In this document: positions 1 through 64,000 of the stretch, in pieces | How positions within the stretch are numbered: position 1 is the first letter of the stretch | Layout: every line of letters begins with the position of its first letter | Source: Escherichia coli | Lineage (GTDB): Bacteria > Pseudomonadota > Gammaproteobacteria > Enterobacterales > Enterobacteriaceae | Reading direction: 5' to 3' (one strand) | Assembly: GCF_013122565.1 (NCBI RefSeq) | Contig: NZ_CP053258.1 | Length of the DNA: 64,000 nt | Notes under the pieces: generated by a model | Database searches by the model: none | The model's input: only the letters and a program-made list of their open reading frames with translations | What the model was told of the DNA's origin: nothing | Translations under genes and position numbers: made by a program

Positions 1-299
1 AGCAGGTTGATATTCTGGGTAAATTCCCGCTGCCAGTAGAAGTTATCCCGATGGCACGTAGTGCAGTGGCGCGCCAGCTGGTGAAACTGGGCGGTCGTCC
101 GGAATACCGTCAGGGCGTGGTGACCGATAATGGCAACGTGATCCTCGACGTCCACGGCATGGAAATCCTTGACCCGATAGCGATGGAAAACGCCATAAAT
201 GCGATTCCTGGCGTGGTGACTGTTGGCTTGTTTGCTAACCGTGGCGCGGACGTTGCGCTGATTGGTACACCTGACGGTGTCAAAACCATTGTGAAATGA
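1..299 (+). CDS. rpiA: ribose-5-phosphate isomerase A, 3' portion (5' end lies outside the window)
   Basis: ORF 51..299 ends ...[11 protein letters not shown], matching the RpiA C-terminus; frame is open to the window edge; position upstream of serA fits known synteny. Confidence 0.85.
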
Positions 300-554
300 T
301 CTGACGGGGGAACCTCCCCCGTTAAAAAAATTCTCTTCATTAAATTTGGTGACATGTGTCACGTTTTTACCTGGCTATTGTCGATTGCTCTAAATAAATC
401 CTCTAAACCAGCATATTCATCCAAGAAATACCTTTGCGTGATATTTCCTCAACATCGCGACGCAAACGTTCATATTGCCGCAATATTATTTTTTGATATG
501 TTGAAAGGCGGATGCAAATCCGCACACAACATTTCAAAAGACAGGATTGGGTAA

Positions 555-1787
555 ATGGCAAAGGTATCGCTGGAGAAAGACAAGATTAAGTTTCTGCTGG
601 TAGAAGGCGTGCACCAAAAGGCGCTGGAAAGCCTTCGTGCAGCGGGTTACACCAACATTGAATTTCACAAAGGCGCGCTGGATGATGAACAATTAAAAGA
701 ATCCATCCGCGATGCCCACTTCATCGGCCTGCGATCCCGTACCCATCTGACTGAAGACGTGATCAACGCCGCAGAAAAACTGGTCGCTATCGGCTGTTTC
801 TGTATCGGAACAAACCAGGTTGATCTGGATGCGGCGGCAAAGCGCGGGATCCCGGTATTTAACGCACCGTTCTCAAATACGCGCTCTGTTGCGGAGCTGG
901 TGATTGGCGAACTGCTGCTGCTATTGCGCGGCGTACCGGAAGCCAATGCTAAAGCGCACCGTGGCGTGTGGAACAAACTGGCGGCGGGTTCTTTTGAAGC
1001 GCGCGGCAAAAAGCTGGGTATCATCGGCTACGGTCATATTGGTACACAATTGGGCATTCTGGCTGAATCGCTGGGAATGTATGTTTACTTTTATGATATT
1101 GAAAACAAACTGCCGCTGGGCAACGCCACTCAGGTACAGCATCTTTCTGACCTGCTGAATATGAGTGATGTGGTGAGTCTGCATGTACCAGAGAATCCGT
1201 CCACCAAAAATATGATGGGCGCGAAAGAAATTTCACTAATGAAGCCCGGCTCGCTGCTGATTAATGCTTCGCGCGGTACTGTGGTGGATATTCCGGCGCT
1301 GTGTGATGCGCTGGCGAGCAAACATCTGGCGGGGGCGGCAATCGACGTATTCCCGACGGAACCGGCGACCAATAGCGATCCATTTACCTCTCCGCTGTGT
1401 GAATTCGACAACGTCCTTCTGACGCCACACATTGGCGGTTCGACTCAGGAAGCGCAGGAGAATATCGGCCTGGAAGTTGCGGGTAAATTGATCAAGTATT
1501 CTGACAATGGCTCAACGCTCTCTGCGGTGAACTTCCCGGAAGTCTCGCTGCCACTGCACGGTGGGCGTCGTCTGATGCACATCCACGAAAACCGTCCGGG
1601 CGTGCTAACTGCGCTGAACAAAATCTTCGCCGAGCAGGGCGTCAACATCGCCGCGCAATATCTACAAACTTCCGCCCAGATGGGTTATGTGGTTATTGAT
1701 ATTGAAGCCGACGAAGACGTTGCCGAAAAAGCGCTGCAGGCAATGAAAGCTATTCCAGGTACCATTCGCGCCCGTCTGCTGTACTAA
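555..1787 (+). CDS. serA: D-3-phosphoglycerate dehydrogenase
   Basis: 410 aa ORF with 2-hydroxyacid dehydrogenase NAD-binding fold (GIIGYGHIGTQ) and C-terminal ACT domain; N-terminus MAKVSLEKDKIKFLLVEG. Confidence 0.95.
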   Translation: MAKVSLEKDKIKFLLVEGVHQKALESLRAAGYTNIEFHKGALDDEQLKESIRDAHFIGLRSRTHLTEDVINAAEKLVAIGCFCIGTNQVDLDAAAKRGIPVFNAPFSNTRSVAELVIGELLLLLRGVPEANAKAHRGVWNKLAAGSFEARGKKLGIIGYGHIGTQLGILAESLGMYVYFYDIENKLPLGNATQVQHLSDLLNMSDVVSLHVPENPSTKNMMGAKEISLMKPGSLLINASRGTVVDIPALCDALASKHLAGAAIDVFPTEPATNSDPFTSPLCEFDNVLLTPHIGGSTQEAQENIGLEVAGKLIKYSDNGSTLSAVNFPEVSLPLHGGRRLMHIHENRPGVLTALNKIFAEQGVNIAAQYLQTSAQMGYVVIDIEADEDVAEKALQAMKAIPGTIRARLLY

Positions 1788-1808
1788 TTCCCCTTCTCTG
1801 AAAATCAA

Positions 1809-1838
1809 CGGGCAGGTCACTGGCTTGCCCGTTTTTTT
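1809..1838 (+). terminator. rho-independent terminator downstream of serA
   Basis: GC-rich stem-loop (cgggcagg...cttgcccg) followed by a 7-T run. Confidence 0.6.
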
Positions 1839-1971
1839 ATCCCTTCTCCACACTGTTGCCGCGTTGCGCATTCTACTTTGCGAGTCTGCTCCAGAAAATA
1901 AATCAAAGTCAGATCAATGCGTTGTGTTTATTTAATGGGGATTTACGATGGCAGGACAGCACAGGGCTGTA

Positions 1972-2114
1972 ACGGTAAAGCCCTCACCGAAGCGAGGGCT
2001 TGAAGGAGAAGGGTTATGATGCGACTTGTCATCATACTGATTGTACTGTTACTGATAAGTTTCGGAGCTTATTAACAGTCAGTCTCAGGGGAGGAGTCAT
2101 CCTCCCTTACCCTT
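1972..2114 (-). ncRNA. sibC: Sib antisense sRNA (antitoxin), copy 1; ends approximate
   Basis: minus-strand sigma70-like promoter (TTGACA-17 nt-TAATTT; plus-strand 2145..2150 and 2122..2127) firing across the ibs ORF; hairpins at 1960..2001; boundaries inferred, not measured. Confidence 0.5.
2016..2075 (+). CDS. ibsC: Ibs-family type I toxin, 19 aa hydrophobic peptide (MMRLVIILIVLLLISFGAY)
   Basis: short ORF with RBS gaaggagaagg 6 nt upstream; sequence one residue different from the K-12 IbsC I recall. Confidence 0.75.
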   Translation: MMRLVIILIVLLLISFGAY

Positions 2115-2364
2115 ACTCACTAAATTAGGTCAAAGAATCAACGATGTCAATCAGGGCGATGCGGGGTGCATCGCCCTGAACCGATCTTTTTGATAGCCAC
2201 ATCATCGCCCGCGTTTACTGCTGCAATAAATCCCTTTTCCCTGCAATGTATGTCTGCCTTACATGACGTTTTACGAGTGCACTCGAAGAAAAGATTTAAA
2301 GGCAGATCAATGCGTTGTGTTTATTTAATGGGGATTTACGATGGCAGGGCAGCATGGGGCTGTA

Positions 2365-2507
2365 ACGGTAAAGCCCTCACCGAAGCGAGTGCTTGAAGGA
2401 GAAGGGTTATGATGCGACTTGCCATCATACTGATTGTACTGTTACTCATAAGTTTCCCAGCTTATTAACAGTCAGTCTCAGGGGCGGAGTCATCCTCCCT
2501 TACCCTT
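2365..2507 (-). ncRNA. Sib antisense sRNA (antitoxin), copy 2; ends approximate
   Basis: same promoter and hairpin architecture as copy 1, shifted by 393 bp (plus-strand 2538..2543 and 2515..2520). Confidence 0.45.
2409..2468 (+). CDS. Ibs-family type I toxin, second copy (MMRLAIILIVLLLISFPAY)
   Basis: paralogous 19-codon ORF with the same RBS; two substitutions relative to copy 1 (V5A, G17P). Confidence 0.7.
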   Translation: MMRLAIILIVLLLISFPAY

Positions 2508-2568
2508 ACTCACTAAATTAGGTCAAAGAATCAACGATGTCAATCAGGGCGATGCAGGTGTGTCGCCC

Positions 2569-3117
2569 TCACCACTCCCAGACTTTCGACGGTGTAACCA
2601 CCGCAGGAAGAGGGATATCCCACTCTTCAACGGGGAGTTTTTCCACCAACTGACAATCATGCGCATAACCCACCGGTTGCATTTTATAGTGCTGCCAGTT
2701 TTGTAAGGTCCGATCATAAAAACCACCGCCCATTCCCAGGCGCTGGCCGTACTCATCAAAGGCGACCAGCGGTGTGATCAACACGTCTAATCGGGAAAGG
2801 GGTAGCACGTCACGCACATCCAATTTTGGCTCATGGATCTTCAACCTGTTCATCACCAGTTCGCTTTGCGGATGGTAATTCAGGAACAGCAAATTACCGG
2901 CACTAAAGGGATGCAAAACTGGAAGATATACGCGCTTACCGGCGCGCCAGAGTTGTTCTATGAGTGGCTGGGTGTCGAGTTCGCCATCAAAAGAGAGGAA
3001 TACAGCGACCGTATGTGCCATCACCACCGGGGGATAAGTCATCATCCGGGTAGCGGCTTGTTGACCCATTTCCTGCTGTTGTTCCGGCGTTAACGTACGA
3101 CGACGTTGCCGAATCAT
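2569..3117 (-). CDS. ygfA: 5-formyltetrahydrofolate cyclo-ligase family protein
   Basis: 182 aa from MIRQRRRTLTPEQQ...; the ORF-track 248 aa form is an upstream extension that runs through ssrS. Confidence 0.85.
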   Translation of the reverse strand: MIRQRRRTLTPEQQQEMGQQAATRMMTYPPVVMAHTVAVFLSFDGELDTQPLIEQLWRAGKRVYLPVLHPFSAGNLLFLNYHPQSELVMNRLKIHEPKLDVRDVLPLSRLDVLITPLVAFDEYGQRLGMGGGFYDRTLQNWQHYKMQPVGYAHDCQLVEKLPVEEWDIPLPAVVTPSKVWEW

Positions 3118-3189
3118 TTTGCGGATTTCTTGTCGGGATAATGTCAGTGGGAGTTCTGGTAGTTGCGTCATGGCTGGTGCCAGATAAGA

Positions 3190-3375
3190 AGGGAATCTCC
3201 GAGATGCCGCCGCAGGCTGTAACCCTTGAACCCTTGGTTCAAGGTGAATGTGTCGTCGCAGTTTTAAGGCTTCTCGGACGGACCGAGCATGCTCACCAAC
3301 CGCGGAGCGCCACATTCTTGTGGTATGAAATATCGGCTCAGGGGACTGGCCCGCTTGCGAACATCTCAGAGAAAT
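3190..3375 (-). ncRNA. ssrS: 6S RNA
   Basis: plus strand carries the reverse complement of the 6S RNA sequence (5' AUUUCUCUGAGAUGUUCGCAAGCGGGCCAGUCCCCUGAGCC ... GGAGAUUCCCU 3'); immediately upstream of ygfA as in the known ssrS-ygfA operon. Confidence 0.9.
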
Positions 3376-3416
3376 TTTGTCTTCACGGTTACTCTACCAC
3401 AGTAAACCGAAAAGTG

Positions 3417-3812
<396 letters not shown>

Positions 3813-3913
3813 CTATAGCTACCCTGATGAGAAGAGACAAGCCCTTTTCTGGTCCACCAGGGCCCAAAGTGGTAGCATATCATGAATATTCCTCCCTTTG
3901 ACGACGAATGCTT

Positions 3914-4492
3914 ATGTCTATACAGAACGAAATGCCTGGTTACAACGAAATGAACCAGTATCTGAACCAACAAGGGACGGGTCTGACCCCTGCCGAGATG
4001 CATGGTTTAATCAGTGGGATGATATGTGGCGGTAACGATGACAGCTCATGGCTGCCGCTACTTCACGACCTGACGAACGAAGGCATGGCTTTCGGTCATG
4101 AGCTGGCACAGGCACTGCGTAAAATGCACTCTGCCACCAGCGATGCCCTGCAGGATGACGGCTTCCTTTTTCAGCTTTATCTGCCTGATGGCGATGATGT
4201 CAGCGTTTTCGATCGGGCTGATGCACTGGCAGGTTGGGTCAATCACTTCCTGCTTGGTCTTGGCGTTACGCAACCGAAGCTGGACAAAGTGACCGGAGAA
4301 ACCGGTGAAGCCATCGACGATCTGCGTAACATCGCGCAGCTGGGCTACGACGAAGACGAAGATCAGGAAGAGCTTGAAATGTCGCTTGAAGAGATCATCG
4401 AATACGTTCGTGTTGCCGCGCTGTTATGCCACGACACCTTTACTCATCCGCAACCGACCGCGCCAGAAGTACAAAAACCGACTCTACACTAA
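3914..4492 (+). CDS. ygfB: UPF0149 family protein YgfB
   Basis: 192 aa from [13 protein letters not shown]...; the ORF track starts two codons earlier. Confidence 0.85.
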
Positions 4493-4517
4493 AAACAAAA
4501 AACGTAAGGAGAGTGTT

Positions 4518-5843
4518 ATGAGTGAGATATCCCGGCAAGAGTTTCAGCGTCGCCGTCAGGCCCTGGTGGAGCAAATGCAACCCGGCAGCGCTGCGCTGAT
4601 TTTTGCTGCACCAGAAGTAACACGTAGCGCCGACAGCGAATACCCCTATCGTCAGAACAGTGACTTCTGGTACTTCACCGGCTTTAACGAACCGGAAGCG
4701 GTGCTGGTGCTGATTAAAAGCGATGACACTCATAACCACAGCGTTCTGTTTAACCGCGTTCGCGACCTGACGGCGGAGATCTGGTTTGGCCGTCGCTTAG
4801 GCCAGGATGCCGCGCCAGAGAAACTGGGCGTTGACCGCGCACTGGCATTCAGCGAAATCAATCAGCAACTTTATCAACTACTTAACGGCCTGGATGTGGT
4901 TTACCATGCCCAGGGCGAATATGCATATGCTGATGAAATCGTGAACAGTGCGCTGGAAAAACTGCGTAAAGGTTCGCGGCAAAATCTCACCGCACCGGCA
5001 ACGATGATCGACTGGCGTCCCATTGTTCATGAAATGCGCCTGTTCAAATCACCAGAAGAGATTGCCGTACTCCGCCGCGCGGGTGAAATCACCGCCCTGG
5101 CGCATACCCGGGCGATGGAAAAATGTCGTCCGGGAATGTTCGAGTACCATCTGGAAGGCGAAATTCACCACGAATTTAACCGCCACGGCGCGCGCTATCC
5201 TTCCTATAACACCATTGTCGGCAGCGGTGAAAACGGCTGCATTCTGCATTACACCGAAAACGAGTGTGAACTGCGCGACGGCGATCTGGTGTTGATTGAC
5301 GCGGGTTGCGAATACAAAGGTTACGCTGGCGATATTACCCGCACCTTCCCGGTCAACGGCAAATTCACTCAGGCTCAGCGTGAAATCTACGACATTGTGC
5401 TGGAGTCTCTCGAAACCAGCCTGCGCCTGTATCGTCCGGGAACTTCCATTCAGGAAGTCACCGGTGAAGTGGTGCGCATCATGGTTAGCGGCCTGGTAAA
5501 ACTCGGCATCCTGAAAGGTGATGTTGATGAACTGATCGCTCAGAACGCCCATCGTCCTTTCTTTATGCATGGCCTTAGCCACTGGTTAGGACTGGATGTC
5601 CATGACGTGGGTGTTTATGGTCAGGATCGCTCGCGCATTCTGGAACCGGGGATGGTACTGACCGTAGAGCCTGGTCTGTATATCGCGCCGGATGCGGATG
5701 TGCCGGAACAATATCGCGGTATCGGCATTCGTATTGAAGACGACATTGTGATTACCGAAACCGGCAACGAAAATCTCACCGCCAGCGTGGTGAAAAAGCC
5801 GGAAGAAATTGAAGCGTTGATGGCTGCTGCGAGAAAGCAATGA
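4518..5843 (+). CDS. pepP: Xaa-Pro aminopeptidase (aminopeptidase P II)
   Basis: 441 aa from MSEISRQEFQRRRQ with RBS aaggagag; M24B metallopeptidase motifs (HGLSHWLGLDVHD); ORF-track 5' extension trimmed. Confidence 0.95.
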   Translation: MSEISRQEFQRRRQALVEQMQPGSAALIFAAPEVTRSADSEYPYRQNSDFWYFTGFNEPEAVLVLIKSDDTHNHSVLFNRVRDLTAEIWFGRRLGQDAAPEKLGVDRALAFSEINQQLYQLLNGLDVVYHAQGEYAYADEIVNSALEKLRKGSRQNLTAPATMIDWRPIVHEMRLFKSPEEIAVLRRAGEITALAHTRAMEKCRPGMFEYHLEGEIHHEFNRHGARYPSYNTIVGSGENGCILHYTENECELRDGDLVLIDAGCEYKGYAGDITRTFPVNGKFTQAQREIYDIVLESLETSLRLYRPGTSIQEVTGEVVRIMVSGLVKLGILKGDVDELIAQNAHRPFFMHGLSHWLGLDVHDVGVYGQDRSRILEPGMVLTVEPGLYIAPDADVPEQYRGIGIRIEDDIVITETGNENLTASVVKKPEEIEALMAAARKQ

Positions 5844-7018
5844 GCGTAATCATCGTCGGTGGCGGCATGGCGGGCGCGACGCTGGCGCTGGCTATTTCCC
5901 GGTTAAGTTACGGGGCGCTGCCGGTACATTTGATTGAAGCGACCGCGCCAGAGTCACATGCTCATCCGGGCTTTGATGGACGAGCGATTGCGCTGGCGGC
6001 GGGTACCTGTCAGCAACTGGCGCGCATCGGCGTCTGGCAATCTCTGGCTGATTGCGCAACCGCCATCACCACCGTGCATGTCAGCGATCGTGGTCATGCT
6101 GGATTCGTCACCCTCGCCGCAGAAGATTACCAACTGGCGGCGCTGGGGCAGGTTGTTGAGTTGCACAATGTCGGGCAACGGCTGTTTGCATTGCTGCGCA
6201 AAGCACCTGGCGTAACGCTGCATTGCCCTGATCGCGTGGCTAACGTTGCCCGTACTCAGAGTCACGTTGAAGTGATGCTGGAGAGTGGCGAGACGCTGAC
6301 GGGCTGCGTGCTGGTAGCCGCTGATGGCACCCATTCAGCGTTAGCCACTGTGTGCGGCGTTGACTGGCAGCAGGAGCCTTACGAACAACTGGCCGTGATT
6401 GCCAACGTTGCGACTTCCGTTGCGCACGAAGGCCGCGCTTTTGAACGCTTTACGCAACATGGCCCGCTGGCGATGTTGCCGATGTCTGACGGACGCTGTT
6501 CGCTGGTCTGGTGTCATCCACTGGAACGGCGCGAAGAGGTGCTGTCGTGGAGTGACGAGAAGTTTTGCCGTGAGCTCCAGTCTGCCTTTGGCTGGCGACT
6601 GGGGCAAATTACCCACGCCGGTAAACGCAGTGCTTACCCGCTGGCATTAACCCGCGCCGCCAGACCGATTACCCATCGCACTGTGCTGGTGGGCAATGCG
6701 GCGCAAACCCTGCACCCCATCGCCGGGCAAGGGTTCAACCTCGGTATGCGAGATGTGATGAGCCTTGCGGAAACCCTGACTCAGGCGCAGGAGCGCGGAG
6801 AAGACATGGGTGATTACGGCGTATTGTGTCGTTATCAGCAGCGTCGACAGAGCGATCGCGAAGCAACCATTGGCGTCACGGACAGCCTTGTACATCTTTT
6901 TGCCAACCGTTGGACGCCGCTGGTTGTCGGGCGCAACATCGGGCTGATGACGATGGAATTATTTACCCCGGCACGCGATGTGCTGGCGCAGCGCACTCTC
7001 GGTTGGGTGGCGCGTTGA
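5840..7018 (+). CDS. ubiH: 2-octaprenyl-6-methoxyphenol hydroxylase (FAD-dependent monooxygenase)
   Basis: 392 aa, N-terminal FAD fingerprint IVGGGMAGATLA; start overlaps the pepP stop (ATGA). Confidence 0.95.
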   Translation: MSVIIVGGGMAGATLALAISRLSYGALPVHLIEATAPESHAHPGFDGRAIALAAGTCQQLARIGVWQSLADCATAITTVHVSDRGHAGFVTLAAEDYQLAALGQVVELHNVGQRLFALLRKAPGVTLHCPDRVANVARTQSHVEVMLESGETLTGCVLVAADGTHSALATVCGVDWQQEPYEQLAVIANVATSVAHEGRAFERFTQHGPLAMLPMSDGRCSLVWCHPLERREEVLSWSDEKFCRELQSAFGWRLGQITHAGKRSAYPLALTRAARPITHRTVLVGNAAQTLHPIAGQGFNLGMRDVMSLAETLTQAQERGEDMGDYGVLCRYQQRRQSDREATIGVTDSLVHLFANRWTPLVVGRNIGLMTMELFTPARDVLAQRTLGWVAR

Positions 7019-7040
7019 AGGCGGTTTTAAGGAATAAACA

Positions 7041-8243
7041 ATGCAAAGTGTTGATGTAGCCATTGTTGGCGGCGGCATGGTGGGGCTGGCGGTTGCCTGC
7101 GGCTTACAGGGGAGCGGCTTACGCGTTGCCGTACTGGAGCAGCGCGTACCGGAACCTCTGGCGGTAGATGCACCACCACAACTGCGCGTTTCGGCTATCA
7201 ATGCCGCCAGCGAAAAATTACTCACCCGTCTTGGCGTCTGGCAGGACATTCTCTCTCGTAGGGCCAGTTGCTATCACGGTATGGAAGTGTGGGACAAAGA
7301 CAGTTTTGGTCACATTTCGTTTGACGATCAAAGCATGGGCTATAACCATCTTGGGCATATCATTGAAAACTCAGTGATTCACTACGCGCTGTGGAACAAA
7401 GCGCAGCAGTCGTCAGATATCACTCTGTTGGCCCCCGCAGAATTACAGCAGGTCGCCTGGGGAGAAAATGAAACCTTCCTGACGTTGAAAGATGGCAGTA
7501 TGTTAACGGCGCGTCTGGTGATTGGCGCGGACGGCGCTAATTCCTGGTTGCGCAACAAAGCCGATATTCCGCTGACTTTCTGGGATTATCAGCATCACGC
7601 GCTGGTGGCGACCATTCGCACGGAAGAACCGCATGATGCGGTGGCGCGGCAGGTTTTCCATGGCGAAGGCATTCTGGCCTTTTTACCGCTTAGCGATCCG
7701 CATCTTTGCTCGATTGTCTGGTCACTGTCGCCAGAGGAAGCGCAGCGGATGCAGCAGGCAGGGGAAGACGAATTTAATCGCGCGTTAAATATCGCTTTTG
7801 ATAATCGCCTGGGCTTATGCAAGGTTGAGAGCGAGCGTCAGGTGTTCCCGCTAACGGGGCGTTATGCGCGCCAGTTTGCCGCGCACCGTCTGGCGCTGGT
7901 GGGCGACGCCGCGCATACCATTCACCCGCTGGCGGGGCAGGGGGTAAATCTCGGCTTTATGGATGCTGCAGAGCTGATTGCTGAACTGAAACGGTTGCAT
8001 CGTCAGGGTAAAGACATCGGGCAGTACATTTACCTGCGTCGCTATGAACGTAGCCGCAAGCACAGCGCGGCGCTGATGCTGGCTGGTATGCAGGGATTCC
8101 GCGATCTGTTTTCCGGTACCAATCCGGCGAAAAAACTGCTGCGTGATATTGGTCTGAAACTGGCCGACACGCTTCCTGGCGTTAAATCACAACTTATCCG
8201 CCAGGCAATGGGATTAAACGATTTGCCTGAATGGCTGCGTTAA
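7041..8243 (+). CDS. ubiI: 2-octaprenylphenol hydroxylase (FAD-dependent monooxygenase, VisC)
   Basis: 400 aa paralog of UbiH, IVGGGMVGLAVA fingerprint. Confidence 0.95.
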   Translation: MQSVDVAIVGGGMVGLAVACGLQGSGLRVAVLEQRVPEPLAVDAPPQLRVSAINAASEKLLTRLGVWQDILSRRASCYHGMEVWDKDSFGHISFDDQSMGYNHLGHIIENSVIHYALWNKAQQSSDITLLAPAELQQVAWGENETFLTLKDGSMLTARLVIGADGANSWLRNKADIPLTFWDYQHHALVATIRTEEPHDAVARQVFHGEGILAFLPLSDPHLCSIVWSLSPEEAQRMQQAGEDEFNRALNIAFDNRLGLCKVESERQVFPLTGRYARQFAAHRLALVGDAAHTIHPLAGQGVNLGFMDAAELIAELKRLHRQGKDIGQYIYLRRYERSRKHSAALMLAGMQGFRDLFSGTNPAKKLLRDIGLKLADTLPGVKSQLIRQAMGLNDLPEWLR

Positions 8244-8286
8244 AAATTTCTCTTCTGCTGTTTATTTGATACCCATCACACTTTCA

Positions 8287-8314
8287 TCTCCCGGTTTTTT
8301 CGCCGGGAGATTTT
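8287..8314 (+). terminator. rho-independent terminator after ubiI
   Basis: stem tctcccgg/ccgggaga followed by TTTT. Confidence 0.55.
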
Positions 8315-8689
8315 CCTCATTTGAAATAAACTAATTTCACCTCCGTTTTCGCATTATATTTTCTAATGTCACGAATTTTTGATTTAGTGTTTTTTGACAT
8401 TTTTTCAGCTCTTAATATTGCCTTATTCAAATTAACTCTCTCATCACATCATCTTTATATAGAAATTGGTGTGTTTTTTGGTTTTTTATTCCGTTGCGAT
8501 TTTGGCGTTTTTTAACCATAAGCTAATGTGATGATCAATTTTACCTTATGGTTAACAGTCTGTTTCGGTGGTAAGTTCAGGCAAAAGAGAACGATTGCGT
8601 TGGGGACCGGGAGTGGCTCCGATGCTGGGTTTCGTGGTGATAATTTCACCATGAAAAGTTGTCAGCCCCGCTTATTCAATGAGGACAAG

Positions 8690-9784
8690 ATGGCACAACA
8701 GACTCCTTTGTACGAACAACACACGCTTTGCGGCGCTCGCATGGTGGATTTCCACGGCTGGATGATGCCGCTGCATTACGGTTCGCAAATCGACGAACAT
8801 CATGCGGTACGTACCGATGCCGGAATGTTTGATGTGTCACATATGACCATCGTCGATCTTCGCGGCAGCCGCACCCGGGAGTTTCTGCGTTATCTGCTGG
8901 CGAACGATGTGGCGAAGCTCACCAAAAGCGGCAAAGCCCTTTACTCGGGGATGTTGAATGCCTCTGGCGGTGTGATAGATGATCTCATCGTCTACTACTT
9001 TACTGAAGATTTCTTCCGCCTCGTTGTTAACTCCGCCACCCGCGAAAAAGACCTCTCCTGGATTACCCAACACGCTGAACCTTTCGGCATCGAAATTACC
9101 GTTCGCGATGACCTTTCCATGATTGCCGTGCAAGGGCCGAATGCACAGGCAAAAGCTGCCACACTGTTTAATGACGCCCAGCGTCAGGCGGTGGAAGGGA
9201 TGAAACCGTTCTTTGGCGTGCAGGCGGGGGATCTGTTTATTGCCACCACTGGTTATACCGGTGAAGCGGGCTATGAAATTGCGCTGCCCAATGAAAAAGC
9301 GGCCGATTTCTGGCGCGCGCTGGTGGAAGCGGGCGTTAAGCCATGCGGCCTGGGCGCGCGTGACACGCTGCGTCTGGAAGCTGGCATGAATTTGTATAGT
9401 CAGGAGATGGACGAAACCATCTCTCCTTTAGCCGCCAACATGGGCTGGACCATCGCCTGGGAACCGGCAGATCGTGACTTTATCGGTCGTGAAGCTCTGG
9501 AAGCGCAGCGTGAACATGGCACAGAAAAACTGGTTGGTCTGGTGATGACCGAAAAAGGCGTGCTGCGTAATGAACTGCCGGTACGTTTTACCGATGCGCA
9601 GGGCAACCAGCATGAAGGCATTATCACCAGCGGGACTTTCTCCCCGACGCTGGGTTACAGCATTGCGCTGGCGCGCGTGCCGGAAGGTATTGGTGAAACA
9701 GCGATTGTGCAAATTCGCAACCGTGAAATGCCGGTTAAAGTGACGAAACCTGTTTTTGTGCGTAACGGCAAAGCCGTCGCGTGA
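8690..9784 (+). CDS. gcvT: glycine cleavage system aminomethyltransferase (T protein)
   Basis: 364 aa from [13 protein letters not shown] with RBS gagga; ORF-track extension to 8528 is upstream read-through. Confidence 0.95.
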
Positions 9785-9807
9785 TTTACTTTTTTGGAGA
9801 TTGATTG

Positions 9808-10197
9808 ATGAGCAACGTACCAGCAGAACTGAAATACAGCAAAGAACACGAATGGCTGCGTAAAGAAGCCGACGGCACTTATACCGTTGGCATCACCGAA
9901 CACGCTCAGGAGTTGTTGGGCGATATGGTGTTTGTTGACCTGCCGGAAGTGGGCGCGACGGTTAGCGCGGGCGATGACTGCGCGGTTGCCGAATCGGTAA
10001 AAGCGGCGTCAGACATTTATGCGCCAGTAAGCGGTGAAATCGTGGCGGTAAACGACGTACTGAGCGATTCCCCGGAACTGGTGAACAGCGAACCGTATGC
10101 AGGCGGCTGGATTTTCAAAATCAAAGCCAGCGATGAAAGCGAACTGGAATCACTGCTGGATGCGACCGCATACGAAGCATTGTTAGAAGACGAGTAA
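9808..10197 (+). CDS. gcvH: glycine cleavage system H protein (lipoyl carrier)
   Basis: 129 aa [17 protein letters not shown]..., lipoyl-lysine motif region ESVKAASD. Confidence 0.95.
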
Positions 10198-10228
10198 CGG
10201 CTTTATTCCTCTTCTGCGGGAGAGGATC

Positions 10229-10255
10229 AGGGTGAGGAAATTTACGCCTCACCCT
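10229..10255 (+). other. stem-loop in the gcvH-gcvP intergenic region
   Basis: perfect 9 bp inverted repeat agggtgagg / cctcaccct with a 9 nt loop; no following T-run. Confidence 0.4.
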
Positions 10256-10314
10256 CACTCTCTTCGTAAGGAGAGAGGTTCACAATTCACTGCACGTTTC
10301 AGGAACCATCGCTC

Positions 10315-13188
10315 ATGACACAGACGTTAAGCCAGCTTGAAAATAGCGGCGCTTTTATTGAACGCCATATCGGACCGGACGCCGCGCAACAGCAAGAAAT
10401 GCTGAATGCCGTTGGCGCACAATCGTTAAACGCGCTGACCGGCCAGATTGTACCGAAAGATATTCAGCTTGCGACCCCGCCGCAGGTTGGCGCACCGGCG
10501 ACCGAATACGCCGCGCTGGCGGAACTCAAGGCTATTGCCAGTCGCAATAAACGCTTCACGTCTTACATCGGCATGGGTTACACCGCCGTGCAGCTACCGC
10601 CGGTTATCCTGCGTAACATGCTGGAAAATCCGGGCTGGTATACCGCGTATACTCCGTATCAACCTGAAGTCTCCCAGGGCCGCCTTGAGGCACTGCTCAA
10701 TTTCCAGCAGGTAACGCTGGATTTAACCGGGCTGGATATGGCCTCTGCTTCTCTTCTTGACGAAGCCACCGCTGCCGCCGAAGCAATGGCGATGGCGAAA
10801 CGCGTCAGCAAACTGAAAAATGCCAACCGCTTCTTCGTGGCTTCCGATGTGCATCCGCAAACGCTGGATGTGGTACGTACTCGTGCCGAAACCTTTGGTT
10901 TTGAAGTGATTGTCGATGATGCGCAAAAAGTGCTCGACCACCAGGACGTCTTCGGCGTGCTGTTACAGCAGGTCGGCACTACTGGTGAAATTCACGACTA
11001 CACCACGCTTATTAGCGAACTGAAATCACGCAAAATTGTGGTCAGTGTCGCCGCCGATATTATGGCGCTGGTGCTGTTAACTGCGCCGGGTAAACAGGGC
11101 GCGGATATTGTCTTTGGTTCGGCGCAACGTTTCGGCGTGCCGATGGGCTACGGAGGCCCACACGCGGCATTCTTTGCGGCGAAAGATGAATACAAACGCT
11201 CAATGCCGGGCCGTATTATCGGTGTATCGAAAGATGCAGCTGGCAATACCGCACTGCGCATGGCGATGCAGACTCGCGAGCAACATATTCGTCGTGAGAA
11301 AGCGAACTCCAACATTTGTACTTCCCAGGTGCTGCTGGCAAACATCGCCAGCCTGTATGCCGTTTATCACGGCCCGGTTGGCCTGAAACGTATCGCTAAC
11401 CGCATTCACCGTCTGACCGATATCCTGGCGGCGGGCCTGCAACAAAAAGGTCTGAAACTGCGCCATGCGCACTATTTCGACACTCTGTGTGTGGAAGTGG
11501 CCGACAAGGCGGGCGTACTGGCGCGTGCCGAAGCGGCTGAAATCAACCTGCGTAGCGATATCCTGAACGCGGTTGGGATCACCCTTGATGAAACCACCAC
11601 GCGCGAAAACGTGATGCAGCTTTTCAGCGTACTGCTGGGGGATAACCACGGCCTGGACATCGACACGCTGGACAAAGACGTGGCTCACGACAGCCGCTCT
11701 ATCCAGCCTGCGATGCTGCGCGACGACGAAATCCTCACCCATCCGGTGTTTAATCGCTACCACAGCGAAACCGAAATGATGCGCTATATGCACTCGCTGG
11801 AGCGTAAAGATCTGGCGCTGAATCAGGCGATGATCCCGCTGGGTTCCTGCACTATGAAACTGAACGCCGCCGCCGAGATGATCCCCATCACCTGGCCGGA
11901 ATTTGCTGAACTGCATCCGTTCTGCCCGCCGGAGCAGGCCGAAGGTTATCAGCAGATGATTGCGCAGCTGGCTGACTGGCTGGTGAAACTGACCGGTTAC
12001 GACGCCGTTTGTATGCAGCCGAACTCTGGCGCACAGGGCGAATACGCGGGCCTGCTGGCGATTCGTCATTATCATGAAAGCCGCAACGAAGGGCATCGCG
12101 ATATCTGCCTGATCCCGGCTTCTGCGCACGGCACTAACCCTGCTTCTGCACATATGGCAGGAATGCAGGTGGTGGTTGTGGCGTGTGATAAAAACGGAAA
12201 TATCGATCTGACTGATCTGCGCGCGAAAGCCGAACAGGCAGGTGATAATCTCTCCTGCATCATGGTGACCTATCCTTCCACCCACGGTGTGTATGAAGAA
12301 ACGATCCGTGAAGTGTGTGAAGTCGTGCATCAGTTCGGCGGTCAGGTTTACCTTGATGGCGCGAACATGAACGCCCAGGTTGGCATCACCTCGCCAGGCT
12401 TTATTGGCGCGGACGTTTCGCACCTCAACCTGCATAAAACTTTCTGCATTCCGCACGGCGGTGGTGGTCCGGGTATGGGACCGATCGGCGTGAAAGCGCA
12501 TCTGGCACCGTTTGTACCGGGTCATAGCGTGGTACAAATTGAAGGCATGTTAACCCGTCAGGGCGCGGTTTCTGCGGCACCGTTCGGTAGCGCCTCTATC
12601 CTGCCAATCAGCTGGATGTACATCCGCATGATGGGCGCAGAAGGGCTGAAAAAAGCAAGCCAGGTGGCAATTCTTAACGCCAACTATATTGCCAGTCGCC
12701 TGCAGGATGCCTTCCCGGTGCTGTATACCGGTCGTGACGGTCGCGTGGCGCACGAATGTATTCTCGATATTCGTCCGTTGAAAGAAGAAACCGGCATCAG
12801 CGAGCTGGATATTGCCAAGCGCCTGATCGACTACGGTTTCCACGCGCCGACGATGTCGTTCCCGGTGGCGGGTACGCTGATGGTTGAACCGACTGAATCT
12901 GAAAGCAAAGTGGAACTGGATCGCTTTATCGACGCGATGCTGGCTATCCGCGCAGAAATTGACCAGGTGAAAGCCGGTATCTGGCCGCTGGAAGACAACC
13001 CGCTGGTGAACGCGCCGCACATTCAGAGCGAACTGGTCGCCGAGTGGGCGCATCCGTACAGCCGTGAAGTTGCGGTATTCCCGGCAGGCGTGGCAGACAA
13101 ATACTGGCCGACAGTGAAACGTCTGGATGATGTTTACGGCGACCGTAACCTGTTCTGCTCCTGCGTACCGATAAGCGAATACCAGTAA
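10315..13188 (+). CDS. gcvP: glycine dehydrogenase (decarboxylating), P protein
   Basis: 957 aa, PLP-dependent glycine decarboxylase family, [21 protein letters not shown]. Confidence 0.95.
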
Positions 13189-13210
13189 TTCACTGATTCG
13201 ACTATCTTCT

Positions 13211-13234
13211 AAAGGCGCTTCGGCGCCTTTTTAG
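13211..13234 (+). terminator. rho-independent terminator after gcvP
   Basis: aaaggcgcttcggcgccttttt hairpin with T-run. Confidence 0.65.
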
Positions 13235-13299
13235 CTTGTTAATAAAGTGCGCTTTGTGTGTCGGATGAAGCGTAAATATAAAATCCTGGAGTTCAATAT

Positions 13300-13350
13300 A
13301 TGACAGGAGCGCCAGGCCTGATGAGCGGGGCGCATCAGGCACATCGGGTA
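13300..13350. repeat. REP-like palindromic element
   Basis: gccaggcctgatgagcggggcgcatcaggc imperfect palindrome between convergent gcvP and bglA. Confidence 0.45.
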
Positions 13351-13351
13351 A

Positions 13352-14812
<1,461 letters not shown>

Positions 14813-14829
14813 TTACAGGAAATAGTACC

Positions 14830-15141
14830 ATGCAGCCAAACGACATCACTTTTTTTCAACGTTTCCAGGATGACATTCTGGCTGGGCGTAAAACCATCAC
14901 CATCCGCGACGAGTCTGAATCGCACTTCAAAACGGGTGATGTGCTTCGTGTCGGGCGTTTTGAAGATGACGGTTATTTTTGCACGATTGAAGTCACCGCA
15001 ACCTCAACCGTAACGCTGGATACGCTGACGGAAAAACATGCAGAGCAGGAAAATATGACCCTGACTGAACTGAAAAAGGTCATTGCCGACATCTATCCCG
15101 GTCAGACACAGTTTTATGTGATTGAATTTAAATGTCTTTAA
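14830..15141 (+). CDS. yqfB: ASCH-domain protein YqfB
   Basis: 103 aa [28 protein letters not shown]..., divergent from bglA. Confidence 0.85.
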
Positions 15142-15301
15142 ATTGAACTCACGCCTGTTAGTTGAAATTTCGCATTTAATTTCATGATTTTTAGGGGATT
15201 AGTCTCAAATCAGAATTTATTTTAGCTAACAGGTGTTCACTGGAACTATTCTCAGTTACGCTGGAGAGGTATACATGTGCGTGTACGTTTCTCCGGAGTA
15301 A

Positions 15302-15964
<663 letters not shown>

Positions 15965-15975
15965 TGGGTATGCCT

Positions 15976-16013
15976 TTGTAGGCCTGATAAGACGCGCCAG
16001 CGTCGCATCAGGC
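15976..16013. repeat. REP element
   Basis: tgtaggcctgataagacgcgccagcgtcgcatcaggcg, canonical REP-type palindrome between convergent yqfA and ygfZ. Confidence 0.6.
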
Positions 16014-16040
16014 GATAAATGCGTGATGCGACACAGAGAT

Positions 16041-17021
16041 TTACTCTTCGAGCGAATACGGCAGCGGCTCGATATGCAATGTATTCGCATCGTCACGTAC
16101 GCGGAAGATGCTGTCCGGTTCCATATCGTTATTCATGACGACCTGTACCACGACCTGACCATCTTCCAGTTTTACCGCAGCCAGCACCGTACCAGTACGA
16201 CGCCAGTTCTCGCCCATTTTCAGCTCTAAGTCTTCACCAGCTTCCGGCAGTCGGCTGGCACTACCTGTCAGCAACCAGAGCGCGCGTTTGTTGGCACCAC
16301 GGAATTTTGCTCGCGCCACCATCTCTTGTCCGGTATAGCAGCCTTTCTTAAAGCTGATACCGCCCAGCGCCTGGAGATTGGTCGCCTGTGGAATAAACTG
16401 CCCGCTGTTGGCGGCATCAATCACCGGGAAACCCGCTTCAATGTTTAATGCCAGCCACTGTTGGCTATTGTTCAGTTCCGCTTCACCGCGCAGTTTGTCG
16501 GTCAGCATATTGGCAGTAGCTTCATCGGTTACGATCAGGAAACGTTCTGCCGGGTGTTCAAACCATAGCAAAGTGGTCGCGCCTTCTTTAACTACCTGTT
16601 TTTCTTTCGAAGGCAGTTCACTAAAGAGATTGGCCAGTGCGGCGCGCGCCTGAAAACCGGCAACACCAAGCAGCACACGCTCGTCGTCTGGCGCGATGGT
16701 CACTTTAGAGAATACCGCATATTTTTTCAGTTCAGTCAGCTGCGGTTCACGCACGCTGCGCCGTTCAATCCACGCAAAGCCATCGCCGTCGCGGAACAGA
16801 CGTAAATTGCTCCACATTTTACCTTTGGCGTCGCAATGGGCGGCCAGCAGGTGCTGATCTTCTGTCATCTGGCTGACGTCTGCTGTCACCTGACCCTGCA
16901 TATATTTTTCGCTGTCCGCGCCAGTAATGGTGGCAAGCGCCCAGTCATCAAGCGTCATCAGTGTCAGTGGCAAACGGGCAGAAGCCGTAGGCTGACGGGG
17001 AGGAAAAGGTGTAAAAGCCAT
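16041..17021 (-). CDS. ygfZ: folate-binding tRNA-modifying / Fe-S cluster repair protein YgfZ
   Basis: 326 aa, GcvT-like fold protein, [27 protein letters not shown]. Confidence 0.9.
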
Positions 17022-17251
17022 AATAGAGTCCTGAGTTGCTTAACGGCGTATTAATCACTAATGGTAAAAGAGCTATGAGGCAATGCAAGTGCTTTCACTA
17101 CGCGATCTGTGCCTTCTGCGAGGCGACTTCCAAAAAAATGAAGCCCTTGAATTGTTGTGAATTAATTTCGCGATCGCGATGGTGTTTACTGATATTCCCG
17201 TAAAAGAAGTCGAAAAACACGTTACAATAGCGGGGTACTGGATTTTCGTGA

Positions 17252-17918
<667 letters not shown>

Positions 17919-17957
17919 AGATGACGGCAAAGCATATGCGCTAAGCCGTCAGTGACA

Positions 17958-18479
17958 TCAGGCGTAATGCTCTGCCATTTCGTTGAGGATTTGCTCGCAC
18001 CAGCTCTGAATACGCTCGTCGCTAAGGTCATACTGGTTAGTTTCGTCCAGCGCCAGCCCCACGAACAGTTGCCCGTCAGCAATCACCGGTTTCGGGCTGG
18101 TAAATTCATATCCTTCCGTTGGCCAGTAGCCGACGAACTTCACGCCTTTGGTCGAGAGTTTGTCATGCAGCATACCGAGCGCATCGAGGAACCACTCGCC
18201 GTATCCCAGTTGATCGCCAAGCCCATACAGCGCAACAATTTTACCTTCAAGGTTCAGGTCGTCGAGCTGATCCCAGACGGCTTCCCAGTCTTCCTGGATT
18301 TCACCAAAATCCCAGGTCGGGATACCCAGAATGAGCACATCGTACTGCTCCATTAATTTCGGGGAGTCGTCCTTGAGGTTATGTAAGGTCACCAGTTCTG
18401 GGCCGATAATATCGCGGATTTTTTCTGCCGCCATTTCGGTGTAACAGGTGCTGGAACCGTAAAAAAGACCCATATTCAT
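17958..18479 (-). CDS. fldB: flavodoxin 2
   Basis: 173 aa long-chain flavodoxin, [21 protein letters not shown]. Confidence 0.9.
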
Positions 18480-18590
18480 AACGTAAGCTTCTCGATTCTG
18501 CTGTGGCTTTTGCAGCTAGTGTATCAGAATCGCTTTAGTCACGGCACAATAAGGCATAATGGATCAAATGAGTGACCATAAGGGGCGCAA

Positions 18591-19487
18591 GTGAAACAGG
18601 ATCTGGCATGCATCGAGCAGTTTCTTGATGCTCTGTGGCTGGAAAAAAATCTGGCTGAAAATACGTTGAACGCTTACCGTCGCGATCTGTCAATGATGGT
18701 GGAGTGGTTGCATCACCGCGGGTTGACGCTGGCGACGGCGCAAAGTGACGATTTGCAGGCATTACTGGCAGAACGGCTGGAGGGCGGGTATAAAGCCACC
18801 AGCTCAGCGCGTTTGCTGAGTGCAGTGCGCCGATTGTTCCAGTATCTTTATCGCGAAAAGTTTCGTGAAGACGATCCCAGTGCGCATCTCGCTTCACCGA
18901 AATTGCCCCAGCGTTTGCCAAAAGATTTAAGCGAAGCGCAGGTCGAACGTTTATTACAGGCACCATTAATTGATCAGCCACTGGAGCTACGCGATAAAGC
19001 CATGCTTGAAGTGTTGTATGCTACCGGGCTGCGTGTCTCTGAACTGGTCGGGCTGACAATGAGTGATATCAGCCTGCGTCAGGGCGTAGTGCGGGTCATT
19101 GGTAAAGGCAACAAAGAGCGCCTGGTGCCGTTAGGTGAAGAGGCGGTTTACTGGTTGGAGACCTATCTGGAACATGGGCGTCCGTGGCTGCTGAATGGTG
19201 TGTCAATTGACGTGTTGTTTCCCAGCCAGCGTGCGCAGCAGATGACGCGACAGACCTTCTGGCACCGCATTAAACATTATGCCGTGCTGGCGGGTATCGA
19301 CAGCGAAAAGCTGTCCCCGCATGTGTTGCGTCACGCTTTTGCCACTCATTTATTAAATCATGGTGCGGATTTACGCGTGGTGCAGATGCTACTGGGCCAC
19401 AGCGATCTCTCCACCACGCAAATTTATACGCATGTCGCTACCGAGCGTCTGCGGCAACTTCATCAACAGCATCACCCGCGGGCGTGA
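18591..19487 (+). CDS. xerD: site-specific tyrosine recombinase XerD
   Basis: 298 aa, phage-integrase family catalytic residues (RHAFATHLL, LGHSDLSTTQIYTHV). Confidence 0.95.
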   Translation: MKQDLACIEQFLDALWLEKNLAENTLNAYRRDLSMMVEWLHHRGLTLATAQSDDLQALLAERLEGGYKATSSARLLSAVRRLFQYLYREKFREDDPSAHLASPKLPQRLPKDLSEAQVERLLQAPLIDQPLELRDKAMLEVLYATGLRVSELVGLTMSDISLRQGVVRVIGKGNKERLVPLGEEAVYWLETYLEHGRPWLLNGVSIDVLFPSQRAQQMTRQTFWHRIKHYAVLAGIDSEKLSPHVLRHAFATHLLNHGADLRVVQMLLGHSDLSTTQIYTHVATERLRQLHQQHHPRA

Positions 19488-19511
19488 TGTCTGAAAAGAA
19501 CGGGAAGATTT

Positions 19512-20222
19512 ATGAAGAAAGGTTTTATGTTGTTTACTTTGTTAGCGGCGTTTTCAGGCTTTGCTCAGGCTGATGACGCGGCAATTCAACAAACGTTAGC
19601 CAAAATGGGCATCAAAAGCAGCGATATTCAGCCCGCGCCCGTAGCTGGCATGAAGACAGTTCTGACTAACAGCGGCGTGTTGTACATCACCGATGATGGT
19701 AAACATATCATTCAGGGGCCAATGTATGACGTTAGTGGCACGGCTCCGGTCAATGTCACCAATAAGATGCTGTTAAAGCAGTTGAATGCGCTTGAAAAAG
19801 AGATGATCGTTTATAAAGCGCCGCAGGAAAAACACGTCATCACCGTGTTTACTGATATTACCTGTGGTTACTGCCACAAACTGCATGAGCAAATGGCAGA
19901 CTACAACGCGCTGGGGATCACCGTACGTTATCTTGCTTTCCCGCGCCAGGGGCTGGATAGCGATGCTGAGAAAGAAATGAAAGCTATCTGGTGTGCGAAA
20001 GACAAAAACAAAGCGTTTGATGATGTGATGGCAGGTAAAAGCGTCGCACCAGCCAGTTGCGACGTGGATATTGCCGACCATTACGCACTTGGCGTCCAGC
20101 TTGGCGTTAGCGGTACTCCGGCAGTTGTGCTGAGCAATGGCACACTTGTTCCGGGTTACCAGCCGCCGAAAGACATGAAAGAATTCCTCGACGAACACCA
20201 AAAAATGACCAGCGGTAAATAA
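19512..20222 (+). CDS. dsbC: thiol:disulfide interchange protein DsbC
   Basis: 236 aa with signal peptide and CGYC active site. Confidence 0.95.
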   Translation: MKKGFMLFTLLAAFSGFAQADDAAIQQTLAKMGIKSSDIQPAPVAGMKTVLTNSGVLYITDDGKHIIQGPMYDVSGTAPVNVTNKMLLKQLNALEKEMIVYKAPQEKHVITVFTDITCGYCHKLHEQMADYNALGITVRYLAFPRQGLDSDAEKEMKAIWCAKDKNKAFDDVMAGKSVAPASCDVDIADHYALGVQLGVSGTPAVVLSNGTLVPGYQPPKDMKEFLDEHQKMTSGK

Positions 20223-20227
20223 TTCGC

Positions 20228-21961
20228 GTGAAACAACAGATACAACTTCGTCGCCGTGAAGTCGATGAAACGGCAGACTTGCCCGCTGAATTGCCTCCCT
20301 TGCTGCGCCGTTTATACGCCAGCCGAGGAGTACGCAGTGCGCAAGAACTGGAACGCAGTGTTAAAGGTATGTTGCCCTGGCAGCAACTGAGCGGCGTCGA
20401 AAAGGCCGTTGAGATCCTTTACAACGCTTTTCGCGAAGGAACGCGGATTATTGTGGTCGGTGATTTCGACGCCGACGGTGCCACCAGCACGGCTCTAAGC
20501 GTGCTGGCGATGCGCTCGCTTGGTTGCAGCAATATCGACTACCTGGTTCCAAACCGTTTCGAAGACGGTTACGGCTTAAGCCCGGAAGTGGTCGATCAGG
20601 CCCATGCCCGTGGCGCGCAGTTAATTGTCACGGTGGATAACGGTATTTCCTCCCATGCAGGGGTTGAACACGCTCGTTCGTTGGGCATTCCGGTTATTGT
20701 TACCGATCACCATTTGCCGGGCGACACATTACCCGCGGCGGAAGCGATCATTAACCCTAACTTGCGCGACTGCAATTTCCCGTCGAAATCACTGGCAGGC
20801 GTGGGGGTGGCGTTTTATCTGATGCTGGCGCTGCGCACCTTTTTGCGCGATCAGGGCTGGTTTGATGAGCGCGGCATCGCAATTCCTAATCTGGCAGAAC
20901 TGCTGGATCTGGTCGCGCTGGGGACAGTGGCGGACGTCGTGCCGCTGGACGCTAATAATCGCATTCTGACCTGGCAGGGGATGAGTCGCATCCGTGCCGG
21001 AAAGTGCCGTCCGGGAATCAAAGCGCTGCTGGAAGTGGCGAACCGCGATGCGCAAAAACTCGCCGCCAGCGATTTAGGTTTTGCGCTGGGGCCACGTCTC
21101 AATGCTGCCGGGAGACTGGACGATATGTCCGTCGGTGTGGCGCTGTTGCTGTGCGACAACATCGGCGAAGCGCGCGTGCTGGCAAATGAACTCGATGCCC
21201 TAAACCAGACGCGAAAAGAGATCGAACAAGGAATGCAGGTTGAAGCCCTGACCCTGTGCGAGAAACTGGAGCGCAGCCGTGACACGCTACCCGGCGGGCT
21301 GGCAATGTATCACCCCGAATGGCATCAGGGCGTTGTCGGTATTCTGGCTTCGCGCATCAAAGAGCGTTTTCACCGTCCGGTTATCGCGTTTGCGCCAGCA
21401 GGTGACGGTACGCTGAAAGGTTCCGGTCGCTCCATTCAGGGGCTACATATGCGTGATGCGCTGGAGCGATTAGACACACTCTACCCCGGCATGATGCTCA
21501 AGTTTGGCGGTCATGCGATGGCGGCGGGTTTGTCGCTGGAAGAGGATAAATTCGAACTCTTTCAACAACGGTTTGGCGAGCTGGTTACTGAGTGGCTGGA
21601 CCCTTCGCTATTGCAAGGCGAAGTGGTGTCAGACGGTCCGTTAAGCCCGGCCGAAATGACCATGGAAGTGGCGCAGCTGCTGCGCGATGCTGGCCCGTGG
21701 GGGCAGATGTTCCCGGAGCCGCTGTTTGACGGTCATTTCCGTCTGCTGCAACAGCGGCTGGTGGGCGAACGTCATTTGAAAGTCATGGTCGAACCGGTCG
21801 GCGGCGGTCCGCTGCTGGATGGTATTGCTTTTAATGTCGATACCGCCCTCTGGCCGGATAACGGCGTGCGCGAAGTGCAACTGGCTTACAAGCTCGATAT
21901 CAACGAGTTTCGCGGCAACCGCAGCCTGCAAATTATCATCGACAATATCTGGCCAATTTAG
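20228..21961 (+). CDS. recJ: single-stranded-DNA-specific exonuclease RecJ
   Basis: 577 aa DHH-family phosphoesterase; GTG start at 20228. Confidence 0.95.
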   Translation: MKQQIQLRRREVDETADLPAELPPLLRRLYASRGVRSAQELERSVKGMLPWQQLSGVEKAVEILYNAFREGTRIIVVGDFDADGATSTALSVLAMRSLGCSNIDYLVPNRFEDGYGLSPEVVDQAHARGAQLIVTVDNGISSHAGVEHARSLGIPVIVTDHHLPGDTLPAAEAIINPNLRDCNFPSKSLAGVGVAFYLMLALRTFLRDQGWFDERGIAIPNLAELLDLVALGTVADVVPLDANNRILTWQGMSRIRAGKCRPGIKALLEVANRDAQKLAASDLGFALGPRLNAAGRLDDMSVGVALLLCDNIGEARVLANELDALNQTRKEIEQGMQVEALTLCEKLERSRDTLPGGLAMYHPEWHQGVVGILASRIKERFHRPVIAFAPAGDGTLKGSGRSIQGLHMRDALERLDTLYPGMMLKFGGHAMAAGLSLEEDKFELFQQRFGELVTEWLDPSLLQGEVVSDGPLSPAEMTMEVAQLLRDAGPWGQMFPEPLFDGHFRLLQQRLVGERHLKVMVEPVGGGPLLDGIAFNVDTALWPDNGVREVQLAYKLDINEFRGNRSLQIIIDNIWPI

Positions 21962-22051
21962 CGTCATCTTCTCTATAAAAAAGAGCGTGGATTGGGTACA
22001 ATCCCGCTCTTATCACCGCATTTTGACTAGCTCAATAAAAGAAATCAGACC

Positions 22052-23150
22052 ATGTTTGAAATTAATCCGGTAAATAATCGCATTCAGGACCTCACGGAAC
22101 GCTCCGACGTTCTTAGGGGGTATCTTTGACTACGACGCCAAGAAAGAGCGTCTGGAAGAAGTAAACGCCGAGCTGGAACAGCCGGATGTCTGGAACGAAC
22201 CCGAACGCGCACAGGCGCTGGGTAAAGAGCGTTCCTCCCTCGAAGCCGTTGTCGACACCCTCGACCAAATGAAGCAGGGGCTGGAAGATGTTTCTGGTCT
22301 GCTGGAACTGGCTGTAGAAGCTGACGACGAAGAAACCTTTAACGAAGCCGTTGCTGAACTCGACGCCCTGGAAGAAAAACTGGCGCAGCTTGAGTTCCGC
22401 CGTATGTTCTCTGGCGAATATGACAGCGCCGACTGCTACCTCGATATTCAGGCGGGGTCTGGCGGTACGGAAGCACAGGACTGGGCGAGCATGCTTGAGC
22501 GTATGTATCTGCGCTGGGCAGAATCGCGTGGTTTCAAAACTGAAATCATCGAAGAGTCGGAAGGTGAAGTGGCGGGTATTAAATCCGTGACGATCAAAAT
22601 CTCCGGCGATTACGCTTACGGCTGGCTGCGTACAGAAACTGGCGTTCACCGCCTGGTGCGTAAGAGCCCGTTTGACTCCGGCGGTCGTCGCCATACGTCG
22701 TTCAGCTCCGCGTTTGTTTACCCGGAAGTCGATGACGATATCGATATCGAAATCAACCCGGCGGATCTGCGCATTGACGTTTATCGCGCGTCCGGCGCGG
22801 GCGGTCAGCACGTTAACCGTACCGAATCTGCGGTGCGTATTACCCACATCCCGACCGGGATCGTGACCCAGTGCCAGAACGACCGTTCCCAGCACAAGAA
22901 CAAAGACCAGGCCATGAAGCAGATGAAAGCGAAGCTTTATGAACTGGAGATGCAGAAGAAAAATGCCGAGAAACAGGCGATGGAAGATAACAAATCCGAC
23001 ATCGGCTGGGGCAGCCAGATTCGTTCTTATGTCCTTGATGACTCCCGCATTAAAGATCTGCGCACCGGGGTAGAAACCCGCAACACGCAGGCCGTGCTGG
23101 ACGGCAGCCTGGATCAATTTATCGAAGCAAGTTTGAAAGCAGGGTTATGA
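22052..23150 (+). CDS. prfB: peptide chain release factor 2; needs a programmed +1 frameshift (join 22052..22126 and 22128..23150)
   Basis: 25-codon leader [25 protein letters not shown] ends at CUU followed by in-frame UGA; downstream +1 frame encodes RF2 with SPF and GGQ motifs. Confidence 0.9.
22113..22130 (+). promoter_or_regulatory. prfB +1 frameshift site (internal SD-like AGGGGG, then UAU CUU UGA C)
   Basis: sequence ttagggggtatctttgac matches the classical RF2 autoregulatory frameshift cassette. Confidence 0.9.
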
Positions 23151-23159
23151 GGAACCAAC

Positions 23160-24677
23160 ATGTCTGAACAACACGCACAGGGCGCTGACGCGGTAGTCGA
23201 TCTTAACAATGAACTGAAAACGCGTCGTGAGAAGCTGGCGAACCTGCGCGAGCAGGGGATTGCCTTCCCGAACGATTTCCGTCGCGATCATACCTCTGAC
23301 CAATTGCACGCAGAATTCGACGGTAAAGAGAACGAAGAACTGGAAGCGTTGAACATCGAAGTCGCCGTTGCTGGCCGCATGATGACCCGCCGTATTATGG
23401 GTAAAGCGTCTTTCGTTACCCTGCAGGATGTGGGTGGCCGCATTCAGCTGTACGTTGCCCGTGACGATCTGCCGGAAGGCGTTTACAACGAGCAGTTCAA
23501 AAAATGGGACCTCGGCGACATCCTCGGCGCGAAAGGTAAACTGTTCAAAACCAAAACCGGCGAACTGTCTATCCACTGTACCGAGCTGCGTCTACTGACC
23601 AAAGCACTGCGTCCGCTGCCGGATAAATTCCACGGCTTGCAGGATCAGGAAGCGCGCTATCGTCAGCGTTATCTGGATCTCATCTCTAACGATGAATCCC
23701 GTAACACCTTTAAAGTGCGCTCGCAGATCCTCTCTGGTATTCGCCAGTTCATGGTGAACCGCGGCTTTATGGAAGTTGAAACGCCGATGATGCAGGTGAT
23801 CCCTGGCGGTGCCGCTGCGCGTCCGTTTATCACCCACCATAACGCGCTGGATCTCGACATGTACCTGCGTATCGCGCCGGAACTGTACCTCAAGCGTCTG
23901 GTGGTCGGTGGCTTCGAGCGTGTATTCGAAATCAACCGTAACTTCCGTAACGAAGGTATCTCCGTACGTCATAACCCAGAGTTCACCATGATGGAACTCT
24001 ATATGGCTTACGCAGATTACAAAGATCTGATTGAGCTGACCGAATCGCTGTTCCGTACTCTGGCACAGGATATTCTCGGTAAGACGGAAGTGACCTACGG
24101 CGACGTGACGCTGGACTTCGGTAAACCGTTCGAAAAACTAACCATGCGTGAAGCGATCAAGAAATATCGCCCGGAAACCGACATGGCGGATCTGGACAAC
24201 TTCGACTCTGCGAAAGCGATTGCTGAATCTATCGGTATCCACGTTGAGAAGAGCTGGGGTCTGGGCCGTATCGTTACCGAGATCTTCGAAGAAGTGGCAG
24301 AAGCACATCTGATTCAGCCGACCTTCATTACTGAATATCCGGCAGAAGTTTCTCCGTTGGCGCGTCGTAACGACGTTAACCCGGAAATCACAGACCGCTT
24401 TGAGTTCTTCATTGGTGGTCGTGAAATCGGTAACGGCTTTAGCGAGCTGAATGACGCGGAAGATCAGGCGCAGCGCTTCCTGGATCAGGTTGCCGCGAAA
24501 GATGCAGGTGACGACGAAGCGATGTTCTACGATGAAGATTACGTCACCGCACTGGAACATGGCTTACCGCCGACAGCAGGTCTGGGGATTGGCATCGACC
24601 GTATGGTAATGCTGTTCACCAACAGCCATACCATCCGCGACGTTATTCTGTTCCCGGCGATGCGTCCGGTGAAATAA
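23160..24677 (+). CDS. lysS: lysyl-tRNA synthetase (constitutive)
   Basis: 505 aa class II aaRS with N-terminal OB anticodon-binding domain; 9 nt after the prfB stop. Confidence 0.95.
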
Positions 24678-24695
24678 GCATTACGTTATGCTCAC

Positions 24696-24724
24696 AACCC
24701 CGGCAAATGTCGGGGTTTTTTATT
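24696..24724 (+). terminator. rho-independent terminator after lysS
   Basis: hairpin aaccccggcaaatgtcggggtt followed by a T-run; overlaps the idi stop codon. Confidence 0.65.
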
Positions 24725-25268
24725 TAAGCTGGGTAAATGCAGATAATCGTATTCTGGCTTCGCGATTTGTCGCCTGCATCACCATCCACGGACTGAACGC
24801 CCACGGCGTGGCATCAATACCGCGTAATACATCAGCTAAATCACACCATTGATAATCCATCACTTCATCATCGTTGATCTGTAACGCACTGGTGGTGCGT
24901 GCGGCAAATACCGGACACACTTCATTTTCCACAATGCCATTCGGATCGGTGGCGCGATAGCGAAAGTCAGGATAGATAGATTCAGGAGGCGTAATTTCCA
25001 CGCCAAGCTCATAACGGCAACGGCGGATCACCGCGTCTTCGTTGCTTTCTCCCAGTTGTGGGTGCCCACAAACCGAGTTAGTCCACACGCCAGGCCATGC
25101 TTTTTTGCTCAGTGCGCGGCGGGTAACTAATAATTGTCCTTTGGCATTAAACAGCCAACTGGAGAACGCGAGATGTAAGCGGGTGTCTGCCGTGTGTGCG
25201 GCATACTTTTCCAGCGTACCCGTGGGAACTCCCTGTGCATTCAATAAAATGACGTGTTCCGTTTGCAT
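24720..25268 (-). CDS. idi: isopentenyl-diphosphate delta-isomerase (type 1, Nudix-like)
   Basis: 182 aa [25 protein letters not shown]... Confidence 0.9.
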
Positions 25269-25517
25269 AATTTCTCACATGTAATTCTGATCACTCATCA
25301 TTATAGATAATTGAAGAGTGAAATGATTAACCAAGTGAGCGTTTATCGACAACCGCCCGTTTTGAGCGGATGTCGACAGGTAAAAACCATTTAAAAAAGT
25401 AGCATCATATATTTGAAGCGACTTTCAATGGCCATTGCAACACAGTCAGAAATGACAGGAATAGAGAGAGTAAAAAGCAACAGCAGACTGAATATAGCGC
25501 GCATTAAAAAATTCATA

Positions 25518-26966
25518 TTATTCTCCATGCTCATTTTTCTTCAGCTTGCGCATCAGAAGCCACATACGTACTGTCCTGACTTTTAAATCTTTATCAGAGA
25601 CGGATTCCTTCACCAGGTCAGCATGATGCTGGTAGCCATTAAAGAAGACATTCAGCACAACGGCGCTAAGGGTTGCGAGCATAATGCCGCTATGCAGCAG
25701 CGGTTGCAGTACGGCCGGTAACTTAGAAAAGAAATCGTGAGAGAGCGTTGGAGTCATGCCAACGCCGAGACTGATCGCCACAATATAGAGGTTGTAACGG
25801 TTGGTGGTGTAGTTACAGCGCGACAGAATTCGAATCCCTGTCGCCAGTACCATGCCGAACATCACCAGCCCAGCGCCGCCCAGCACAAATTGCGGAATGG
25901 AGGCTACCAGCACCGCCATTTTTGGCACCATGCCAAACAGGATTAATATAATTCCCGAAGAAATACACACCCAGCGGCTATGAACGCGCGTCACGCTAAC
26001 CAGGCCAACGTTTTGAGAAAATGACGTATGGGGGAAGCTGTTAAACGTTCCGCCTATCATTGTCCCTACGCCATCGACACGCAGCCCGCGAATAATATCG
26101 TGTGAAGAGAGTTTACGACCAACTATTTCACCCAGTGCCAGGAACATCCCCATCGACTCGATAAACACGATGATTAACACGGCAGTCATGGTCAGAATGG
26201 AAACGGGATCAAAAATCGGCATACCAAACGACATCGGCGTAACAATCGCAAACCATGAAGCATCATGTAGCCCGGATAAATTGACTTCATTCATCATCCA
26301 CGAAAGTAAAAAGCCAAATACAATCCCCAGTAATACGGCGACGTTGGACATAAATCCTTTCGCATAGCGAGTAATGAGCAAGATAAAAATTAAGACGGCA
26401 AAGGAGATACCTAAATAAACGGGATTACCATATTGCGGATTCCCTTTACCTCCGGCGGCCCAGTCAATACCCACCTGAATGATGCTAAGCCCGATAGAAG
26501 TAATAACCACACCGGTAACCAGTGGCGGAAATAAAGGCATCAAGCGACCGATAAGTGGCGCTAATAATGTGGTGATAAAACCCGCGGCGATAGTGGCACC
26601 AAATATCCCCAGCAGGCCGATATCCGGGTTCATCCCAATGGCTATCATTGGTGTTACAGCAGCAAAGGTCACCGACATAATCACCGGCAGGCGGATCCCC
26701 ATAAAGCGGCCGATACCGATACATTGCAATAATGTGACGATCCCGCAGCAAAAGAGATCCGAGCTAATGAGCATCGCAATAGCATCTTTTGAGAGGCCCA
26801 GTCGGTCACCAATCATAAGAGGAACAGCGACTGCACCTGCGTACATGACAAGGACGTGTTGCAGACCGAGTATGATCAGCTTTCCTGGTGATAATATGCG
26901 GTCAACCTCATCAGTTGGGCGGTCTTGCCCAGAAGATGAGGGAAGTTGGGAATCTATGGCGCTCAT
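25518..26966 (-). CDS. uacT: uric acid permease (NCS2/NAT family)
   Basis: 482 aa from MSAIDSQLPSSSGQ; polytopic NAT-family transporter; ORF-track 43-codon extension trimmed. Confidence 0.9.
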   Translation of the reverse strand: MSAIDSQLPSSSGQDRPTDEVDRILSPGKLIILGLQHVLVMYAGAVAVPLMIGDRLGLSKDAIAMLISSDLFCCGIVTLLQCIGIGRFMGIRLPVIMSVTFAAVTPMIAIGMNPDIGLLGIFGATIAAGFITTLLAPLIGRLMPLFPPLVTGVVITSIGLSIIQVGIDWAAGGKGNPQYGNPVYLGISFAVLIFILLITRYAKGFMSNVAVLLGIVFGFLLSWMMNEVNLSGLHDASWFAIVTPMSFGMPIFDPVSILTMTAVLIIVFIESMGMFLALGEIVGRKLSSHDIIRGLRVDGVGTMIGGTFNSFPHTSFSQNVGLVSVTRVHSRWVCISSGIILILFGMVPKMAVLVASIPQFVLGGAGLVMFGMVLATGIRILSRCNYTTNRYNLYIVAISLGVGMTPTLSHDFFSKLPAVLQPLLHSGIMLATLSAVVLNVFFNGYQHHADLVKESVSDKDLKVRTVRMWLLMRKLKKNEHGE

Positions 26967-27401
26967 CAGTGTTTCTCCTTTCGCCCGCCAGAGTAAAAAG
27001 CAACCGTTTACGTTAATGAAACTGTCTAAACACATGCTCGTGGAGTGCCAGTTTTTGCGAGGAAGGGGAGTTAGAGACAGGAATTGCGGAGGCAATCACA
27101 TAATCGTGCTTAAACCACGAAAATGACAAGAGAACCTGACAATGGAATTATCTGTAATTTTCTCATATTGATATTTCATTAATCATTCTGGCATGTCGCA
27201 CTCTCGCATTTAATCGTTTTTATCTGGATAGCGCTCTTTTGATCGGCAATGTTGAAATAATGAAAGCGGCATAGATTGAGGGGCAATAATTTGAACTCAG
27301 TCGCAAAATTATAATTAAAACGGTCATGCTACCTAATATATGCCCGTTTATTGCATCGCGAAATTTGAGAAGACATAACTCATTAAATGAAAGGGATGCA
27401 A

Positions 27402-29321
27402 ATGAATAAGTTTATCGCTGCTGAAGCTGCGGAATGTATAGGCTGTCATGCTTGTGAAATTGCCTGTGCGGTGGCACACAATCAAGAAAACTGGCCGCTG
27501 AGTCACAGTGACTTTCGACCACGTATCCACGTTGTAGGGAAAGGCCAGGCTGCGAATCCGGTGGCCTGCCATCACTGCAACAATGCCCCTTGCGTTACGG
27601 CTTGTCCGGTTAATGCTCTGACTTTCCAGTCCGATAGCGTACAACTGGACGAGCAAAAATGTATTGGTTGTAAAAGATGCGCAATCGCTTGCCCCTTTGG
27701 CGTCGTTGAGATGGTCGATACGATTGCGCAGAAATGCGACCTTTGTAACCAGCGCAGTTCCGGCACGCAAGCCTGTATTGAAGTTTGCCCAACACAGGCG
27801 TTACGACTGATGGACGATAAAGGGTTACAGCAGATAAAGGTGGCCCGCCAGCGCAAAACGGCAGCAGGAAAAGCGTCATCAGACGCTCAGCCATCTCGCA
27901 GTGCAGCGTTGCTCCCCGTTAACTCGCGTAAAGGCGCAGATAAAATTTCAGCAAGTGAACGGAAAAACCACTTTGGCGAAATCTATTGCGGGCTGGATCC
28001 ACAACAAGCGACTTATGAGAGTGACCGCTGTGTTTATTGTGCCGAAAAAGCTAACTGCAACTGGCATTGCCCGCTGCATAACGCTATTCCGGATTACATC
28101 CGTCTGGTACAGGAGGGAAAGATTATTGAAGCGGCAGAACTTTGCCACCAGACCAGTTCCTTACCAGAAATCTGCGGCAGGGTATGTCCACAGGACCGTC
28201 TTTGTGAAGGTGCATGTACTTTGAAAGATCACTCTGGCGCAGTCTCTATCGGTAATCTGGAACGCTACATCACCGATACCGCGCTGGCGATGGGCTGGCG
28301 TCCCGATGTCAGCAAAGTTGTTCCCCGTATCGAGAAAGTGGCGGTGATTGGCGCTGGGCCTGCAGGGTTAGGGTGTGCTGATATTCTGGCGCGCGCAGGA
28401 GTTCAGGTCGATGTCTTTGATCGCCATCCAGAAATTGGCGGTATGCTGACTTTTGGCATTCCTCCTTTCAAACTCGATAAAACGGTATTAAGCCAGCGGC
28501 GAGAGATATTCACCGCAATGGGAATCGACTTTCATCTTAACTGTGAAATTGGCCGCGATATTACCTTTAGCGATTTAACTTCTGAATATGATGCAGTTTT
28601 CATCGGCGTGGGGACTTACGGGATGATGCGAGCAGATCTGCCACATGAAGATGCGCCCGGTGTCATTCAGGCTCTACCGTTCCTGACTGCCCATACCCGC
28701 CAGCTCATGGGATTGCCGGAGTCTAAAGAGTATCCGCTGACGGACGTGGAAGGTAAGCGAGTCGTGGTATTGGGCGGTGGCGATACGACAATGGATTGTT
28801 TGCGGACTTCCATTCGCCTCAATGCTGCCAGCGTGACCTGCGCGTATCGTCGTGATGAAGTCAGTATGCCGGGCTCGCGCAAAGAGGTGGTCAATGCGCG
28901 CGAGGAAGGTGTCGAGTTTCAATTCAATGTTCAGCCGCAATATATCGCTTGTGACGAAGATGGGCGTTTAACTGCGGTGGGCCTGATTCGTACCGCCATG
29001 GGTGAGCCGGGGCCGGATGGTCGCCGTCGTCCTCGTCCGGTAGCGGGTTCAGAGTTTGAATTGCCCGCCGATGTTCTCATTATGGCCTTTGGTTTCCAGG
29101 CGCATGCCATGCCGTGGTTGCAGGGCAGCGGAATTAAACTCGATAAATGGGGCCTGATTCAAACCGGCGACGTTGGGTATTTACCTACCCAGACGCATCT
29201 GAAAAAAGTCTTTGCTGGTGGTGATGCAGTTCATGGCGCGGATCTGGTTGTCACTGCAATGGCCGCAGGAAGGCAGGCGGCGCGCGATATGTTAACTCTG
29301 TTTGATACGAAGGCATCGTGA
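27402..29321 (+). CDS. ygfT: Fe-S flavoprotein: N-terminal 2x[4Fe-4S] ferredoxin domain fused to a GltD-like NAD(P)H/FAD oxidoreductase
   Basis: four CxxCxxCxxxCP clusters, then dinucleotide-binding motifs [14 protein letters not shown] and [13 protein letters not shown]; RBS aaggga 5 nt before the ATG at 27402. Confidence 0.9.
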
Positions 29322-29809
29322 TGAAATCGTTAATTATCGTTAATCCGGCTGACTGTATTGGCTGCCGTACTTGTGAAGTAGCCTGTGTGGTCGCTCACCC
29401 TTCAGAACAGGAGTTGAATGCCGATGTCTTTTTACCCCGGCTGAAGGTACAGCGATTGGACAGCATCAGTGCGCCGGTGATGTGCCATCAGTGTGAAAAC
29501 GCCCCTTGTGTTGGCGCTTGCCCCGTGGGGGCGCTGACGATGGGCGAGCAGGTGGTGCAGACCAATTCTGCCCGTTGTATTGGCTGTCAGAGTTGCGTCA
29601 GTGCGTGCCCGTTTGGAATGATCACCATTCAGTCGTTGCCGGGGGATACCCGGCAACAAATCGTGAAATGCGATCTCTGTGAACAGCGGGAAGAGGGGCC
29701 AGCCTGCGTTGAATCTTGCCCAACACAGGCGCTGCAGTTGCTTACTGAAAGAGAACTCAGGCGAGTCCGCCAGCAGCGTATTGTTGCCAGCGGTGAGAAT
29801 CCTCTGTGA
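29321..29809 (+). CDS. ygfS: 4Fe-4S ferredoxin-like electron-transfer protein
   Basis: 162 aa with four Cys clusters ([43 protein letters not shown]...CVESCP); start overlaps the ygfT stop. Confidence 0.85.
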
Positions 29810-29844
29810 AAGAAATCTCCGCGCTGAAAGGCGCGGAGAATCTA

Positions 29845-31212
29845 TTAGATTGCCCAACCACCCGCGTAAAATGCGACCAGTGCGGCAGTAATGATCACCG
29901 TACCAATATTCAGCTTTTGCCATTCGCGTGCAAAGACGCGGCCTACGACCAGTGTCACAAAGCCCAGCATAATACCGGTAACGATATTACAAGTCAGAAC
30001 GATGAACACGGCACACACCAGGCCAGCCATAGCGTCAATAAAATCATTGAAATCCAGCTTCGAGACGTTACTTAACATCAGCAAACCCACGTACATCAGA
30101 GCGGGTGCAGTGGCGTAACCAGGGATCAAAAATGACAGCGGTGATAAGAACAGAATCAGCAGGAATAACGCCCCCACTACGGTTGCGGTTAACCCTGTTT
30201 TACCCCCGGCGGCGGTTCCTGCCGCTGATTCGATATAAACCGCTGCGGGCGCTGCGCCCACCAGACCGGAGAATATTGAACTTACTGAGTCACTGGTCAG
30301 GGCTTTGCCGCCGTTGATGATCTGGTTGTCTTTATCCAACAAATTCGCCTGACCGGCGACAGCACGGATGGTGCCAGTAGCGTCGAACACTGCGGTCATC
30401 ACCAATGCCAGTACACTCGGAAGTACAGTTGGCTGGAGTGCGCCCATAATATCGAGGCTGAAAATCAGAGACTTACCATCTTCGCCAGTCAGGCTTGGCA
30501 TCGCCACCAGACCGTGGTATTTCACCGCTGGGTCAAAGATTAAGCCGATGATCGAAATTGCAATAATCACCAACAAGATCCCGCCGGGTACGCGACACTT
30601 CTCCAGACCGAAGATGACCGCCAGCCCCAGCAAGCTCATCATCACCGGGAAGGAGGTAAACGCACCGAGCGCCACTGGCAAGCCTTCAATCGGGTTTTTG
30701 ATAACCATACCCACACCGTTAGCAGCAATCAGCAGCAGAAACAGCCCGATACCGATACCTGTACCGTGAGCGATACCCATCGGCAAATTACGTAAGATCC
30801 AGGTACGCACACCGGTTACGGAAATGGCGGTGAAGATGACGCCCATCAGAAAGACCGCGCCCAGTGCGACAGGAACGCTAATTTGTTGCCCGAGTACCAG
30901 ACTGAATGCGGTAAACGCCGTCAGGGAAATCGCGCAACCAATCGCCATTGGCAAATTGGCCCATAACCCCATCAGCAACGAGCCGAAGCCCGCGACCAGA
31001 CAGGTGGCAACAAACACAGCTGCGGGAGGAAAACCTGCTTTGCCCAGCATTCCCGGAACAACGATAACGGAATAAACCATGGCCAGAAAGGTCGTTAAGC
31101 CAGCCAGTACTTCCTGACGAACGGTACTGCCACGAGCGGTAATTTTAAAATAATTATCCAGCGCGCCCTGTGGCTTTGGTGCGTCCGGTGTTTGTAGGAT
31201 GTCTCCAGACAT
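29845..31212 (-). CDS. ghxQ: guanine/hypoxanthine permease (NCS2 AzgA-like)
   Basis: 455 aa polytopic transporter [34 protein letters not shown]. Confidence 0.9.
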
Positions 31213-31247
31213 AATGATGTCCTCACGAGGATGTTAAAGTTTTATTA

Positions 31248-32564
31248 TTAGTTGCGTTCGTACACCAGACGACCATCAACGTAGGTGCGGTAGATCGAAC
31301 GGTCATCGCCCAACGTCATCATCACGAACAATTTGTCGACTAAAGAAACAGAGTTGTCATAGCGCAGCTGCTGTAGCGGAGTGGCGGTGGGTTCCATCAC
31401 CACGAAATCAGCCTCTTTGCCAGGTAAAAAGTTGCCAATCAAATCGTCAAGGCCCAGAGATTTCGCTCCGCCGAGCGTGGCCAGGTAAAACGCTTCATAT
31501 GCCGAGAGGCGATAGCCTTGTAATTGCAATACTTTGTAGGCTTCGTTCAGCGTTTGCAGCATGTTGAAAGTGGTTCCGGCACCAATATCCGTTCCCATGC
31601 CCACTTTGACTTTCTTCTGCCATGCTTTTTTCAGGTTGAATAAGCCGCTGCCGAGGTAAAGGTTGGAGGTCGGACAGAAAGCAATGCTGGATTTGGTTTC
31701 GCTGAGACGATCCCACTCTTTTTCTTCGAGATGGACGCAGTGAGCAAAGACACAGTTTTTACCGGTCAGGCCGTACTGATGGTAAACATCCAGATAACCA
31801 TCATGGTCAGGATAAAGCGATTTCACCCAGGCAATTTCATCTTTGTTTTCACAGAGATGGGTATGTACCCACGTATCCGGATATTCCTCTTTCAGGCGTT
31901 GCGCCATCGCCATCTGTTCAGGAGAAGAAGTAGGGGCGAAGCGTGGTGTAATCGCATATAGCAGACGACCATTTTTGTGCCAGCGTTCAATCAGTTCTTT
32001 GCTTTGGTGATAGCTGCTTTCGGCAGTGTCGAGCAGATAATCCGGTGCGTTACGGTCCATCATCACCTTACCGGCAATCATACGCATATTGATATGACTG
32101 GCGGCTTCAAACAGCGCATCAACGGATTGCGGATGAACAGTGCCAAACACCAGCGCCGTGGTGGTTCCGTTACGTAAAAGCTGCTTGATGAAGAACGCCG
32201 ACATTTCGCGGGCGTACTCTAAATCCTCATAACGCCGTTCAGTAGGGAAGGTGTGTTTATTCAACCACTCCAGCAATTGTTCACCATAGGCCCCCACCAT
32301 TTCACTTTGCGGATAATGGATATGTGTATCGACAAAGCCCGGTACTATCAGTTTGCCGCGATAGTCGCGCACGCGAATGGTGTCAGGAATTTGATGCTTT
32401 CCGTTTTCCCATTCGCCAAACCATTCCACTTTTCCCTGTTTAATGAGTAATAAACCATCCTCAATAAACCGCAGCGCAGAGGCAATCTCTTCCGGGTTAT
32501 CGACCGTACGGGTGACATCAATAAAACTGCCTCGTACCGCTTTTAACGTGTGTTCTCCTGACAT
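31248..32564 (-). CDS. guaD: guanine deaminase
   Basis: amidohydrolase with metal-binding HxH (DTHIHYPQ); start MSGEHTLK preceded by RBS aaggag; ORF-track extension trimmed. Confidence 0.9.
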   Translation of the reverse strand: MSGEHTLKAVRGSFIDVTRTVDNPEEIASALRFIEDGLLLIKQGKVEWFGEWENGKHQIPDTIRVRDYRGKLIVPGFVDTHIHYPQSEMVGAYGEQLLEWLNKHTFPTERRYEDLEYAREMSAFFIKQLLRNGTTTALVFGTVHPQSVDALFEAASHINMRMIAGKVMMDRNAPDYLLDTAESSYHQSKELIERWHKNGRLLYAITPRFAPTSSPEQMAMAQRLKEEYPDTWVHTHLCENKDEIAWVKSLYPDHDGYLDVYHQYGLTGKNCVFAHCVHLEEKEWDRLSETKSSIAFCPTSNLYLGSGLFNLKKAWQKKVKVGMGTDIGAGTTFNMLQTLNEAYKVLQLQGYRLSAYEAFYLATLGGAKSLGLDDLIGNFLPGKEADFVVMEPTATPLQQLRYDNSVSLVDKLFVMMTLGDDRSIYRTYVDGRLVYERN

Positions 32565-32581
32565 TATTGACTCCTTTACTG

Positions 32582-33982
32582 TTAATCCATCTCTTCCGCT
32601 GAGGTAATACCAGGCAGAACGTTTTCCTGTCGGTAGCCACCAGGGAGGATAATATTTAATAAAATCGCAGTTAACCCGCCAGCACAAATAGGGTTTTCAA
32701 CTAATACATAAATAGAGGCTGGCAATATTTTAAAAATTTCGGGATCGTAGGAGACGCCAAGCCCTAAACCTAAAGAAGTGGCGACAATAAGTGTTTCACG
32801 CCGCTTTAATCCGTTGGTGATGATGATGCGAATCCCAGCGATGGCAATCATGGAAAACATCAACGTCATTGCGCCTCCCAGAACTGCCGAGGGAATGGTC
32901 GTGAAGAAGCCGCCAATCATCGGAAATAAGCCGAGGATAACCAGCATTACCGCGATGGTTCGCCCGACATAACGTGAAGCGACGCCAGTCATCTGAATAA
33001 CCCCATTATTTTGCGCAAACGTGGTTAATGGTAATGAACCGACAGCGGAGGCGATAACAGAAACCAGACCATCTGCCAGCACGCCGCCTTTCAGTCGGGA
33101 CTGATACTCTTCCCCCTGAATGGGGCGGCGGGAAACCATTGCCGTGGCGGTGATATCGCCGACTGCTTCCAGCACGCTAAGCAGATAAATCGTGCCAACC
33201 ACCAGGAACTGATGGAAGCTAAAACTAAAGCCGTATTTGAACGGATGCGGGATGGTGATTAACGGCAAATTGCGCATACTGCTGAAATCCACCATGCCCA
33301 GGCATAACGATGCGATATAGCCGACACATAGCCCAATGGCGATCCCTCCCATGCGTAGCAACGGACTGCGACAGCAGTTAAAGCCGATCACCACAATTAA
33401 AACCAATAAACCAACGCCGAGATGTTCGTAATTGCCGAACGTACCACTGCTTTTGGCTGCAAATCCTCCACCAAAATCGATAATGCCGACTTTAATCAGG
33501 CTTAAGCCGATCATCAGTACCACAATACCGCTGACGGTAGGCGTAATAACCCGACGTAAATAGGGCAAGATAAATGAAGATCCGACAACCAGAAATGCGC
33601 CAACGAAGGAGACGCCGAGAAGCGACGACATGATTAACTCTTCGTGAAAACCGTCGCTTTTCATGCTGCTGCCCAGCGCAATCATGACCGTAACAAATGA
33701 AAAATTGACTGACTGAATTGAGAGTAGGCCAGAACCGACGATGCCGTAGCGGTTTACTTGTAACCAGGTACCAATACCAGAGGCGATCATCGCCATAGAA
33801 ACAAGATAGGCGGTTGTTTCAGCGGAAAGCTGTAAGGCCGCACCCACGATTAACGCGGGGGTTACCATCGGAACGAAAATTGCCAACAGATGGGTAATGG
33901 CACCAACGAGAGACTGATGAAAGGGAGGGCGATCCTCCAGTTCAAATATAAGGTCAGAACCTGCATGGTTTATATCAGACAT
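32582..33982 (-). CDS. xanQ: xanthine permease (NCS2/NAT family)
   Basis: 466 aa from MSDINHAGSDLIFELEDRPPFHQ; NAT signature region. Confidence 0.9.
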   Translation of the reverse strand: MSDINHAGSDLIFELEDRPPFHQSLVGAITHLLAIFVPMVTPALIVGAALQLSAETTAYLVSMAMIASGIGTWLQVNRYGIVGSGLLSIQSVNFSFVTVMIALGSSMKSDGFHEELIMSSLLGVSFVGAFLVVGSSFILPYLRRVITPTVSGIVVLMIGLSLIKVGIIDFGGGFAAKSSGTFGNYEHLGVGLLVLIVVIGFNCCRSPLLRMGGIAIGLCVGYIASLCLGMVDFSSMRNLPLITIPHPFKYGFSFSFHQFLVVGTIYLLSVLEAVGDITATAMVSRRPIQGEEYQSRLKGGVLADGLVSVIASAVGSLPLTTFAQNNGVIQMTGVASRYVGRTIAVMLVILGLFPMIGGFFTTIPSAVLGGAMTLMFSMIAIAGIRIIITNGLKRRETLIVATSLGLGLGVSYDPEIFKILPASIYVLVENPICAGGLTAILLNIILPGGYRQENVLPGITSAEEMD

Positions 33983-34146
33983 CCCTTCACTCCTTTTAAA
34001 GTAAATTTGATCATCTGAATTAGTAAAATAAATTCCCACGAATTTGGGGCGCAGGACGCCTTGAGAACGGCTTATCTCATTTTCGCAGTCACTATTTAGT
34101 CATCGTTCAAACAGAGAAACAGGCCGCCGAAGCGGCCATTTATTAT

Positions 34147-37017
34147 TTATATTTTTTCCAGCGCAGTGAGTATTTTCTCCGGTGTGAAATGCCATTCGCG
34201 TAACCAGATGCCGCAGGCATCGTGAATTGCGGTAGCAATCGCCGGAGCTGCGCCATTTACACCGATTTCCGAGATCGATTTCGCCCCGAACGGGCCGACT
34301 TTATCGTCGCTCGGCACCAGCACAGCGCGGAAATCACGCGGAATGTCACCAATTTTCGGTGCGCCGTAACTGCGTAAATCACGCGTTAACGGGTGACCTT
34401 CGGCGTCATAAATGATCTCTTCGCTCATACTGTGGCCGATAGCACGCAGGGTGGCACCGTAGATTTGTCCCAACGCTAACTCTGGATTGACCGGTGTACC
34501 GCAGTCCAGCAAGGCGTAGAATTTATCCAGGCTGATTTCACCCGTACGCGTGTTGACGGCAACTTCAGCGAAGTTTGCGCCATACGGGAAAGCGAAATCA
34601 GGCGTGATATAACTGCCAGTTCCCACCAGTGAACCAAAGCCGGTGCCGGTTTCGCCTTTATGGGCAATATCCCCGAAACTAACTTCGCCTTTCTTGCCGC
34701 GCACGACGCCCGGCGTTGCTAGTTGAACATCTGCCACTGGCTCACCCAACATTTGCGCGCCGTGGAACAGAATTTTCTCCCGCAGATTTTCCGCTGCTAA
34801 ACGCGCCGCGTTACCCGAGAAGCAAGTACCGGACGAGGCATATGCGCCTTTATCAAACAACGCATGATCGGTATCACCGGAGATAACATGCACGTCCTGT
34901 GGTGGGCAGTGCAGCACTTCTGCTGCCAGTTTCGTCACCACAGTATCCAGACCAGTACCAATATCCGCACCGCCAGAATGAACAATAAAGGTGCCGTCCG
35001 ATTCCAGTTTGATCATGCAGTTAGCCTGATCGATATCCGGGATACCCGATTTCTGCATGATAATGGCGACGCCGCGACCGATGTGCCAGTCACCATTTTG
35101 CGGTTTCGGTGACGACCATTGGATCATCTCGCGACCCTGACGCAGGATCTCTTCCAGTGCGCAGCTGGCGGCGGAAGGAACGGAGGTTGGCGCTTTACCT
35201 TCACCGATTGCACCGAGAATTTTCAGCTCTTGCCCTTCGTGTACCCGGTTACGTTCGATAATTTCCAGTTGGTCGATCTGTAACTGTTCAGCCAGTTCCG
35301 CTAATGCCATGGTGATAGCGAAGTTACCTTTCGGTGCGCCATAACCCTGATAAGCACCATTTGGGCAAATGTTGCTGTAGTAGGTGGTGACCTGGAAATC
35401 GACGTTATCGCACGGATATAACGGCAGCGACAGCGCCGGTCCGTTACATGGTACGGTGAGTGAGTGGTTGCCGTAAGGGCCAGTGTTGGCGCGGAAATCC
35501 ATCTTCACTGCCGTCAGGCGACCATCTTTTTTCGCTCCCAGTTTGACGGTGACTTTCGCGACGTGACGAGAGGTGTTAGCAATAAACTCTTCTTCACGGG
35601 TGTAGCGGAACAGTACCGGACGCCCGGTCACGCAGGTTGCCCAGGCGCACACTTCTTCCAGCAGGATGTCCTGTTTGGAACCAAAACCGCCGCCAACTCG
35701 CTCTTTAATGACATGAACTTTATGCTGTTTCATGCCCACGAGGCGCGCGACCTGGCGGCGTAAGTGCCATGGTACCTGGGTGGAGGCGTGGATAACCAGA
35801 CGATCGCCGTCCATACGAGTAAAGCAGATATGTGTTTCAGTCGGGCACTGCTGCGCCTGCGTTGAGTTATAGGTTCGCTCAATGATCACATCGGCATCGG
35901 CAAAGCCTTTGTCCATATCGCCAATATGACCATGAATACTGGCGGCGATATTTTTGCGTGGACGAGAACCGATCGGGAAGTTGATGATCATATGCTCGCC
36001 GCGCTGGGCTGCATGGCTGTTATCGTCTTCCAGAGTATCTGGCGCACCAGCAACATACACCACCGGTTCATCGTGCACGACAGGCGCATCTTCCGCCATT
36101 GCTTCGTCGATCGACATTACCGGCTTAAGCACTTCATATTCAACGTCGATGAGCTTCAGTGCTTCGAGCGCAATTTCTTCACTTTCAGCGACCACCGCAG
36201 CAACGCGATCGCCGACGTGACGCATTTTCTTGCCGAACATACGGCGGTCAAGCGGTGACGGTTCCGGTGCGCTCTGCCCCCCCGGGGTATAGTAGATATC
36301 CGGGCAATTCAGGTGAGTAATAACGTGAACGACGCCCGGTAAGGCTTCAGCTTTGCTGACATCCAGATGAGTAATCAGTGCGTGAGCGTGTGGGCTACGT
36401 AACATTTTAATGACGCAGGCGTCAGCCGTTACGCGGTCTTCAACATAGCAGGGTTTCGCCTGCACCATTTTCGCGGCATCAGTTTTAGGATAATGCTTGC
36501 CAATGACGTCAAGGTCGTCACGGAAAGTCGGAGCGATATCAATGGTGGCCTGCGGATTATTTTTACGTGCAACCGCCAGTTCAATGACCTGATAGTATTG
36601 TTGCCAGCCTGCATCGCGGCTGAACAAACCAGAAAGCGCGTCGTCGATCTCTTCGCGGGTAGGTGCGGCGATACGATCGAGAAGATCGGTGATAATCAGA
36701 GCTGCAGCTGGATCGTTATAACCAGACTGCACCACGCCAACATCAACCATTGCCTGTTGAACCAGACTTAACTCGTTCCATTTGCCCAGAGATTCTGCGG
36801 TACGAATATCTGCCTTCTCTAACTGTGCGGCAATAAGCAAGGACGCGTTAACGATATTACCTTTAAAGATAATTGCGTCAGAACCGGCAAACCCAAAGCC
36901 ATCATCACTGTTGCGTACAGAGTGCATTCCCATGTTAAACAACAGATTCTGCACGTTTTCGCCTGGATTAACGGTTAGCTCCTGAGGCGCGCCATTTAAA
37001 GTAAAGTGGATGATCAT
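34147..37017 (-). CDS. xdhD: molybdopterin-dependent hydroxylase, fused [2Fe-2S] and Mo-binding subunit (xanthine-dehydrogenase family)
   Basis: 956 aa with N-terminal 2Fe-2S ferredoxin-like region followed by aldehyde oxidase / xanthine dehydrogenase Mo-binding domains. Confidence 0.9.
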   Translation of the reverse strand: MIIHFTLNGAPQELTVNPGENVQNLLFNMGMHSVRNSDDGFGFAGSDAIIFKGNIVNASLLIAAQLEKADIRTAESLGKWNELSLVQQAMVDVGVVQSGYNDPAAALIITDLLDRIAAPTREEIDDALSGLFSRDAGWQQYYQVIELAVARKNNPQATIDIAPTFRDDLDVIGKHYPKTDAAKMVQAKPCYVEDRVTADACVIKMLRSPHAHALITHLDVSKAEALPGVVHVITHLNCPDIYYTPGGQSAPEPSPLDRRMFGKKMRHVGDRVAAVVAESEEIALEALKLIDVEYEVLKPVMSIDEAMAEDAPVVHDEPVVYVAGAPDTLEDDNSHAAQRGEHMIINFPIGSRPRKNIAASIHGHIGDMDKGFADADVIIERTYNSTQAQQCPTETHICFTRMDGDRLVIHASTQVPWHLRRQVARLVGMKQHKVHVIKERVGGGFGSKQDILLEEVCAWATCVTGRPVLFRYTREEEFIANTSRHVAKVTVKLGAKKDGRLTAVKMDFRANTGPYGNHSLTVPCNGPALSLPLYPCDNVDFQVTTYYSNICPNGAYQGYGAPKGNFAITMALAELAEQLQIDQLEIIERNRVHEGQELKILGAIGEGKAPTSVPSAASCALEEILRQGREMIQWSSPKPQNGDWHIGRGVAIIMQKSGIPDIDQANCMIKLESDGTFIVHSGGADIGTGLDTVVTKLAAEVLHCPPQDVHVISGDTDHALFDKGAYASSGTCFSGNAARLAAENLREKILFHGAQMLGEPVADVQLATPGVVRGKKGEVSFGDIAHKGETGTGFGSLVGTGSYITPDFAFPYGANFAEVAVNTRTGEISLDKFYALLDCGTPVNPELALGQIYGATLRAIGHSMSEEIIYDAEGHPLTRDLRSYGAPKIGDIPRDFRAVLVPSDDKVGPFGAKSISEIGVNGAAPAIATAIHDACGIWLREWHFTPEKILTALEKI

Positions 37018-37793
37018 ACGGCTTCCTCCCCAGCCTGTTGGCAGTCGGCATACAGGTCGGCTACCAGAACTCCCGTGATATAGCGTTTATAGGCCACGCT
37101 GCCCCGCAAATCTTCCTGCGGGAAAATGGCGTTGGCGACAGCCTGTTCAAGTGCATTGCCTTCCAGATTTTGTTTTTCGACATCGTGCAGACGCAGTGCT
37201 TTACTGGCGACGCCATCCAGCGCAATTCGCATACCGTCGTGGTCTGTCATTGCAACGGCAGCCGTCACGACGGTTAAACCTGCCTGAGAACGGCTAATTT
37301 TGCGGGTCGCACAGGTACGATACGGATCTTTAATGATAATTTCAGTTAGCAGGCGATCGCATGGGCAGGCCAGGTAGTCCTCGATTGACAGCGTTTCGCC
37401 GTTGCCAAAAACCAGTTCAGCATCCAGTGCCAGCAGGACGGGAAGCAGCACCGACTCTTCCTGCCGGGCAGCGATTTCACCACCAATGGTCGACTGATTA
37501 CGAACATGGCGTGAGTAAACAAAACCGAGAGCTTCACGCAGTGCTGCAGGAATAAATCGCGCATCACGCAGTGGCTGCAAGCGAGACATTGCACCAATCC
37601 GCAGTGCACCGTTATCCCAGTCAACCCAGTCCAGTTCCAGATCCTGTAAGGAAATGGCAATCTTTTTATCGGTACGGGTTGGTGTAGCGTTGAGTTTGCT
37701 GCCCCCGGCGAACCAGACGGCTTCATCCTGGTAGCGGCGCTTCAGTTCCAGCGCCTGTTCGACAGAGTCGGGCCTGAAAAATTGTTCAATCAT
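37014..37793 (-). CDS. ygfM: FAD-binding subunit of a molybdo-hydroxylase (CoxM/XdhB-like)
   Basis: 259 aa; stop overlaps the xdhD start. Confidence 0.85.
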   Translation of the reverse strand: MIEQFFRPDSVEQALELKRRYQDEAVWFAGGSKLNATPTRTDKKIAISLQDLELDWVDWDNGALRIGAMSRLQPLRDARFIPAALREALGFVYSRHVRNQSTIGGEIAARQEESVLLPVLLALDAELVFGNGETLSIEDYLACPCDRLLTEIIIKDPYRTCATRKISRSQAGLTVVTAAVAMTDHDGMRIALDGVASKALRLHDVEKQNLEGNALEQAVANAIFPQEDLRGSVAYKRYITGVLVADLYADCQQAGEEAV

Positions 37794-37843
37794 CTTCTTT
37801 CCTTATTTAACCCTCTTCCCTGCGGGAAGAGGGCATCTGTCAT

Positions 37844-39172
37844 TTATGCCAGCGCATCCATCCGACGCCACATACTGGCAGCGGCTTTTCTGGCTTGTGC
37901 ATAAATGGAATCGCAATCGAAGTTAAACTGACGGTCTTCATAGACCATCACACCATTGACCATCACGCTGTGAACGCTGCCTGAGCCCATACCGAAAGCG
38001 ATATGCCCGGCGATATTGTCTGCCAGCAGCGGCGTCGGCGAGTTGTAATCGCAAATGGTTAAATCAGCTTTGTAACCGGCTTCCAGAAGCCCAAATTTCG
38101 CGCCAAAGTTGCGACTCATCAGTTCGTTACCGTTAGTCAGGGCTTTGGCAAAACTGTCAGGCCACAGCGGACCACCCGCATCGCGATGTTTAAAGAAGGC
38201 AAATTTCATCTCTTCAAACATGTCCGAACCAATGCCGTCCGTTCCCAACGCCAGATTGCGGATGTCGCTAAGGTGATGGTTGTAGCCGACATGGTTGTTC
38301 ATGTTTGAACGGGCGTTATGCACCAGGAACGCATCGCGCTGATTGAGTAGGGCGATGTCATCTTTCGACAAGTACAGCCCATGAGCGACCAGCGTTTTGC
38401 TGTCGATGAGATCGAATTGCGCCAGTCGTGCCAGCAGGTCTTTGCCGTACCTGTGGTGACTGTAGGAAACGTCGTAAAGGTCTTCCGCAGCGTGAATATG
38501 CAAACCACGGCCTGTGGCTTTCACGGCTTCACGCAGCATCTCCAGACCGGCATCTGGCACGGTAAACGGTGCGTGAGCGCCGATATGTGCTTCCACCAGA
38601 TACGGCTCGGTTGCTGCTTTCTTCGCCTCATCAATCTGACGGGCGAAGCGGATGTTTTCTTCTACACCTTCCTGCAACTCTTTGATGCCGTTGTTACGGT
38701 CAGTAGTTTCAAAACAGGTCATCGCGCGCAGGCCAACTTTTAAAAATGCGTCGCGCAATGTGGAGAGCGACCCGCCGATATACGCCGGAGAGGCATGGTG
38801 ATCGATAACCGATGTACATCCGCTCTTAATCGCTTCCAGGGAGCAAATCAGCCCGCTGTAATAGAGCGACTCTTCATCAAGGGCGCGATCGAGCCGCCAC
38901 CAGAGATTTTTCAGCGTTGAGATGAAATCCGGGCAGGGGGCGATGTTTGCCATAATTCCGCGGGAAAGCCCCGAGTAAAAATGGTTGTGCGAGCAGACAA
39001 TTCCCGGCATCACAATCCGACCATGCATCTCTTTGTAGCTGGCATCGGGGTAGCGTTGCGTCAGGGCATCTCCGATAGCGACAATCACATCATTTTCGAT
39101 AGCGATATCAACGCCTTCCTGCACTTTCGCCGGGTGTAACTGCACTGCGGTGACATTCTTCAGAATCAACAT
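37844..39172 (-). CDS. ssnA: amidohydrolase-superfamily protein (chlorohydrolase / deaminase-like)
   Basis: 442 aa with metal-binding HxH near the N-terminus (SHNHFYSG). Confidence 0.85.
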   Translation of the reverse strand: MLILKNVTAVQLHPAKVQEGVDIAIENDVIVAIGDALTQRYPDASYKEMHGRIVMPGIVCSHNHFYSGLSRGIMANIAPCPDFISTLKNLWWRLDRALDEESLYYSGLICSLEAIKSGCTSVIDHHASPAYIGGSLSTLRDAFLKVGLRAMTCFETTDRNNGIKELQEGVEENIRFARQIDEAKKAATEPYLVEAHIGAHAPFTVPDAGLEMLREAVKATGRGLHIHAAEDLYDVSYSHHRYGKDLLARLAQFDLIDSKTLVAHGLYLSKDDIALLNQRDAFLVHNARSNMNNHVGYNHHLSDIRNLALGTDGIGSDMFEEMKFAFFKHRDAGGPLWPDSFAKALTNGNELMSRNFGAKFGLLEAGYKADLTICDYNSPTPLLADNIAGHIAFGMGSGSVHSVMVNGVMVYEDRQFNFDCDSIYAQARKAAASMWRRMDALA

Positions 39173-39174
39173 GA

Positions 39175-42100
39175 TTACACCTCCACGCGGCCCAGCAGAT
39201 AATGATGATGCTGGTGGACATGGCTAATAATGCGGCACATATCGTTCAGCTCATGTGGTACGTTGTTGAACTGACCTTCGCTGTCGATGTTTAACACCCA
39301 GCTTTGGTTATTCAGACGCACTCGTACCCGGCAATCTTCCACAAGGAAGCCTGGGTTGCTGCTGTTATCAAAGTCTTGCGCCAGGCTGAAGACGGTGATT
39401 TTGTCTTTGTATGGTTTACCGTTCCACGGACAGAACTGAGCGCAGTTGCCGCATTCGTTACAGTAAGCGTCGAGGTGCAGCGTCTGGAATCTATTCTGGA
39501 AGCCTGGGACCGCAATGGAGACGTTGGCGCGGTTCGGGCAGACATCCACACACTTGCTGCAAACGTAGTTACATTCGAGGCAGCGAGCGGCTTCCTGGGC
39601 GACAAACGCGTCACGATCGTCACTGTTCACCAGCGTGATAGAGATATCGCCTTTACGTTGATAGATTTCCGCCGGATTGACGTTGTTCCAGTATTTATCG
39701 TTCTGGTGGGAACGGATATTTTCCCGACTAAGGATGGCATCGGTCGCCCGACGCGCGGTTCCGACAGCAGCGACAATGGAGGATGGTCCGCGCTGTACGT
39801 CGCCGATCATAAAGACGTCAGTCAGACGAGTTTCGCCATTATGGTCGACGTCTGGCCAGCCGTTTTTGTCCAGCGGCACGCCCATCGCATTCAGGGCTTC
39901 AGTATCCTGCTGTTCACCAATGGCGGTGATCAGGCTGTCTACATGCAGTGTTACTGTTTCGTTGGTTTCAACCGGACGACGACGACCTTTCTCATCCGGT
40001 TCGCCAAGCGACATAACGCGCAAGGTTAAGGTGCCATCAGCATCGAAACGTTCCGGATTGTTCAGGAAACGGAACTCCACGCCGTCGTGCAACGCTTCTT
40101 CATACTCTTCGCGCCATGCGGGCATCTCTTGCAGTGAACGACGGTAAACGATCGTTGCTTTTTCTACGCCTGGAACGCGTAACGCCGCACGAGCGCAGTC
40201 CATTGCGGTGTTACCCGCCCCGACAACGACCACATGTTTGCCCAGCTTGAGCGCTGTACCCTTGTTGTATTCACGCAGGAAGGGGAGTGATTTCCAGACA
40301 TTTTGGTTGTCGCCCGCCAGTTTCACACCGCTATTTTTATCAGTGCCGGTGGCAATCAGAACATAGTGGAAGCCCTGATTTTTTAACTGTTCAACGGTCA
40401 AATCGGGTGAGCAGCCATACTCAAATTTCACGCCGTGAGCGGCAACAAAATCGATATCGTGCTGAATTAACTCTGCAGGAATACGGAACTGAGGGATGAT
40501 ATTTTTCACCACGCCGCCCGCATTGGCTTCGCGTTCAAACAGCGTAACCGGATGGCCCGCTCTGGCAAGGAAGTAACCTGCAGCCAGACCCGCCGGACCT
40601 GCACCAATCACGGCAACCGGATGGCGTGAACCAGAACCGGCTGGTTTGTGCCAACGTTGCTTATATTCATCCCAACCTTTTTCCAGCGCGACTTTTTTCA
40701 GTTCGCGGATATTCAGTGCACTGTCGTAATCCAGGCGGGTACAGTTGTATTGGCACTGGTGATCGCAAATATGACCGGTAATGGCGGGCAGGGCGTTGCG
40801 TTGGTAGATAAGTTCCAGCGCGTCGGCATAGCGGTGTTCGCCAAGCAGACGGATGTATTCCGGAATATCTTGCTTGATAGCGCAGGCAGTAACACAGGGG
40901 GCAACGTAGCAGTCGGTCAGCGGCAGGTCTTCTGCCACTTCAATACGCTCTTCTGGCTTCCAGTGTTTCTGGGTGTATTCCATGGTTAGCGCGTCTGCTG
41001 CCAGTCTGTTCAGTCGTTCGACGTCAACATGGTCAAGTCCCCAGGCGTCGGAGCCTTCCAGCTCGCGCATGCAGGCACTTAAGCGCAGATAGCCACCAGG
41101 TTTCAGCAGATCGGTTGCCATAGTAATAGGGCGAATACCAGTATCAAAAATATCGCGGATAGTCAGCTGACTGGCACCACCGGAATAAGAAATGGGCAGT
41201 TTGCCGTCAAAGGCGCGAGAGAGAACTGCTGCAACATTGATGGAGAGCGGGAACAGCGCACGGCCTGACATATACATCTCTTCACCGGGCAGTGCGCCTT
41301 TATTGTTGATGGTGCCGAGAGTGTTAGTCAGTTTTACGCCAAAGCCGAGTGATTTTTCTTTTGCCAGTGCCATCAGGCGTTCCAGCATTTCCAGCGCTTG
41401 CGTCAGCTTGAGGTCGTGATCAAATGACTCTTCTTTTAAGCCTATGTAACCGAAACCGCAGACATCGAGGATCTCACGAACACGCGCGTACCCCAGTAAG
41501 GTCGGGTTAAGTTTCACAAAGGTGTTGAGCCCTTTTTCTTCCAGCATGTAGCGGCAAATGGCTTCGATTTCATGCGGAGGACAGCCGTGCATGGTGGAGA
41601 GGGTGACGCCATGCACCATACTGGTGGGGATGCGAGCGGGTAAGGCTTGCAAGCTTTCGCGTTTTTCCTGCAATCCGTGGCGAGCTAAAAATGCGTCATC
41701 CTGGAGTAATTTATTCAGCGTATCGCGATATTGAGCGAATTTCGGATGGTCAGATGCGTCCATCATATTGTCGATGAACTGTTGCATCGGCGGTTGCTTA
41801 ATACCTTCGAGGTTGTAACCGACGCTCATATTAAAGATGAACGATTTACCGGAATCAGAAGGCTGGAACATCGCTTCGAGAAGGTGCAGGGCAAACCAGG
41901 CTTTGAGGTATTCATCCCAGGCTTTAAGCAGGGTAAATTCGGTAGACCATTCGGTGTTAAAACACTCGTCTTCGGCATCGATACAGGGCTTTTCCAGCTC
42001 CAGGCGGTCAAGAATTTGGACGGTTTTTAGTTCGATGAAGCGTCCGCCAGTCAGCCAGGAAGTGACAATATTTTGCGCGAGCTGCGTGTGCGGGCCAGCG

Positions 42101-42273
42101 GCAGGGCCGACGGGAGTGGCACAGGTTTCACCGAAGACGCTAACAGTTTTACCTTTTACGGGTGAGTAAAACTGTTGCTCGGGAATACCAAAGATTGAGC
42201 GTTGTTGTTGGTATTCATCAAATATGCGCGTCAAAAGTTCCTCAAACGGAATGGGACGCATAATATCCCCCAT
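39175..42273 (-). CDS. ygfK: large Fe-S flavoprotein oxidoreductase (GltD-like domain plus ferredoxin-like C-terminus)
   Basis: 1032 aa; dinucleotide-binding [21 protein letters not shown] and VVVVGAGNTAMDC; C-terminal Cys clusters. Confidence 0.9.
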   Translation of the reverse strand: MGDIMRPIPFEELLTRIFDEYQQQRSIFGIPEQQFYSPVKGKTVSVFGETCATPVGPAAGPHTQLAQNIVTSWLTGGRFIELKTVQILDRLELEKPCIDAEDECFNTEWSTEFTLLKAWDEYLKAWFALHLLEAMFQPSDSGKSFIFNMSVGYNLEGIKQPPMQQFIDNMMDASDHPKFAQYRDTLNKLLQDDAFLARHGLQEKRESLQALPARIPTSMVHGVTLSTMHGCPPHEIEAICRYMLEEKGLNTFVKLNPTLLGYARVREILDVCGFGYIGLKEESFDHDLKLTQALEMLERLMALAKEKSLGFGVKLTNTLGTINNKGALPGEEMYMSGRALFPLSINVAAVLSRAFDGKLPISYSGGASQLTIRDIFDTGIRPITMATDLLKPGGYLRLSACMRELEGSDAWGLDHVDVERLNRLAADALTMEYTQKHWKPEERIEVAEDLPLTDCYVAPCVTACAIKQDIPEYIRLLGEHRYADALELIYQRNALPAITGHICDHQCQYNCTRLDYDSALNIRELKKVALEKGWDEYKQRWHKPAGSGSRHPVAVIGAGPAGLAAGYFLARAGHPVTLFEREANAGGVVKNIIPQFRIPAELIQHDIDFVAAHGVKFEYGCSPDLTVEQLKNQGFHYVLIATGTDKNSGVKLAGDNQNVWKSLPFLREYNKGTALKLGKHVVVVGAGNTAMDCARAALRVPGVEKATIVYRRSLQEMPAWREEYEEALHDGVEFRFLNNPERFDADGTLTLRVMSLGEPDEKGRRRPVETNETVTLHVDSLITAIGEQQDTEALNAMGVPLDKNGWPDVDHNGETRLTDVFMIGDVQRGPSSIVAAVGTARRATDAILSRENIRSHQNDKYWNNVNPAEIYQRKGDISITLVNSDDRDAFVAQEAARCLECNYVCSKCVDVCPNRANVSIAVPGFQNRFQTLHLDAYCNECGNCAQFCPWNGKPYKDKITVFSLAQDFDNSSNPGFLVEDCRVRVRLNNQSWVLNIDSEGQFNNVPHELNDMCRIISHVHQHHHYLLGRVEV

Positions 42274-42594
42274 AACCCTCTCCTTAGCTTATACAGATAT
42301 CATTGAGTGACCGGTGTTGAGAAATCCGGTGGTTTAGGGGGATAGAGCAACAATCGCACCACTCTTGCCAGGTTTGGCGGGAAATATAAAAAAATGTGAG
42401 GCGGCTCGAAACTTAAGGGCTTTTTGTGAATGAACTCACAGGTGCCAAATGAGAATTAAAATCACTCCTGAAAATTATTATTGCCAGCCCATTTATCACT
42501 TTTTCTCTTTTCTCAAAATTAGTGATTCCTTATCATTATGATAAAGAGTGCTGGAGGGGTTAAATATTTGAACGCAATCGTTTAACTACGTTTT

Positions 42595-43173
42595 CTAAAT
42601 TTCAGTATACCTTTTCTTCGCTGTAATAAAGTCGTCCGGAGTATCAATATCTAAAATTATTTCTGCATTTTCTATTTCGACGGAATAATGATCTCCCATA
42701 AGGAATGCCTGACGCATATTGGTGACATTGGGTCGCTGGAATGCCTGCATCAAGCATGGTTTTGACACTAAAATCGGATGGCCGGGGATGCCATTATGAA
42801 GTGGCAGTATTGCGCCATCATTTCGTAACGACCAGATTTTTCTAAAAATATCAATGGTGAGGGTTGGCATGTCACCGTGGGTGAGAAAACAATGTTCTGT
42901 TTGCACTGCGGGTACTGCGGCCTTGACTGATGTTAGTAAACCCTGGGCATAATCTGGGTTGTGAATAATAGTGATATTACTCTGGTTCGCATAACGTTCG
43001 TGCAGTTCATTACCACGATAGCCGGTGACTAAAATAATTCGGCTACAAAACTGCAACGCATTTTTGATACTTGTATCAAGAATTGTTCCCTGTTGCCAGG
43101 GTAACATCATTTTCCATTGCCCCATTCTTGATGATAATCCGGCAGCGGTAATTATACAGTCGATGGCTGACAT
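42595..43173 (-). CDS. mocA: molybdenum cofactor cytidylyltransferase (MobA-like)
   Basis: 192 aa MSAIDCIITAAGLSSRMGQWKMMLPW, nucleotidyltransferase motif. Confidence 0.85.
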   Translation of the reverse strand: MSAIDCIITAAGLSSRMGQWKMMLPWQQGTILDTSIKNALQFCSRIILVTGYRGNELHERYANQSNITIIHNPDYAQGLLTSVKAAVPAVQTEHCFLTHGDMPTLTIDIFRKIWSLRNDGAILPLHNGIPGHPILVSKPCLMQAFQRPNVTNMRQAFLMGDHYSVEIENAEIILDIDTPDDFITAKKRYTEI

Positions 43174-43275
43174 AGTGGTTCCATTATTTATAGGGGCTAA
43201 TAACGCCTGATAATTGCGTTACTTCCTGATGGATTAAGTTGGGGGTAATTTATCCCAGAGAGGTCATAAAGACTC

Positions 43276-44046
43276 GTGAAAAGTATAGTTGACCCATCGG
43301 CATTATTCATTGATTTAGGTGCACAGAAACGTCCCACTGTGATTTCTGTTGTTGGTGCTGGGGGGAAAACCAGCTTGCTTTTTTGGCTGGCAGAACGGCT
43401 CCAGACTAGCGGCAGGCGTGTGTTAATCACGACGACGACACATATGTTTATGCCAACGTCACACTGGCCCGTGGTTTTCTGTCGTGATCCCGCCATGCTT
43501 CCTCATGCGTCTCTTACATCCCCCATTTCATTTTGTTTTCACAGCTGGAAAGCGAACCAGGGAAAAGTGCAGGGATTTACGCCAGAAGCGATTGATGCAC
43601 TGGTGCAACGACCAGAGTGTGACGTAATTCTCATTGAAGCAGATGGCTCGCGTGGAATGCCGTTAAAAGCCCCTGATGAGCACGAACCTTGCATACCCAA
43701 AAGCAGTTGCTGCGTGATTGCTGTGATGGGAGGACATATTTTGGGCGCGAAAGTGAGCACAGAAAATGTCCATCGCTGGTCGCAGTTTGCTGATATTACC
43801 GGGTTAACACCTGATGCAACCTTGCAACTGAGCGATCTCGTTGCGCTGGTTCGCCACCCTCAGGGGGCGTTTAAAAACGTACCGCAAGGTTGTCGGCGAG
43901 TCTGGTTCATTAACCGTTTTTCTCAATGTGAGAATGCGATTGCGCAAAGCGAGCTCCTTCAACCGCTGCAACAACACGACGTAGAGGCAATCTGGCTGGG
44001 CGATATACAAGAACATCCTGCAATCGCGCGCAGATTTGTGAATTAG
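43276..44046 (+). CDS. yqeC: YqeC-family accessory protein of selenium-dependent molybdenum hydroxylases (P-loop)
   Basis: 256 aa with Walker A-like VVGAGGKTS; paired with yqeB. Confidence 0.85.
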   Translation: MKSIVDPSALFIDLGAQKRPTVISVVGAGGKTSLLFWLAERLQTSGRRVLITTTTHMFMPTSHWPVVFCRDPAMLPHASLTSPISFCFHSWKANQGKVQGFTPEAIDALVQRPECDVILIEADGSRGMPLKAPDEHEPCIPKSSCCVIAVMGGHILGAKVSTENVHRWSQFADITGLTPDATLQLSDLVALVRHPQGAFKNVPQGCRRVWFINRFSQCENAIAQSELLQPLQQHDVEAIWLGDIQEHPAIARRFVN

Positions 44047-44093
44047 CGGCCCGGGTATTCCGGGTTACTGAAAGGATATCCATTGAGGTTGGT

Positions 44094-45719
44094 ATGAATA
44101 TTTTCACAGAGGCTGCAAAACTCGAAGAGCAAAATTGTCCGTTTGCGATGGCGCAAATTGTTGATAGCCGAGGCTCGACTCCCCGCCATTCTGCACAAAT
44201 GTTAGTGCGCGCCGATGGCTCTATCGTCGGTACAATTGGTGGCGGAATGGTTGAGCGGAAGGTGATTGAAGAGTCGCTTCAGGCATTGCAGGAGCGTAAG
44301 CCGCGATTATTCCATGGACGTATGGCTCGTAACGGTGCGGATGCTGTCGGGTCAGATTGTGGAGGTGCAATGTCAGTATTTATCAGCGTCCATGGTATGC
44401 GTCCACGTCTGGTGTTGATTGGCGCGGGGCATGTCAACCGGGCGATAGCCCAGAGTGCGGCGCTATTAGGATTTGATATTGCCGTTGCCGATATTTATCG
44501 CGAAAGCCTCAATCCTGAACTATTCCCTCCATCAACCACGCTTCTCCATGCTGAGTCGTTTGGTGCGGCAGTGGAAGCACTGGATATTCGCCCTGATAAT
44601 TTTGTCCTGATTGCCACGAATAATCAGGATCGTGAAGCCCTCGACAAACTCATTGAACAGCCCATTGCATGGTTGGGGTTGCTGGCAAGTCGTCGCAAGG
44701 TTCAGCTTTTCCTGCGTCAATTGCGTGAGAAAGGCGTGGCTGAAGAACATATTGCCCGTTTACATGCGCCCGTTGGTTACAACATAGGTGCGGAAACGCC
44801 GCAGGAGATCGCCATCAGCGTGCTGGCAGAAATATTACAGGTGAAAAATAACGCGCCGGGTGGGCTGATGATGAAACCTTCTCATCCTTCCGGACACCAG
44901 CTGGTGGTGATTCGCGGTGCGGGAGATATCGCCAGTGGTGTGGCGCTACGTCTGTATCATGCGGGTTTTAAAGTGATCATGCTGGAAGTGGAAAAACCGA
45001 CAGTGATTCGTTGTACCGTGGCGTTTGCCCAGGCCGTGTTCGATGGCGAAACGACGGTCGAAGGCGTCACTGCCCGCCTGGCAACCAGCTCTGCGGAAGC
45101 GATGAAACTTACCGAACGCGGATTCATCCCTGTGATGGTAGATCCCGCCTGTTCATTGCTTGATGAACTGAAACCGCTTTGCGTGGTGGACGCTATTCTG
45201 GCGAAACAGAATTTGGGAACGCGGGCAGATATGGCACCAGTAACAATCGCGCTTGGGCCGGGCTTTACTGCAGGGAAGGATTGTCATGCGGTAATTGAAA
45301 CAAATCGCGGGCACTGGCTCGGTCAGGTGATTTACTCTGGTTGTGCGCAGGAGAATACCGGTGTTCCTGGCAATATTATGGGGCATACCACCCGACGGGT
45401 GATCCGTGCTCCTGCTGCAGGCATTATGCGATCCAACGTGAAATTAGGCGATCTGGTGAAAGAGGGCGATGTGATTGCCTGGATTGGTGAGCATGAAATT
45501 AAAGCACCGTTGACGGGAATGGTGCGTGGCTTGTTGAACGACGGCCTGGCAGTGGTTGGTGGTTTTAAAATTGGTGATATTGATCCTCGTGGTGAAACCG
45601 CTGATTTCACCAGCGTTTCTGATAAAGCCCGGGCGATTGGCGGCGGCGTACTTGAGGCGTTAATGATGTTGATGCATCAGGGCGTTAAAGCGACGAAAGA
45701 AGTGCTGGAAGTGGCTTAA
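44094..45719 (+). CDS. yqeB: YqeB-family accessory protein of selenium-dependent molybdenum hydroxylases (XdhC/CoxI-like)
   Basis: 541 aa; XdhC-like Rossmann region. Confidence 0.85.
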   Translation: MNIFTEAAKLEEQNCPFAMAQIVDSRGSTPRHSAQMLVRADGSIVGTIGGGMVERKVIEESLQALQERKPRLFHGRMARNGADAVGSDCGGAMSVFISVHGMRPRLVLIGAGHVNRAIAQSAALLGFDIAVADIYRESLNPELFPPSTTLLHAESFGAAVEALDIRPDNFVLIATNNQDREALDKLIEQPIAWLGLLASRRKVQLFLRQLREKGVAEEHIARLHAPVGYNIGAETPQEIAISVLAEILQVKNNAPGGLMMKPSHPSGHQLVVIRGAGDIASGVALRLYHAGFKVIMLEVEKPTVIRCTVAFAQAVFDGETTVEGVTARLATSSAEAMKLTERGFIPVMVDPACSLLDELKPLCVVDAILAKQNLGTRADMAPVTIALGPGFTAGKDCHAVIETNRGHWLGQVIYSGCAQENTGVPGNIMGHTTRRVIRAPAAGIMRSNVKLGDLVKEGDVIAWIGEHEIKAPLTGMVRGLLNDGLAVVGGFKIGDIDPRGETADFTSVSDKARAIGGGVLEALMMLMHQGVKATKEVLEVA

Positions 45720-45770
45720 ATGAAAATGGCCGGATGGTATTACCCACCCGGCCTGAGACTGATGACAAAC

Positions 45771-45877
45771 GCCGAATTGCCTGATGGACTACGCTTATCA
45801 GGCCTACAAGTGCATTGCAATCTATTGAATTTACGATGTTTTGTAGGCCGGATAAGGCGCTCGCGCCGCATCCGGCA
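45771..45877. repeat. REP / BIME cluster
   Basis: two inverted REP palindromes (gcctgatggactacgcttatcaggcctac and gtaggccggataaggcgctcgcgccgcatccggca) between convergent yqeB and yqeA. Confidence 0.6.
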
Positions 45878-45938
45878 TCAACAAAGCGCGTTTTGTTAAC
45901 AATCTTTAACCGGATGGCGTATCCATCCGGCCTTTAAA

Positions 45939-46871
45939 TTACTGACAAATCACCGTTCCGGTTTTGCCTTCAATCCCTTCTTTCGCTTTGCTCAACACGG
46001 TAATCAGTGCTTCACGACCTGCGCGAGAGCGAGCAAACGAGGCGGCAGCTTCCACTTTAGGCAGCATAGAACCTTTCGCAAAATGACCTTCTTCGATAAA
46101 GCGTTCAGCATCACTTAATGACAGGCGATCGAGCCACTGTTCATTCTCTTTACCGAAGTTAATGGCCACTTTTTCTACCGCAGTCAGAATGATCAGCATA
46201 TCGGCATCAATCATTTCTGCTAAACGGGCGCTGGCCCAGTCTTTATCGATAACCGCACTGGCACCACGCAGGTGGTTACCTTCACGAATAACAGGGATAC
46301 CACCACCGCCAACGGTAATCACTACCTGGCCTGCTTCTACCAGCGCTTTTACCGTCTCTTTTTCAATAATATCAACCGGTTTTGGTGAAGCAACAACACG
46401 ACGATAGCCGCGACCAGCATCTTCTTTCAGGGTGTAGCCCTGTTTTGTCAGTTGCTCTGCTTCTTGCTCGGTAAAGAACGAACCGATCGGCTTGGTCGGG
46501 TTGAGGAATGCCGGGTCGTTAGCGTCGACTTCGACCTGAGTAACCAGCGTTGCTACAGGTTTATTAATGCCCCGAGAAAGCAGTTCTTCTCTTAAAGCGT
46601 TTTGTAGATCGTAACCAATATAACCCTGGCTTAATGCAACACAGACAGACATCGGCAGCATTGGCGAGTGTGCTTCAGTTTTTGCGGCAGCTTCAAAGGC
46701 CTGGTTAATCATGCCCACCTGTGGCCCGTTACCGTGAGTGACGATGACCTCATGTCCCTGGGCAATTAAATCAACAATTGCCTGAGAAGTAATTTTTACC
46801 GCTTTCATTTGCCCGGCCAGGTCATCGCCCAGCGCATTCCCGCCCAGGGCGAGAACAATTTTCTTACTCAT
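45939..46871 (-). CDS. yqeA: carbamate kinase-like protein
   Basis: 310 aa amino-acid-kinase family, MSKKIVLALGGNALG. Confidence 0.9.
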   Translation of the reverse strand: MSKKIVLALGGNALGDDLAGQMKAVKITSQAIVDLIAQGHEVIVTHGNGPQVGMINQAFEAAAKTEAHSPMLPMSVCVALSQGYIGYDLQNALREELLSRGINKPVATLVTQVEVDANDPAFLNPTKPIGSFFTEQEAEQLTKQGYTLKEDAGRGYRRVVASPKPVDIIEKETVKALVEAGQVVITVGGGGIPVIREGNHLRGASAVIDKDWASARLAEMIDADMLIILTAVEKVAINFGKENEQWLDRLSLSDAERFIEEGHFAKGSMLPKVEAAASFARSRAGREALITVLSKAKEGIEGKTGTVICQ

Positions 46872-46918
46872 TTTTCCTCACTCATCATTCTTGATTGTGT
46901 ATAGATCCCTGGCAGTGG

Positions 46919-48304
46919 TTAGAGCACGGGAGGGACAAACGGTTTGCGTCGCAGGAAACGACCTCGCCCGGCTTTGCCTGTAAAGGTGCCGTCACAGAAA
47001 ATCGTTTCACCACGGGATAAGGTTCTGACAATCGCGCCCTGACAGGTAAAACCCTCCCATGGCGAGTAGTCGGCGTTGTCGTGGAGATGGCGATGCTGAA
47101 TTTGTTGGCTCTGACGTGGGTCGATAATCACCACGTCGCCATCGGAACCGGGCGCTAATAATCCTTTTTGCGGCCACAGGCCAAACAGCCTGGCGGGCAT
47201 TGCGCTGGTTAATTCAACAAAGCGTTCCGGTGTTATACGTCCCGTCATCACGCCACTGGAAAACAGTAACTGCATGCGGTTTTCCACACCGGGTAAGCCA
47301 TTTGGGCAGCGACTGAAATCGCCTTTAGAAATTTGCAGGCGTTGAGCCATTGAGAACGTGCAGTGATCGGTCGCCACCACGTCAATCGCACCATCGCTGA
47401 TGCCACACCACAGTTTGTCCTGCTCGCGTACGTTACGCAGCGGTGGGCTAAGAATGAACTTCATGCCATCTTCTGTATCGTAACTGCGTTCGTCCAACAG
47501 GAGATATTGTGGGCAGGTTTCAACCCAGACTGGCTGGTGATTCGCACGGGCAAGACGCAGATAATCCAGACCTAAGCCGTTAGACAGGTGCACGATATAG
47601 AGCGGGGCGTTACCGGCAATTTGTGCCAGGTTAATCATGCGGGCGATGGCTTCCGCTTCGCATTCCAGAGGGCGACTCAAGGCGTGATAGCGCGGCGCGG
47701 TTAACCCTGCGGCGATAAACTCCGCCCGCTTGCTGGCGATAGCCGCATCATTTTCCGGGTGCACGGTGGTCAGCGCGCCGGATTCATGCAGACGGCGTAA
47801 TGCCTGCAAAACCTCGTCATCGTTGAGTTTGTATTGATAGGTTAAATAGAGTTTAAAACTGCTCAGTCCTTCCTCGACCATCATCGGGATTTCGTCGAGG
47901 ATGGCGTGATTAATGTGCTGGATCACACCGTGAAAGCTGTAATCGATGACCGCTTTATGGGCGGCATAACCACGATAAACCTCCAGTTGATGGCGTAACC
48001 GACAGCCGTTTGGGCCAAATCCCATATGGTCAATAATGGTTGTTGTACCGCCACACGCAGCTGCGCGGGTACCGGTAAAAAAATCATCACAACTGCGCGC
48101 GATGCCGACATCAATATTGAAATGCGTATGGACATCCACGCCGCCAGGGAAAACGTAACAGCCAGTGGCATCAATTTCTTCATACGGGAGCTGCGGCGAA
48201 ATATTGTTGCCCAACTGGCGAACAATCCCGCTTTCAATCAGCAAATCCTGTTTGGCTTGTCCATCTGCGTTAACGACAGTGCCGTTTTTGATCAATACGC
48301 GCAT
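46919..48304 (-). CDS. hyuA: D-phenylhydantoinase / dihydropyrimidinase-family cyclic amidohydrolase
   Basis: 461 aa from MRVLIKNGTVVNADGQ with HxH metal site (DVHTHF). Confidence 0.9.
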   Translation of the reverse strand: MRVLIKNGTVVNADGQAKQDLLIESGIVRQLGNNISPQLPYEEIDATGCYVFPGGVDVHTHFNIDVGIARSCDDFFTGTRAAACGGTTTIIDHMGFGPNGCRLRHQLEVYRGYAAHKAVIDYSFHGVIQHINHAILDEIPMMVEEGLSSFKLYLTYQYKLNDDEVLQALRRLHESGALTTVHPENDAAIASKRAEFIAAGLTAPRYHALSRPLECEAEAIARMINLAQIAGNAPLYIVHLSNGLGLDYLRLARANHQPVWVETCPQYLLLDERSYDTEDGMKFILSPPLRNVREQDKLWCGISDGAIDVVATDHCTFSMAQRLQISKGDFSRCPNGLPGVENRMQLLFSSGVMTGRITPERFVELTSAMPARLFGLWPQKGLLAPGSDGDVVIIDPRQSQQIQHRHLHDNADYSPWEGFTCQGAIVRTLSRGETIFCDGTFTGKAGRGRFLRRKPFVPPVL

Positions 48305-48356
48305 AGCAAACTCCAAAAACCCTCCGGCGAACCGGAGGGGAATAAGTGAAGAGTAA

Positions 48357-49568
48357 TTATTCGGTTGCCAGCCAGCTTAACGGGATTGCAGCGTACATCG
48401 CGGCACAGGTCACCAGGTGAGATTTCCAGGTTTTTTCGTTAGGTGCATGCGCTTCAGGTTCTTTACCCGGGCCAAAGCCGATCACCGGAATGCCGTGACG
48501 GCCCATGATAGATACGCCGTTAGTTGAGAAGGTCCACTTATCAACAACCGGCGCTTTGCCAAACAGCCCTTCGTAGGCATTCACCAGTGCTTTAACGGTG
48601 AAGTGATCTTCTTCCACTTTCCAGGTCGGGAAGTAGCATTCGGTTGGGTAAACCAGGCCAGTCCAGGACGGACGGTCGTAGTTGTACATAGAAACAACCG
48701 CGTTAGCTTTCTGTACTGCAGGCAGGGCGCGGATTTCGTCCAGCGCGCCTTCCCAGGTTTCGCCCCAGGTCAGACGGCGGTCAATAGAGACGGCGCAGCT
48801 ATCTGCTACAGCGCAACGGCTTGGGGATGTGAAGAAGATTTCAGAAACGGTGAGGGTGCCTTTGCCGAGGAATTCGTCATAACCCAGACGTTGGGAGAGT
48901 TCTTGTAATTCGCCAAGAATCGGACCCATTTTGAAAATGGCGTTGTCACCGCGTTCTGGCGCAGAACCGTGGCAGCTAACACCCTGAACATCAATACGAA
49001 TTTCCATACGACCGCGCTGACCACGGTATACCTGGCAGTCGGTTGGTTCGGTACTGACCACAAATTCCGGGCGAATGCCGGATTGTTCAATAATGTACTG
49101 CCAGCACAGACCGTCGCAGTCTTCTTCCTGCACAGTACCGGTAACCAGCAGGGTATATTCATCTTCCAGACCGAGGTCTTTAATGATTTTACCGGCATAA
49201 ACCATAGATGCCATGCCGCCTTCCTGGTCGGAAGTACCGCGACCACCGATCAGCTCATCAGTTTCCATGCCTTCGTACGGATCGAAGTCCCAGTTTTTGA
49301 TGTTGCCAATGCCGACGGTATCGATATGAGCGTCCATTGCCACCAGACGCGGGCCGTGGCCGATATAACCGAGAACGTTACCCATCGGGTCGATTTCAAC
49401 TTTATCGAAGCCGACTTTTTCCATCTCTTCTTTAATACGATGTACTACGCGTTTCTCGTCGCAGCTTTCACTGGGAATAGCAACCATGTCGCGCAGGAAG
49501 CGAGTCATATCCGCCTGGTAATCTTTTGCTTTTTCAAGAATCAGTTTGAATGGAATATTCTTAGCCAT
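48357..49568 (-). CDS. ygeY: M20-family peptidase / amidohydrolase
   Basis: 403 aa from [18 protein letters not shown]; ORF-track extension trimmed. Confidence 0.9.
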
Positions 49569-49624
49569 TATTTTTCTCCAGATTTTTACTCCCCGTTTTG
49601 CAGGGAGCAGTTCCAATAGGGTGA

Positions 49625-50821
49625 TTAAGGTGCTACAGCGTGTTTGCCTTCCCAGACAACTTCGCGGTAGTGCTTCACGTCGGTGTCGCCTTCAGTGCTG
49701 ATAACCAGCACTACGGCATCTTTGTTCAGCGCCAGTTTTTGCATCAGGCTTTGACGTTGCGGGTGATAATGAACCGCCGCGAGAACGCCCAAACCGACAG
49801 CGCCGGATTCACCGGAGATGATGCGCGGGTCGTTGCCGTACGGATTACCCAGCACGCGCATACCTAATGCGGCAACGCTGTCCTGGCAGGAGATGAATTG
49901 GGTGGCGCAGTTACGTAGGATTTCCCAGCCCAGCGGGTTAGGTTCGCCACAGGCCAGGCCCGCCATGATGGTGGCCATATCACCGCCAACGTTGACGATG
50001 TCGCCTTTGACGCCGGAGCGATAAATACAGTCAGCTTTGTCAGGTTCAACAATAATGCTGTGCAGATTTTGCGGGCTGTAGACGTCGACCAGATAACCCA
50101 GCACACCACCGGCCATTGCACCGACACCGGCTTGCAGCAGAACGTGTGTCGGGGTTACGCCCATTTCACGCATTTGCTCGACGGCTTCATCTGCCAGTGT
50201 TGCGTAGCCTTGCATGATCCAGGTTGGGATTTTAGTGTAACCTTCCCATGCCGTGTCCTGTACCACTTCCCAGCCGTGCTGCTGCGCGTGTTGCATGGTC
50301 AGGCGAACGGTATCGTCATAGTTCATATCCGTGACGATGCACTCGGCACCGAGGTTCAGAATGGCGTCAACGCGTTCCTGAGCAGAACCTTTCGGCATGT
50401 AAATCACCGCATTCTGTCCGAGTTGCTGTGCTGCCCACGCCACACCGCGCCCGTGGTTGCCGTCGGTGGTGGTCGCGAAAGTCATTTTTTCGCCGATGGC
50501 ATTTTTCAGGTGCTCAAATGACAGCGTTTCGATATCAAGATGATATTTTTCACACAATAATTGAGCGATGGCGTACGCACCGCCGAGCATTTTGAAGGCG
50601 TTCAGACCGAATCGTTTTGATTCGTCTTTGACGAGAATTTTCTTCACACCAAAAAGGTTTGCGAGATCGTCCAGCGCACAAAGCGGTGTTGGGCGATAAC
50701 CAGCTATTTTCTGGTGGAACTGGCGCGCCAGTTTGGCCTGGCTTTGCGAAAAGAGCGGTGATGTTTCGCCGTTGAAAAATTTGTTATCGGCGATATCAAT
50801 CTTCAATGAGAAAACGGACAT
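49625..50821 (-). CDS. ygeX: 2,3-diaminopropionate ammonia-lyase (PLP-dependent)
   Basis: 398 aa, tryptophan-synthase-beta-like PLP fold; the alternative name for this gene is dpaL. Confidence 0.9.
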
Positions 50822-50878
50822 ATCCTATCCTTTTGGCCTCTGGAAATAGAGGGCCGACCAGCTGATCGGCCCGAGGGG

Positions 50879-52069
50879 TTATTTCACGCGTTCTTGCGCT
50901 TCTTTCAGCAGTTGCTCGAGCAGTGCACCTGGTTTGGCGTATTTACGGGACAGGATCATCGCGGCGATGATATAAGGCTTCCAGCTGGCTTCTTTGTAGG
51001 TAGCGATACGGTATTTTTCGAATACGCCTTCAGTCACTTCACCTTCTTTGCAGGATACGCCGCTGATATCAGCTGGCAGGCAGTGCATGTACAGGGCTTC
51101 GCCATCACGGGTCAGTTCCATCATCTCTTCAGTACAATGCCAGTCTTTGTGTTGCGCGTTCTGTGCCAGACACTGTTTTTCCAGTGCTTTTAAGCCTTCG
51201 TGGTCGTTTGCACGCAGCAATTCAGTACGCTCTTCCATCACTTTGTAAGGTGCCCATGACTTCGGATAAACGATGTCTGCGTCTTTGAAGGCTTCTTCCA
51301 TGCTGGTGACCTGACGGAAGCTACCACCGGAGGCTTTAGCATTGTTTTTCGCCACTTCAACCACATCCGGGATCAGGTCGTAGCCTTCCGGATGGGCCAG
51401 GGTGACATCCATACCGAAGCGAGTCATCAGACCGATGATGCCTTGTGGTACAGAGAGCGGTTTGCCATAGCTTGGGGAGTAGGCCCAGGTCATGGCGATT
51501 TTTTTACCTTTCAGGTTTTCCAGTGAACCAAAGTGTTCACGTAACCATGCCAGGTCAGCCATTGACTGAGTCGGGTGGTCAATATCACATTGCAGGTTCA
51601 CTAAAGCCGGACGTTGCGGCAGAACACCCTGCTTGTAACCGTCATCAAGTGCAGCGCCAACTTCACGCATATAGGCGTTGCCTGCGCCCAGATACATATC
51701 GTCGCGAATACCAATAGCGTCGGCGCAGAAGGAGATCATATTGGCGGTTTCACGCACGGTTTCGCCGTGAGCGATTTGTGATTTGCCTTCGTCGAGATCT
51801 TGCTGTGCAAGGCCGAGCAGGTTAAGCGCGGAAGCATAAGAGAAGCGGGTACGAGTGGAGTTGTCGCGGAATACGGAAATACCTAATCCACTGTTAAAGA
51901 CTTTGGTTGAGATGTTTTCAGCACGCAGTGCTTTTAATGCTGCGGCAACGTCCAGTACTTGTTTCAGTTCATCTGGCGTCTGTTCCCACGTTAACAAAAA
52001 ATCTTTCTCGTGAAGGTGAGAGGTCAGCGAATTGATATCCTTAATCAGCTCATTAACAGTTTTCATCAT
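50879..52069 (-). CDS. ygeW: carbamoyltransferase-family protein (OTC/ATC fold, substrate unresolved)
   Basis: 396 aa with STRTR carbamoyl-phosphate-binding motif and HCLP motif. Confidence 0.9.
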   Translation of the reverse strand: MMKTVNELIKDINSLTSHLHEKDFLLTWEQTPDELKQVLDVAAALKALRAENISTKVFNSGLGISVFRDNSTRTRFSYASALNLLGLAQQDLDEGKSQIAHGETVRETANMISFCADAIGIRDDMYLGAGNAYMREVGAALDDGYKQGVLPQRPALVNLQCDIDHPTQSMADLAWLREHFGSLENLKGKKIAMTWAYSPSYGKPLSVPQGIIGLMTRFGMDVTLAHPEGYDLIPDVVEVAKNNAKASGGSFRQVTSMEEAFKDADIVYPKSWAPYKVMEERTELLRANDHEGLKALEKQCLAQNAQHKDWHCTEEMMELTRDGEALYMHCLPADISGVSCKEGEVTEGVFEKYRIATYKEASWKPYIIAAMILSRKYAKPGALLEQLLKEAQERVK

Positions 52070-52544
52070 AAAGTCCCGGTAGTGGAATGACAGGCAAAGT
52101 GGTTTATTTCACTGTGACTTGCCAAAGTGATTGGTGTTTTCACAGCTATACTTGGGACTAACAATAAGTGTGCCAGAATTATCCACGGGGCTGCAAAAGA
52201 CTAATTTGACGGATAATGTGTGGGGTTGATCACAAATTGATGCCAGCTTCCGGTTGTTTGTAAAATACGAAAACGTTTGGCTTTTTTTATCGCGTTATTT
52301 ATTTGCTGCTAAGTATCAGAAATAAGATAAAGGGGCAGGCTATCCCTCGTCAGTTTGATAAACTCACCGCCGTAATTCTCATATTGATATAGAAATGTGA
52401 TATCTCTTCCATAATTTCATTAGAAAGTGATAAAAATCTTATGTTTTTATCAAAGCCAATTTCGCCTGAGTTAATATCATCATGATCTGTGAACCATCAA
52501 CGTCTTCAATGATCGACTTTTAAGTAAGTCTGGAAGGTAAAGCT

Positions 52545-54323
52545 ATGGAGCTTGCTACTACGCAGTCAGTATTGATGCAAATTCAACCGACAATTCAGCG
52601 TTTTGCCAGAATGCTTGCCAGCGTTTTGCAGCTTGAGGTTGAGATCGTTGATGAAAACTTGTGTCGCGTCGCCGGAACTGGCGCGTATGGGAAGTTTCTT
52701 GGTCGCCAGTTGAGCGGCAACTCACGCCTGCTCCGCCACGTCCTGGAAACGAAAACTGAAAAAGTTGTGACACAGTCTCGCTTCGATCCCCTTTGTGAAG
52801 GTTGCGATAGTAAAGAAAATTGCCGCGAAAAAGCATTTCTGGGTACGCCTGTCATTTTACAGGATCGTTGTGTTGGGGTGATAAGTTTGATTGCCGTTAC
52901 CCACGAGCAACAAGAGCATATTAGTGATAATTTACGCGAATTTTCTGATTACGTTCGCCATATATCCACCATTTTTGTTTCGAAACTTCTGGAGGATCAG
53001 GGACCAGGAGATAACATCAGTAAAATATTCGCGACCATGATCGATAATATGGATCAGGGCGTATTAGTTATTGATGACGATAATCGGATTCAGTTTGTTA
53101 ATCAGACAGCCTTAAAAACACTCGGTGTTGTGCAAAATAATATTATTGGGAAACCTATCCGTTTCAGACCATTAACATTTGAGAGTAATTTTACCCATGG
53201 ACATATGCAGCATATTGTTTCGTGGGACGATAAAAGTGAGTTAATCATTGGTCAATTGCATAACATTCAGGGCCGACAATTATTTTTAATGGCGTTTCAC
53301 CAATCGCATACCAGTTTTTCTGTAGCAAATGCACCTGATGAACCGCATATTGAACAATTGGTTGGCGAGTGCCGTGTTATGCGGCAATTAAAACGACTCA
53401 TTAGCCGTATTGCACCCAGCCCATCCAGCGTTATGGTGGTTGGTGAAAGCGGCACGGGTAAAGAAGTCGTCGCCCGTGCAATCCATAAGTTGAGCGGAAG
53501 ACGGAATAAACCCTTTATTGCTATCAACTGTGCCGCGATTCCGGAGCAGCTTCTGGAGAGCGAACTGTTCGGTTATGTTAAAGGCGCATTTACTGGCGCT
53601 TCTGCCAACGGTAAAACAGGGTTGATTCAGGCGGCGAATACGGGCACGCTGTTTCTCGATGAAATAGGTGATATGCCATTAATGTTGCAGGCTAAATTAC
53701 TGCGCGCTATTGAGGCACGTGAAATTCTGCCGATTGGTGCCAGTAGCCCAATACAAGTCGACATTCGCATCATTTCTGCAACTAACCAGAATTTGGCCCA
53801 GTTCATTGCAGAAGGTAAATTCCGCGAAGATCTCTTCTACCGACTTAATGTTATCCCGATAACTCTGCCACCGCTGCGTGAACGTCAGGAAGATATTGAA
53901 CTACTGGTGCATTATTTTTTACATCTGCATACCCGTCGTCTGGGATCGGTTTATCCGGGCATTGCTCCCGATGTCGTCGAAATATTGCGTAAGCATCGTT
54001 GGCCCGGAAACCTGCGCGAGTTAAGCAATTTGATGGAATATCTGGTTAACGTGGTTCCTTCAGGTGAAGTTATCGACAGCACGCTATTGCCGCCAAATCT
54101 GCTGAATAATGGCACAACGGAGCAAAGTGATGTAACAGAGGTCAACGAGGCGCACCTGGCACTCGATGATGCGGGCGGCACGGCGCTGGAGGAGATGGAA
54201 AAGCAAATGATCCGCGAGGCGCTTTCACGTCATAACAGCAAGAAGCAAGTTGCTGATGAACTGGGCATCGGCATTGCTACGCTCTATCGCAAGATTAAGA
54301 AATATGAGTTGTTAAACACATAA
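52545..54323 (+). CDS. ygeV: sigma54-dependent transcriptional activator (bacterial enhancer-binding protein)
   Basis: 592 aa; AAA+ core with Walker A GESGTGKE and the sigma54-contact GAFTGA motif; C-terminal HTH; N-terminal sensory region. Confidence 0.9.
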   Translation: MELATTQSVLMQIQPTIQRFARMLASVLQLEVEIVDENLCRVAGTGAYGKFLGRQLSGNSRLLRHVLETKTEKVVTQSRFDPLCEGCDSKENCREKAFLGTPVILQDRCVGVISLIAVTHEQQEHISDNLREFSDYVRHISTIFVSKLLEDQGPGDNISKIFATMIDNMDQGVLVIDDDNRIQFVNQTALKTLGVVQNNIIGKPIRFRPLTFESNFTHGHMQHIVSWDDKSELIIGQLHNIQGRQLFLMAFHQSHTSFSVANAPDEPHIEQLVGECRVMRQLKRLISRIAPSPSSVMVVGESGTGKEVVARAIHKLSGRRNKPFIAINCAAIPEQLLESELFGYVKGAFTGASANGKTGLIQAANTGTLFLDEIGDMPLMLQAKLLRAIEAREILPIGASSPIQVDIRIISATNQNLAQFIAEGKFREDLFYRLNVIPITLPPLRERQEDIELLVHYFLHLHTRRLGSVYPGIAPDVVEILRKHRWPGNLRELSNLMEYLVNVVPSGEVIDSTLLPPNLLNNGTTEQSDVTEVNEAHLALDDAGGTALEEMEKQMIREALSRHNSKKQVADELGIGIATLYRKIKKYELLNT

Positions 54324-54362
54324 CCTCAGTGAATCCGGCCTGAATTCAGGCCGGATATCCTT

Positions 54363-54842
54363 TTACTTCGTTTTCTCGCAATCCAGAACCGTATTTACAA
54401 TCATCTGATACCCCGTGCAGCGACAAAGATTTCCCGCCAGTCCGCGACGAATTTCCGTAATGGTTAATGGCTTCTCGCGTGGTTTCGCCAGCATTGCCGT
54501 GGTAGCCATAATCAGGCCAGGCGTACAAAACCCGCACTGCACTGCGCCGGATTTCGCATAAGCCTGCTGAACATGAGAAAGTTTTCCGCCTTTCGCTTCA
54601 CCTTCCAGCGTGCGGATCTCTTTTCCTTCAGCCCAGGCGGCAAGGTATAAGCAACTGTCTATTGCTGTGCCGTCGACCAGCACCGTACAGGCACCACATT
54701 CACCCACGCAGCACCCTTGTTTGACACTTAGCAGTCCTTGTTCGCGGAGTAATTCCGAGAGTGGCGTGCCTGGTGCGGCGTGAAGCTGAAAAGGCATCCC
54801 GTTAATGGTGCATTCGATGGTAATTGTTTCGCTGTGATTCAT
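54363..54842 (-). CDS. xdhC: xanthine dehydrogenase [2Fe-2S] subunit
   Basis: 159 aa with plant-type and second 2Fe-2S Cys motifs ([22 protein letters not shown]). Confidence 0.9.
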
Positions 54843-55717
54843 TGCAATTTTCCCCCCGCCGCGGCGACGGCTTCGCTAATCACTTTTTTGGTCATCGTCT
54901 GGATGAGATGCAGACGAAACTCTTTACTGGCCCGCCATGAAGAACGCGGGGCGACATCTTGCAGGACAGATTCGCTGATAGCTTCCAGCGTTTGCAGTTT
55001 TAATGGCGCATTTTGTGCAGTCTGTTCGGCATGTTGGCAGCGAATCGGCGTTGGCGCGGCAACACCAAATGCCAGACGTAATTCGCTGAAATTGCCGTTA
55101 TCCAGTCGGCAATGTGCGGCGCAGCCAATCGTTGAAATATCCATTGCGTCGCGCATGGCATATTTAAAATGCGCGCTGCCCGCGTGTTCTTTCGGCTGGG
55201 GCGGAAAATGAAAGGCGACAAGGATTTCGTCATGCTCAAGAGACACTTTGCCCGGCCCAGTGTGAAAGCCATTAATCGGGACGAAACGAACACCGCGTGG
55301 GGAGTGGATCTCCAGCTTTGCGTCATAAATTAGCGTTGGCGTGGCAGAATCTGCGCTGGTGGCACCGTTGCAAATATTTCCACCGTAGGTAGCGACGTTA
55401 CGGATCTGCGGTCCGGCAATGGATGAGGCCGCAGCACATAACGCCGGGAGATGACGTTGAGTTACAGGATCTTCAATGAGCTGGGTAAATGTCGTTGCAG
55501 AGCCGATACGTAGCGAGCCATCTTCCGCCAGCGTAATTCCCCGCAATTCCGCCAGATTATGAATATCAACAATATGGCGATAACGGTCATTGTGATGGTG
55601 GAGCTGAATCAGTACGTCAGTGCCACCGGCGAGCAGTTTGGCCTGCGGGTTGTCAGCCAGCAGGTTGATGGCATCGGCAAGGGTTGCTGCGCGATGGTAA
55701 GAAGCAAAATCAAACAT
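54839..55717 (-). CDS. xdhB: xanthine dehydrogenase FAD-binding subunit
   Basis: 292 aa CO-dehydrogenase flavoprotein fold; overlaps the xdhC start. Confidence 0.9.
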
Positions 55718-55727
55718 GATGTTATCC

Positions 55728-57986
55728 TCAAATCAATCCTGCCAGATGGAACTCTTCATATAACCGTTTTGGCGTCAGCGGCAGTGTATTGATTGCAACA
55801 CCGGTAGCCATCTTCACCGCGTTACGAATAGCTGCGGCAACAGGAATTATTGGTGGCTCACCCAGTGACTTATGTCCGTATGCGGATTGCGGCTCATTGA
55901 TTTCGACGAACGCGCTTTCCAGTTGTGGCAGATCCGGCATGGTCGGCATTTTGTAATCCAGCAGATTGGGGTTACGGACCACGCCGCTTTTCGCATCGAT
56001 GATCATCTCTTCAAATAGTGCCCAGCCAATGCCCATTCCCATTCCGCCGTGTACCTGACCTTCTGCTAGCAGCGGATTAAGAATATGCCCCGAATCATGA
56101 ACGTTGAGGATGCGGTTGATGGTGACTTTACACAGCGCAATATCGACCGTCAGGTCAACAAAGGTACAGCCAAACGCCGGTGGGTTAGTGGTGGTTTTGA
56201 TGGAGCTTTCAGCAGAGAGCTGCCCGCCGCGTTCAGAGTGGTAGAAAGCGTCCATCGCCAAAACTTTTAACGACATTAACGGCTCTTCCGGTCGTTCAAT
56301 TAGCACGATATGGCCTTTTATCAGGGTCAGATTCATCGCTGACTGATGTAGCATGACTGCGGCGTGAGCGATGATTTTCTCTTTTAATAACAGTGCTGCA
56401 CTGCGCAGCGCAGGCGCGGCAACATAGCTCTGGCGTGAGGCAAATGCGCCAGGATCGAACGGCGTAACGTCGGTATCTTGTGTTGAAATAACGCGAATGT
56501 CGCTGACCGGAACCCCCACGGTTTCTGCCACCATTTGCGAGAAGACGGTGTCGGCACCCTGGCCGATTTCCGTCGCGCCGCTTTGCACGTTGATGGTTCC
56601 ATCCTGATTCATCAACAGGCGCGCGCCTGCTATTTCTACGCCGACAGGCCAGGTGTTAGAGGTGTAGCTAAAACAGGCGACGCCAACGCCGCGGCGTAAA
56701 TTGCCTTGCTGGTTCTGGCACTCTGCACGGCGTTTTTCCCATTCAAAGATTTTCCGGCCTTTTTCAAGACACTCCGGCAACCCTGCGCTGTAAATACGTT
56801 TGCCTGTGAGCGGATTAGCATCTCCTTCGCGGGCGGCGTTGCGTAAACGAATTTCAACAGGATCAATACCTAACGCTGTCGCGGCGTCATCAAGCATAGA
56901 CTCAACGGCAAATACGACTTGTGGCGCGCCATAACCACGCATCGCACCAGCCGAGGGGAGGTTGGTATAGCAGGTCTTTGAACTGTAAGCGTAGGCACAA
57001 CGAGGATAAAGGTAAGCGACTTTATTCCCCCCCGCAGAAGCGATGGAGTGCCCGTGAGATGCGTAAGCGCCGGTGTTAGACAGAACATCCAGACTATAAC
57101 CTTTCAATGTTCCGTCGCGGTTCACGCCCATTTGCCCGTCAATAGTAAAAGCGTGGCGGGTACGGGTTGCGAGGAAACACTCTTCACGGCTAAGGGACAC
57201 TTTCACCGGAATGCCGCCAAGCTTGCTGGTCAGGAATGCCGCCATTGGCTCTTCCAGTACATCCTGTTTATTACCAAAACCGCCACCGACAAACGGTTTG
57301 ATGACTCGTACGCATGACCAGGGAATATTCAGCGCCTGACCAACCACACGGCGAACAATGTGCGGGATCTGGGTGCTGGAAACGATGGTAATTCGCGAGT
57401 CATCCTCCATCCATGCCAGCGATGTCACGCTTTCCATGTGACAATGTTGAATGACCGGCGTCTGATAGTGCCCCTGTACCTGGTAGTCGGCGGCATCGAT
57501 TGTTTGTTGGACATTGCCCGTCGACATCGTGCTTTGTTTTAGTAAATTGCCGCCGTTATGGATTGGTGCAGCGTCATCAGCCAGCGCCGCTTCTGGGGTG
57601 GTGATAACGGGTAATTCTTGCCACTCAATGCTGACCAATTGCGCCGCTTTTTCTGCCGTGAGTTCATCACGGGCCACGACGATGGCAACGGCGTCACCAT
57701 GGTGACGAACATGGCGAGTTAGCAGTGCGCGATCGGCGGTATCGCGCTTGTTTTCGTCAAGTGTCCAGGCATGCCCAGCTGTAGCGAATGGGATATCAGG
57801 CACATCTTCCCAGGTAAAAATCGCCAGTACGCCCGGTAAACTTCTGGCTTGTTCATCATTAATACTTACGGCATAACCATGTGCGATAGGGCTACGTACA
57901 TATTTCGCGTAACACATGCCCGCCATAACATAATCGTCAGTATATCGTGCCCGCCCGGTGACCTTAGCAATGGCATCTACGCGCAT
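55728..57986 (-). CDS. xdhA: xanthine dehydrogenase molybdenum-binding subunit
   Basis: 752 aa from MRVDAIAKVTGRARYTDDY; ORF-track 13-codon extension trimmed. Confidence 0.9.
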   Translation of the reverse strand: MRVDAIAKVTGRARYTDDYVMAGMCYAKYVRSPIAHGYAVSINDEQARSLPGVLAIFTWEDVPDIPFATAGHAWTLDENKRDTADRALLTRHVRHHGDAVAIVVARDELTAEKAAQLVSIEWQELPVITTPEAALADDAAPIHNGGNLLKQSTMSTGNVQQTIDAADYQVQGHYQTPVIQHCHMESVTSLAWMEDDSRITIVSSTQIPHIVRRVVGQALNIPWSCVRVIKPFVGGGFGNKQDVLEEPMAAFLTSKLGGIPVKVSLSREECFLATRTRHAFTIDGQMGVNRDGTLKGYSLDVLSNTGAYASHGHSIASAGGNKVAYLYPRCAYAYSSKTCYTNLPSAGAMRGYGAPQVVFAVESMLDDAATALGIDPVEIRLRNAAREGDANPLTGKRIYSAGLPECLEKGRKIFEWEKRRAECQNQQGNLRRGVGVACFSYTSNTWPVGVEIAGARLLMNQDGTINVQSGATEIGQGADTVFSQMVAETVGVPVSDIRVISTQDTDVTPFDPGAFASRQSYVAAPALRSAALLLKEKIIAHAAVMLHQSAMNLTLIKGHIVLIERPEEPLMSLKVLAMDAFYHSERGGQLSAESSIKTTTNPPAFGCTFVDLTVDIALCKVTINRILNVHDSGHILNPLLAEGQVHGGMGMGIGWALFEEMIIDAKSGVVRNPNLLDYKMPTMPDLPQLESAFVEINEPQSAYGHKSLGEPPIIPVAAAIRNAVKMATGVAINTLPLTPKRLYEEFHLAGLI

Positions 57987-58080
57987 GCATGATTCACCTG
58001 TAGCGGTTGCTTCCCGCGCTTCCATAGAAATCCCCTCGATTTGAACATTTGGTTCTTATGGCAAAGATTTAGTCTAAGCA

Positions 58081-58097
58081 GGCAAGATTTACGCCAG
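58081..58097 (-). promoter_or_regulatory. candidate sigma54 -24/-12 promoter upstream of xdhABC
   Basis: minus-strand sequence cTGGCgtaaatcTTGCc with GG-N10-GC spacing, about 95 nt upstream of the xdhA ATG; sigma54 activator gene ygeV is adjacent. Confidence 0.35.
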
Positions 58098-58441
58098 AAA
58101 CGACGATAAGCGTTAAGGGAGGAAGGAAGTGTGATGATGTTAAAAAAAACACAGATATGATACGAAACAGGACCCTGAATAGGGGCAGTGATACGTATCA
58201 ATATGAGTGGCGATAAAATCAATGTGATAAATTGGGATTATTACGCATCAGGATGGGAAATAGGGTAAATGAGTCAGGAAATTCGATACCTCTACAGTGA
58301 ATATTTTGCTGATGATACTTCCCTTTGCCAAATGAAATTAATCTCTTTCTCTATTACTGCGTTTTTCCAGAAGCAAGAGATTGGGTATCAAGAGGCTGGC
58401 TGCTATGATATGGCGTCTTGTTTTTTAAGCGAGGAAAGATT

Positions 58442-59194
58442 TTGAGTGCGGGACGCCTGAATAAAAAATCTCTGGGTATCGTGATGTTGTTATCGGTTGG
58501 ACTGCTTTTGGCGGGCTGTTCGGGTAGCAAATCATCCGATACAGGAACGTATTCCGGCTCCGTTTACACCGTGAAACGGGGGGATACTCTATATCGTATT
58601 TCGCGCACCACGGGAACCAGCGTAAAAGAGCTGGCGCGACTGAACGGCATTTCCCCCCCTTACACCATTGAAGTTGGTCAGAAACTAAAACTGGGTGGGG
58701 CGAAAAGTAGCAGTACACGTAAATCAACCGCCAAATCAACGACCAAAACCGCATCTGTTACACCGTCATCAGCGGTACCGAAATCTTCCTGGCCGCCAGT
58801 AGGGCAACGTTGTTGGTTATGGCCAACGACAGGGAAAGTTATCATGCCGTATTCGACAGCTGATGGCGGCAATAAAGGGATTGATATCTCAGCACCACGG
58901 GGTACACCTATTTACGCCGCGGGTGCAGGAAAGGTGGTGTATGTAGGCAATCAGCTGCGTGGCTACGGTAATCTCATCATGATTAAACACAGTGAAGATT
59001 ATATTACGGCTTACGCACATAATGACACGATGCTGGTTAATAATGGGCAAAGCGTGAAGGCTGGGCAAAAAATCGCCACTATGGGGAGCACTGATGCGGC
59101 ATCTGTTCGCCTGCATTTCCAGATTCGTTACCGTGCAACGGCAATTGATCCGCTACGTTACTTGCCGCCTCAGGGCAGCAAGCCAAAATGCTGA
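58442..59194 (+). CDS. ygeR: LysM-domain / M23-peptidase-family lipoprotein
   Basis: lipobox LLLAGC, LysM (YTVKRGDTLYRISR) and M23 LytM-like C-terminus; start uncertain (TTG at 58442 with RBS gagga, TTG at 58418, or ATG at 58484). Confidence 0.8.
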   Translation: MSAGRLNKKSLGIVMLLSVGLLLAGCSGSKSSDTGTYSGSVYTVKRGDTLYRISRTTGTSVKELARLNGISPPYTIEVGQKLKLGGAKSSSTRKSTAKSTTKTASVTPSSAVPKSSWPPVGQRCWLWPTTGKVIMPYSTADGGNKGIDISAPRGTPIYAAGAGKVVYVGNQLRGYGNLIMIKHSEDYITAYAHNDTMLVNNGQSVKAGQKIATMGSTDAASVRLHFQIRYRATAIDPLRYLPPQGSKPKC

Positions 59195-59272
59195 TGGCGA
59201 ATTAATCAGCAGTCAGCAGCGCGGCACTTGCTAAGGAGAGCGTAAGGTTTATAATGCCTTACGCATCTCGAA

Positions 59273-59346
59273 GCGGGCGTAGTTCAATGGTAGAACGAGA
59301 GCTTCCCAAGCTCTATACGAGGGTTCGATTCCCTTCGCCCGCTCCA
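59273..59346 (+). tRNA. glyU: tRNA-Gly (anticodon CCC)
   Basis: 74 nt cloverleaf GCGGGCGUAGUUCAAUGGUAGAACGAGAGCUUCCCAAGCUCUAUACGAGGGUUCGAUUCCCUUCGCCCGCUCCA; encoded CCA. Confidence 0.95.
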
Positions 59347-59579
59347 ATTTATCTTCACCTCATCAACCTGCCATTTTTGTTGTATCTGATTTTCTATATT
59401 ATCTTAATTCAATCGGTTCAGACTTTTCGCAATCGCCGTAATACTTCCCCATTTTTTTGTAAATAAAAAGCGATTACGCAATGCAATCCTTTTGTAACAA
59501 TCCAGGTAAAATACCTTATTTTCAAGTTGTTAAATAAGTGGTTATCTACGCTTTTAACAAACGATTGATGGAATATTTT

Positions 59580-61190
59580 ATGAAAGGGAAATCTGCATTA
59601 ACTCTTCTGCTCGCTGGTATATTTTCATGCGGCACCTGCCAGGCGACAGGGGCAGAAGTGACGAGTGAATCTGTATTTAACATTCTTAATTCCACGGGGG
59701 CAGCAACAGATAAAAGTTATTTATCGTTAAATCCAGATAAGTATCCTAATTATCGTCTTCTGATTCACTCAGCCAAATTAAAAAATGAAATAAAGAGCCA
59801 CTATTCCAAAGACGAAATTCAAGGATTGTTAACATTAACAGAAAATACACGAAAGTTAACGTTGACGGAGAAACCCTGGGGAACATTTATTCTTGCTTCT
59901 ACTTTCGAAGATGACAAAACAGCGGCAGAAACCCACTATGATGCTGTCTGGCTGAGGGATAGTTTATGGGGCTATATGGCCTTAGTATCAGATCAGGGAA
60001 ATAGTGTAGCCGCAAAAAAGGTTCTGCTCACCCTGTGGGATTATATGTCTACGCCCGACCAGATTAAGCGGATGCAGGACGTCATTAGCAACCCAAAACG
60101 ACTGGATGGAATTCCTGGGCAAATGAATGCTGTGCATATCCGATTTGACAGCAACTCCCCCGTGATGGCGGATGTGCAGGAAGAAGGCAAGCCGCAGCTG
60201 TGGAACCATAAACAAAATGATGCGTTAGGTCTTTATCTTGATCTCCTTATACAAGCAATCGACACTGGTACTATTAACGCTGAAGATTGGCAAAAAGGTG
60301 ACCGATTAAAATCGGTTGCGCTGCTGATTGCTTATCTGGATAAAGCCAATTTCTATGTTATGGAAGATTCCGGAGCGTGGGAAGAAGATGCCAGATTAAA
60401 CACATCTTCCGTTGCACTGGTGACCTCTGGACTGGAACGTTTGTCGAACTTACTCTCGAAGAAAGACTCTGTTTTTGTCTCTGATTTACTACGTGAAGCT
60501 AAAGCCAATGAACTGGATGAACCTCTTTCAACAACGAGGTTGAACCACCTCATAGATAAAGGTTATGAAAGAATAACGTTACAGCTTGATTTAGGGGGAG
60601 AATCCCCAGGTTATCTGGAAAAAGATAAACATTACAGAGAAGCCGATGCGGCTTTACTTAATGTTATTTATCCTGCAAATCTTTCAAAGATAAACACCAG
60701 AAGAAAAGAGCAAGTTCTAAAAATAGTTAAAAAACTAGCAGGTCCGTATGGTATAAAAAGATACGAGAAGGATAATTATCAGTCGGCAAATTTTTGGTTC
60801 AATGATATTAAAACCGATACCGATCAAAATTCGCATGCAAAAAGAGAAAAGAGCTTCATTCCATCAACAGAAGCAGAATGGTTTTTTGACTCATGGTATG
60901 CAAAATCAGCAGCAATTGTTTATAAAGAATCAAGAAAAGAAGAGTATTTGAATGACTCAGTGCAATTTATGAATAGATCATTGGCCCAAATAACAGGCGA
61001 GAATATGATTGGTGCAAATGGCAGGAGTGTACCTGAAATGGCACTTCCCGAAAGCTATAACTATATCCACAAGTCGGGAACTTTGCATGAAGCGCCAAGC
61101 CCTATCATTCCGCTAAATTGGTCGAAAGCATCAATGACTCTCATGTTGAAAGAGATGTCCAACCTTATCAATGATGAGGGAAATAAATAG
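59580..61190 (+). CDS. secreted glycoside hydrolase family 15-like protein (glucoamylase / glucodextranase fold)
   Basis: signal peptide MKGKSALTLLLAGIFSCGTCQA; GH15-type motifs WLRDS and EDSGAWEED; start uncertain (GTG 59538, ATG 59568 or ATG 59580). Confidence 0.7.
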   Translation: MKGKSALTLLLAGIFSCGTCQATGAEVTSESVFNILNSTGAATDKSYLSLNPDKYPNYRLLIHSAKLKNEIKSHYSKDEIQGLLTLTENTRKLTLTEKPWGTFILASTFEDDKTAAETHYDAVWLRDSLWGYMALVSDQGNSVAAKKVLLTLWDYMSTPDQIKRMQDVISNPKRLDGIPGQMNAVHIRFDSNSPVMADVQEEGKPQLWNHKQNDALGLYLDLLIQAIDTGTINAEDWQKGDRLKSVALLIAYLDKANFYVMEDSGAWEEDARLNTSSVALVTSGLERLSNLLSKKDSVFVSDLLREAKANELDEPLSTTRLNHLIDKGYERITLQLDLGGESPGYLEKDKHYREADAALLNVIYPANLSKINTRRKEQVLKIVKKLAGPYGIKRYEKDNYQSANFWFNDIKTDTDQNSHAKREKSFIPSTEAEWFFDSWYAKSAAIVYKESRKEEYLNDSVQFMNRSLAQITGENMIGANGRSVPEMALPESYNYIHKSGTLHEAPSPIIPLNWSKASMTLMLKEMSNLINDEGNK

Positions 61191-61256
61191 TTTTCATAAT
61201 GAGGCGGTCCTGGATTAAAAGGACCGCTCAAAGAGAAATCGAAAGGGGAGGTAAAA

Positions 61257-61436
61257 GTGATCAATAAATTACTGTTAGCTTACCTGATAGGTCTGGTTGT
61301 GACATCGACTTTAATATTTATCTTCTCGGAAGAAAAAGTAACATATCGGTTGTTTGCTGCAATAATTACAGGTTTAACCTGGCCGCTTAGTCTCATTCCT
61401 TCCATTATAAGTCTCATGATTCGTAAATCCGACTAA
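61257..61436 (+). CDS. hypothetical small membrane protein (59 aa, two predicted TM helices)
   Basis: GTG start with strong RBS aaggggagg 5 nt upstream; two hydrophobic stretches (LLLAYLIGLVVTSTLIFIF, LFAAIITGLTWPLSLIPSIISLMI); absent from the ORF track because of the non-ATG start. Confidence 0.4.
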   Translation: MINKLLLAYLIGLVVTSTLIFIFSEEKVTYRLFAAIITGLTWPLSLIPSIISLMIRKSD

Positions 61437-61781
61437 CAAGAAAATTATATGATCGATTAAGAAAAATAGAATCGAACAGGAGAATAAAATATATGCGGGG
61501 AGTAACAAAACACTCGCAGTGCGTTAATGAAGAACTAACAAATATGATTTGTATTGAAAATAGTTACCAAACAAGTGTTATAAGAAATACGAGGTGTGTT
61601 TAAGTAAAGCATATCAACAGTTACAAATCTGTATATGGACAGGATGACGTACAAGTGTAAGTGGCTGATAGCTATTCGCTCATAACAAAATCATTATTTT
61701 ATAAATAGGAATCATCACTTTTTAATCATGTTTTTATAGCAATTTTATGGAGAATGAGAATATGGAATAAGGAGATGAAAC

Positions 61782-62531
61782 ATGATTGAAGAAGGGCTGT
61801 TACTTCCAATGAATGTTTTGCTTCAAGGACAGAAGTTAACCCTACTGGACCCTGAAATGTGGTTCTTACGGGGAAATGAAAACAAGGATGTAACCCTTGT
61901 TATTACGATCGGTAATAACCATCAAAAATTAATGGTAGTGGAAGATATATTACTGCTCATTGACCGAAGCCAAATTGAGGTAACGGCAGGGAAAGTAATT
62001 TATCATCCACTTCGCATTGATATCCTGAGTAAATTATTAGCTTTTATAGATGAATCAACGGGGAGTGTGGAAAGGGAGCACCATGAGTTGTTTGCTGATG
62101 CCTTGCCCTTTGCATCAGAAGTTGTGCTATTCAGTAAAGTTGCTAGTGAAGCCTGGTTTTTAGCCACTTATCTGAGCAGCGATAATATTAATGAAGTTCT
62201 GTTTCAGCATCTAAGAAAAACAGAATGCTATAAACTGGTTCGCTATTTATTATCGCAATCGCTTATACAGACTTCACTCTATGATCTTGGAGAGCTTTAC
62301 GGCGTATCGTATTCACATTTTCGCCGTTTATGTAGTTATGCATTGGGTGGTAAAGTTAAAACGGAATTATGTGGCTGGAGAGTTGCCAGAGCCGTGTTGG
62401 AAATCATTGAAGGAAACAGTGATATGACAACTATTGCGCATAAATATGGCTACTCTTCCTCATCACACTTTTCAGCCGAAGTAAAAAGCCGGTTAGGAAA
62501 AACACCGAGAGAACTATGTAAAAAGCTATGA
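61782..62531 (+). CDS. eivF: AraC-family transcriptional activator, InvF-like (ETT2 type III secretion regulator)
   Basis: 249 aa; C-terminal AraC HTH (GVSYSHFRRLCSYALGGKVKTEL...YGYSSSSHFS) closely parallels Salmonella InvF; RBS aaggag. Confidence 0.8.
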   Translation: MIEEGLLLPMNVLLQGQKLTLLDPEMWFLRGNENKDVTLVITIGNNHQKLMVVEDILLLIDRSQIEVTAGKVIYHPLRIDILSKLLAFIDESTGSVEREHHELFADALPFASEVVLFSKVASEAWFLATYLSSDNINEVLFQHLRKTECYKLVRYLLSQSLIQTSLYDLGELYGVSYSHFRRLCSYALGGKVKTELCGWRVARAVLEIIEGNSDMTTIAHKYGYSSSSHFSAEVKSRLGKTPRELCKKL

Positions 62532-64000
62532 AAATAAAAATACGCATTACTATTATATTAATTTCAGTCTTATGCATTTTTAATGGATTATCGACTCCTG
62601 GTGCATATGCCGCAGCAGCGAATGGATACGTAGCAAATAAAGAAAATCTACGTAGTTTTTTTGAAACGGTTTCATCATATGCGGGTAAGCCTACAATAGT
62701 TAGTAAGCTTGCCATGAAGAAACAGATCAGCGGAAATTTTGATTTAACAGAACCCTATGCCTTGATTGAACGCCTGTCGGCACAGATGGGGCTTATTTGG
62801 TATGATGATGGCAAAGCTATTTATATCTATGACTCATCAGAGATGCGTAATGCATTGATTAATCTGAGAAAGGTATCGACGAATGAGTTTAATAATTTCT
62901 TAAAAAAATCGGGTCTGTATAACTCTCGTTATGAAATTAAAGGGGGCGGCAATGGTACTTTCTATGTATCGGGGCCACCGGTTTATGTTGACCTGGTCGT
63001 TAATGCTGCGAAATTAATGGAGCAAAACAGCGATGGCATTGAGATCGGTCGAAATAAAGTAGGAATAATTCATCTGGTCAACACATTCGTTAATGACCGG
63101 ACTTATGAGTTACGTGGCGAAAAGATAGTTATTCCTGGCATGGCAAAAGTACTATCGACGTTGTTAAATAATAACATTAAGCAAAGCACAGGGGTGAACG
63201 TACTTTCTGAAATTTCAAGTCGTCAACAACTAAAAAACGTATCACGTATGCCTCCTTTTCCTGGGGCTGAAGAAGATGATGACCTACAAGTAGAGAAAAT
63301 AATATCGACAGCAGGAGCGCCAGAGACTGACGATATACAAATTATTGCATATCCTGATACCAACAGTTTACTTGTTAAAGGAACAGTATCTCAGGTTGAT
63401 TTTATCGAGAAGTTAGTAGCTACGCTTGATATTCCAAAGCGACACATTGAATTATCTTTATGGATAATAGATATTGATAAGACTGATCTAGAACAGCTAG
63501 GTGCTGACTGGTCGGGCACGATAAAAATTGGATCCAGCTTAAGTGCATCATTTAATAATTCAGGTTCAATTAGTACCCTTGATGGGACACAGTTTATTGC
63601 AACAATACAGGCACTTGCACAAAAAAGAAGAGCCGCCGTTGTTGCTCGTCCCGTCGTTTTAACACAGGAGAATATTCCTGCTATATTTGATAATAACCGC
63701 ACTTTCTATACTAAATTAGTCGGCGAGCGTACTGCGGAATTGGATGAAGTAACCTATGGTACGATGATTAGCGTGCTACCACGATTTGCTGCGCGAAATC
63801 AAATTGAATTACTCTTGAATATTGAAGATGGAAATGAAATCAATTCCGACAAGACCAATGTTGATGATCTGCCTCAGGTTGGTAGAACACTTATAAGTAC
63901 TATTGCACGCGTGCCCCAAGGGAAAAGTCTTTTGATTGGGGGATATACACGCGATACGAATACCTATGAAAGTCGCAAGATCCCAATATTAGGCAGCATT
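62528..64000 (+). CDS. eivG: type III secretion system secretin, InvG/YscC family; 3' end beyond the window
   Basis: open frame from the ATG at 62528 to the window end, hand-translated; signal peptide, then near-colinear similarity to InvG (FYVSGPPVYVD, IIAYPDTNSLLVKGT, RPVVLTQENIPAIFDNNRTFYTKL, GRTLISTIARVPQGKSLLIGGYTRD). Confidence 0.85.
   Translation, partial: MKIKIRITIILISVLCIFNGLSTPGAYAAAANGYVANKENLRSFFETVSSYAGKPTIVSKLAMKKQISGNFDLTEPYALIERLSAQMGLIWYDDGKAIYIYDSSEMRNALINLRKVSTNEFNNFLKKSGLYNSRYEIKGGGNGTFYVSGPPVYVDLVVNAAKLMEQNSDGIEIGRNKVGIIHLVNTFVNDRTYELRGEKIVIPGMAKVLSTLLNNNIKQSTGVNVLSEISSRQQLKNVSRMPPFPGAEEDDDLQVEKIISTAGAPETDDIQIIAYPDTNSLLVKGTVSQVDFIEKLVATLDIPKRHIELSLWIIDIDKTDLEQLGADWSGTIKIGSSLSASFNNSGSISTLDGTQFIATIQALAQKRRAAVVARPVVLTQENIPAIFDNNRTFYTKLVGERTAELDEVTYGTMISVLPRFAARNQIELLLNIEDGNEINSDKTNVDDLPQVGRTLISTIARVPQGKSLLIGGYTRDTNTYESRKIPILGSI

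Follow-up and report, generated by a model that had tools for sequence, protein, structure and literature searches.

A sigma54-dependent xdhABC promoter in Escherichia coli and its probable place in a YgeV regulon resembling that of clostridial DioR

Introduction

Catabolic operons read from sigma54 promoters may be controlled by a dedicated activator and by carbon supply at once. The prpBCDE operon with PrpR is such a case, in which a sigma54 promoter and an enhancer-binding protein without a receiver domain are combined with CRP-dependent catabolite repression.

For purine catabolism, a comparable regulon has been predicted in Clostridiales. A 2019 reconstruction of their sigma54 regulons includes the enhancer-binding protein DioR (named proteins CBO2889 and CD2092), with its function listed as “Unknown” (PMC6615313). 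The DioR regulon comprises dpaL(ygeX)-pbuX-pyrC(hyuA), ygeW-ygfK-ssnA-ygeY, yqeC-ygfJ-yqeB-xdhC and hyp-xdhABC, and the predicted enhancer site is TTATCA-N3-TGATAA, a motif that is itself computational. Examples are ATTTATCATAATGATAAGG, ATTTATCAAAGTGATAAGT, GTTTATCGTTTTGATAAAA (before xdhABC) and ATTTCCCAATATGAGAATT (C. difficile) (PMC6615313).

In E. coli, Zhao, Liu & Burgess (2010) reported tttcTGGCGTAAATCTTGCCTGctta at -110..-93 of xdhA, with xdhA expression that rose 4.9-fold when sigma54 was induced and dropped 2.1-fold when rpoN was deleted (PMC2831329). The identical 17-mer is the sigma54 ChIP-seq site OS29 of MG1655, with a fold above threshold of 11 and flagged as “experimentally confirmed in EcoCyc”; it is adjoined in the same table by OS30 (ygeW), OS31 (ygfK) and OS32 (ygfT) (Bonocora 2015, PMC4591121). 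That study also validated, through mutation, a sigma54 promoter inside yqeC that serves yqeB, and cautioned that ChIP occupancy is no proof of productive transcription (PMC4591121). Reitzer & Schneider (2001), as cited by PRECISE-1K (PMC10602906), already placed sigma54 promoters upstream of xdhABC and ygeWXY. According to the same citation they also proposed the YgeV/sigma54 link, which an earlier note on this DNA also put forward. Both the sigma54 promoter of xdhABC, which is borne out here, and its link to YgeV, which is supported indirectly, are already known.

The ygeW-ygfT/xdh cluster is a gut-bacterial urate (2,8-dioxopurine) degradation pathway and is relevant to gout. Papers on this pathway describe its regulation as poorly understood, and bypassed it with inserted constitutive promoters.

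Results

Gene layout and start of xdhA

The window is the whole stretch of E. coli DNA that was analysed, 64,000 nucleotides in length. The intergenic region between xdhA and ygeR (actS) occupies 57987-58441. Of 5426 complete E. coli genomes, 5411 contain a match (95-99.5% identity) to a 601-bp stretch around the xdhA promoter, with xdhA and actS (= ygeR) annotated as its neighbours. The genes of this part of the window are:

58442-59194, plus strand: open reading frame of ygeR (actS)
58023-58037, minus strand: Shine-Dalgarno GAGGGGA and upstream ATG at 58025, conserved in alignment A1
55728-58025, minus strand: xdhA, first gene of the operon xdhABC (54363-58025)
54839-55717, minus strand: xdhB, operon xdhABC
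54363-54842, minus strand: xdhC, operon xdhABC
52545-54323, plus strand: ygeV, convergent with xdhC across a 39-bp gap
50879-52069, minus strand: open reading frame of ygeW
49625-50821, minus strand: open reading frame of ygeX

The remaining ygeY...ygfT/uacT purine cluster runs down to about 25.5 kb in the window. The earlier note had ygeV immediately beyond xdhC and downstream of it; the adjacency is right, but the two genes are convergent and not co-oriented.

Alignment A1 was made of 17 orthologous xdhA upstream regions, with a mean column identity of 44%. It contains 31 invariant columns, all of them in the dyads and the TCAC block described below, the -24/-12 element, the Shine-Dalgarno sequence or coding sequence (two columns). 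The ATG at 58025 is likely the true start of xdhA, which would give a protein of 765 aa and a 45-nt leader. This is suggested by the codon-like substitution pattern in A1, by a CTG that replaces the K-12-type start in two Trabulsiella loci, and by the RefSeq annotation of xdhA, which has 765 aa.

The -24/-12 element

58081-58097, minus strand: CTGGCGTAAATCTTGCC, sigma54 -24/-12 element (xdhAp) on the xdhA coding strand, recognised by pattern, position weight matrix (PWM) and published site

A search for cTGGCgtaaatcTTGCc found it at 58081-58097 (-), its 3' end lying 95 nt from the K-12-type xdhA ATG (57986), which agrees with the motif noted before at about 95 nt upstream of xdhA on the coding strand. 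In TGGCGTAAATCTTGC the GG-N10-GC spacing is exact (frame TGGCAC-N5-TTGCW). Departures from the consensus are GT for AC after TGGC and C for the final W after TTGC.

PWM scoring, which the earlier note had suggested, was run with a matrix trained on 38 other ChIP-verified intergenic E. coli sites. The element scores 12.0 bits, the 5th highest value among 128,000 window positions, and lies below 36 of the 38 training sites (range 7.8-20.9 bits, median 16.6). It had been called a good match on account of the spacing, TGGC and TTGC. For a genuine sigma54 site the match is weak, a point that counts against the promoter reading. The PSSM of Bonocora (2015) gives the xdhA site 10.93, mid-range of their Table 1 (PMC4591121).

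As for frequency, the window contains 4 instances of TGGC-N7-TTGC where 4.09 would be expected, so that the bare pattern is at chance, and the sigma54 consensus with 2 mismatches is also at chance level (42 found, 42.9 expected). Such rates are what a functionless chance match would produce. We regard this explanation of the xdhA motif as barely credible, since it is refuted by ChIP-seq occupancy, by rpoN-dependent expression and by the orthologues, all 28 of which keep the site at a constant position while its spacer varies.

These orthologues come from an XdhA scan with one genome per species, which gave 28 usable orthologous xdhA loci in at least 11 genera: Escherichia, Citrobacter, Kluyvera, Atlantibacter, Buttiauxella, Hafnia, Enterobacillus, Yokenella, Trabulsiella, Pluralibacter and, from Klebsiella, Klebsiella indica. 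The orthologous site is the best sigma54 match within 500 bp upstream of xdhA at every one of the 28 loci. TGGCGT...TTGC is invariant in all of them and five spacer bases vary. The site lies at -94 to -125 from the K-12-type ATG, and the distance from promoter to ATG drifts from 93 to 124 bp. An invariant core with a variable spacer is the mark that selection on the -24/-12 contacts leaves. The sequence and conservation reported here thus join the published sigma54 occupancy (OS29) and rpoN effect on xdhA in bearing out a sigma54 promoter for xdhABC. What makes xdhAp real is its location, its conservation and the published data, and not the frequency of the pattern.

By the rule of Bonocora, which places the start 19 bp downstream of the motif centre, transcription of xdhA is predicted to begin at about 58070 (-), 84 nt before the annotated ATG. 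Scans of 57900-58500 gave no terminator, and an Rfam search for a leader riboswitch in 57800-58600 returned nothing at E <= 1.

Dyads upstream of xdhAp

The following blocks lie between ygeR and the promoter:

58217-58229, minus strand: dyad 1, TATCACATTGATT, centre at about -153, TATCA/TGA columns invariant in A1, candidate YgeV (DioR-type) enhancer
58196-58208, minus strand: dyad 2, ACTCATATTGATA, centre at about -132, 21 bp from dyad 1, invariant in A1
58130-58145, minus strand: CRP-like TTTTA-N6-TCACA block, centre at -67.5, between enhancer and promoter, TCAC invariant in A1 and preceded by a T-run

A search for inverted-repeat enhancer sites upstream of the -24 element had been proposed, and in the window it gives two TATCA-N3-TGA(TA) dyads 108-133 bp upstream of the -24 TGGC. 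In A1 they read TATCAcAATGA, a spacer of about 11 bp, and then CTCATnnTGATA. Across the orthologues they stand 130-135 and 108-113 bp from TGGC, with the exception of Hafnia, where they have moved by about 20 bp, or two helical turns. The dyad-to-TGGC distance is fixed and the promoter-to-ATG distance drifts, and so the dyads belong with the promoter, not with the gene. A 12-mer of dyad 2, CTCATATTGATA, recurs upstream of ygeW and ygfT. A repeat search also brought up a TGATACG repeat upstream of xdhA that is specific to E. coli and not conserved in A1.

The window contains 11 copies of the half-dyad TATCA-N3-TGA where 1.67 would be expected, a count that none of 100 shuffles reached. Eight of the 11 lie in front of four sigma54 promoters, between about -131 and -331, where 0.09 would be expected locally (Markov control, 0 of 5000 shuffles). 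Their positions are -154 and -131 at xdhA, -331, -235 and -206 at ygeW, -202 at ygfK (a perfect palindrome, both strands counted) and -198 at ygfT. The longer 13-bp dyad T[AC]TCA-N3-TGA[TG]A was found 5 times in the window (0.19 expected), always inside the purine cluster. At ygeW the dyads are invariant among 12 orthologues (alignment A2). One dyad lies within ygeX (50533-50545), and no sigma54 site was found downstream of it.

The conserved dyads bear on whether an unrecognised sigma70 or sigmaS promoter in the intergenic region might account for most of the transcription of xdhABC, with the sigma54 site bound but minor and the dyads acting as a classical operator or activator site. Another promoter may contribute at xdhA, as the drop in the rpoN deletion is only about two-fold (2.1-fold, PMC2831329); many of the sigma54 sites seen by ChIP do not correspond to any known promoter (PMC4591121), and the PWM score of xdhAp is at the low end. 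Yet the one sigma70 match in a scan of 57900-58500, at 58331-58303, was weak and no more than chance would give, and a credible -35/-10 pair was found nowhere between the dyads and xdhA. The invariance of TGGCGT/TTGC in at least 11 genera, together with the fixed distance from the dyads to -24, argues for a working enhancer-promoter unit. Small rpoN effects are also to be expected, because in standard media the majority of enhancer-binding proteins are not active (Bonocora 2015, PMC4591121). We therefore hold a main sigma70 or sigmaS promoter to be quite improbable, and keep to xdhAp as the sigma54 promoter of the operon.

CRP-like sites and the other cluster promoters

The remaining sigma54 promoters of the cluster were laid out in the same way:

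52160-52176, minus strand: ygeW sigma54 site CTGGCACACTTATTGTT, in the ygeW promoter region (52160-52389), ChIP-seq OS30 and gSELEX peak
52219-52234, minus strand: ygeW CRP-like site TGTGA-N6-CCACA at -77.5, a clear match
52267-52282, minus strand: PurR-like box in the ygeW promoter region
52348-52360 and 52377-52389, minus strand: dyads of the ygeW promoter region
42346-42362, minus strand: ygfK sigma54 site, in the ygfK promoter region (42346-42543), ChIP-seq OS31
42425-42440, minus strand: ygfK CRP-like site at -97.5, a perfect consensus match
42531-42543, minus strand: ygfK perfect dyad TATCATAATGATA at -202
27161-27173, plus strand: ygfT (uacF) dyad TCTCATATTGATA at -198, in the promoter region 27161-27355
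27290-27305, plus strand: ygfT CRP-like site at -68.5, a weaker match
27339-27355, plus strand: ygfT sigma54 site TATGCCCGTTTATTGCA, ChIP-seq OS32
43618-43633, plus strand: yqeB CRP-like site at -78.5, a weaker match
43677-43693, plus strand: yqeC-internal sigma54 promoter for yqeB (region 43618-43933), mutation test of Bonocora
43921-43933, plus strand: yqeB perfect dyad TCTCAATGTGAGA, downstream of the yqeC-internal promoter

At each of the five cluster promoters there is a CRP-like site that departs from the consensus at no more than 2 positions and has its centre between -67.5 and -97.5. Within the -55 to -105 interval, shuffled sequences gave such a site at 0.19 promoters on average, and none of 20,000 shuffles reached five, so that the pattern over the five promoters is far from random; matches with 2 mismatches are themselves common in the window (36 found against 26.6 expected). 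At xdhA only the right half of the site is good, and it has 2 mismatches. Inspection by eye gave no convincing match to the IHF consensus WATCAA-N4-TTR between enhancer and promoter, and for the TCACA block we prefer the reading as a candidate CRP site to one as a site of IHF or another protein. Glucose represses urate degradation, and a “native Crp-binding site” has been described between ygeV and ygeW (PMC12507026). A CRP-like site at each cluster promoter fits both of these observations.

YgeV as candidate activator

YgeV carries the GAFTGA motif that had been ascribed to it, at residues 347-352, and a Walker A GESGTGK at residue 300. Its sigma54 AAA+ domain (PF00158) covers residues 272-439 (E = 2e-70) and is accompanied by an AAA lid; a Fis-type HTH_8 lies at the C-terminal end (residues 548-587, E = 3e-13). 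The N-terminus is made of a cysteine-rich domain and PAS, and a PDB sequence search with the N-terminal 266 residues gave only weak PAS matches. No NCBIfam equivalog cutoff was reached, the best partial match being PrdR. YgeV has been called an “orphan RR” (PMC9426417); a two-component response regulator is ruled out, as the domain search found no Response_reg match and the protein is without an N-terminal receiver domain. The literature search found no paper with “UacR” as a newer name for YgeV.

The earlier note knew of no firmly established target for YgeV. Published work says otherwise: ygfT expression is reduced in a ygeV mutant according to a prior study cited by PRECISE-1K (PMC10602906), and ygeV is reported to be needed for urate consumption that depends on formate (Iwadate & Kato 2019, through a citing paper). 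A search of the literature turned up neither a mapped start site for xdhA nor data on YgeV-DNA binding. The proposed YgeV/sigma54 regulon that covers xdhABC finds indirect support in three lines of evidence. YgeV is the sole enhancer-binding protein encoded in the cluster, the YgeV iModulon contains xdhABC, ygeWXY and ygfT (PRECISE-1K 2023, PMC10602906), and the dyad is shared between the promoters. On these grounds YgeV may be taken as the candidate activator of xdhABC, and the dyads as its putative operator.

Some observations count against YgeV. Its iModulon is activated under odd conditions, namely ethanol in baeR or cpxR mutants (PMC10602906). In EHEC, YgeV has been linked to indole and the LEE virulence genes instead. 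Finally, the three genera Kluyvera, Hafnia and Enterobacillus keep the promoter and the dyads, with no ygeV within 10 kb.

The last two points would suit a different arrangement, in which sigma54 holoenzyme occupies the site but is activated there by another enhancer-binding protein, such as NtrC when nitrogen is limiting, and the dyads bind another factor. Nitrogen limitation induces the yqeC-internal sigma54 promoter of this cluster (Bonocora 2015, PMC4591121), and gSELEX shows an in vitro NtrC peak inside xdhB/xdhC. Against this, a site of the TGCACC-N3-GGTGCA type was not seen by eye in the xdhA upstream region, where no blocks upstream of the promoter are invariant apart from the TATCA dyads and the TCAC block. 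In Firmicutes this dyad is found alongside YgeV/DioR homologues and uricolytic genes, and within the YgeV iModulon xdhABC varies together with the cluster's other operons (PMC10602906). We consider a different activator unlikely, and YgeV the better candidate.

Proposed relation to clostridial DioR

The E. coli ygfK site cTTTATCATAATGATAAGG matches the DioR site ATTTATCATAATGATAAGG at 18 of 19 positions, and the ygeW site has CAATATGAGAATT in common with the C. difficile DioR site. An exhaustive profile search with YgeV returned many full-length homologues at 35-41% identity. One of them, P0128, aligns with YgeV end to end at 39% identity, with the N-terminal CxxCx5C motif conserved, the HTH segment LGIGIATLYRKI identical and the recognition-helix segment nearly identical in the two proteins.

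P0128 is encoded on a contig of 29.6% GC, next to genes for PALP, M20 peptidase, Amidohydro_3, DHO_dh-Fer4 and L-PSP; this neighbourhood is a C. difficile-type uricolytic cluster. On this contig a sigma54-like site, TTGGCTTTTGAATTGCT, is preceded at some 100-120 bp by AATTATCATATTGATAAAT and TTTTATCAATATGATAATT, and more dyads stand before the regulator gene and a permease gene. These likenesses suggest that YgeV may be the enterobacterial DioR.

Discussion

We favour, with fair assurance, the reading that 58081-58097 (-) is xdhAp, the sigma54-dependent promoter of xdhABC, most likely activated by YgeV through two dyads with the aid of a CRP-like site, and that it belongs to a YgeV purine/urate regulon that is the counterpart of the clostridial DioR regulon. 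Within it we infer the binding of YgeV to the dyads, the role of CRP, the exact start site and the inducing signal.

In the proposed mechanism, RNA polymerase-sigma54 would sit as a closed complex on TGGC (-24) and TTGC (-12) at 58081-58097. An oligomer of YgeV would occupy the two dyads (about -153 and -132) on the same helical face. The conserved CRP-like site at -67.5 would aid looping and give catabolite control; YgeV would loop over the CRP-bent DNA, and its GAFTGA loops and ATP hydrolysis would open the promoter. Transcription would then start near 58070 and continue through xdhABC. The layout of dyad, CRP-like site and -24/-12 element is repeated at ygeW, ygfK and ygfT, with the yqeB dyad standing downstream of its promoter. 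From this shared three-part layout, xdhABC would be one operon of a YgeV regulon for purine/urate catabolism.

The wider proposal seems to us somewhat better than an even guess. It holds that YgeV is of the DioR family and binds TTATCA-N3-TGATAA dyads at the xdhA, ygeW, yqeB, ygfK and ygfT sigma54 promoters, each with a phased CRP site. Firmicutes and Enterobacterales would then share a regulon in its enzymes, activator, operator and sigma54. The CxxCx5C and PAS N-terminus would be the sensor of the inducer, perhaps urate or 2,8-dioxopurine.

The “nitrogen-type control” that had been attached to this promoter is not demonstrated by sigma54 dependence, and the cis-elements point to a pathway-specific activator and CRP. 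Hints of nitrogen were met in two places only, the induction of yqeB on nitrogen limitation (PMC4591121) and the in vitro NtrC peak in xdhB/xdhC.

What we would add to the published record is modest and testable: the candidate YgeV dyads, the proposed DioR link and the CRP-like architecture, all of them read from sequence. The candidate YgeV operator, the CRP-like sites and the link to DioR offer targets for reporter assays, for an inducer search and for de-repressed probiotic strains.

Comparison with known systems

The nearest known case is the K-12 xdhA promoter itself (Zhao 2010; Bonocora OS29; EcoCyc), which has the same 17-mer, orientation, downstream gene and 84-nt distance from start to ATG. 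The promoter is no different from the catalogued one; the window belongs to a different strain, with 99.5% identity to FDAARGOS_497. The catalogued K-12 entries give no activator site.

The likeness to prpBCDE/PrpR lies in a catabolic operon with a sigma54 promoter, an adjacent pathway-specific activator that senses a ligand, and a cAMP-CRP input. The two systems differ in the family branch of the activator, in the DNA site and in the pathway, and the CRP role at xdhAp comes from sequence only.

With glnAp2/NtrC, xdhAp would have in common a closed complex at -24/-12 and tandem dyad enhancers about 110-140 bp upstream, two helical turns apart. In contrast to NtrC, YgeV is without a receiver domain, and no NtrC sites were seen by eye at xdhAp.

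Lastly, the DioR regulon resembles the E. coli cluster in its sigma54 promoters, which have dyads of the form TTATCA-N3-TGATAA (or TCTCA..TGAGA) at 100-300 bp upstream. Genes with such dyads in front are ygeW-ygfK-ssnA-ygeY, dpaL(ygeX)-pyrC(hyuA)-argE(ygeY), yqeB/yqeC and hyp-xdhABC. In both, an enhancer-binding protein is encoded within the cluster, and a YgeV homologue is found in such a clostridial-type cluster. The reconstruction (PMC6615313) was limited to Clostridiales, term searches in it brought up no E. coli YgeV, and the E. coli sites are often half-degenerate (TATCA-N3-TGA..) when set against the DioR dyads. The comparison covered dyads and sigma54 sites in both, and CRP-like sites in E. 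coli.

Translation start of xdhA

The K-12-type start of xdhA is probably misplaced. Two starts were compared, both on the minus strand.

ATG 57986, minus strand: K-12-type xdhA start, giving 752 aa
ATG 58025 (region 58023-58037), minus strand: alternative upstream start with a GAGGGGA Shine-Dalgarno sequence, conserved

ATG 58025 and its Shine-Dalgarno sequence are retained across genera, substitutions between orthologues are codon-like, and two Trabulsiella loci carry CTG at the K-12 start position. The RefSeq PGAP annotation already reports an xdhA of 765 aa. Initiation at 58025 would leave a predicted leader of 45 nt instead of 84 nt.

xdhA loci and YgeV-like proteins

The xdhA sigma54 promoter and both upstream dyads (candidate enhancer sites for the activator YgeV) are retained in the loci L008, L009 and L018 (Kluyvera), L015 (Hafnia) and L016 (Enterobacillus), and none of these has ygeV within 10 kb. 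Directly after xdhABC, Kluyvera georgiana L008, the only such locus with ORFs listed, has ORFs resembling ygfM, xdhD, xanQ and guaD, assigned by size only.

Second YgeV paralogues, with 37-38% identity to YgeV, occur at two xdhA loci.

L027 8939-9730: paralogue in a Pluralibacter MAG
L031 9496-11235: paralogue in Citrobacter sp. NCU1

The L027 gene directly precedes xdhA and shares its strand.

YgeV is labelled an "orphan response regulator" in the literature (PMC9426417); a receiver domain is absent from it. Its N-terminal domain contains the following motif.

Residues 84-93 (window ~52794-52823): CxxCx5C (C84, C87, C93)

Its retention in P0128, a 39%-identical homologue from a low-GC contig, points tentatively to a sensor function (metal, redox or selenium-related).

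PurR-like boxes and sigma54-like elements

52267-52282, minus strand: PurR-like box AGCCAAACGTTTTCGT, upstream of ygeW

The PurR operator consensus is ACGCAAACGTTTTCGT, from which this box differs at 2 positions. Of 12 orthologous ygeV-ygeW intergenic regions, 9 carry the box almost unchanged, suggesting that ygeW receives regulatory input from the purine repressor. A poorer match, with 3 mismatches, was seen at 26998-27013, close to uacT.

The ygfK promoter has two overlapping sigma54-like elements, and the site chosen differs by study.

42355-42371, minus strand: CTGGCAAGAGTGGTGCG, picked by Zhao 2010 (PMC2831329)
42346-42362, minus strand: GTGGTGCGATTGTTGCT, picked by Bonocora 2015 (PMC4591121)

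Dyads within coding sequences

Two perfect dyads are located inside genes.

50533-50545: TATCAAGATGATA, in the ygeX coding sequence, ~900 bp ahead of ygeY
43921-43933: TCTCAATGTGAGA, of the C. difficile type, in yqeC

No sigma54-like site was found downstream of the ygeX-internal dyad. The validated yqeC-internal sigma54 promoter (43677-43693) lies ~220 bp upstream of the yqeC dyad, and the yqeB ATG follows 167 bp after the dyad. The C. difficile-type dyad may be an enhancer that works from a downstream position.

What the first reader, a model, noticed from the sequence alone, without database searches (positions are those of the whole stretch)
59195..64000. Boundary of an ETT2-type type III secretion island next to tRNA-Gly (glyU)
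Core synteny ends at ygeR-glyU. Directly downstream are a GH15-like gene, a small membrane ORF, an InvF-like AraC regulator and an InvG-like secretin whose frame is still open at the window edge. tRNA genes are classical island insertion points, and the eivF-eivG pair is the start of the ETT2 (SPI-1-like) module, which is deleted or decayed in K-12 and many other strains. In this window at least the regulator and the N-terminal three-quarters of the secretin show no frameshift or stop. Whether the whole T3SS is intact cannot be judged from this window.
Basis: partly seen in the sequence, partly recalled or inferred. Interest (0 to 1): 0.6.

Follow-up and report, generated by a model that had tools for sequence, protein, structure and literature searches.

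The report
glyU-side end of E. coli ETT2 island
This is the well-known, tRNA-Gly-adjacent end of the second type III secretion island of Escherichia coli (ETT2), with its first four genes uninterrupted as far as the window goes. It is ordinary, and the window cannot show whether the rest of the machine is intact.

Summary
After actS/ygeR and glyU (tRNA-Gly CCC, 59273-59346) come four genes:
- a GH15-like gene (59580-61190);
- a 59-aa GhoT/OrtT-family membrane protein (61257-61436);
- eivF, an InvF-like AraC regulator (61782-62531);
- eivG, an InvG-like SctC secretin, which starts at 62528 and is open to 64000.

All four are gap-free and stop-free against relatives. The stretch is 97-99% identical to ETT2 in about 980 of 5,426 complete E. 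coli genomes. GC falls from 0.51 to 0.39.

Three corrections:
1. Sequence shared with ETT2-free genomes runs to 59488-59496, which is 142-150 bp past glyU. There is no integrase and no glyU-derived direct repeat, so ETT2 lacks the hallmarks of classical tRNA integration. Other elements do use the glyU 3' end in other strains.
2. The window holds 491 of 567 secretin codons (87%), not three quarters.
3. The segment is a recombination mosaic with a breakpoint near 62.6 kb.

The common ETT2 deletions remove eivF and/or eivG, so a full-length cluster beyond 64000 is likely (932 versus 982 genomes). All reading frames from eivF to eprK were open in 6 of 10 relatives examined.

Already known; low interest.

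The parts
58442..59194 (+). actS (ygeR), the LysM/M23 amidase activator. It is the last core protein gene before the island.
   Evidence: NCBIfam NF040883 ActS, 455 bits against a cutoff of 375. Annotated actS in TB06051 and UPEC129.
59228..59255 (+). Sigma-70-like promoter match (TTGCTA-16-TATAAT, 10 of 12) ending 17 bp upstream of glyU. It is the probable glyU promoter.
   Evidence: Consensus scan. The assignment to glyU is an inference from position only.
59273..59346 (+). glyU, tRNA-Gly (anticodon CCC), with the CCA end encoded.
   Evidence: ARAGORN; Rfam RF00005, 71.6 bits; sequence printed.
59347..59488 (.). 142 bp downstream of glyU that is still shared with ETT2-free genomes, so it is core and not island.
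   Evidence: ETT2-free genomes such as UPEC129 match query positions 1-294, which is window 59195-59488.
59489..59496 (.). Left junction of ETT2 relative to the empty glyU-yqeG site. Similarity to the empty site fades out over these 8 bases. No direct repeat is present.
   Evidence: Empty-site sequence to the left matches the window. Sequence to the right matches a point 167 bp beyond the yqeG stop at the far end of ETT2 in TB06051 (L006 position 6300).
59580..61190 (+). GH15-like gene (ygeQ / pkgA-ECs3737 equivalent), 536 aa and full length, with an N-terminal signal-like sequence.
   Evidence: Pfam PF00723 E 4.5e-5, residues 94-416. No NCBIfam model matches. The only PDB sequence hit is the phosphorylase kinase beta subunit at E 0.002. 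It aligns 1-536 without gaps to relatives. PGAP names it 'glycoside hydrolase family 15 protein'.
61257..61436 (+). 59-aa GhoT/OrtT-family small membrane protein (ECs3735, ydcX-like). It has a GTG start after a GGGGAGG ribosome-binding site.
   Evidence: Pfam PF10753 E 1.4e-11. 100% identical to WP_001301699.1-type proteins in L001 and L002. RBS shown. Listed as ECs3735 in PMC3977695.
61437..61781 (.). 345-bp AT-rich (GC 0.30) intergenic region upstream of eivF. It is the presumed regulatory region of the eiv operon.
   Evidence: Composition and sequence. [quoted passage not shown]
61782..62531 (+). eivF, an AraC-family (InvF/MxiE-like) T3SS transcriptional regulator, 249 aa and full length.
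   Evidence: Best NCBIfam model is InvF NF011868, E 1.2e-54, 185 bits, below the equivalog cutoff of 259. Identical to the protein in Logan contig L002 and one residue different from TB06051 EivF.
62528..64000 (+). eivG (SctC/InvG-type secretin), first 491 of 567 codons. The start overlaps the eivF stop (ATGA). The frame is open to the window edge.
   Evidence: TIGR02516, 442 bits against a cutoff of 238. InvG PDB 5tcq, E 6e-169 over residues 16-489. Differs from the OZ197100 SctC only at residues 5 and 22. 76 codons are missing beyond the window.
62600..62750 (.). Approximate recombination breakpoint. Upstream the window follows the allele of its closest core relatives. Downstream it follows the common E. 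coli eivG allele.
   Evidence: SNP density per 250 bp. 62650-64000 is 100% identical to NZ_OZ197100.1 but has 28 mismatches to L004.

Best explanation
The segment is the glyU-proximal end of ETT2, the SPI-1-like second type III secretion island of E. coli. It sits in the glyU-yqeG intergenic region.

**What it contains.** There are two accessory genes: a secreted GH15-like protein and an orphan GhoT/OrtT-type small membrane protein. They are followed by the first two genes of the inv-like operon.
- eivF encodes an InvF/MxiE-type AraC regulator. By analogy, such regulators act together with a TPR chaperone; in ETT2 the predicted partner is YgeG.
- eivG encodes the outer-membrane secretin ring of the injectisome.

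**How it is probably expressed.** eivF and eivG overlap by ATGA, so they are probably co-transcribed and translationally coupled from a promoter in the 345-bp AT-rich region upstream. That is the kind of region H-NS silences and HilA-like regulators (EilA, YgeH) activate.

**Shown here:** gene identities, intact frames, island composition, the junction position, and distribution across genomes.

**Inferred:** operon structure, regulation, and any secretion activity.

**Not knowable from the window:** whether this strain's ETT2 is complete beyond 64000. Relatives make a full-length cluster likely and an entirely open set of genes roughly an even bet.
For: - Nucleotide identity of 98.8% over the whole 4.8 kb to E. 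coli ETT2 loci with the same annotated gene order.
- 982 of 5,426 complete genomes cover at least 80% of the segment.
- The published ETT2 map and gene table match gene for gene (PMC3977695; PMC11068852).
- GC and GC3 drop, and AT-rich and rare codons are enriched, starting after 59488.
- Comparison with ETT2-free UPEC129 shows glyU followed directly by yqeG. It places the junctions at window 59488-59496 and at 167 bp beyond the yqeG stop.
- pN/pS of the island genes against six relatives is 0.05-0.15, meaning long-term purifying selection.
- In the two closest relatives (99.3-99.5% identical) eivG is complete at 567 or 568 aa. In the Logan contig every downstream apparatus gene through etrA is full length.
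- The recurrent ETT2 deletions seen in other genomes start at query position 2009 or 2700 and remove eivF and/or eivG. So a genome that keeps these genes usually keeps the 21-kb apparatus: 932 genomes against 982.
Against: - Nothing contradicts the identification.
- The last 76 codons of eivG and all other structural genes lie outside the window.
- 4 of 10 relatives examined have at least one interrupted apparatus gene: eivG, eprH, epaQ, eivE, epaS or eprJ.
- No secretion by ETT2 has been demonstrated, even in strains with intact loci (PMC7058095).
- The GH15 assignment is weak. Pfam E is 4.5e-5 over a partial model, and there is no NCBIfam hit.
- EivF scores below the InvF equivalog cutoff.
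Confidence: 0.96

Rival explanations
1. This is only a remnant. The strain keeps the glyU-proximal genes, but the rest of ETT2 beyond 64000 is deleted, IS-disrupted or pseudogenised, so no secretion apparatus can be made. EivF would then act at most as a stand-alone regulator.
For: - ETT2 has undergone widespread attrition (PMC7058095; PMC3977695).
- 3,991 genomes carry some ETT2 sequence, but only 932 carry at least 80% of the apparatus region.
- 4 of 10 relatives examined have at least one broken apparatus gene.
- A30, one of the closest complete genomes, has interrupted eivG and eprH.
- EivF has regulatory effects on LEE even in degenerate clusters.
Against: - The frequent large deletions all remove eivF and/or eivG, and both are intact here.
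- 932 of the roughly 982 genomes with this end also have the full-length apparatus region.
- The closest relative overall (L004) and the relatives closest in the eivG segment (TB06051, plus OZ197100 as far as its locus reaches) have eivG through epaS open, apart from about 97% coverage of eivC in OZ197100. In L004 and TB06051 the frames through etrA are also open.
Confidence: 0.45
2. This is a classical integrase-mediated genomic island that inserted into the 3' end of glyU, as the tRNA adjacency suggests.
For: - The island lies next to a tRNA gene and has low GC.
- The glyU 3' end is a real attachment site in other strains. In JX21CE33 a prophage with a tyrosine integrase sits there, with a partial glyU repeat starting at query position 131.
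Against: - Homology with the empty site continues 142-150 bp past the tRNA.
- No copy of the glyU 3' end (12-20-mers, or the 20-mer with up to 3 mismatches) exists in the window after glyU or anywhere in the TB06051 island and its far border.
- No integrase gene is present in the window segment or in the annotated ETT2 of relatives.
- The empty site could itself be a secondary deletion, so the original insertion mechanism stays open.
Confidence: 0.1
3. This is a different SPI-1-family T3SS (Salmonella SPI-1, Shigella Mxi-Spa or another inv/spa cluster) and not ETT2.
For: EivG aligns to InvG and MxiD (E 6e-169 and 1.6e-138), and EivF's best model is InvF.
Against: - The DNA is 97-100% identical to E. 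coli ETT2 loci at the same chromosomal position.
- EivF is below the InvF equivalog cutoff.
- The flanking genes are E. coli core in K-12 order.
Confidence: 0.01

Closest known systems
ETT2 of E. coli O157:H7 Sakai (ECs3703-ECs3737) and EAEC 042 / ST69
   Same: - Same chromosomal site next to glyU.
- Same gene order: ECs3737/3736 (pkgA), ECs3735, eivF, eivG.
- eivF is 750 bp and ECs3735 is 180 bp, as in the published table.
- About 98.7% nucleotide identity to O157:H7 genomes.
- Low GC.

   Different: - The GH15-like gene is one 1,611-bp frame here, whereas the Sakai table lists two ORFs (1059 + 606 bp).
- The window's allele is a mosaic not matched above 98.8% over its full length by any of 5,426 complete genomes.
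- Only the first 4.5 kb of the roughly 29.9-kb island is in the window.
Salmonella SPI-1 invF-invG (start of the invFGEABCIJ-spaOPQRS operon)
   Same: - An AraC-type regulator gene is immediately followed by the secretin gene.
- EivG aligns to InvG over residues 16-489.
- Relatives continue with invE/A/C/I/J and spaO-S homologues in the same order.
   Different: - EivF scores 185 bits against the InvF model, below its cutoff of 259.
- Relatives show no gene between eivA and eivC where SPI-1 has invB. The position of invB is from my own knowledge of SPI-1; the gene list is.
- The flanking GH15 and GhoT/OrtT genes have no counterpart in SPI-1.
- The chromosomal site is different.
GhoT / OrtT (YdcX) small membrane toxins of E. 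coli K-12
   Same: Pfam PF10753 match (E 1.4e-11). Size of 59 aa. Listed as a ydcX homologue in the ETT2 table.
   Different: - No other ORF of 70 aa or more lies between GH15 and eivF on either strand, so no GhoS-sized partner (about 98 aa, from memory) is adjacent. This makes it orphan, like OrtT.
- Toxicity was not tested, and no NCBIfam model matches.

Membership tests
ETT2 island of E. coli / E. albertii | Located between glyU and yqeG. | tested here: inconclusive
   The glyU side is met. The yqeG side lies about 25 kb beyond the window. It is met in relatives TB06051 and A30.
ETT2 island of E. coli / E. albertii | Gene series pkgA/ygeQ, ECs3735, eivF, eivG at the glyU end, with near-identity to reference ETT2 DNA. 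| tested here: met
   98.8% identity over 4,806 bp with the same annotated genes. The published gene table agrees.
ETT2 island of E. coli / E. albertii | GC content well below the chromosome (published figures: 36.9% against 50.8%). | tested here: met
   0.387 against 0.513; GC3 0.346 against 0.516.
ETT2 island of E. coli / E. albertii | Downstream eivE/A/C/I/J, epaO-S, eprH-K and regulators present. | not testable with these tools
   These lie outside the window, and the source genome could not be found. They are present and full length in the closest relative, L004.
SctC (InvG/MxiD-type) T3SS secretin | Scores above the curated cutoff of the SctC equivalog model. | tested here: met
   TIGR02516, 442.2 bits against a cutoff of 238.45, even though the protein is truncated by the window edge. 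InvG E 6e-169.
SctC (InvG/MxiD-type) T3SS secretin | Complete C-terminal secretin and S domain. | not testable with these tools
   The last 76 codons are beyond 64000. They are present in L001, L004 and L017.
InvF (AraC-family SPI-1 activator) equivalog | Scores above the curated cutoff of NF011868. | tested here: not met
   185.3 bits against a cutoff of 259. It is InvF-like but a distinct orthologue, which PGAP names EivF.
GhoT/OrtT toxin family | Pfam PF10753 match over most of the model. | tested here: met
   E 1.4e-11, model positions 3-46 of 55.
GhoT/OrtT toxin family | Membrane-damaging toxicity, with or without a cognate antitoxin. | not testable with these tools
   This needs an experiment. 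No GhoS-sized ORF is adjacent.
Glycoside hydrolase family 15 | Significant full-length match to the GH15 catalytic domain, with catalytic residues present. | tested here: inconclusive
   PF00723 E 4.5e-5, model positions 16-309 of 427 only. No NCBIfam hit. Only a marginal PDB hit to phosphorylase kinase beta. Catalytic residues were not examined.
Classical tRNA-integrated genomic island | Integrase gene next to the tRNA. | tested here: not met
   There is no integrase among the ORFs at 59347-64000 or in the annotated ETT2 of TB06051.
Classical tRNA-integrated genomic island | Direct repeat of the tRNA 3' end at the far border, with insertion at the tRNA 3' end. | tested here: not met
   No 12-20-mer of the glyU 3' end, and no 20-mer with up to 3 mismatches, occurs in the window or in L001 and L006. 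The junction is 142-150 bp downstream of glyU. The far border was tested in a relative, not in this strain.

The most novel reading that the evidence does not exclude
The window comes from an E. coli lineage that none of 5,426 complete RefSeq genomes matches above 98.9%. In that lineage the ETT2 end is a recombinant: the 5' part follows the lineage's own allele, and eivG follows the common allele. The cluster beyond 64000 would be entirely intact. It would then be one more natural strain with a potentially functional ETT2, with the island shown to be exchanged by homologous recombination between lineages.
Probability: 0.4. Interest if true: 0.25.

Novelty: already known. Interest (0 to 1): 0.12.

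Why it matters
ETT2 is a long-described, mostly cryptic island. Its regulators, EivF among them, influence LEE expression, adhesion and virulence, and its secretion activity has never been shown. Finding its glyU end intact in one more strain adds a data point but opens no new question.

Three results are modestly useful:
- The precise junction is 142-150 bp past glyU, with no tRNA repeat and no integrase.
- Recombination is visible within eivG.
- Keeping eivF-eivG is a good proxy for a full-length cluster.

Tried and rejected
- **Finding the source genome to read past 64000.**
  - An exact 120-mer from the window end found nothing in the GTDB species-representative genomes.
  - An exact-protein look-up of the GH15-like protein found nothing.
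  - Exact look-ups of EivF and XdhA found only relatives, at 99.45% and 99.31% identity, not the source.
- **A Shigella or cryptic-clade origin.** I considered this because no complete E. coli genome exceeds 98.9% identity. I could not test it. The window shows no IS elements and has normal K-12 gene order from serA to actS, which argues weakly against Shigella.
- **PGAP pseudogene flags.** I took PGAP's 'frameshifted' and 'partial' flags on eivJ and epaO in TB06051, A30 and OZ197100 as evidence of decay. Direct translation then showed both frames open and gap-free against the intact relative, so I rejected that reading.
- **glyU 3'-end direct repeats.** None found.
- **Promoter and terminator scans of 59150-62700.** Promoter-like sites did not exceed the shuffled expectation (10 found against 10.9 expected), so the scan is uninformative apart from the site upstream of glyU.
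- **Ren et al. 2004 (PMC415751).** Not held in the library.
- **A second genome-contig scan for outgroup empty sites.** Not run. Its cost outweighed its value for a known island.
Full report
**1. What is in the sequence**

The last core genes of the window are xdhA (55728-58025, minus strand) and actS/ygeR (58442-59194, plus strand). ActS scores 455 bits against a cutoff of 375 on the NCBIfam model.

One tRNA is found in the whole 64-kb window. It is tRNA-Gly with anticodon CCC at 59273-59346 (ARAGORN; Rfam). This is glyU. A 10-of-12 sigma-70 consensus match ends 17 bp upstream of it.

Four genes follow on the plus strand:
- A 536-aa GH15-like protein at 59580-61190. Its family assignment is weak: Pfam PF00723 E 4.5e-5 over a partial model, no NCBIfam model, and only a marginal PDB sequence hit to the phosphorylase kinase beta subunit.
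- A 59-aa GhoT/OrtT-family membrane protein at 61257-61436 (PF10753 E 1.4e-11). It has a GTG start behind a GGGGAGG ribosome-binding site.
- After a 345-bp intergenic region with GC 0.30, a 249-aa AraC-type regulator at 61782-62531. Its best model is InvF (E 1.2e-54), but at 185 bits it is below that model's cutoff of 259.
- A secretin frame that begins at 62528, overlapping the regulator's stop codon as ATGA, and stays open to base 64000.

That secretin fragment is 491 codons long. It exceeds the SctC equivalog cutoff (442 against 238 bits). It aligns to Salmonella InvG (PDB 5tcq) over residues 16-489 at E 6e-169.

The fragment is 87% of the 567-aa protein seen in relatives, not three quarters.

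**2. Is it the ETT2 island?**

Yes. The 4,806-bp segment matches 5,413 of 5,426 complete E. coli genomes somewhere. It matches 982 of them over at least 80% of its length, at 97-98.8% identity. PGAP annotates the series tRNA-Gly, GH15 family protein, GhoT/OrtT family toxin, EivF, SctC.

The published ETT2 description fits gene for gene. The island is 29.9 kb, adjacent to glyU, has 36.9% GC, and runs ECs3703-ECs3737. Its glyU end holds ECs3733 eivG (1704 bp), ECs3734 eivF (750 bp), ECs3735 (180 bp, ydcX homologue), and ECs3736 pkgA with ECs3737 (PMC3977695; PMC11068852).

Composition changes as expected for the island. GC is 0.513 before 59489 and 0.387 after. GC3 of coding sequence is 0.516 against 0.346. 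AGA, ATA and TTA codons are 3-6 times more frequent in the island genes.

**3. Where exactly the boundary lies**

Ranking all genome matches by coverage showed discrete attrition classes:
- full coverage;
- 1-2700, a deletion from inside eivF to eivA;
- 1-2009, a deletion from just after the GH15 gene to eivJ;
- 1-1522, the K-12 state;
- 1-920;
- 1-493;
- 1-294.

The 1-294 class consists of genomes without ETT2. In UPEC129, glyU is followed directly by yqeG.

I aligned that empty site with the window and with the far end of ETT2 in strain TB06051. The left junction falls at window 59488-59496. The right junction falls 167 bp beyond the yqeG stop. Only a single ambiguous base is shared between the two junctions.

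So 142-150 bp downstream of glyU is still core. The finding's start coordinate (59195) is about 294 bp too early.

No 12-20-mer of the glyU 3' end, and no 20-mer with up to three mismatches, recurs in the window or in the TB06051 island and its far border. No integrase is annotated anywhere in ETT2. ETT2 therefore lacks the hallmarks of integrase-mediated tRNA insertion.

One caveat applies. The literature argues that ETT2 predates the E. coli/E. albertii split (PMC4700944). If so, the empty site may be a secondary clean deletion and not the ancestral state.

The glyU 3' end is nevertheless a real attachment site for other elements:
- In JX21CE33 a prophage with a tyrosine integrase sits between glyU and a partial glyU repeat.
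- In A30 and OZ197100 a CP4-like element carrying CbtA/YeeU, RadC and antirestriction genes lies upstream of the GH15 gene.

Neither element is present in the window.

**4. Intactness, and what probably lies beyond 64000**

All four island genes align end to end, without gaps or stops, to three relatives.

I could not find the source genome. An exact 120-mer found nothing in the species-representative genomes, and the GH15 protein is not on record. The nearest sequences are a Logan contig from SRR11451197 (99.45% identical) and GCA_052983875.1 (99.31%). No complete RefSeq E. coli genome exceeds 98.9%, even over 19 kb of core.

In both near relatives eivG is complete. In the Logan contig every downstream gene is full length: eivE, eivA, eivC, eivI, eivJ (291 aa), epaO (315 aa), epaP-S, eprH-K, orgA/B and etrA.

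At the population level, 3,991 genomes carry some part of the 21-kb apparatus region and 932 carry at least 80% of it. That is close to the 982 that keep the glyU-proximal end. The reason is that the common deletions remove eivF and/or eivG.

I examined ten relatives by stop-to-stop frames for the genes from eivF to eprK. Six have every frame open and four have one to three interrupted genes.

PGAP flags eivJ and epaO as 'frameshifted' or 'partial' in three of these genomes. I could not reproduce this. Both frames are open, and the DNA aligns without gaps to the intact relative.

My estimate is about 0.9 that the cluster is full length in this strain, and about 0.5 that all its genes are open.

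**5. Mosaic structure**

SNP density shows that from 57000 to about 62600 the window follows its core relatives L002 and L003, at 0-4 differences per 250 bp in most bins.

From about 62650 to 64000 the pattern reverses:
- it differs from those relatives at about 28 sites;
- it is 100% identical to NZ_OZ197100.1;
- it is one base from TB06051 and near-identical to O157:H7 alleles.

This points to a homologous-recombination breakpoint in the 5' end of eivG.

The window's EivG differs from the OZ197100 protein only at residues 5 and 22, both in the signal peptide. Across relatives, pN/pS for the island genes is 0.05-0.15. That is consistent with long-term purifying selection and not with free decay.

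**6. How it most likely works**

*Shown here:* gene identities, order, the eivF/eivG overlap, strong ribosome-binding sites, and an AT-rich upstream region.

*Inferred from SPI-1 and the ETT2 literature:*
- eivF-eivG open an inv-like operon, which continues with eivE/A/C/I/J and epaO-S in relatives.
- EivF is an InvF/MxiE-type activator. Its predicted co-activator is the TPR chaperone YgeG (PMC9241512).
- EivG forms the outer-membrane ring.
- Expression depends on HilA-like regulators (EilA, YgeH) and is repressed by H-NS (PMC11068852).
- EivF also lowers secretion of LEE-encoded proteins in EHEC.

No secretion through ETT2 has been shown, even for intact loci (PMC7058095).

The GH15-like and GhoT/OrtT-like genes have no SPI-1 counterpart, and their roles are unknown. 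The small protein is probably an orphan membrane toxin of the OrtT kind, because no antitoxin-sized ORF is adjacent.

**7. Verdict**

This is a textbook-known island end, so novelty is 'already known' and interest is low.

Noticed in passing
window 57000-64000 (breakpoint about 62600-62750): The segment is a recombination mosaic. Up to about 62.6 kb it follows the allele of its nearest core relatives. From 62650 to 64000 it is 100% identical to a different, widespread eivG allele (NZ_OZ197100.1) and 28 SNPs away from those relatives.
   Followed up: yes
window 40000-64000: No complete RefSeq E. coli genome (5,426 searched) is more than 98.9% identical, even over 19 kb of core. The nearest sequences are a Logan SRA contig (99.45%) and GCA_052983875.1 (99.31%). 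The source lineage is therefore not represented among complete E. coli genomes. Shigella and rare lineages were not excluded.
   Followed up: partly
window 59324-59364 (glyU 3' end); L007 7695-9001; L008 1-8500; L017 1-8900: In other strains the glyU 3' end or its flank is occupied by other mobile elements. One is a prophage with a tyrosine integrase (JX21CE33). Another is a CP4-like element with CbtA/YeeU, RadC and antirestriction genes (A30, OZ197100). A 138-kb record counted among the plasmid matches (NZ_OY757951.1) carries an exact 36-bp match to window 59329-59364, which is possibly an attP. The site is unoccupied in the window.
   Followed up: partly
L001 29990-31812; L008 18125-19947; L017 18535-20357: PGAP marks eivJ and epaO as partial or frameshifted in these genomes. 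Direct translation shows both frames open (291 and 315 aa) and gap-free against the intact relative. The flags look like reference-model artefacts and would overstate ETT2 decay in annotation-based surveys.
   Followed up: yes
window 2000-2150, 2393-2543, 3192-3375 (minus strand): Two tandem Sib antitoxin RNAs (with ibsC toxin genes opposite, as annotated in TB06051) lie next to 6S RNA (ssrS) between serA and the ssrS-fau (ygfA) genes. The duplication is also present in TB06051, so it is a normal strain variant.
   Followed up: partly
window 59538-59580: The GH15-like frame is open from a GTG at 59538 (550 aa), but PGAP and Prodigal use the ATG at 59580 (536 aa). Neither start has a convincing ribosome-binding site. 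The Sakai table lists this gene as two ORFs (pkgA 1059 bp plus ECs3737 606 bp), whereas here it is one frame.
   Followed up: no
window 52000-53500: A local GC dip to 0.37-0.42 falls around the ygeW-ygeV intergenic region and the start of ygeV, inside otherwise core sequence. mocA (42595-43173) also has low GC, at 0.42.
   Followed up: no

Follow-up and report, generated by a model that had tools for sequence, protein, structure and literature searches.

An intact GH15-like gene, ygeQ (pkgA), at the glyU end of the ETT2 island of Escherichia coli may encode a Sec-exported alpha-glucoside enzyme

Why does a gene resembling those for glucoamylases stand at the very edge of a type III secretion island, and does its product depend on the secretion needle? 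The question arises from a stretch of E. coli DNA of 64,000 nucleotides (nt), referred to here as the window, in which an initial annotation had placed an intact glycoside hydrolase family 15 (GH15)-like gene as the first gene of the island, between glyU and an InvF-like regulator. This placement proved correct. The tRNA-Gly gene glyU (anticodon CCC; positions 59273 to 59346, plus strand) was found by ARAGORN, and RefSeq has a tRNA-Gly in the orthologous position. At this tRNA, the insertion site of the island, the GC content drops from roughly 0.52 to roughly 0.38, so that the following gene, ygeQ (pkgA), lies inside the low-GC island. On its other side, eivF (61782 to 62531, plus strand), which encodes an InvF-like AraC-family regulator, is the first recognized regulatory gene of ETT2 and is annotated as such in RefSeq; its open reading frame (ORF) matched the NCBIfam InvF model at an E value of 1.2e-54, yet stayed under the cut-off of that model (185 versus 259 bits). 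According to the RefSeq annotation, sctC lies downstream of eivF. Scans for promoters and terminators gave promoter-like sites around ygeQ at chance level and no terminator-like site on the plus strand between ygeQ and eivF.

The ygeQ coding sequence extends from position 59580 to 61190 on the plus strand (1611 nt, 536 amino acids). Alternative upstream starts are a GTG at 59538, which gives an ORF of 550 amino acids (59538 to 61190, plus strand), and an ATG at 59568. The RefSeq start of the orthologous coding sequence is the ATG equivalent to 59580, which again yields 1611 nt and 536 amino acids, and "glycoside hydrolase family 15 protein" is the RefSeq name of the ortholog of the same length, WP_123057311.1. 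The gene is under purifying selection, with dN/dS ratios of 0.083 against the Escherichia albertii ortholog and 0.034 against E. coli EC42405. These low ratios, together with matches of the YgeQ family profile to 855 cluster representatives and a confident AlphaFold model (mean pLDDT of 91.8), rule out a chance ORF.

Neither the gene nor its placement in this family is new, and finding them here adds little in itself. YgeQ/PkgA is encoded at this same locus in other E. coli strains, adjoining glyU at the end of ETT2, with 98 to 99% nucleotide identity between the gene described here and those of complete E. coli genomes. It has been listed as ECs3736 plus ECs3737 in O157 Sakai, b2863/b2862 in K-12, and EC042_3075 in enteroaggregative strain 042. 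The original Sakai annotation split it into two ORFs, whereas the form found here is one intact protein of 536 amino acids. For K-12, the initial annotation had suggested a pseudogene remnant at this locus, and this proved correct: the K-12-type YgeQ comprises residues 1 to 264 and ends in VMEDS and a stop, just short of the catalytic WEE motif, and a second ORF fragment covers residues 288 to 379 and is followed by an IS2 element. The literature description of the gene is about twenty years old. pkgA appears in published ETT2 tables, with homology to glucoamylase and phosphorylase kinase (PhK) reported, and there has been speculation that PkgA serves as an ETT2 effector directed at the glycogen metabolism of the host (PMC2808357 and PMC3977695, both citing Pallen 2003). 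The role of the gene had been called unexplained in the initial annotation; no activity assay of YgeQ or its family was found in the literature searched, but given the published homology and effector speculation, the gene is not unexplored.

We then asked what kind of protein YgeQ is. A catalytic domain like those of GH15 (clan GH-L), with an (alpha/alpha)6-barrel, covers approximately residues 101 to 530 (59880 to 61169, plus strand). Foldseek searches with the AlphaFold model supported the GH15 fold, the top matches being the D1 domains of PhK alpha and beta (8JFK). Pfam PF00723 matched weakly (E value of 3e-5, 23.6 bits, residues 108 to 430 of the 550-amino-acid form), PGAP names the ortholog GH15, and the NCBIfam oligosaccharide amylase model TIGR01577 scored 14.7 bits, far short of its cut-off of 820.7. 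The original assignment of the gene as GH15-like stands. The similarity of YgeQ to true glucoamylases nevertheless appears weak at the level of sequence. When the protein and its family profile were searched against PDB sequences with E values up to 10, only PhK was found and no true glucoamylase; the family profile matched PhK alpha at an E value of 6.5e-7. Compared with the inverting GH15 enzymes Aspergillus niger glucoamylase (3EQA), a bacterial glucoamylase (1LF6), glucodextranase (1ULV), and the isomaltose glucohydrolase KfIG (5Z3A), YgeQ is only 14 to 15% identical and, unlike them, has neither a starch-binding domain nor a large N-terminal beta-sandwich domain. It differs further by an N-terminal extension of about 75 residues after the signal peptide and by additional stretches behind the RY..D motif and within the loop bearing the predicted base. 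The nearest solved relatives by sequence are the GH15-like D1 domains of PhK alpha and beta (8JFK), whose WE acid motif can be aligned with that of YgeQ. In eukaryotes, the PhK subunits serve as regulators in the cytosol; they exceed 1000 amino acids and have four further domains, whereas YgeQ is bacterial, consists of a single domain, and has an export signal. Judged by these comparisons, the YgeQ family is the nearest bacterial relative of the glucoamylase-like domains of PhK, and the substrate of YgeQ might reveal what those domains did in the past.

Does this domain have the residues required for catalysis? The WLRDS and WEE motifs pointed out at the outset are present, the former at residues 124 to 128 (59949 to 59963) and the latter within EDSGAWEED at residues 262 to 270. 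In W267-E268-E269 (60378 to 60386, plus strand), E268 (codon 60381 to 60383) is the predicted general acid; it aligns with E179, in the alpha5-alpha6 loop of the A. niger enzyme, and with E185 of PhK alpha in hhalign and HMMER comparisons and is conserved in 157 of 157 relatives. In P490-E491-S492 (61047 to 61055, plus strand), E491, the counterpart of E400 in the alpha11-alpha12 loop of the A. niger enzyme, is predicted to serve as general base or nucleophile. Of the 157 relatives, 155 share this residue, and in the AlphaFold model it lies in the loop between the last two predicted helices. The alignment of E491 with E400 appeared only in a low-stringency hhalign run (mact 0.05, E value of 3e-4, 40% probability) against a profile of 118 fungal glucoamylases, whose members are at least 64% identical to the query of the search that gathered them and thus contribute little diversity. 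A profile of the 157 relatives aligned residues 101 to 407 with the A. niger glucoamylase and left the base unaligned. Single-sequence alignments to the same enzyme (hhalign and hmmsearch) were discarded, as they reached no further than the RY..D region and put the base region in the wrong place.

The hhalign comparison paired YgeQ residues Y120, W124, R126, D127, W208, and W267 with A. niger Y48, W52, R54, D55, W120, and W178, and E268, E269, R394, D398, W406, and E491 with E179, E180, R305, D309, W317, and E400. The residues of subsite -1 (A. niger Y48, W52, R54, D55, W120, W178, R305, and W317) are identical in YgeQ. Conservation of the paired positions reaches 155 to 157 of the 157 relatives, most residues of subsite -1 being kept in at least 147, and W406 in only 85. 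Both catalytic glutamates can thus be placed by alignment and are near-invariant. In the mechanism that we propose, E268 would donate the proton and E491 would serve as base, in a pocket that binds glucose through the same residues as in glucoamylase, and YgeQ would cut, and possibly transfer, the terminal alpha-linked glucose of its substrate.

The same pocket bears on whether YgeQ is an enzyme at all. A noncatalytic protein with a PhK D1-like fold and pocket might only bind glucan, in a sugar-binding or regulatory role. PhK, the nearest solved relative, gives this idea some force: PhK alpha and beta did not hydrolyze maltose, isomaltose, or glycogen, although PhK alpha retains both glutamates (PMC10978961). 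That negative result is, however, limited to three substrates, and in the YgeQ family, about a dozen pocket residues and both glutamates are near-invariant across very distant bacteria. Since this is the usual pattern of an enzyme, we favor a catalyst and regard a pure binder as very unlikely.

If YgeQ is an enzyme, the residue after E491 leaves some doubt about its mechanism. Glutamine follows the base in inverting GH15 members (E-Q), whereas serine follows it in the retaining dextran dextrinase (G-E-S) (PMC12446779). The glutamine typical of inverting hydrolases is absent from YgeQ, which has Ser492 instead, and among the 157 relatives the site is occupied by S (94), A (37), L (17), or C (6), without a single Q. 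With serine rather than glutamine after the catalytic base, "hydrolase" is a likely description of YgeQ but not a certain one. E491 could instead be the nucleophile of a retaining transglucosylase that builds or remodels an alpha-glucan or a glucosylated envelope structure outside the cytoplasm; the authors of PMC12446779 state that the mechanism is not readable from sequence. They report that, in the retaining enzyme, the equivalent glutamate lies nearer to the anomeric carbon by about 1.2 to 1.6 A. Against this, the residue preceding the glutamate is proline, as in the inverting KfIG and glucodextranase, and not the glycine of dextran dextrinase (PMC12446779). The retaining homolog from Gluconobacter (9JU0) is also a protein of 1284 amino acids with four domains, to which YgeQ is only 12% identical and whose extra domains it lacks. 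On balance, we consider a retaining transglucosylase unlikely.

The pocket likewise speaks to another suggestion of the initial annotation, that the enzyme clears peptidoglycan or capsule to open a path for needle assembly. The position of ygeQ next to genes of the secretion apparatus is what recommends this idea. The bonds of peptidoglycan are beta-1,4 linkages between GlcNAc and MurNAc, and the -1 pocket residues of YgeQ are those that bind glucose in glucoamylase. Every characterized GH15 enzyme acts on terminal alpha-glucosidic linkages (PMC12446779), and an IagB-like lytic transglycosylase is already among the products of the ETT2 island. For these reasons, the clearing role was rejected as exceedingly improbable.

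Where would an alpha-glucoside enzyme of this kind act? The initial annotation had described a cleavable signal peptide, and a rule-based scan finds a Sec-type signal peptide at residues 1 to 22 (59580 to 59645, plus strand), with lysines at positions 2 and 4 and hydrophobic residues at 6 to 16. The Sec-like character of the N terminus is thereby upheld, with two candidate cleavage sites of equal plausibility: a lipobox at Cys17 (LTLLLAGIFS-C17, matching a PROSITE-type pattern as LAGIFS|C17; Cys codon 59628 to 59630) and an AXA-like signal peptidase I site (CQA22|T23), both proposed by simple rules. In the AlphaFold model, residues 5 to 16 are helical, and residues 1 to 4 and 17 to 23 have pLDDT values below 50. 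Close relatives also have Sec-type N termini: in the E. albertii ortholog, Cys17 is present although the strict lipobox pattern is not matched, and the Yersinia relatives have a signal peptidase I site (AQA|S) in place of the lipobox. Among 174 full-length family members, 102 have a hydrophobic N terminus, and 25 of these 102 match the lipobox pattern as well. Export through Sec is therefore probable, and YgeQ would end up in the periplasm or as a membrane-tethered lipoprotein.

This export signal is hard to reconcile with the published effector idea, in which PkgA would be injected into host cells by ETT2 as a mimic of a PhK regulatory subunit or as a glucoamylase and would disturb glycogen metabolism. 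To our knowledge, known type III substrates carry no Sec or lipoprotein signal. A classical Sec or lipoprotein N terminus was found by the rule-based check not only in YgeQ but also in the secretion-linked relatives with complete N termini, and no chaperone gene adjoins ygeQ in the window. The effector idea draws on the PhK subunits being the nearest PDB relatives by sequence and on the neighborhoods of related genes, and it is therefore best weighed together with the distribution of the family.

Within E. coli, about half of the complete genomes (approximately 2968 of 5426) carry at least 80% of ygeQ, and only 1324 of them also have the segment from ghoT to eivF. A sample suggests that most copies of full length are undamaged. 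The gene is preserved even in E. coli whose ETT2 has lost its secretin, export gate, and ATPase; strain EH53 has a deletion of eivF to eivI and pseudogenes in place of three export genes, yet keeps an intact ygeQ. As intact copies occur where ETT2 is crippled, and ygeQ is commoner than the ghoT-eivF segment, YgeQ would arrive where it acts without help from the secretion needle.

Beyond E. coli, relatives with 48 to 76% identity adjoin SPI-1/ETT2-type genes or regulator homologs in most of the enterobacterial-type contexts examined; across these contexts, the neighbors are ETT2/SPI-1-type genes, regulator homologs, or a GhoT-like partner (see below). The relative at locus L013 lies beside prgH, that at L055 directly after prgK-orgA-orgB, and that at L051 beside GhoT, a HilA-like gene, and prgHIJK. 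The L052 relative is near EivF-like and YgeG-like genes, and those at L053 and L013 are near pentapeptide or SopD-like genes. One relative apparently lies inside a secretion system operon. This persistent place beside secretion operons, seen in many lineages, counts in favor of an effector and suggests some functional tie beyond the explanation that we prefer. At 35 more distant loci, neither secretion genes, regulator homologs, nor a GhoT-like partner was found, and the distant homologs, with loci free of secretion genes in Mycoplasmataceae, Saccharibacteria, Bifidobacterium, and Clostridiales, have no conserved operon partner. In Commensalibacter, the neighbor is a GH32 gene; in Bifidobacterium, no related gene lies close by. 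Species counts cannot be taken from the profile search of genome contigs, which returned no Enterobacterales even though E. coli and Yersinia carry the gene.

Such distant homologs, and the lipoboxes of many family members, weigh against injection into host cells. With the export signal of YgeQ and the survival of ygeQ where needle genes have been lost, we find the effector idea disfavored and its truth distinctly unlikely. We prefer, with modest confidence, the reading that YgeQ is a catalytically competent and probably Sec-exported alpha-glucoside enzyme that is carried by the island and acts independently of the needle. The gene would be cargo of an ETT2-type island lineage, traveling with a small GhoT/OrtT-like membrane protein.

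This companion is a hydrophobic ORF of 59 amino acids (61257 to 61436, plus strand; ECs3735/ydcX-like) that lies between ygeQ and eivF, separated from the end of ygeQ by 66 nt, and that had been overlooked earlier. Its ortholog is named "GhoT/OrtT family toxin" in RefSeq, and Pfam PF10753 matches the orthologs; no NCBIfam model matched the ORF. Relatives with 48 to 76% identity usually have such a gene beside them: a GhoT-like gene adjoins the GH15-like gene in E. albertii and at loci L014, L051, L052, and L053, and Yersinia retains a remnant of it. The two form a conserved two-gene module. The ORF shares its family with the small membrane toxins GhoT and OrtT. Unlike in those systems, no GhoS-type antitoxin gene is annotated beside it, and its partner is the GH15-like gene, a pairing that we did not find described in the literature searched.

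The repeated SPI-1-type neighbors and the GhoT/OrtT pairing suggest a real tie to the secretion-island lifestyle. A bolder proposal, unlikely in our estimate, is that the enzyme and its neighbor are a conserved Sec-exported accessory module of ETT2/SPI-1-type islands, acting on an alpha-glucoside substrate outside the cytoplasm, for example, a host or dietary glycogen-type glucan or an envelope structure bearing alpha-glucose. In such a module, the enzyme might be a retaining transglucosylase rather than a hydrolase, and the small membrane protein might aid its release or regulation. If so, a new accessory function of secretion islands would replace the "effector" label of twenty years' standing.

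A search of the plasmid collection gave no plasmid-borne copy, the three E. coli matches being chromosome-sized records, and the similarity of L013 to known plasmids was confined to its sopAB partition genes. The secretion-linked relatives were seen on chromosomes as well as on apparent plasmids.

An unbroken open reading frame (ORF) of 550 amino acids runs from a GTG codon at 59538 to 61190 on the plus strand, and it contains both motifs quoted in the initial annotation, WLRDS (residues 124 to 128) and EDSGAWEED (residues 262 to 270). It is ygeQ (pkgA), a gene already known and already annotated. Orthologous loci in RefSeq start at the ATG equivalent to 59580, which gives the 536-amino-acid form used here for residue numbers (+14 in the 550-amino-acid form). 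Upstream lie a tRNA-Gly(CCC) gene (59273 to 59346) and, farther away, the lipoprotein gene actS/ygeR and then xdhA (minus strand). A hydrophobic 59-amino-acid ORF (61257 to 61436, plus strand), named a GhoT/OrtT-family toxin in RefSeq, follows downstream, and after it an InvF-like AraC regulator, eivF (61782 to 62531); in relatives, sctC and the remaining ETT2 genes come next. The GC content, about 0.52 before the tRNA-Gly gene, falls to about 0.38 precisely there; ygeQ therefore opens the island, which bears out the earlier placement. The earlier observation holds, and its interpretation was essentially right.

ygeQ is a real gene under selection, with a dN/dS of 0.083 against the Escherichia albertii ortholog (76% amino acid identity) and of 0.034 against E. 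coli EC42405. Between E. coli and E. albertii, dS was 1.9 for ygeQ and 1.3 for eivF (59580 to 62531) versus 0.83 for the flanking core gene actS (58439 to 59194), a gap that may reflect separate acquisitions, an earlier split between alleles, or more rapid change within the island. Searched against 1.84 billion proteins, a profile built from 51 relatives retrieved 855 cluster representatives at an E value of ≤1e-3 and 225 at ≤1e-30, which marks the YgeQ family as distinct and fairly small.

Taken by itself, the sequence makes a modest case for membership in glycoside hydrolase family 15 (GH15): Pfam PF00723 matched YgeQ with an E value of 3e-5 (23.6 bits), an NCBIfam search gave nothing usable, and the only matches of the family profile among PDB sequences were the alpha (E = 6.5e-7) and beta (E = 4.9e-4) subunits of phosphorylase kinase (PhK). 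Structure comparison returned GH15 enzymes and PhK subunits, namely, the isomaltose glucohydrolase KfIG (5Z3A [PMC12446779]; 30.4), PhK alpha (8JFK_M; 28.4), PhK beta (8JFK_B; 28.3), dextran dextrinase (9JU0; 26.8), a bacterial glucoamylase (1LF6; 25.5), Aspergillus niger glucoamylase (3EQA; 24.3), glucodextranase (1ULV; 23.6), and Saccharomycopsis fibuligera glucoamylase (1AYX; 22.9), and Foldseek agreed. The precedent of PhK is the one thing that suggests a noncatalytic binding protein, a role that we consider improbable.

The pocket residues were mapped onto the catalytic domain of A. niger glucoamylase (a query identical to 3EQA_A residues 1 to 454 in a PDB search). A YgeQ family profile of 157 sequences aligned with this domain over residues 101 to 407 (E = 9e-5), and a low-stringency comparison with a profile built from 118 fungal glucoamylases gave a full-length alignment (405 columns; E = 3e-4). 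E268 falls on the general acid E179, flanked by W267 (W178) and E269 (E180), and E491 falls on the general base E400; Y120, W124, R126, D127, W208, R394, D398, W406, and W514 correspond to Y48, W52, R54, D55, W120, R305, D309, W317, and W417, respectively. An independent HMMER alignment matched W267-E268 to W184-E185 of PhK alpha, where E185 is the catalytic-equivalent Glu (PMC10978961). E268, E269, R394, Y395, and D398 are invariant among the 157 relatives, and E491 is kept in 155. The assignment of E491 as the putative general base comes from a weak alignment, and the model is consistent with it: the loop that joins the last two helices contains E491, and the GH15 base sits in that alpha11-to-alpha12 loop (PMC12446779).

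The residue after E491 is Ser (Ser, Ala, Leu, or Cys across the 157 relatives, never Gln). Inverting GH15 hydrolases have E-Q at this position, whereas the E-S of YgeQ is shared with the retaining dextran dextrinase, although the authors of that comparison warn that GH15 mechanism is not readable from sequence (PMC12446779). The E-S motif keeps alive the reading of YgeQ as a retaining transglucosylase, which we regard as doubtful. We lean, at slightly better than even odds, toward an exported GH15-type enzyme: YgeQ would be exported by Sec, adopt its GH15-type barrel fold at a membrane or in the periplasm, and take off, or possibly transfer, the terminal alpha-linked glucose of some substrate, with E268 as the proton donor and E491 as the base. 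Of this reading, the fold, the pocket, the selection, and the signal-like character of the N-terminus are observed, and export, activity, substrate, and stereochemistry are inferred.

The N-terminus of YgeQ, MKGKSALTLLLAGIFSCGTCQATG, has two lysines followed by a hydrophobic stretch. In a rule-based scan, it proved signal-like, in line with the initial annotation: a PROSITE-type lipobox pattern ends at Cys17, and an alternative AXA-like site is CQA22|T23. The model has a helix at residues 5 to 16 and then a disordered linker. Sec signals are clear in close relatives (e.g., LLSGIAQA|SP in Yersinia), and 102 of the 174 full-length family proteins have a hydrophobic N-terminus, 25 of them with a lipobox pattern too; the remaining 72 include members from Gram-positive bacteria and termite gut metagenome-assembled genomes (MAGs). 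YgeQ is probably exported, as a soluble periplasmic protein or a lipoprotein.

ygeQ is partly or wholly present in 3,985 of 5,426 complete E. coli genomes, and 2,968 carry at least 80% of it; roughly four-fifths of full-length copies in an evenly spaced sample (a rough estimate; n = 29 rows) are annotated as an unbroken "glycoside hydrolase family 15 protein." The suggestion in the initial annotation that the K-12 locus has only a pseudogene remnant was right: K-12 strains keep only the first 1,137 nucleotides (nt), and the annotated protein comprises residues 1 to 264, ending VMEDS* directly before GAWEE, followed by a fragment of residues 288 to 379 and then IS2. The ghoT-eivF segment is also kept in only 1,324 of the genomes. 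A common deletion starts 13 nt past the ygeQ stop codon (about 61203) and joins eivJ/spaN, removing ghoT through eivI and leaving ygeQ intact; by subtraction, about 1,600 of the 5,426 genomes carry it. One example is EH53 (L054), which lacks eivF to eivI and carries epaO, epaP, and epaS as pseudogenes. Across 59200 to 61800, the best match among the complete genomes was 98.8 to 98.9% identical, so the island allele of the source strain lacks a close representative among them; just two reach 99% over the ygeQ coding sequence.

Relatives with 36 to 55% identity occur in Commensalibacter, Bifidobacterium, Bdellovibrionales, and Oligoflexia and in termite gut MAGs of Elusimicrobiota, Planctomycetota, Clostridiales Family XIII, Synergistaceae, Mycoplasmataceae, and Saccharibacteria. 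At these loci, tblastn with 30 ETT2 proteins detected no secretion system genes, and no GhoT-like small hydrophobic ORF followed the GH15-like gene apart from an unrelated-looking candidate at L031. The contexts examined for relatives with 48 to 76% identity differ strongly. E. albertii (L006 and L007) has the E. coli gene order. The gene at L013 (P0004; 66%) abuts prgH-prgI-prgJ-prgK-orgA-orgB, a cluster accompanied by ygeK-, iagB-, hilA-, and invH-like genes, and is flanked on its opposite side by the plasmid partition genes sopAB, and L051 (P0023; 50%) carries GH15-, GhoT-, InvH-, HilA-, IagB-, and YgeK-like genes, orgBA, and prgKJIH, adjoining a TraI relaxase gene. At L055 (P0034; 49%), an E. 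coli assembly has a divergent second copy, on the same strand as prgK-orgA-orgB and directly after them. InvH-like and GhoT-like genes lie upstream at L014 (P0007; 58%), EivF-like (46%) and YgeG-like genes and a downstream GhoT-like gene occur at L052 (P0013; 54%), a downstream GhoT-like gene and a pentapeptide-repeat gene at L053 (P0010; 54%), and HilA-like and InvH-like genes at L011 (P0009; 54%); in Yersinia enterocolitica (L003), a GhoT-like remnant is downstream and a type III tip complex gene about 10 kb off. These relatives are mutually 47 to 75% identical, and the Commensalibacter protein, 47 to 56% identical to them, stands at about the same distance. The genomic linkage has therefore outlasted several rearrangements and a great deal of sequence divergence; drawn from a small sample that was picked by similarity rather than through a systematic survey, it is an observation and not a statistic.

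This neighborhood beside SPI-1/ETT2-type genes fits the published idea that YgeQ is an injected ETT2 effector. The ETT2 table of PMC3977695 has entries for ECs3736/pkgA ("phosphorylase kinase and glucoamylase"; b2863), ECs3737 (b2862), and ECs3735 (ydcX). That paper speculates that the product is an ETT2 effector acting on host glycogen metabolism, and PMC2808357 makes the same proposal for EC042_3075, citing Pallen 2003 (Protein Sci 12:1804). However, an effector role clashes with the signal peptide, with the relatives in bacteria without secretion systems, and with the intact ygeQ of strains whose ETT2 is crippled, and this sole published hypothesis looks unlikely on present evidence. We found no functional study of ygeQ/pkgA in the literature, and the gene goes unmentioned in a 2024 review of ETT2. 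Peptidoglycan clearing, floated in the initial annotation, has gene position as its sole point in favor and is highly improbable.

In at least six lineages, the neighbor of the GH15-like gene is a GhoT/OrtT-family hydrophobic ORF of 55 to 59 amino acids that has a conserved GLTWPLSL-like motif (61257 to 61436 in the window; L006, 9687 to 9866; L051, 5502 to 5669; L052, 8280 to 8453; L053, 9593 to 9766; L014, 3144 to 3317), with a remnant in Yersinia. No GhoS-type antitoxin is annotated beside these ORFs. The pairing and the repeated siting beside SPI-1-type genes appear to merit experiment.

Some E. coli carry a second GH15-like gene, only 49% identical to ygeQ, behind the prgK-orgA-orgB genes of a different SPI-1-type cluster and beside an integrase fragment (L055, 254 to 3958; GCA_033038075.1, the 4-kb contig ABOJBJ010000126.1). 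L013 (1 to 16659) and L051 (1 to 15455) are metagenome-assembled contigs with ETT2-like prg/org/hilA/iagB/ygeK clusters; their F-type sopAB and TraI neighbors, respectively, suggest plasmid-borne ETT2 relatives, and PLSDB contained no matching plasmid. In Y. enterocolitica (L003, 5748 to 9440; also L004 and L005), genes for proteins of 848 and 326 to 332 amino acids, without Pfam matches and kept in three independent contigs, lie on the opposite strand directly upstream of the GH15-like gene, and an invasin-like gene is nearby. In Commensalibacter oyaizuii (L008, 9711 to 11147), the homolog and a GH32 (invertase/levanase-type) gene are convergent; the GH32 gene is the sole carbohydrate-related neighbor seen among the distant homologs.

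Follow-up and report, generated by a model that had tools for sequence, protein, structure and literature searches.

The short open reading frame at positions 61257-61436 of the window, by which we mean the entire 64,000-nt stretch of E. coli DNA that was analyzed, is judged from its sequence to be a genuine protein-coding gene, which adds a third paralogue to the GhoT/OrtT (PF10753) inner-membrane peptides of ~57 aa in E. coli. With a probability of roughly 0.6, we favor the reading that its product would be an OrtT-like orphan membrane-active peptide of this family, encoded in a cassette together with a GH15-like gene, and not a component of the type III secretion system (T3SS). Our reading builds on the family membership, the helical-hairpin architecture, the purifying selection, the lack of a GhoS-type antitoxin gene nearby and the adjacency to the GH15-like gene; toxicity and regulation are extrapolated from GhoT and OrtT. 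Both the gene and the family to which it belongs are on public record, and RefSeq carries the correct family name. What exceeds the existing annotation is the conserved adjacency to a secreted GH15-like gene, a modest new lead.

The small gene, its start and its family

The relevant features of the locus, all positions referring to the window, are:

59580-61190, plus strand: GH15-like gene (homologue of pkgA, ECs3736-3737 and ygeQ), intact, 536 aa from its ATG, with a Sec-type signal peptide
61199-61201, plus strand: upstream ATG taken as the start by some gene callers in 042-type alleles, giving 78 aa; in the window its frame differs from that of the small ORF
61200-61230, plus strand: stable hairpin with an 8-bp core (GCGGUCCU/AGGACCGC at 61204-61227), directly 3' of the GH15 stop codon and without a U-tract
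61203/61204 (L017:2604): left junction of the common deletion of the right end of ETT2, where the hairpin begins, at a distance of 13 nt from the GH15 stop codon
61243-61251, plus strand: Shine-Dalgarno sequence AAGGGGAGG, with 5 nt between it and the GTG at 61257
61257-61436, plus strand: 59-aa CDS with GTG start, orthologue of ECs3735 (WP_001301699.1), GhoT/OrtT family (PF10753)
61782-62531, plus strand: eivF (RefSeq name), encoding an InvF-like AraC regulator (match to the InvF model with 1.2e-54)

The GTG-started ORF of 59 codons, which ends with the TAA codon at 61434-61436, was found at the position and with the translation given in an earlier note on this DNA, and the strong ribosome-binding site claimed there is present as well, i.e. 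AAGGGGAGG at a distance of 5 nt from the GTG. The placement also holds: the upstream ORF (59538/59580-61190) yields a weak match to Pfam Glyco_hydro_15 (4.5e-5) and the downstream gene matches InvF/EivF with 1.2e-54. The frame, said in that note to be missed by the ORF track because of its non-ATG start, is unlisted only in the track of the note itself; the program-made ORF list includes it with its GTG start. All homologues, including those of E. albertii, Yersinia and loci L008 and L009, have an SD-like motif in front of the start, and in every lineage this motif is preserved along with the length of the gene (57 or 59 aa) and the position of its start. The ATG of the E. albertii gene aligns one codon downstream of the GTG at 61257. 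In 042-type alleles the Shine-Dalgarno sequence reads AAGGGAGG and is thereby one G shorter than AAGGGGAGG of the window; only in alleles with GGG, not GGGG, is the ATG at 61199 in frame with the small ORF. Since the resulting extension to 78 aa is out of frame in the window allele, overlaps the hairpin and has no equivalent in E. albertii and Yersinia, the 78-aa form was rejected and GTG 61257 is regarded as the shared start. Owing to the GGGG/GGG polymorphism, the wrong call of 78 aa is widespread in public gene collections (e.g. P0015, P0016 and P0038).

The encoded protein matches the Pfam family PF10753 (Toxin_GhoT_OrtT, formerly DUF2566) with an i-Evalue of 1.4e-11 and 44.9 bits, residues 4-46 being aligned to positions 3-46 of the 55-position model, and all homologues carry a precomputed PF10753 label. 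Comparison with the K-12 proteins, taken from NC_000913.3, revealed an identity of 39% for GhoT (46 aa aligned, E 2e-12) and of 25% for OrtT. In an alignment of 24 members including GhoT and OrtT, residues Y9, G12, R31, G39 and T41-W42-P43-L44-S45-L46 are invariant or nearly so, and the family signature Y-G...R...G-TWP-L-S-L is found in the small protein. The two hydrophobic helices and the short charged loop described in the earlier note are borne out by the hydropathy profile, in which hydrophobic residues 5-23 and 32-54 are parted by S-E-E-K. An AlphaFold2 model calculated from the 24-sequence alignment (mean pLDDT 87.4) predicts three helical segments, residues 2-23, 28-40 and 46-58, and a kink at TWPLS. 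With its 59 aa and its two helices joined by a polar loop, the protein conforms in size and layout to the ~57-aa GhoT/OrtT peptides. Scans of the small protein against NCBIfam gave nothing meaningful, PADLOC assigned no significant defence family, PHROGs contained no significant holin family (best holin match with E 0.33), and a match to a T3SS family was obtained neither in NCBIfam nor in Pfam.

The likeness to GhoT (YjdO, b4559), the toxin of K-12's type V GhoST system, extends from the common Pfam family, similar length (57 vs 59 aa) and 39% identity to the two hydrophobic helices, the S-x-E-K...R loop and the G-x-TWP-x-S-L motif. In contrast to ghoT, the small gene has a GH15-like gene rather than ghoS upstream, and its mRNA has 3 GCU sites as compared to none in ghoT. 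Its product further differs from GhoT by I, V or A in place of F38 and by a charged C-terminal tail. At the position of GhoT Phe38 the aligned residue is I36; it varies between I, V and A among E. coli alleles and is V or S in the Yersinia-type members. Exchange F38R abolishes toxicity of GhoT (PMC4344625). As the published substitution introduced an arginine, a hydrophobic residue may be tolerated at position 36, and the change from F38 to I36 weakens the case for toxicity without excluding it. The charged tail (IRKSD in E. coli, IHKSEQ in E. albertii) takes the place of LFSLF, and GhoT and OrtT have no such tail. OrtT (YdcX, b1445, K-12) belongs to the same family and resembles the small protein in being an orphan without an adjacent antitoxin, but the identity is only 25% and ortT is located together with ydcY and yncL. 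In Serratia, OrtT orthologues adjoin a gene for a TonB-dependent receptor.

The reading frame is under purifying selection. From the O157-type allele carried by the window, the 042-type allele differs by 6 synonymous and 2 nonsynonymous changes (dN/dS ~0.10; binomial p 0.004), and 7 synonymous and 1 nonsynonymous differences separate the window from contig L004. Comparison with E. albertii gave a pS of 0.69 and a pN of 0.23, corresponding to dN/dS ~0.14, and the Yersinia-type homologues among themselves exhibit values of 0.19-0.44 with synonymous sites near saturation. Conservation of the frame in orthologous islands, the lack of which the earlier note had named as a refutation, is therefore evident. 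Against a chance ORF stand the PF10753 match of 1.4e-11 and the maintenance of the frame, despite saturated synonymous divergence, in 12 sequences that represent at least five lineages. The proposal of a real gene for a small two-helix membrane protein, whose frame is conserved and whose GTG start and Shine-Dalgarno sequence look functional, is hence upheld.

In contrast to the earlier note, which called the ORF unlisted and considered an unannotated small protein, this gene is already annotated. Region 61100-61800 was compared by megablast with 5,426 complete E. coli genomes, and 12 full-length records were sampled evenly down the ranking; in all 12, RefSeq designates a CDS at the position of the match as "GhoT/OrtT family toxin". 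In the O157:H7 strain BB24-1 the CDS of WP_001301699.1 maps exactly onto window positions 61257-61436 and encodes the identical protein, and the same annotation is found in strains 042, 2021CK-00607, 14EC029 and RMDEC465. Moreover, a published table of ETT2 genes lists ECs3735 as a ydcX homolog of 180 bp encoding an inner membrane protein, located between eivF (ECs3734) and pkgA (ECs3736), the latter being listed as "phosphorylase kinase and glucoamylase" (PMC3977695); ydcX is the former name of ortT (PMC4344625). ECs3735 of E. coli O157:H7 Sakai (WP_001301699.1) is the same gene, with identical protein, identical position and identical length of 180 bp between pkgA and eivF. No functional study of ECs3735 was found in the searchable literature, and ECs3735 and the Z-numbers are absent from the EHEC RIBOseq supplements that were searched for expression or ribosome-profiling data.

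The GH15-like gene as conserved neighbor

An exhaustive phmmer search of the small protein against 1.84 billion representative proteins returned 13 hits only, three of which are distinct relatives with 44-61% identity. A profile search added three further members and revealed a gap in scores: members of this clade reach 74 bits or more, the rest of the family 55 bits at most. The genomic contexts of the homologues are:

E. albertii (L005): GH15-like gene, small gene, eivF-like gene, T3SS genes
Y. enterocolitica (L006, L018): GH15-like gene, small gene; IS-rich region with RES and AbiEii genes
Y. enterocolitica (L007): GH15-like gene, small gene, LysR gene; T3SS gene absent from the 4.7-kb contig
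A further enterobacterium, three samples (L008, L019, L020): invH remnant, small gene, ~860 nt, GH15-like gene
L009 homologue: contig too short to show the context
GH15-only loci: L021/L022, next to IS66; L023, next to prgHIJK-orgA; L024/L025, Commensalibacter

Five lineages are represented by informative contigs, namely E. coli (the window), E. albertii, the two Y. enterocolitica alleles (L006/L018 and L007) and the further enterobacterium. In all five, a GH15-like gene is located less than 1 kb from the small gene, with or without T3SS genes. In the ±10-kb view of the Y. enterocolitica locus (L018), no T3SS genes are found within 10 kb of the small gene. The conserved neighbor of the small gene is therefore the GH15-like gene and not the T3SS: since the Yersinia copies keep GH15 without a T3SS gene within 10 kb, the small gene travels with the former. 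Together, both genes constitute a cassette at the glyU-proximal edge of ETT2. The tRNA-Gly gene is located at 59273-59343, and across it the G+C content drops from 51% to 39%, as expected at the glyU-ETT2 junction. Members of the family outside of this clade in Serratia are orphans without a GH15 gene.

GH15 and small proteins diverge in parallel, with identities to the window of 76, 58 and 56% for the former and 60, 45 and 44% for the latter. Sec-type signal peptides, judged by eye, are present in all GH15 homologues of the clade loci. The linkage is not reciprocal: tblastn detected GH15 homologues with 53-58% identity that have no GhoT-like gene nearby (L021-L025). In O157:H7 the GH15 gene is frameshifted (ECs3736 and ECs3737; L001:1486-3091), whereas it is intact in the window, and the small protein is identical in both. 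The linkage could reflect a functional tie or, equally, common descent of a tight pair at the edge of an ancestral island.

The GH15-like protein encoded at 59580-61190 contains the invariant motifs DSGAWEED (residues 263-270) and LPESYN (residues 489-494), which we take to resemble the regions of the catalytic acid (WEE) and base (SEQ-Y/F) of glucoamylases; by this analogy, the motifs suggest that the GH15-like enzyme may be active. A structure model of the GH15 protein was poor (pLDDT 60), and the best Foldseek match, the GH15-like domain of phosphorylase kinase beta, was non-significant (E 0.05). The GH15 family itself is present across many distant phyla with 40-58% identity (Commensalibacter, Elusimicrobiota, Planctomycetota, Bifidobacterium). 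GH15-like homologues also recur beside SPI-1-type T3SS genes in other organisms (L023, L008 and L019): L023 (357-3430 and 4001-5647) carries prgH-prgI-prgJ-prgK-orgA together with ParA/SopB and a SopD-like gene, and the invH remnant is located at L008:2537-2830 and likewise present in L019.

Spacers, regulatory searches and distribution among E. coli genomes

The spacer between the GH15-like gene and the small gene comprises only 66-100 nt. The hairpin at 61200-61230 has a folding energy of -19.7 kcal/mol (z -3.15), and L005, L006 and L007 also have a hairpin at this place, though without relation in sequence. Folding is significantly better than that of shuffled sequences in the E. coli alleles, in L005 and in L007, but not in L006, whose spacer has a z value of -0.48. 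Possibly, the hairpin acts as a partial terminator or stabilizes an mRNA end and would thereby uncouple expression of the GH15-like gene from that of the small gene. In the Yersinia spacers the sequence TATACT follows directly after the hairpin (L006:2290-2300; L007:2274-2282), ~35-45 nt upstream of the start of the small gene, and may represent the -10 element of a dedicated promoter; an equivalent is missing from the E. coli spacer.

Downstream, 345 nt separate the small gene from eivF, and conservation of this spacer is poor outside its last 70 nt. The E. coli and E. albertii spacers are unalignable apart from these ~70 nt in front of eivF (61712-61781; L005:2569-2638), which are almost identical. 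The conserved part is probably the promoter, the 5' UTR or a regulator-binding site of eivF, and the unalignable remainder argues against a conserved sRNA or antitoxin in this spacer.

When the K-12 proteins GhoS and YdcY were compared by tblastn with the 64-kb window and seven related loci, only chance-level matches were obtained (GhoS E ≥0.3). The place that ghoS takes in the ghoST operon, immediately upstream of the toxin gene, is occupied by the GH15-like gene. As no GhoS or YdcY homologue is encoded nearby, the small gene is an orphan like ortT. One stretch with weak similarity to GhoS is found repeatedly within GH15 genes of the Yersinia type; with E values of 0.3-0.7 it was judged to be a chance match. 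Rfam detected only the tRNA-Gly within positions 58000-63000, and promoter-like sites were no more frequent than in shuffled sequence. A terminator-like palindrome on the minus strand within the ORF (61381-61369) was dismissed as coincidental; it falls on the TGLTWP codons and is missing in E. albertii. The scan for promoters and terminators accordingly provided no evidence for an antisense RNA antitoxin. GCU sites, which are recognized by MqsR, are present 3 times in the mRNA of the small gene, twice in that of ortT and not at all in that of ghoT. No evidence for control of the small gene by the stringent response emerged from this analysis, a point in which it differs from ortT.

Region 61100-61800 was matched in 3,279 of the 5,426 complete E. 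coli genomes, and 1,306 of these 3,279 contain the full stretch. The other ~1,973 genomes (~60%) match the 3' end of the GH15-like gene but lack the small gene and eivF. In most of them, the match ends at 61203 (base 104 of the query) and the sequence continues into an eivJ/spaN remnant, and the hairpin, the small gene, eivF and genes beyond are lost, the right junction being outside of the window. This corresponds to the deletion of ~8.7 kb known from the right end of ETT2, an island that is widely degenerate. Some E. coli variants of the small gene have altered C-termini or have lost the stop codon. About a quarter of the complete E. coli genomes (1306/5426) consequently possess a third GhoT/OrtT paralogue, which is absent from K-12 and could contribute to stress tolerance or persistence. 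Phenotypes ascribed to ETT2 deletion or to the eivF-proximal region might in part be due to the missing membrane-active peptide, and the linkage to GH15 (pkgA) provides a testable handle on two uncharacterized genes.

The scan of genome contigs returned only contig L004 (JAIJJM010000090.1), which is assigned to a metagenome-assembled genome of "Collinsella sp." and carries E. coli ETT2 sequence with a small protein of 98% identity; probably, this is a binning error or contamination. Tblastn searches yielded no true matches on plasmids and no match in 50,697 phage records. PLSDB records NZ_CP134663.1, NZ_OL790696.1 and NZ_CP141089.1 have sizes of 4.8-4.9 Mb and are E. coli chromosomes, and the plasmid "hits" to the locus are therefore artefacts.

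Candidate function and alternative readings

By analogy with its relatives, the peptide, if present in sufficient amounts, would insert into the inner membrane as a helical hairpin, lower the membrane potential and the ATP level, and slow growth or cause lysis. Membrane damage, loss of ATP and growth arrest upon overproduction have been demonstrated for GhoT and OrtT only, and OrtT is a proven toxin without antitoxin (PMC4344625). Experiments likewise identified no antitoxin for OrtT, and GhoS does not neutralize it (PMC4344625). H-NS is reported to modulate ETT2 genes, and silencing of this AT-rich island would, together with the hairpin between the small gene and the upstream GH15-like gene, normally keep the level of the small protein low. 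Replacement of F38, the charged tail and the co-occurrence with GH15 count against the reading as a stand-alone toxin, and a very strong Shine-Dalgarno sequence in combination with the lack of an antitoxin would be risky if the toxin were potent.

The main rival, which we consider rather unlikely, is that the small protein is not an autonomous toxin but a functional partner of the secreted GH15-like enzyme, which it would release, anchor, regulate or assist as a holin-like permeabilizer. Indeed, wherever the flanks of a subfamily member are sufficiently covered, a GH15-like gene is less than 1 kb away, the two proteins diverge in parallel, and both genes are intact in L008, L019 and L020, in which the gene order is swapped and ~860 nt are inserted. 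Class II phage holins are likewise small, possess two TM helices and a charged C-terminus, and are encoded beside a glycoside hydrolase gene; the charged tail of the small protein is holin-like in this respect. However, the GH15 homologues all have their own Sec signal peptides and hence need no holin, the neighboring enzyme is GH15-like rather than a muralytic endolysin, and neither a holin family match nor a lysis cassette with an endolysin was found: the best PHROG holin match has an E value of 0.33 and no phage homologues were found. Moreover, GH15 homologues with 53-58% identity exist without a GhoT-like gene (L021-L025), the GH15-like gene persists without the small gene in the deletion strains, and the O157:H7 copy carries a frameshift beside an intact small gene. 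The short spacer of 66-100 nt can also hold the pair together by descent alone. In its most far-reaching form, the partner idea would make the GH15-linked clade with signature TWPLSLIP, which ranges over Escherichia, Yersinia and one further enterobacterium, a dedicated membrane partner in a mobile two-gene cassette that is repeatedly lodged at the edges of SPI-1-type T3SS islands, rather than a toxin of the toxin-antitoxin type; this version appears unlikely to us as well.

An OrtT-like orphan remains our preferred reading also in comparison with a type V toxin that is controlled in trans by chromosomally encoded GhoS, i.e. as part of a GhoST network. ETT2-positive strains normally also carry ghoST, and GhoT is the closest characterized relative (39% identity). 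Nonetheless, we regard control by GhoS as quite improbable: there is no adjacent GhoS gene, and with 3 GCU sites as compared to none in ghoT, the mRNA of the small gene lacks the MqsR-resistant design of the latter. The inability of GhoS to neutralize OrtT, called the closer paralogue, also argues against it (PMC4344625). Very improbable is a T3SS-related chaperone-like or regulatory function within ETT2, as surmised in the earlier note. In both E. coli and E. albertii, eivF is the gene immediately downstream, the homologue in L008 and L019 adjoins an invH remnant, and in the common deletion the gene is lost together with eiv genes. But the protein belongs to PF10753 and is unrelated to any T3SS family, T3SS genes are lacking within 10 kb of the Yersinia copies (L006 and L018) and on the 4.7-kb contig of L007, where the small gene is accompanied by GH15 instead, and the spacer to eivF is unconserved apart from the eivF-proximal 70 nt. 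T3SS chaperones are also soluble, unlike this hydrophobic integral membrane peptide. Hardly credible, finally, is a decaying relic or chance ORF without functional product, which the selection data largely refute. The wide degeneration of ETT2, the variants with altered C-termini or lost stop codon and the absence of the gene from ~60% of the genomes keeping the GH15 3' end fit with decay, but dN/dS values of 0.04-0.2 at several depths, the significant PF10753 match and the conservation of length, start and Shine-Dalgarno sequence despite saturated synonymous divergence point to a maintained gene.

Follow-up and report, generated by a model that had tools for sequence, protein, structure and literature searches.

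The 345-bp spacer in front of eivF (positions 61437-61781) is most likely a promoter that is activated by YgeH and repressed by H-NS. It lies near the right end of the window, which is the whole stretch of Escherichia coli DNA analysed here (64 kb; all positions refer to it). We consider it probable that the spacer, as the eivF promoter, combines a box for activation by YgeH, a weak core promoter, distal DNA that is unconstrained in sequence and at most provides a platform for H-NS, and an open reading frame of 36 codons that arose by chance. Judged by alignment, its last 75 bp (61707-61781) are the only conserved and informative part, and the ORF is located in a part that evolves as if unconstrained. 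These 75 bp contain a direct repeat similar to the HilA box of Salmonella. As first stated, the finding is an ordinary one: the promoter spacer belongs to a foreign island, is AT-rich and contains a coincidental ORF.

At its right end, the window enters ETT2, the second type III secretion island of E. coli, which is inserted beside the gene for tRNA-Gly(CCC) (59273-59346). The local gene order is xdhA (minus strand), actS/ygeR, tRNA-Gly, a GH15 gene, a GhoT-like gene, the spacer, eivF and sctC/eivG. The left edge of the spacer is the stop codon of the toxin gene and its right edge is the ATG of eivF at 61782. The protein-coding genes next to it are the following.

59538-61190: gene for a glycoside hydrolase of family 15 (GH15)
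61257-61436, plus strand: gene for a small membrane toxin of the GhoT/OrtT family, 59 codons, GTG start (Pfam PF10753 Toxin_GhoT_OrtT, E = 1.2e-11)
61782-62531, plus strand: eivF, gene for a regulator of the AraC/InvF family (Pfam HTH_18 and HTH_AraC)

RefSeq names the 59-codon gene a GhoT/OrtT family toxin, and the gene is found in synteny in E. albertii, with 62% amino-acid identity. The top NCBIfam match of EivF is InvF (NF011868), with 185 bits, which is under the cut-off of 259. RefSeq annotates the protein as 'type III secretion system transcriptional regulator EivF' and lists sctC as the next gene; in matching genomes, it annotates the same genes and nothing within the spacer. The eiv (inv-like) apparatus operon begins with eivF, the gene that is controlled by 61437-61781. 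The proposal, made from the sequence alone, that the spacer controls eivF and is part of AT-rich, horizontally acquired DNA is supported by the present analysis.

The region was found in 1327 of the 5426 complete E. coli genomes, and it is chromosomal in every case. A search of genome contigs with EivF returned a single locus, on an E. coli-identical contig binned as 'Collinsella'. The loci of relatives were obtained through protein homologues and exact look-ups. One EivF-like protein attributed to 'Salmonella' (P0030) was set aside; it belongs to a different, IS-flanked secretion system. ETT2 also codes for YgeH, which has Trans_reg_C and TPR domains (HilA type), for EtrB (receiver and GerE domains) and for EtrA (GerE domain).

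In EAEC 042, the mRNAs of eivF and eprH, together with those of other ETT2 genes, are decreased in a ygeH mutant and increased in an hns mutant, and YgeH of this strain complements a hilA mutant of Salmonella (PMC4210603). According to a review, the expression of eivF is raised by EilA (PMC11068852), and the mechanism of eivF control has been called unclear in reviews (PMC10877973). The repeat of about 18 bp described below is a concrete target for the question of how YgeH, EilA, EtrB and H-NS control ETT2. This question is important in view of the cross-regulation of the LEE by EivF and EtrA in EHEC.

The sequence-only reading had described the roughly 350 bp before eivF as strongly AT-rich and as carrying the usual signature of an H-NS-silenced promoter. 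The first statement is correct. With a GC content of 0.301, the spacer is the minimum among all 345-bp windows of the 64 kb (0.05% of these are equally low), compared with 0.514 for the core part of the window and 0.432 +/- 0.055 (minimum 0.313) for the crudely defined intergenic gaps of that core part. Gaps of nearly equal GC content occur at 8244-8527 (0.313) and at 59347-59537, between tRNA-Gly and the GH15 gene (0.309). The AT-richness is real in comparison to the core, yet it does not exceed what any non-coding stretch of this island would be expected to show. Since even the coding DNA of the island has a GC content of only 0.39-0.40, so that the spacer is about 8-9 points below its flanking genes, a value of 0.30 represents the usual drop from coding to non-coding DNA, as it is also seen in the core.

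The second statement holds in part. Like other H-NS-silenced island promoters (ygeH in ETT2, hilA in SPI-1, LEE1), the spacer is AT-rich (30% GC) and is located in a foreign island, and an island-encoded activator fits the counter-silencing scheme. Unlike typical promoters of this kind, it has no excess of high-affinity motifs. The high-affinity motif of H-NS was scored as TCGATAAATT; at a threshold of at least 7 of 10 positions, the spacer has 5 matches versus 7.1 +/- 2.7 in composition-matched shuffles. The spacer has 10 A/T tracts versus 7.6 +/- 2.3 in such shuffles, and its AA/TT autocorrelation has merely a weak peak at 21-22 bp. Thus, no signal above composition was obtained for the spacer in the H-NS motif, A-tract and TpA analyses. 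What stands of the silencing claim is an AT-rich island control region in front of a gene with an increased mRNA level in the hns mutant of EAEC 042, as measured by qRT-PCR (PMC4210603); a special composition or motif content does not. H-NS binds to the ygeH promoter, and the authors of that study understand the effect of hns on ETT2 as being exerted via YgeH (PMC4210603). The effect on eivF may be wholly indirect, through ygeH.

To see which parts of the spacer are conserved, E. coli was compared with the E. albertii locus L012, which has an identical gene order. At the nucleotide level, the two species are 74% identical in the GH15 gene, 66% in the toxin gene, 81% in eivF and 77% in sctC. 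The spacer falls into two parts.

61437-61706, no strand: distal spacer, 270 bp, AT-rich (GC 0.307) and fast-evolving, with no conserved sequence
61707-61781, plus strand: promoter-proximal module of eivF, 75 bp, 88% identical to E. albertii

Between E. coli and E. albertii, the distal part is 48.9% identical, which is the level of shuffled sequences (50.5 +/- 1.5%). By comparison with the 88% of the last 75 bp, this singles out 61707-61781 as the informative part. Over its final 38 nt, the spacer does not differ between the two species. Pairs of E. coli alleles differ on average at 4.1% of positions in the distal part, at 1.6% in the proximal part and at 0.98% in eivF. Only 3 of the 75 proximal columns vary among 10 sampled E. 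coli alleles, and the proximal 78 nt have at least 95% identity in 1310 of the 1311 E. coli genomes with a match. As far as can be read from these alignments, the last 75 bp are clearly under purifying selection.

The sequence-only reading did not mention the conserved 75 bp.

Several other functions of the spacer were considered and rejected. An Rfam scan of 59000-64000 (E <= 1) returned only the tRNA-Gly. The RNA fold of the spacer has z = -2.4 on the plus strand and z = -0.7 on the minus strand; despite the plus-strand value, a structured RNA was dropped as an explanation because the distal sequence is unconserved. The small RNA Esr055, which is said to repress ETT2 genes, maps beside stx1B and not in the spacer. 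The idea that the spacer encodes an antitoxin of the GhoT-like toxin, or an antisense RNA against it, was also discarded, since conservation, a promoter/terminator pair and an Rfam match are all lacking.

The distal part contains the ORF that had attracted attention in the sequence-only reading, either as a leader peptide or as a coincidence.

61478-61482, plus strand: AGGAG, 10 nt before the ATG of the ORF, specific to the window allele
61493-61603, plus strand: 36-codon ORF (MRGVTK...RCV), a chance open frame

The ORF is present, its translation is exactly as quoted there, and the AGGAG is found about 10 nt upstream. Even so, this frame of 36 codons is open by chance and is not a gene. In our judgement, its translation into a leader peptide or small protein that controls eivF is extremely improbable. 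What suggests such a peptide is that, as with leader peptides and upstream ORFs, the frame is short, lies in a 5' spacer and has a Shine-Dalgarno-like motif in the window strain, and that automated gene callers predicted it, unnamed, on some contigs. Its length is, however, within chance: in composition-matched shuffles of 345 bp, the longest ATG-initiated ORF has a mean of 30.8 codons and reaches 36 or more in 30% of cases, as the alternative of a coincidental ORF would have it. The AGGAG is confined to the window allele, because position 61479 is G only there and A in all nine other sampled E. coli alleles, which have AAGAG.

The frame is not conserved either. In 5 of 10 sampled E. coli alleles, codon 14 is a TAA stop codon (GAAGAA to GTGTAA). 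A 34-mer specific for this truncated allele has an exact match in at least 397 complete E. coli genomes, which is given as a lower bound because a synonymous TGC/TGT polymorphism close by interferes with the counting of alleles by 60-nt and 34-nt queries. When the 1327 matches were sampled at even spacing, 12 of 29 full-length rows fell into the class with 95.8-96.2% identity, and all four members of this class that were fetched carry the codon-14 stop; by this sampling estimate, about 40% of the carriers are truncated. Among intact copies of the ORF, most variants change an amino acid. The corresponding E. albertii DNA cannot be aligned with that of the ORF, and it has neither a homologue nor an ATG at that place. 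The ORF has no Pfam match, RefSeq annotates no gene there, and a search for a terminator or attenuator after it found no plus-strand terminator-like site in 61437-61781. Thus, unlike leader peptides, the ORF has an unconserved frame, start context and sequence, and it lacks an attenuator structure. Gene callers should not promote it.

The conserved module contains a direct repeat.

61712-61729, plus strand: direct-repeat box TCATCACTTTTTAATCAT (TCATCAC-N7-TCAT; core of alignment A2), a candidate site for YgeH/EilA

Written as hexamers with an 11-bp period, the box consists of CATCAC (61713-61718), a 5-base spacer (TTTTT) and AATCAT (61724-61729). In E. albertii, Yersinia, E. fergusonii and a further relative (L027), it has the form CATCAT-N5-AATCAT. 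Alignment A2 comprises the 130 nt before eivF-type start codons in E. coli, E. albertii, Y. enterocolitica (ysaE), E. fergusonii and a gut-metagenome relative. Apart from TCATCA, TTT, AATCATGTT and the ribosome-binding site, no block of it is invariant. The eivF/ysaE/invF-like genes that share TCATCA..TTT.AATCATGTT code for proteins that are just 54-57% identical to EivF. The distance from the end of the box to the ATG is 51-52 nt in the five lineages of alignment A2; in the sixth relative, L027, with a protein that is 48% identical, CATCAT-GTTCT-AATCAT is located 62 nt before the ATG.

The box pattern occurs once in the 64-kb window, versus 0.18 occurrences expected. When both strands of the complete 36-kb ETT2 island were searched, the only exact matches were those before eivF and eprH, in each case on the coding strand. 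The eprH copy is TCATCATAATTTGGTCAT (CATCAT-N5-GGTCAT), located 61 nt before the ATG, and it is kept in E. albertii with one change. It agrees with 13 of the 18 invariant positions from the eivF-type alignment, a match of only moderate significance (a rough p of about 0.03 per 100-nt window). By these comparisons, a conserved direct repeat is evidently common to the upstream regions of eivF and eprH.

The HilA box reportedly consists of two hexamers that are 5 nt apart, at about -54 to -37. It lies immediately upstream of the -35 region. The definition used here draws on the Salmonella and Chromobacterium sequences that were analysed (L011, L009 and L026); the Salmonella DNA was located by exact look-ups of PrgI and InvG. 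Salmonella has TTTCAT-AATGA-TTGCAT-CAGGA upstream of invF and TTTCAT-TCTAT-TTTCAT-CAGGA upstream of prgH, both ending 68 nt before the ATG. These repeats are presumably the HilA boxes of SPI-1 (PinvF-1 and PprgH). Upstream of prgH, TAATCT follows 24 nt past the box, which fits this geometry of the HilA box. Chromobacterium has TGTCAT-CAGAT-TTGCAT-CAGGATT 70 nt before the ATG of invF, and a gene for a Trans_reg_C and TPR protein (HilA/CilA type) is located 4.5 kb upstream of invF. A direct repeat of shared layout thus precedes the invF orthologues in three lineages with a HilA-family activator, and Salmonella and ETT2 have it before the prgH orthologues too.

The eivF box resembles the HilA box in having two direct-repeat hexamers 5 nt apart with a TCA(T/C) core, in preceding orthologous operons (invF/eivF and prgH/eprH) and in adjoining a putative core promoter. 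The proteins are also alike, as YgeH belongs, like HilA, to the OmpR/ToxR plus TPR family and can substitute for it (PMC4210603). The sequences differ in their flanks. ETT2 has CATCAy and AATCAT (GGTCAT at eprH), unlike the TTTCAT and TTKCAT of Salmonella; only 7 of 12 hexamer positions match, which is weak, with the TCA(T/C) core kept. ETT2 has an additional, overlapping TCAT 3 nt upstream and is flanked by GTT instead of CAGGA, and its box is located 52-61 nt before the ATG, versus 68 nt for the HilA box of Salmonella. In the searchable literature, no mention was found of the HilA box jointly with ETT2, ygeH, eilA or ysaE, and the HilA-box-like repeat in the 75-bp module appears to be undescribed for ETT2.

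We predict that the box CATCAC-N5-AATCAT most likely recruits YgeH, an OmpR/ToxR-type activator of the HilA family. The paralogue of YgeH, EilA, would also be recruited by the box where it is present. Downstream of the box, the elements needed for initiation can be assigned tentatively.

61750-61761, plus strand: tandem GAGAAT GAGAAT, two candidate -10 hexamers with 4 of 6 matches each
61769-61774, plus strand: AAGGAG, a strong ribosome-binding site for eivF, 7 nt upstream of its start codon (read from the sequence)

The GAGAAT pair is 100% conserved in E. albertii, and its first hexamer aligns with CAGAAT in Yersinia. The AGGAG of the ribosome-binding site is invariant in the five lineages of alignment A2. 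The -10-like hexamers are located 20 or 26 nt past the eivF box, and the corresponding distance is 24 nt in both Salmonella promoters. A scan of the spacer for promoters and terminators yielded nothing above shuffle expectation and no strong sigma-70 site. The lack of a strong consensus promoter is as expected if the promoter is activator-dependent. The weak core promoter would have a candidate -35 region at about 61733-61742 and GAGAAT at 61750 or 61756 as its -10 element. Transcription might then start near 61762 or 61768, giving a leader of about 14-20 nt that includes AAGGAG. The distal 270 bp (31% GC) would serve at most as a composition-based, non-specific platform for the polymerisation of H-NS, which might keep the weak promoter off until YgeH accumulates.

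An entirely different arrangement would have the promoter in the distal spacer or at the GH15 and toxin genes, so that eivF is transcribed by read-through and the 75 bp are only a leader with the translation-initiation region. In its favour, the scan predicted no intrinsic terminator from the toxin gene to eivF, and the strongest conservation is that of the last 38 nt, which include the ribosome-binding site. If eivF were read through, the RNA could form a pairing between the box region (UCAUCACUUU) and the ribosome-binding region (AAGGAGAUGA). This pairing is, however, not kept in E. fergusonii or in the relative L025. The distal spacer lacks conservation between E. coli and E. albertii, so that a promoter located there would need to have been re-invented. 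Yersinia, E. fergusonii and L025/L027 have unrelated genes upstream, yet they keep the distance between box and ATG. We therefore consider transcription of eivF by read-through to be very unlikely. As a weaker addition to the speculation on an ancient promoter element given below, the box might pair with the ribosome-binding site of eivF on RNA read through from the toxin gene, with the consequence that only transcripts from the activated promoter would be translated.

With the 75 bp read as a promoter, the box could be bound by proteins other than YgeH. One possibility is an autoregulatory site of EivF with its chaperone co-activator YgeG, comparable to the MxiE box and to the sites of InvF-SicA. 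ETT2 codes for the homologous pair EivF and YgeG, and the box is an asymmetric element of about 17-20 bp with a T-rich centre beside the -35 region, as are class II sites of the AraC family. The MxiE box is located at about -49 to -33, and with the first GAGAAT as the -10 element, the eivF box would also extend from about -49 to -33. It agrees with the MxiE box GTATCGTTTTTTTANAG at roughly 9-10 of 15 positions, which is a poor match. Unlike in MxiE-box promoters, the eivF box precedes a regulator gene and an apparatus operon and not effector genes. In particular, the same box precedes the apparatus operon eprH, which is hard to explain by EivF. In Salmonella, the prgH-class apparatus operon is under the control of HilA and not of InvF. 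There is no copy of the box upstream of ygeG in the 36-kb island, and EivF together with YgeG failed to activate MxiE-box promoters (PMC9241512). Autoregulation by EivF and YgeG through the box is thus distinctly unlikely.

The box could also be the site of a NarL/LuxR-type regulator (EtrB/YgeK or EtrA, and YsrR in Yersinia), which would bind over or beside the -35 region and either repress or activate eivF. We regard this as unlikely. A binder of the NarL type, EtrB or YsrR, remains a rival to YgeH because the box is equally conserved upstream of ysaE in Y. enterocolitica. Transcription of ysaE is reportedly strongly dependent on YsrRS (NarL-type). Both EtrB and EtrA, which have a GerE domain in common, are encoded in ETT2 itself, and EtrB represses eivF according to reviews, which describe the mechanism as unknown (PMC10877973). 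The architecture of the box argues against such a site, as its direct repeat runs head to tail with a period of 11 bp and shows no inverted-repeat symmetry. Direct repeats with this period are typical of winged-helix proteins of the OmpR/PhoB/ToxR type, and dimers of the NarL/LuxR type usually bind to inverted repeats. In addition, a repeat of the same layout precedes invF in Salmonella and Chromobacterium, both of which have HilA-type activators.

For ETT2, YgeH remains the preferred binder of the box; the chief objection to it is the equal conservation of the box upstream of ysaE in Yersinia. The Ysa system is not known to have a HilA homologue. hilA is missing from most SPI-1-like systems, according to a review (PMC7232297). 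It is tempting to speculate, even if we find it doubtful, that TCATCAy-N7-TCAT is an ancient promoter element of ETT2/Ysa-type islands, kept at a constant distance ahead of the first regulator gene even where a HilA homologue is reportedly absent. If this were true, there would be an unrecognised winged-helix activator in such systems, or else the HilA-type and NarL-type families would have converged on one inherited site.

The gene that precedes the eivF spacer (61437-61781) codes for a small membrane protein of the GhoT/OrtT toxin family.

61257-61436: GhoT/OrtT-family membrane toxin gene; 59 codons, GTG start, GGAGG ribosome-binding site

It is located within the ETT2 island, with the GH15 gene on one side and eivF on the other. 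No ghoS-like antitoxin gene adjoins it. The counterpart from E. albertii is 62% identical, intact and found in the same synteny, and therefore the toxin gene is probably maintained. Between the GH15 stop codon and the toxin start codon there is a GC-rich hairpin (61203-61229; GCGGTCC, a 10-nt loop, GGACCGC). Neither strand shows a U-tract, and the hairpin was not called by the terminator scan.

The neighbourhood of the spacer is eroding in some strains, with examples from the comparison loci L019 (NZ_AP042637.1, 1239-3754), L001 (1-1297) and L017. In one strain, an inserted IS2 separates the GH15 gene from the toxin gene, and, through a deletion, the initial 123 nt of eivF are fused to the central part of the FHIPEP gene (eivA); the spacer itself is still intact in this strain. 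In another strain, an IS66 element adjoins the GH15 gene. The GH15 gene is frameshifted in O157:H7 strain 2159 (L017).

Within the spacer, E. coli alleles fall into two main classes, with GAAGAA in one and GTGTAA in the other (three adjacent substitutions, 61530-61532 in the window). This difference is a multi-nucleotide change rather than three independent SNPs. The E. coli spacer is also present in a contig from a metagenome-assembled genome attributed to "Collinsella sp." (JAIJJM010000090.1, locus L003), which codes for an EivF 100% identical to that of the window. The contig almost certainly comes from E. coli and was mis-binned into that genome.

The first part of the direct repeat that is a candidate YgeH site (UCAUCACUUU, 61712-61721) is complementary to the eivF ribosome-binding region (AAGGAGAUGA, 61769-61778) in nine of ten pairs. 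In the minimum-energy fold of a read-through RNA, the two are paired. The pairing is partial in Yersinia and absent in E. fergusonii and in L025, an eivF-type relative with unrelated upstream genes. On transcripts starting upstream, this predicted pairing could mask translation. A mini-ORF, the stop codon of which overlaps the eivF ribosome-binding site, is found in the same region.

61747-61770: mini-ORF of 7 codons, ATG GAG AAT GAG AAT ATG GAA TAA; within the 38-nt stretch that E. coli and E. albertii share unchanged

It lacks its own Shine-Dalgarno motif, and neither Yersinia nor E. fergusonii nor L025 retains it. The frame is thus likely to be a by-product of the candidate promoter elements, the tandem GAGAAT.

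Upstream of invF, the 13-mer TTGCATCAGGATT is the same in Salmonella enterica (L011, 1681-1693) and Chromobacterium phragmitis (L026, ca. 9921-9933), being a promoter element that is notably conserved between Gamma- and Betaproteobacteria.
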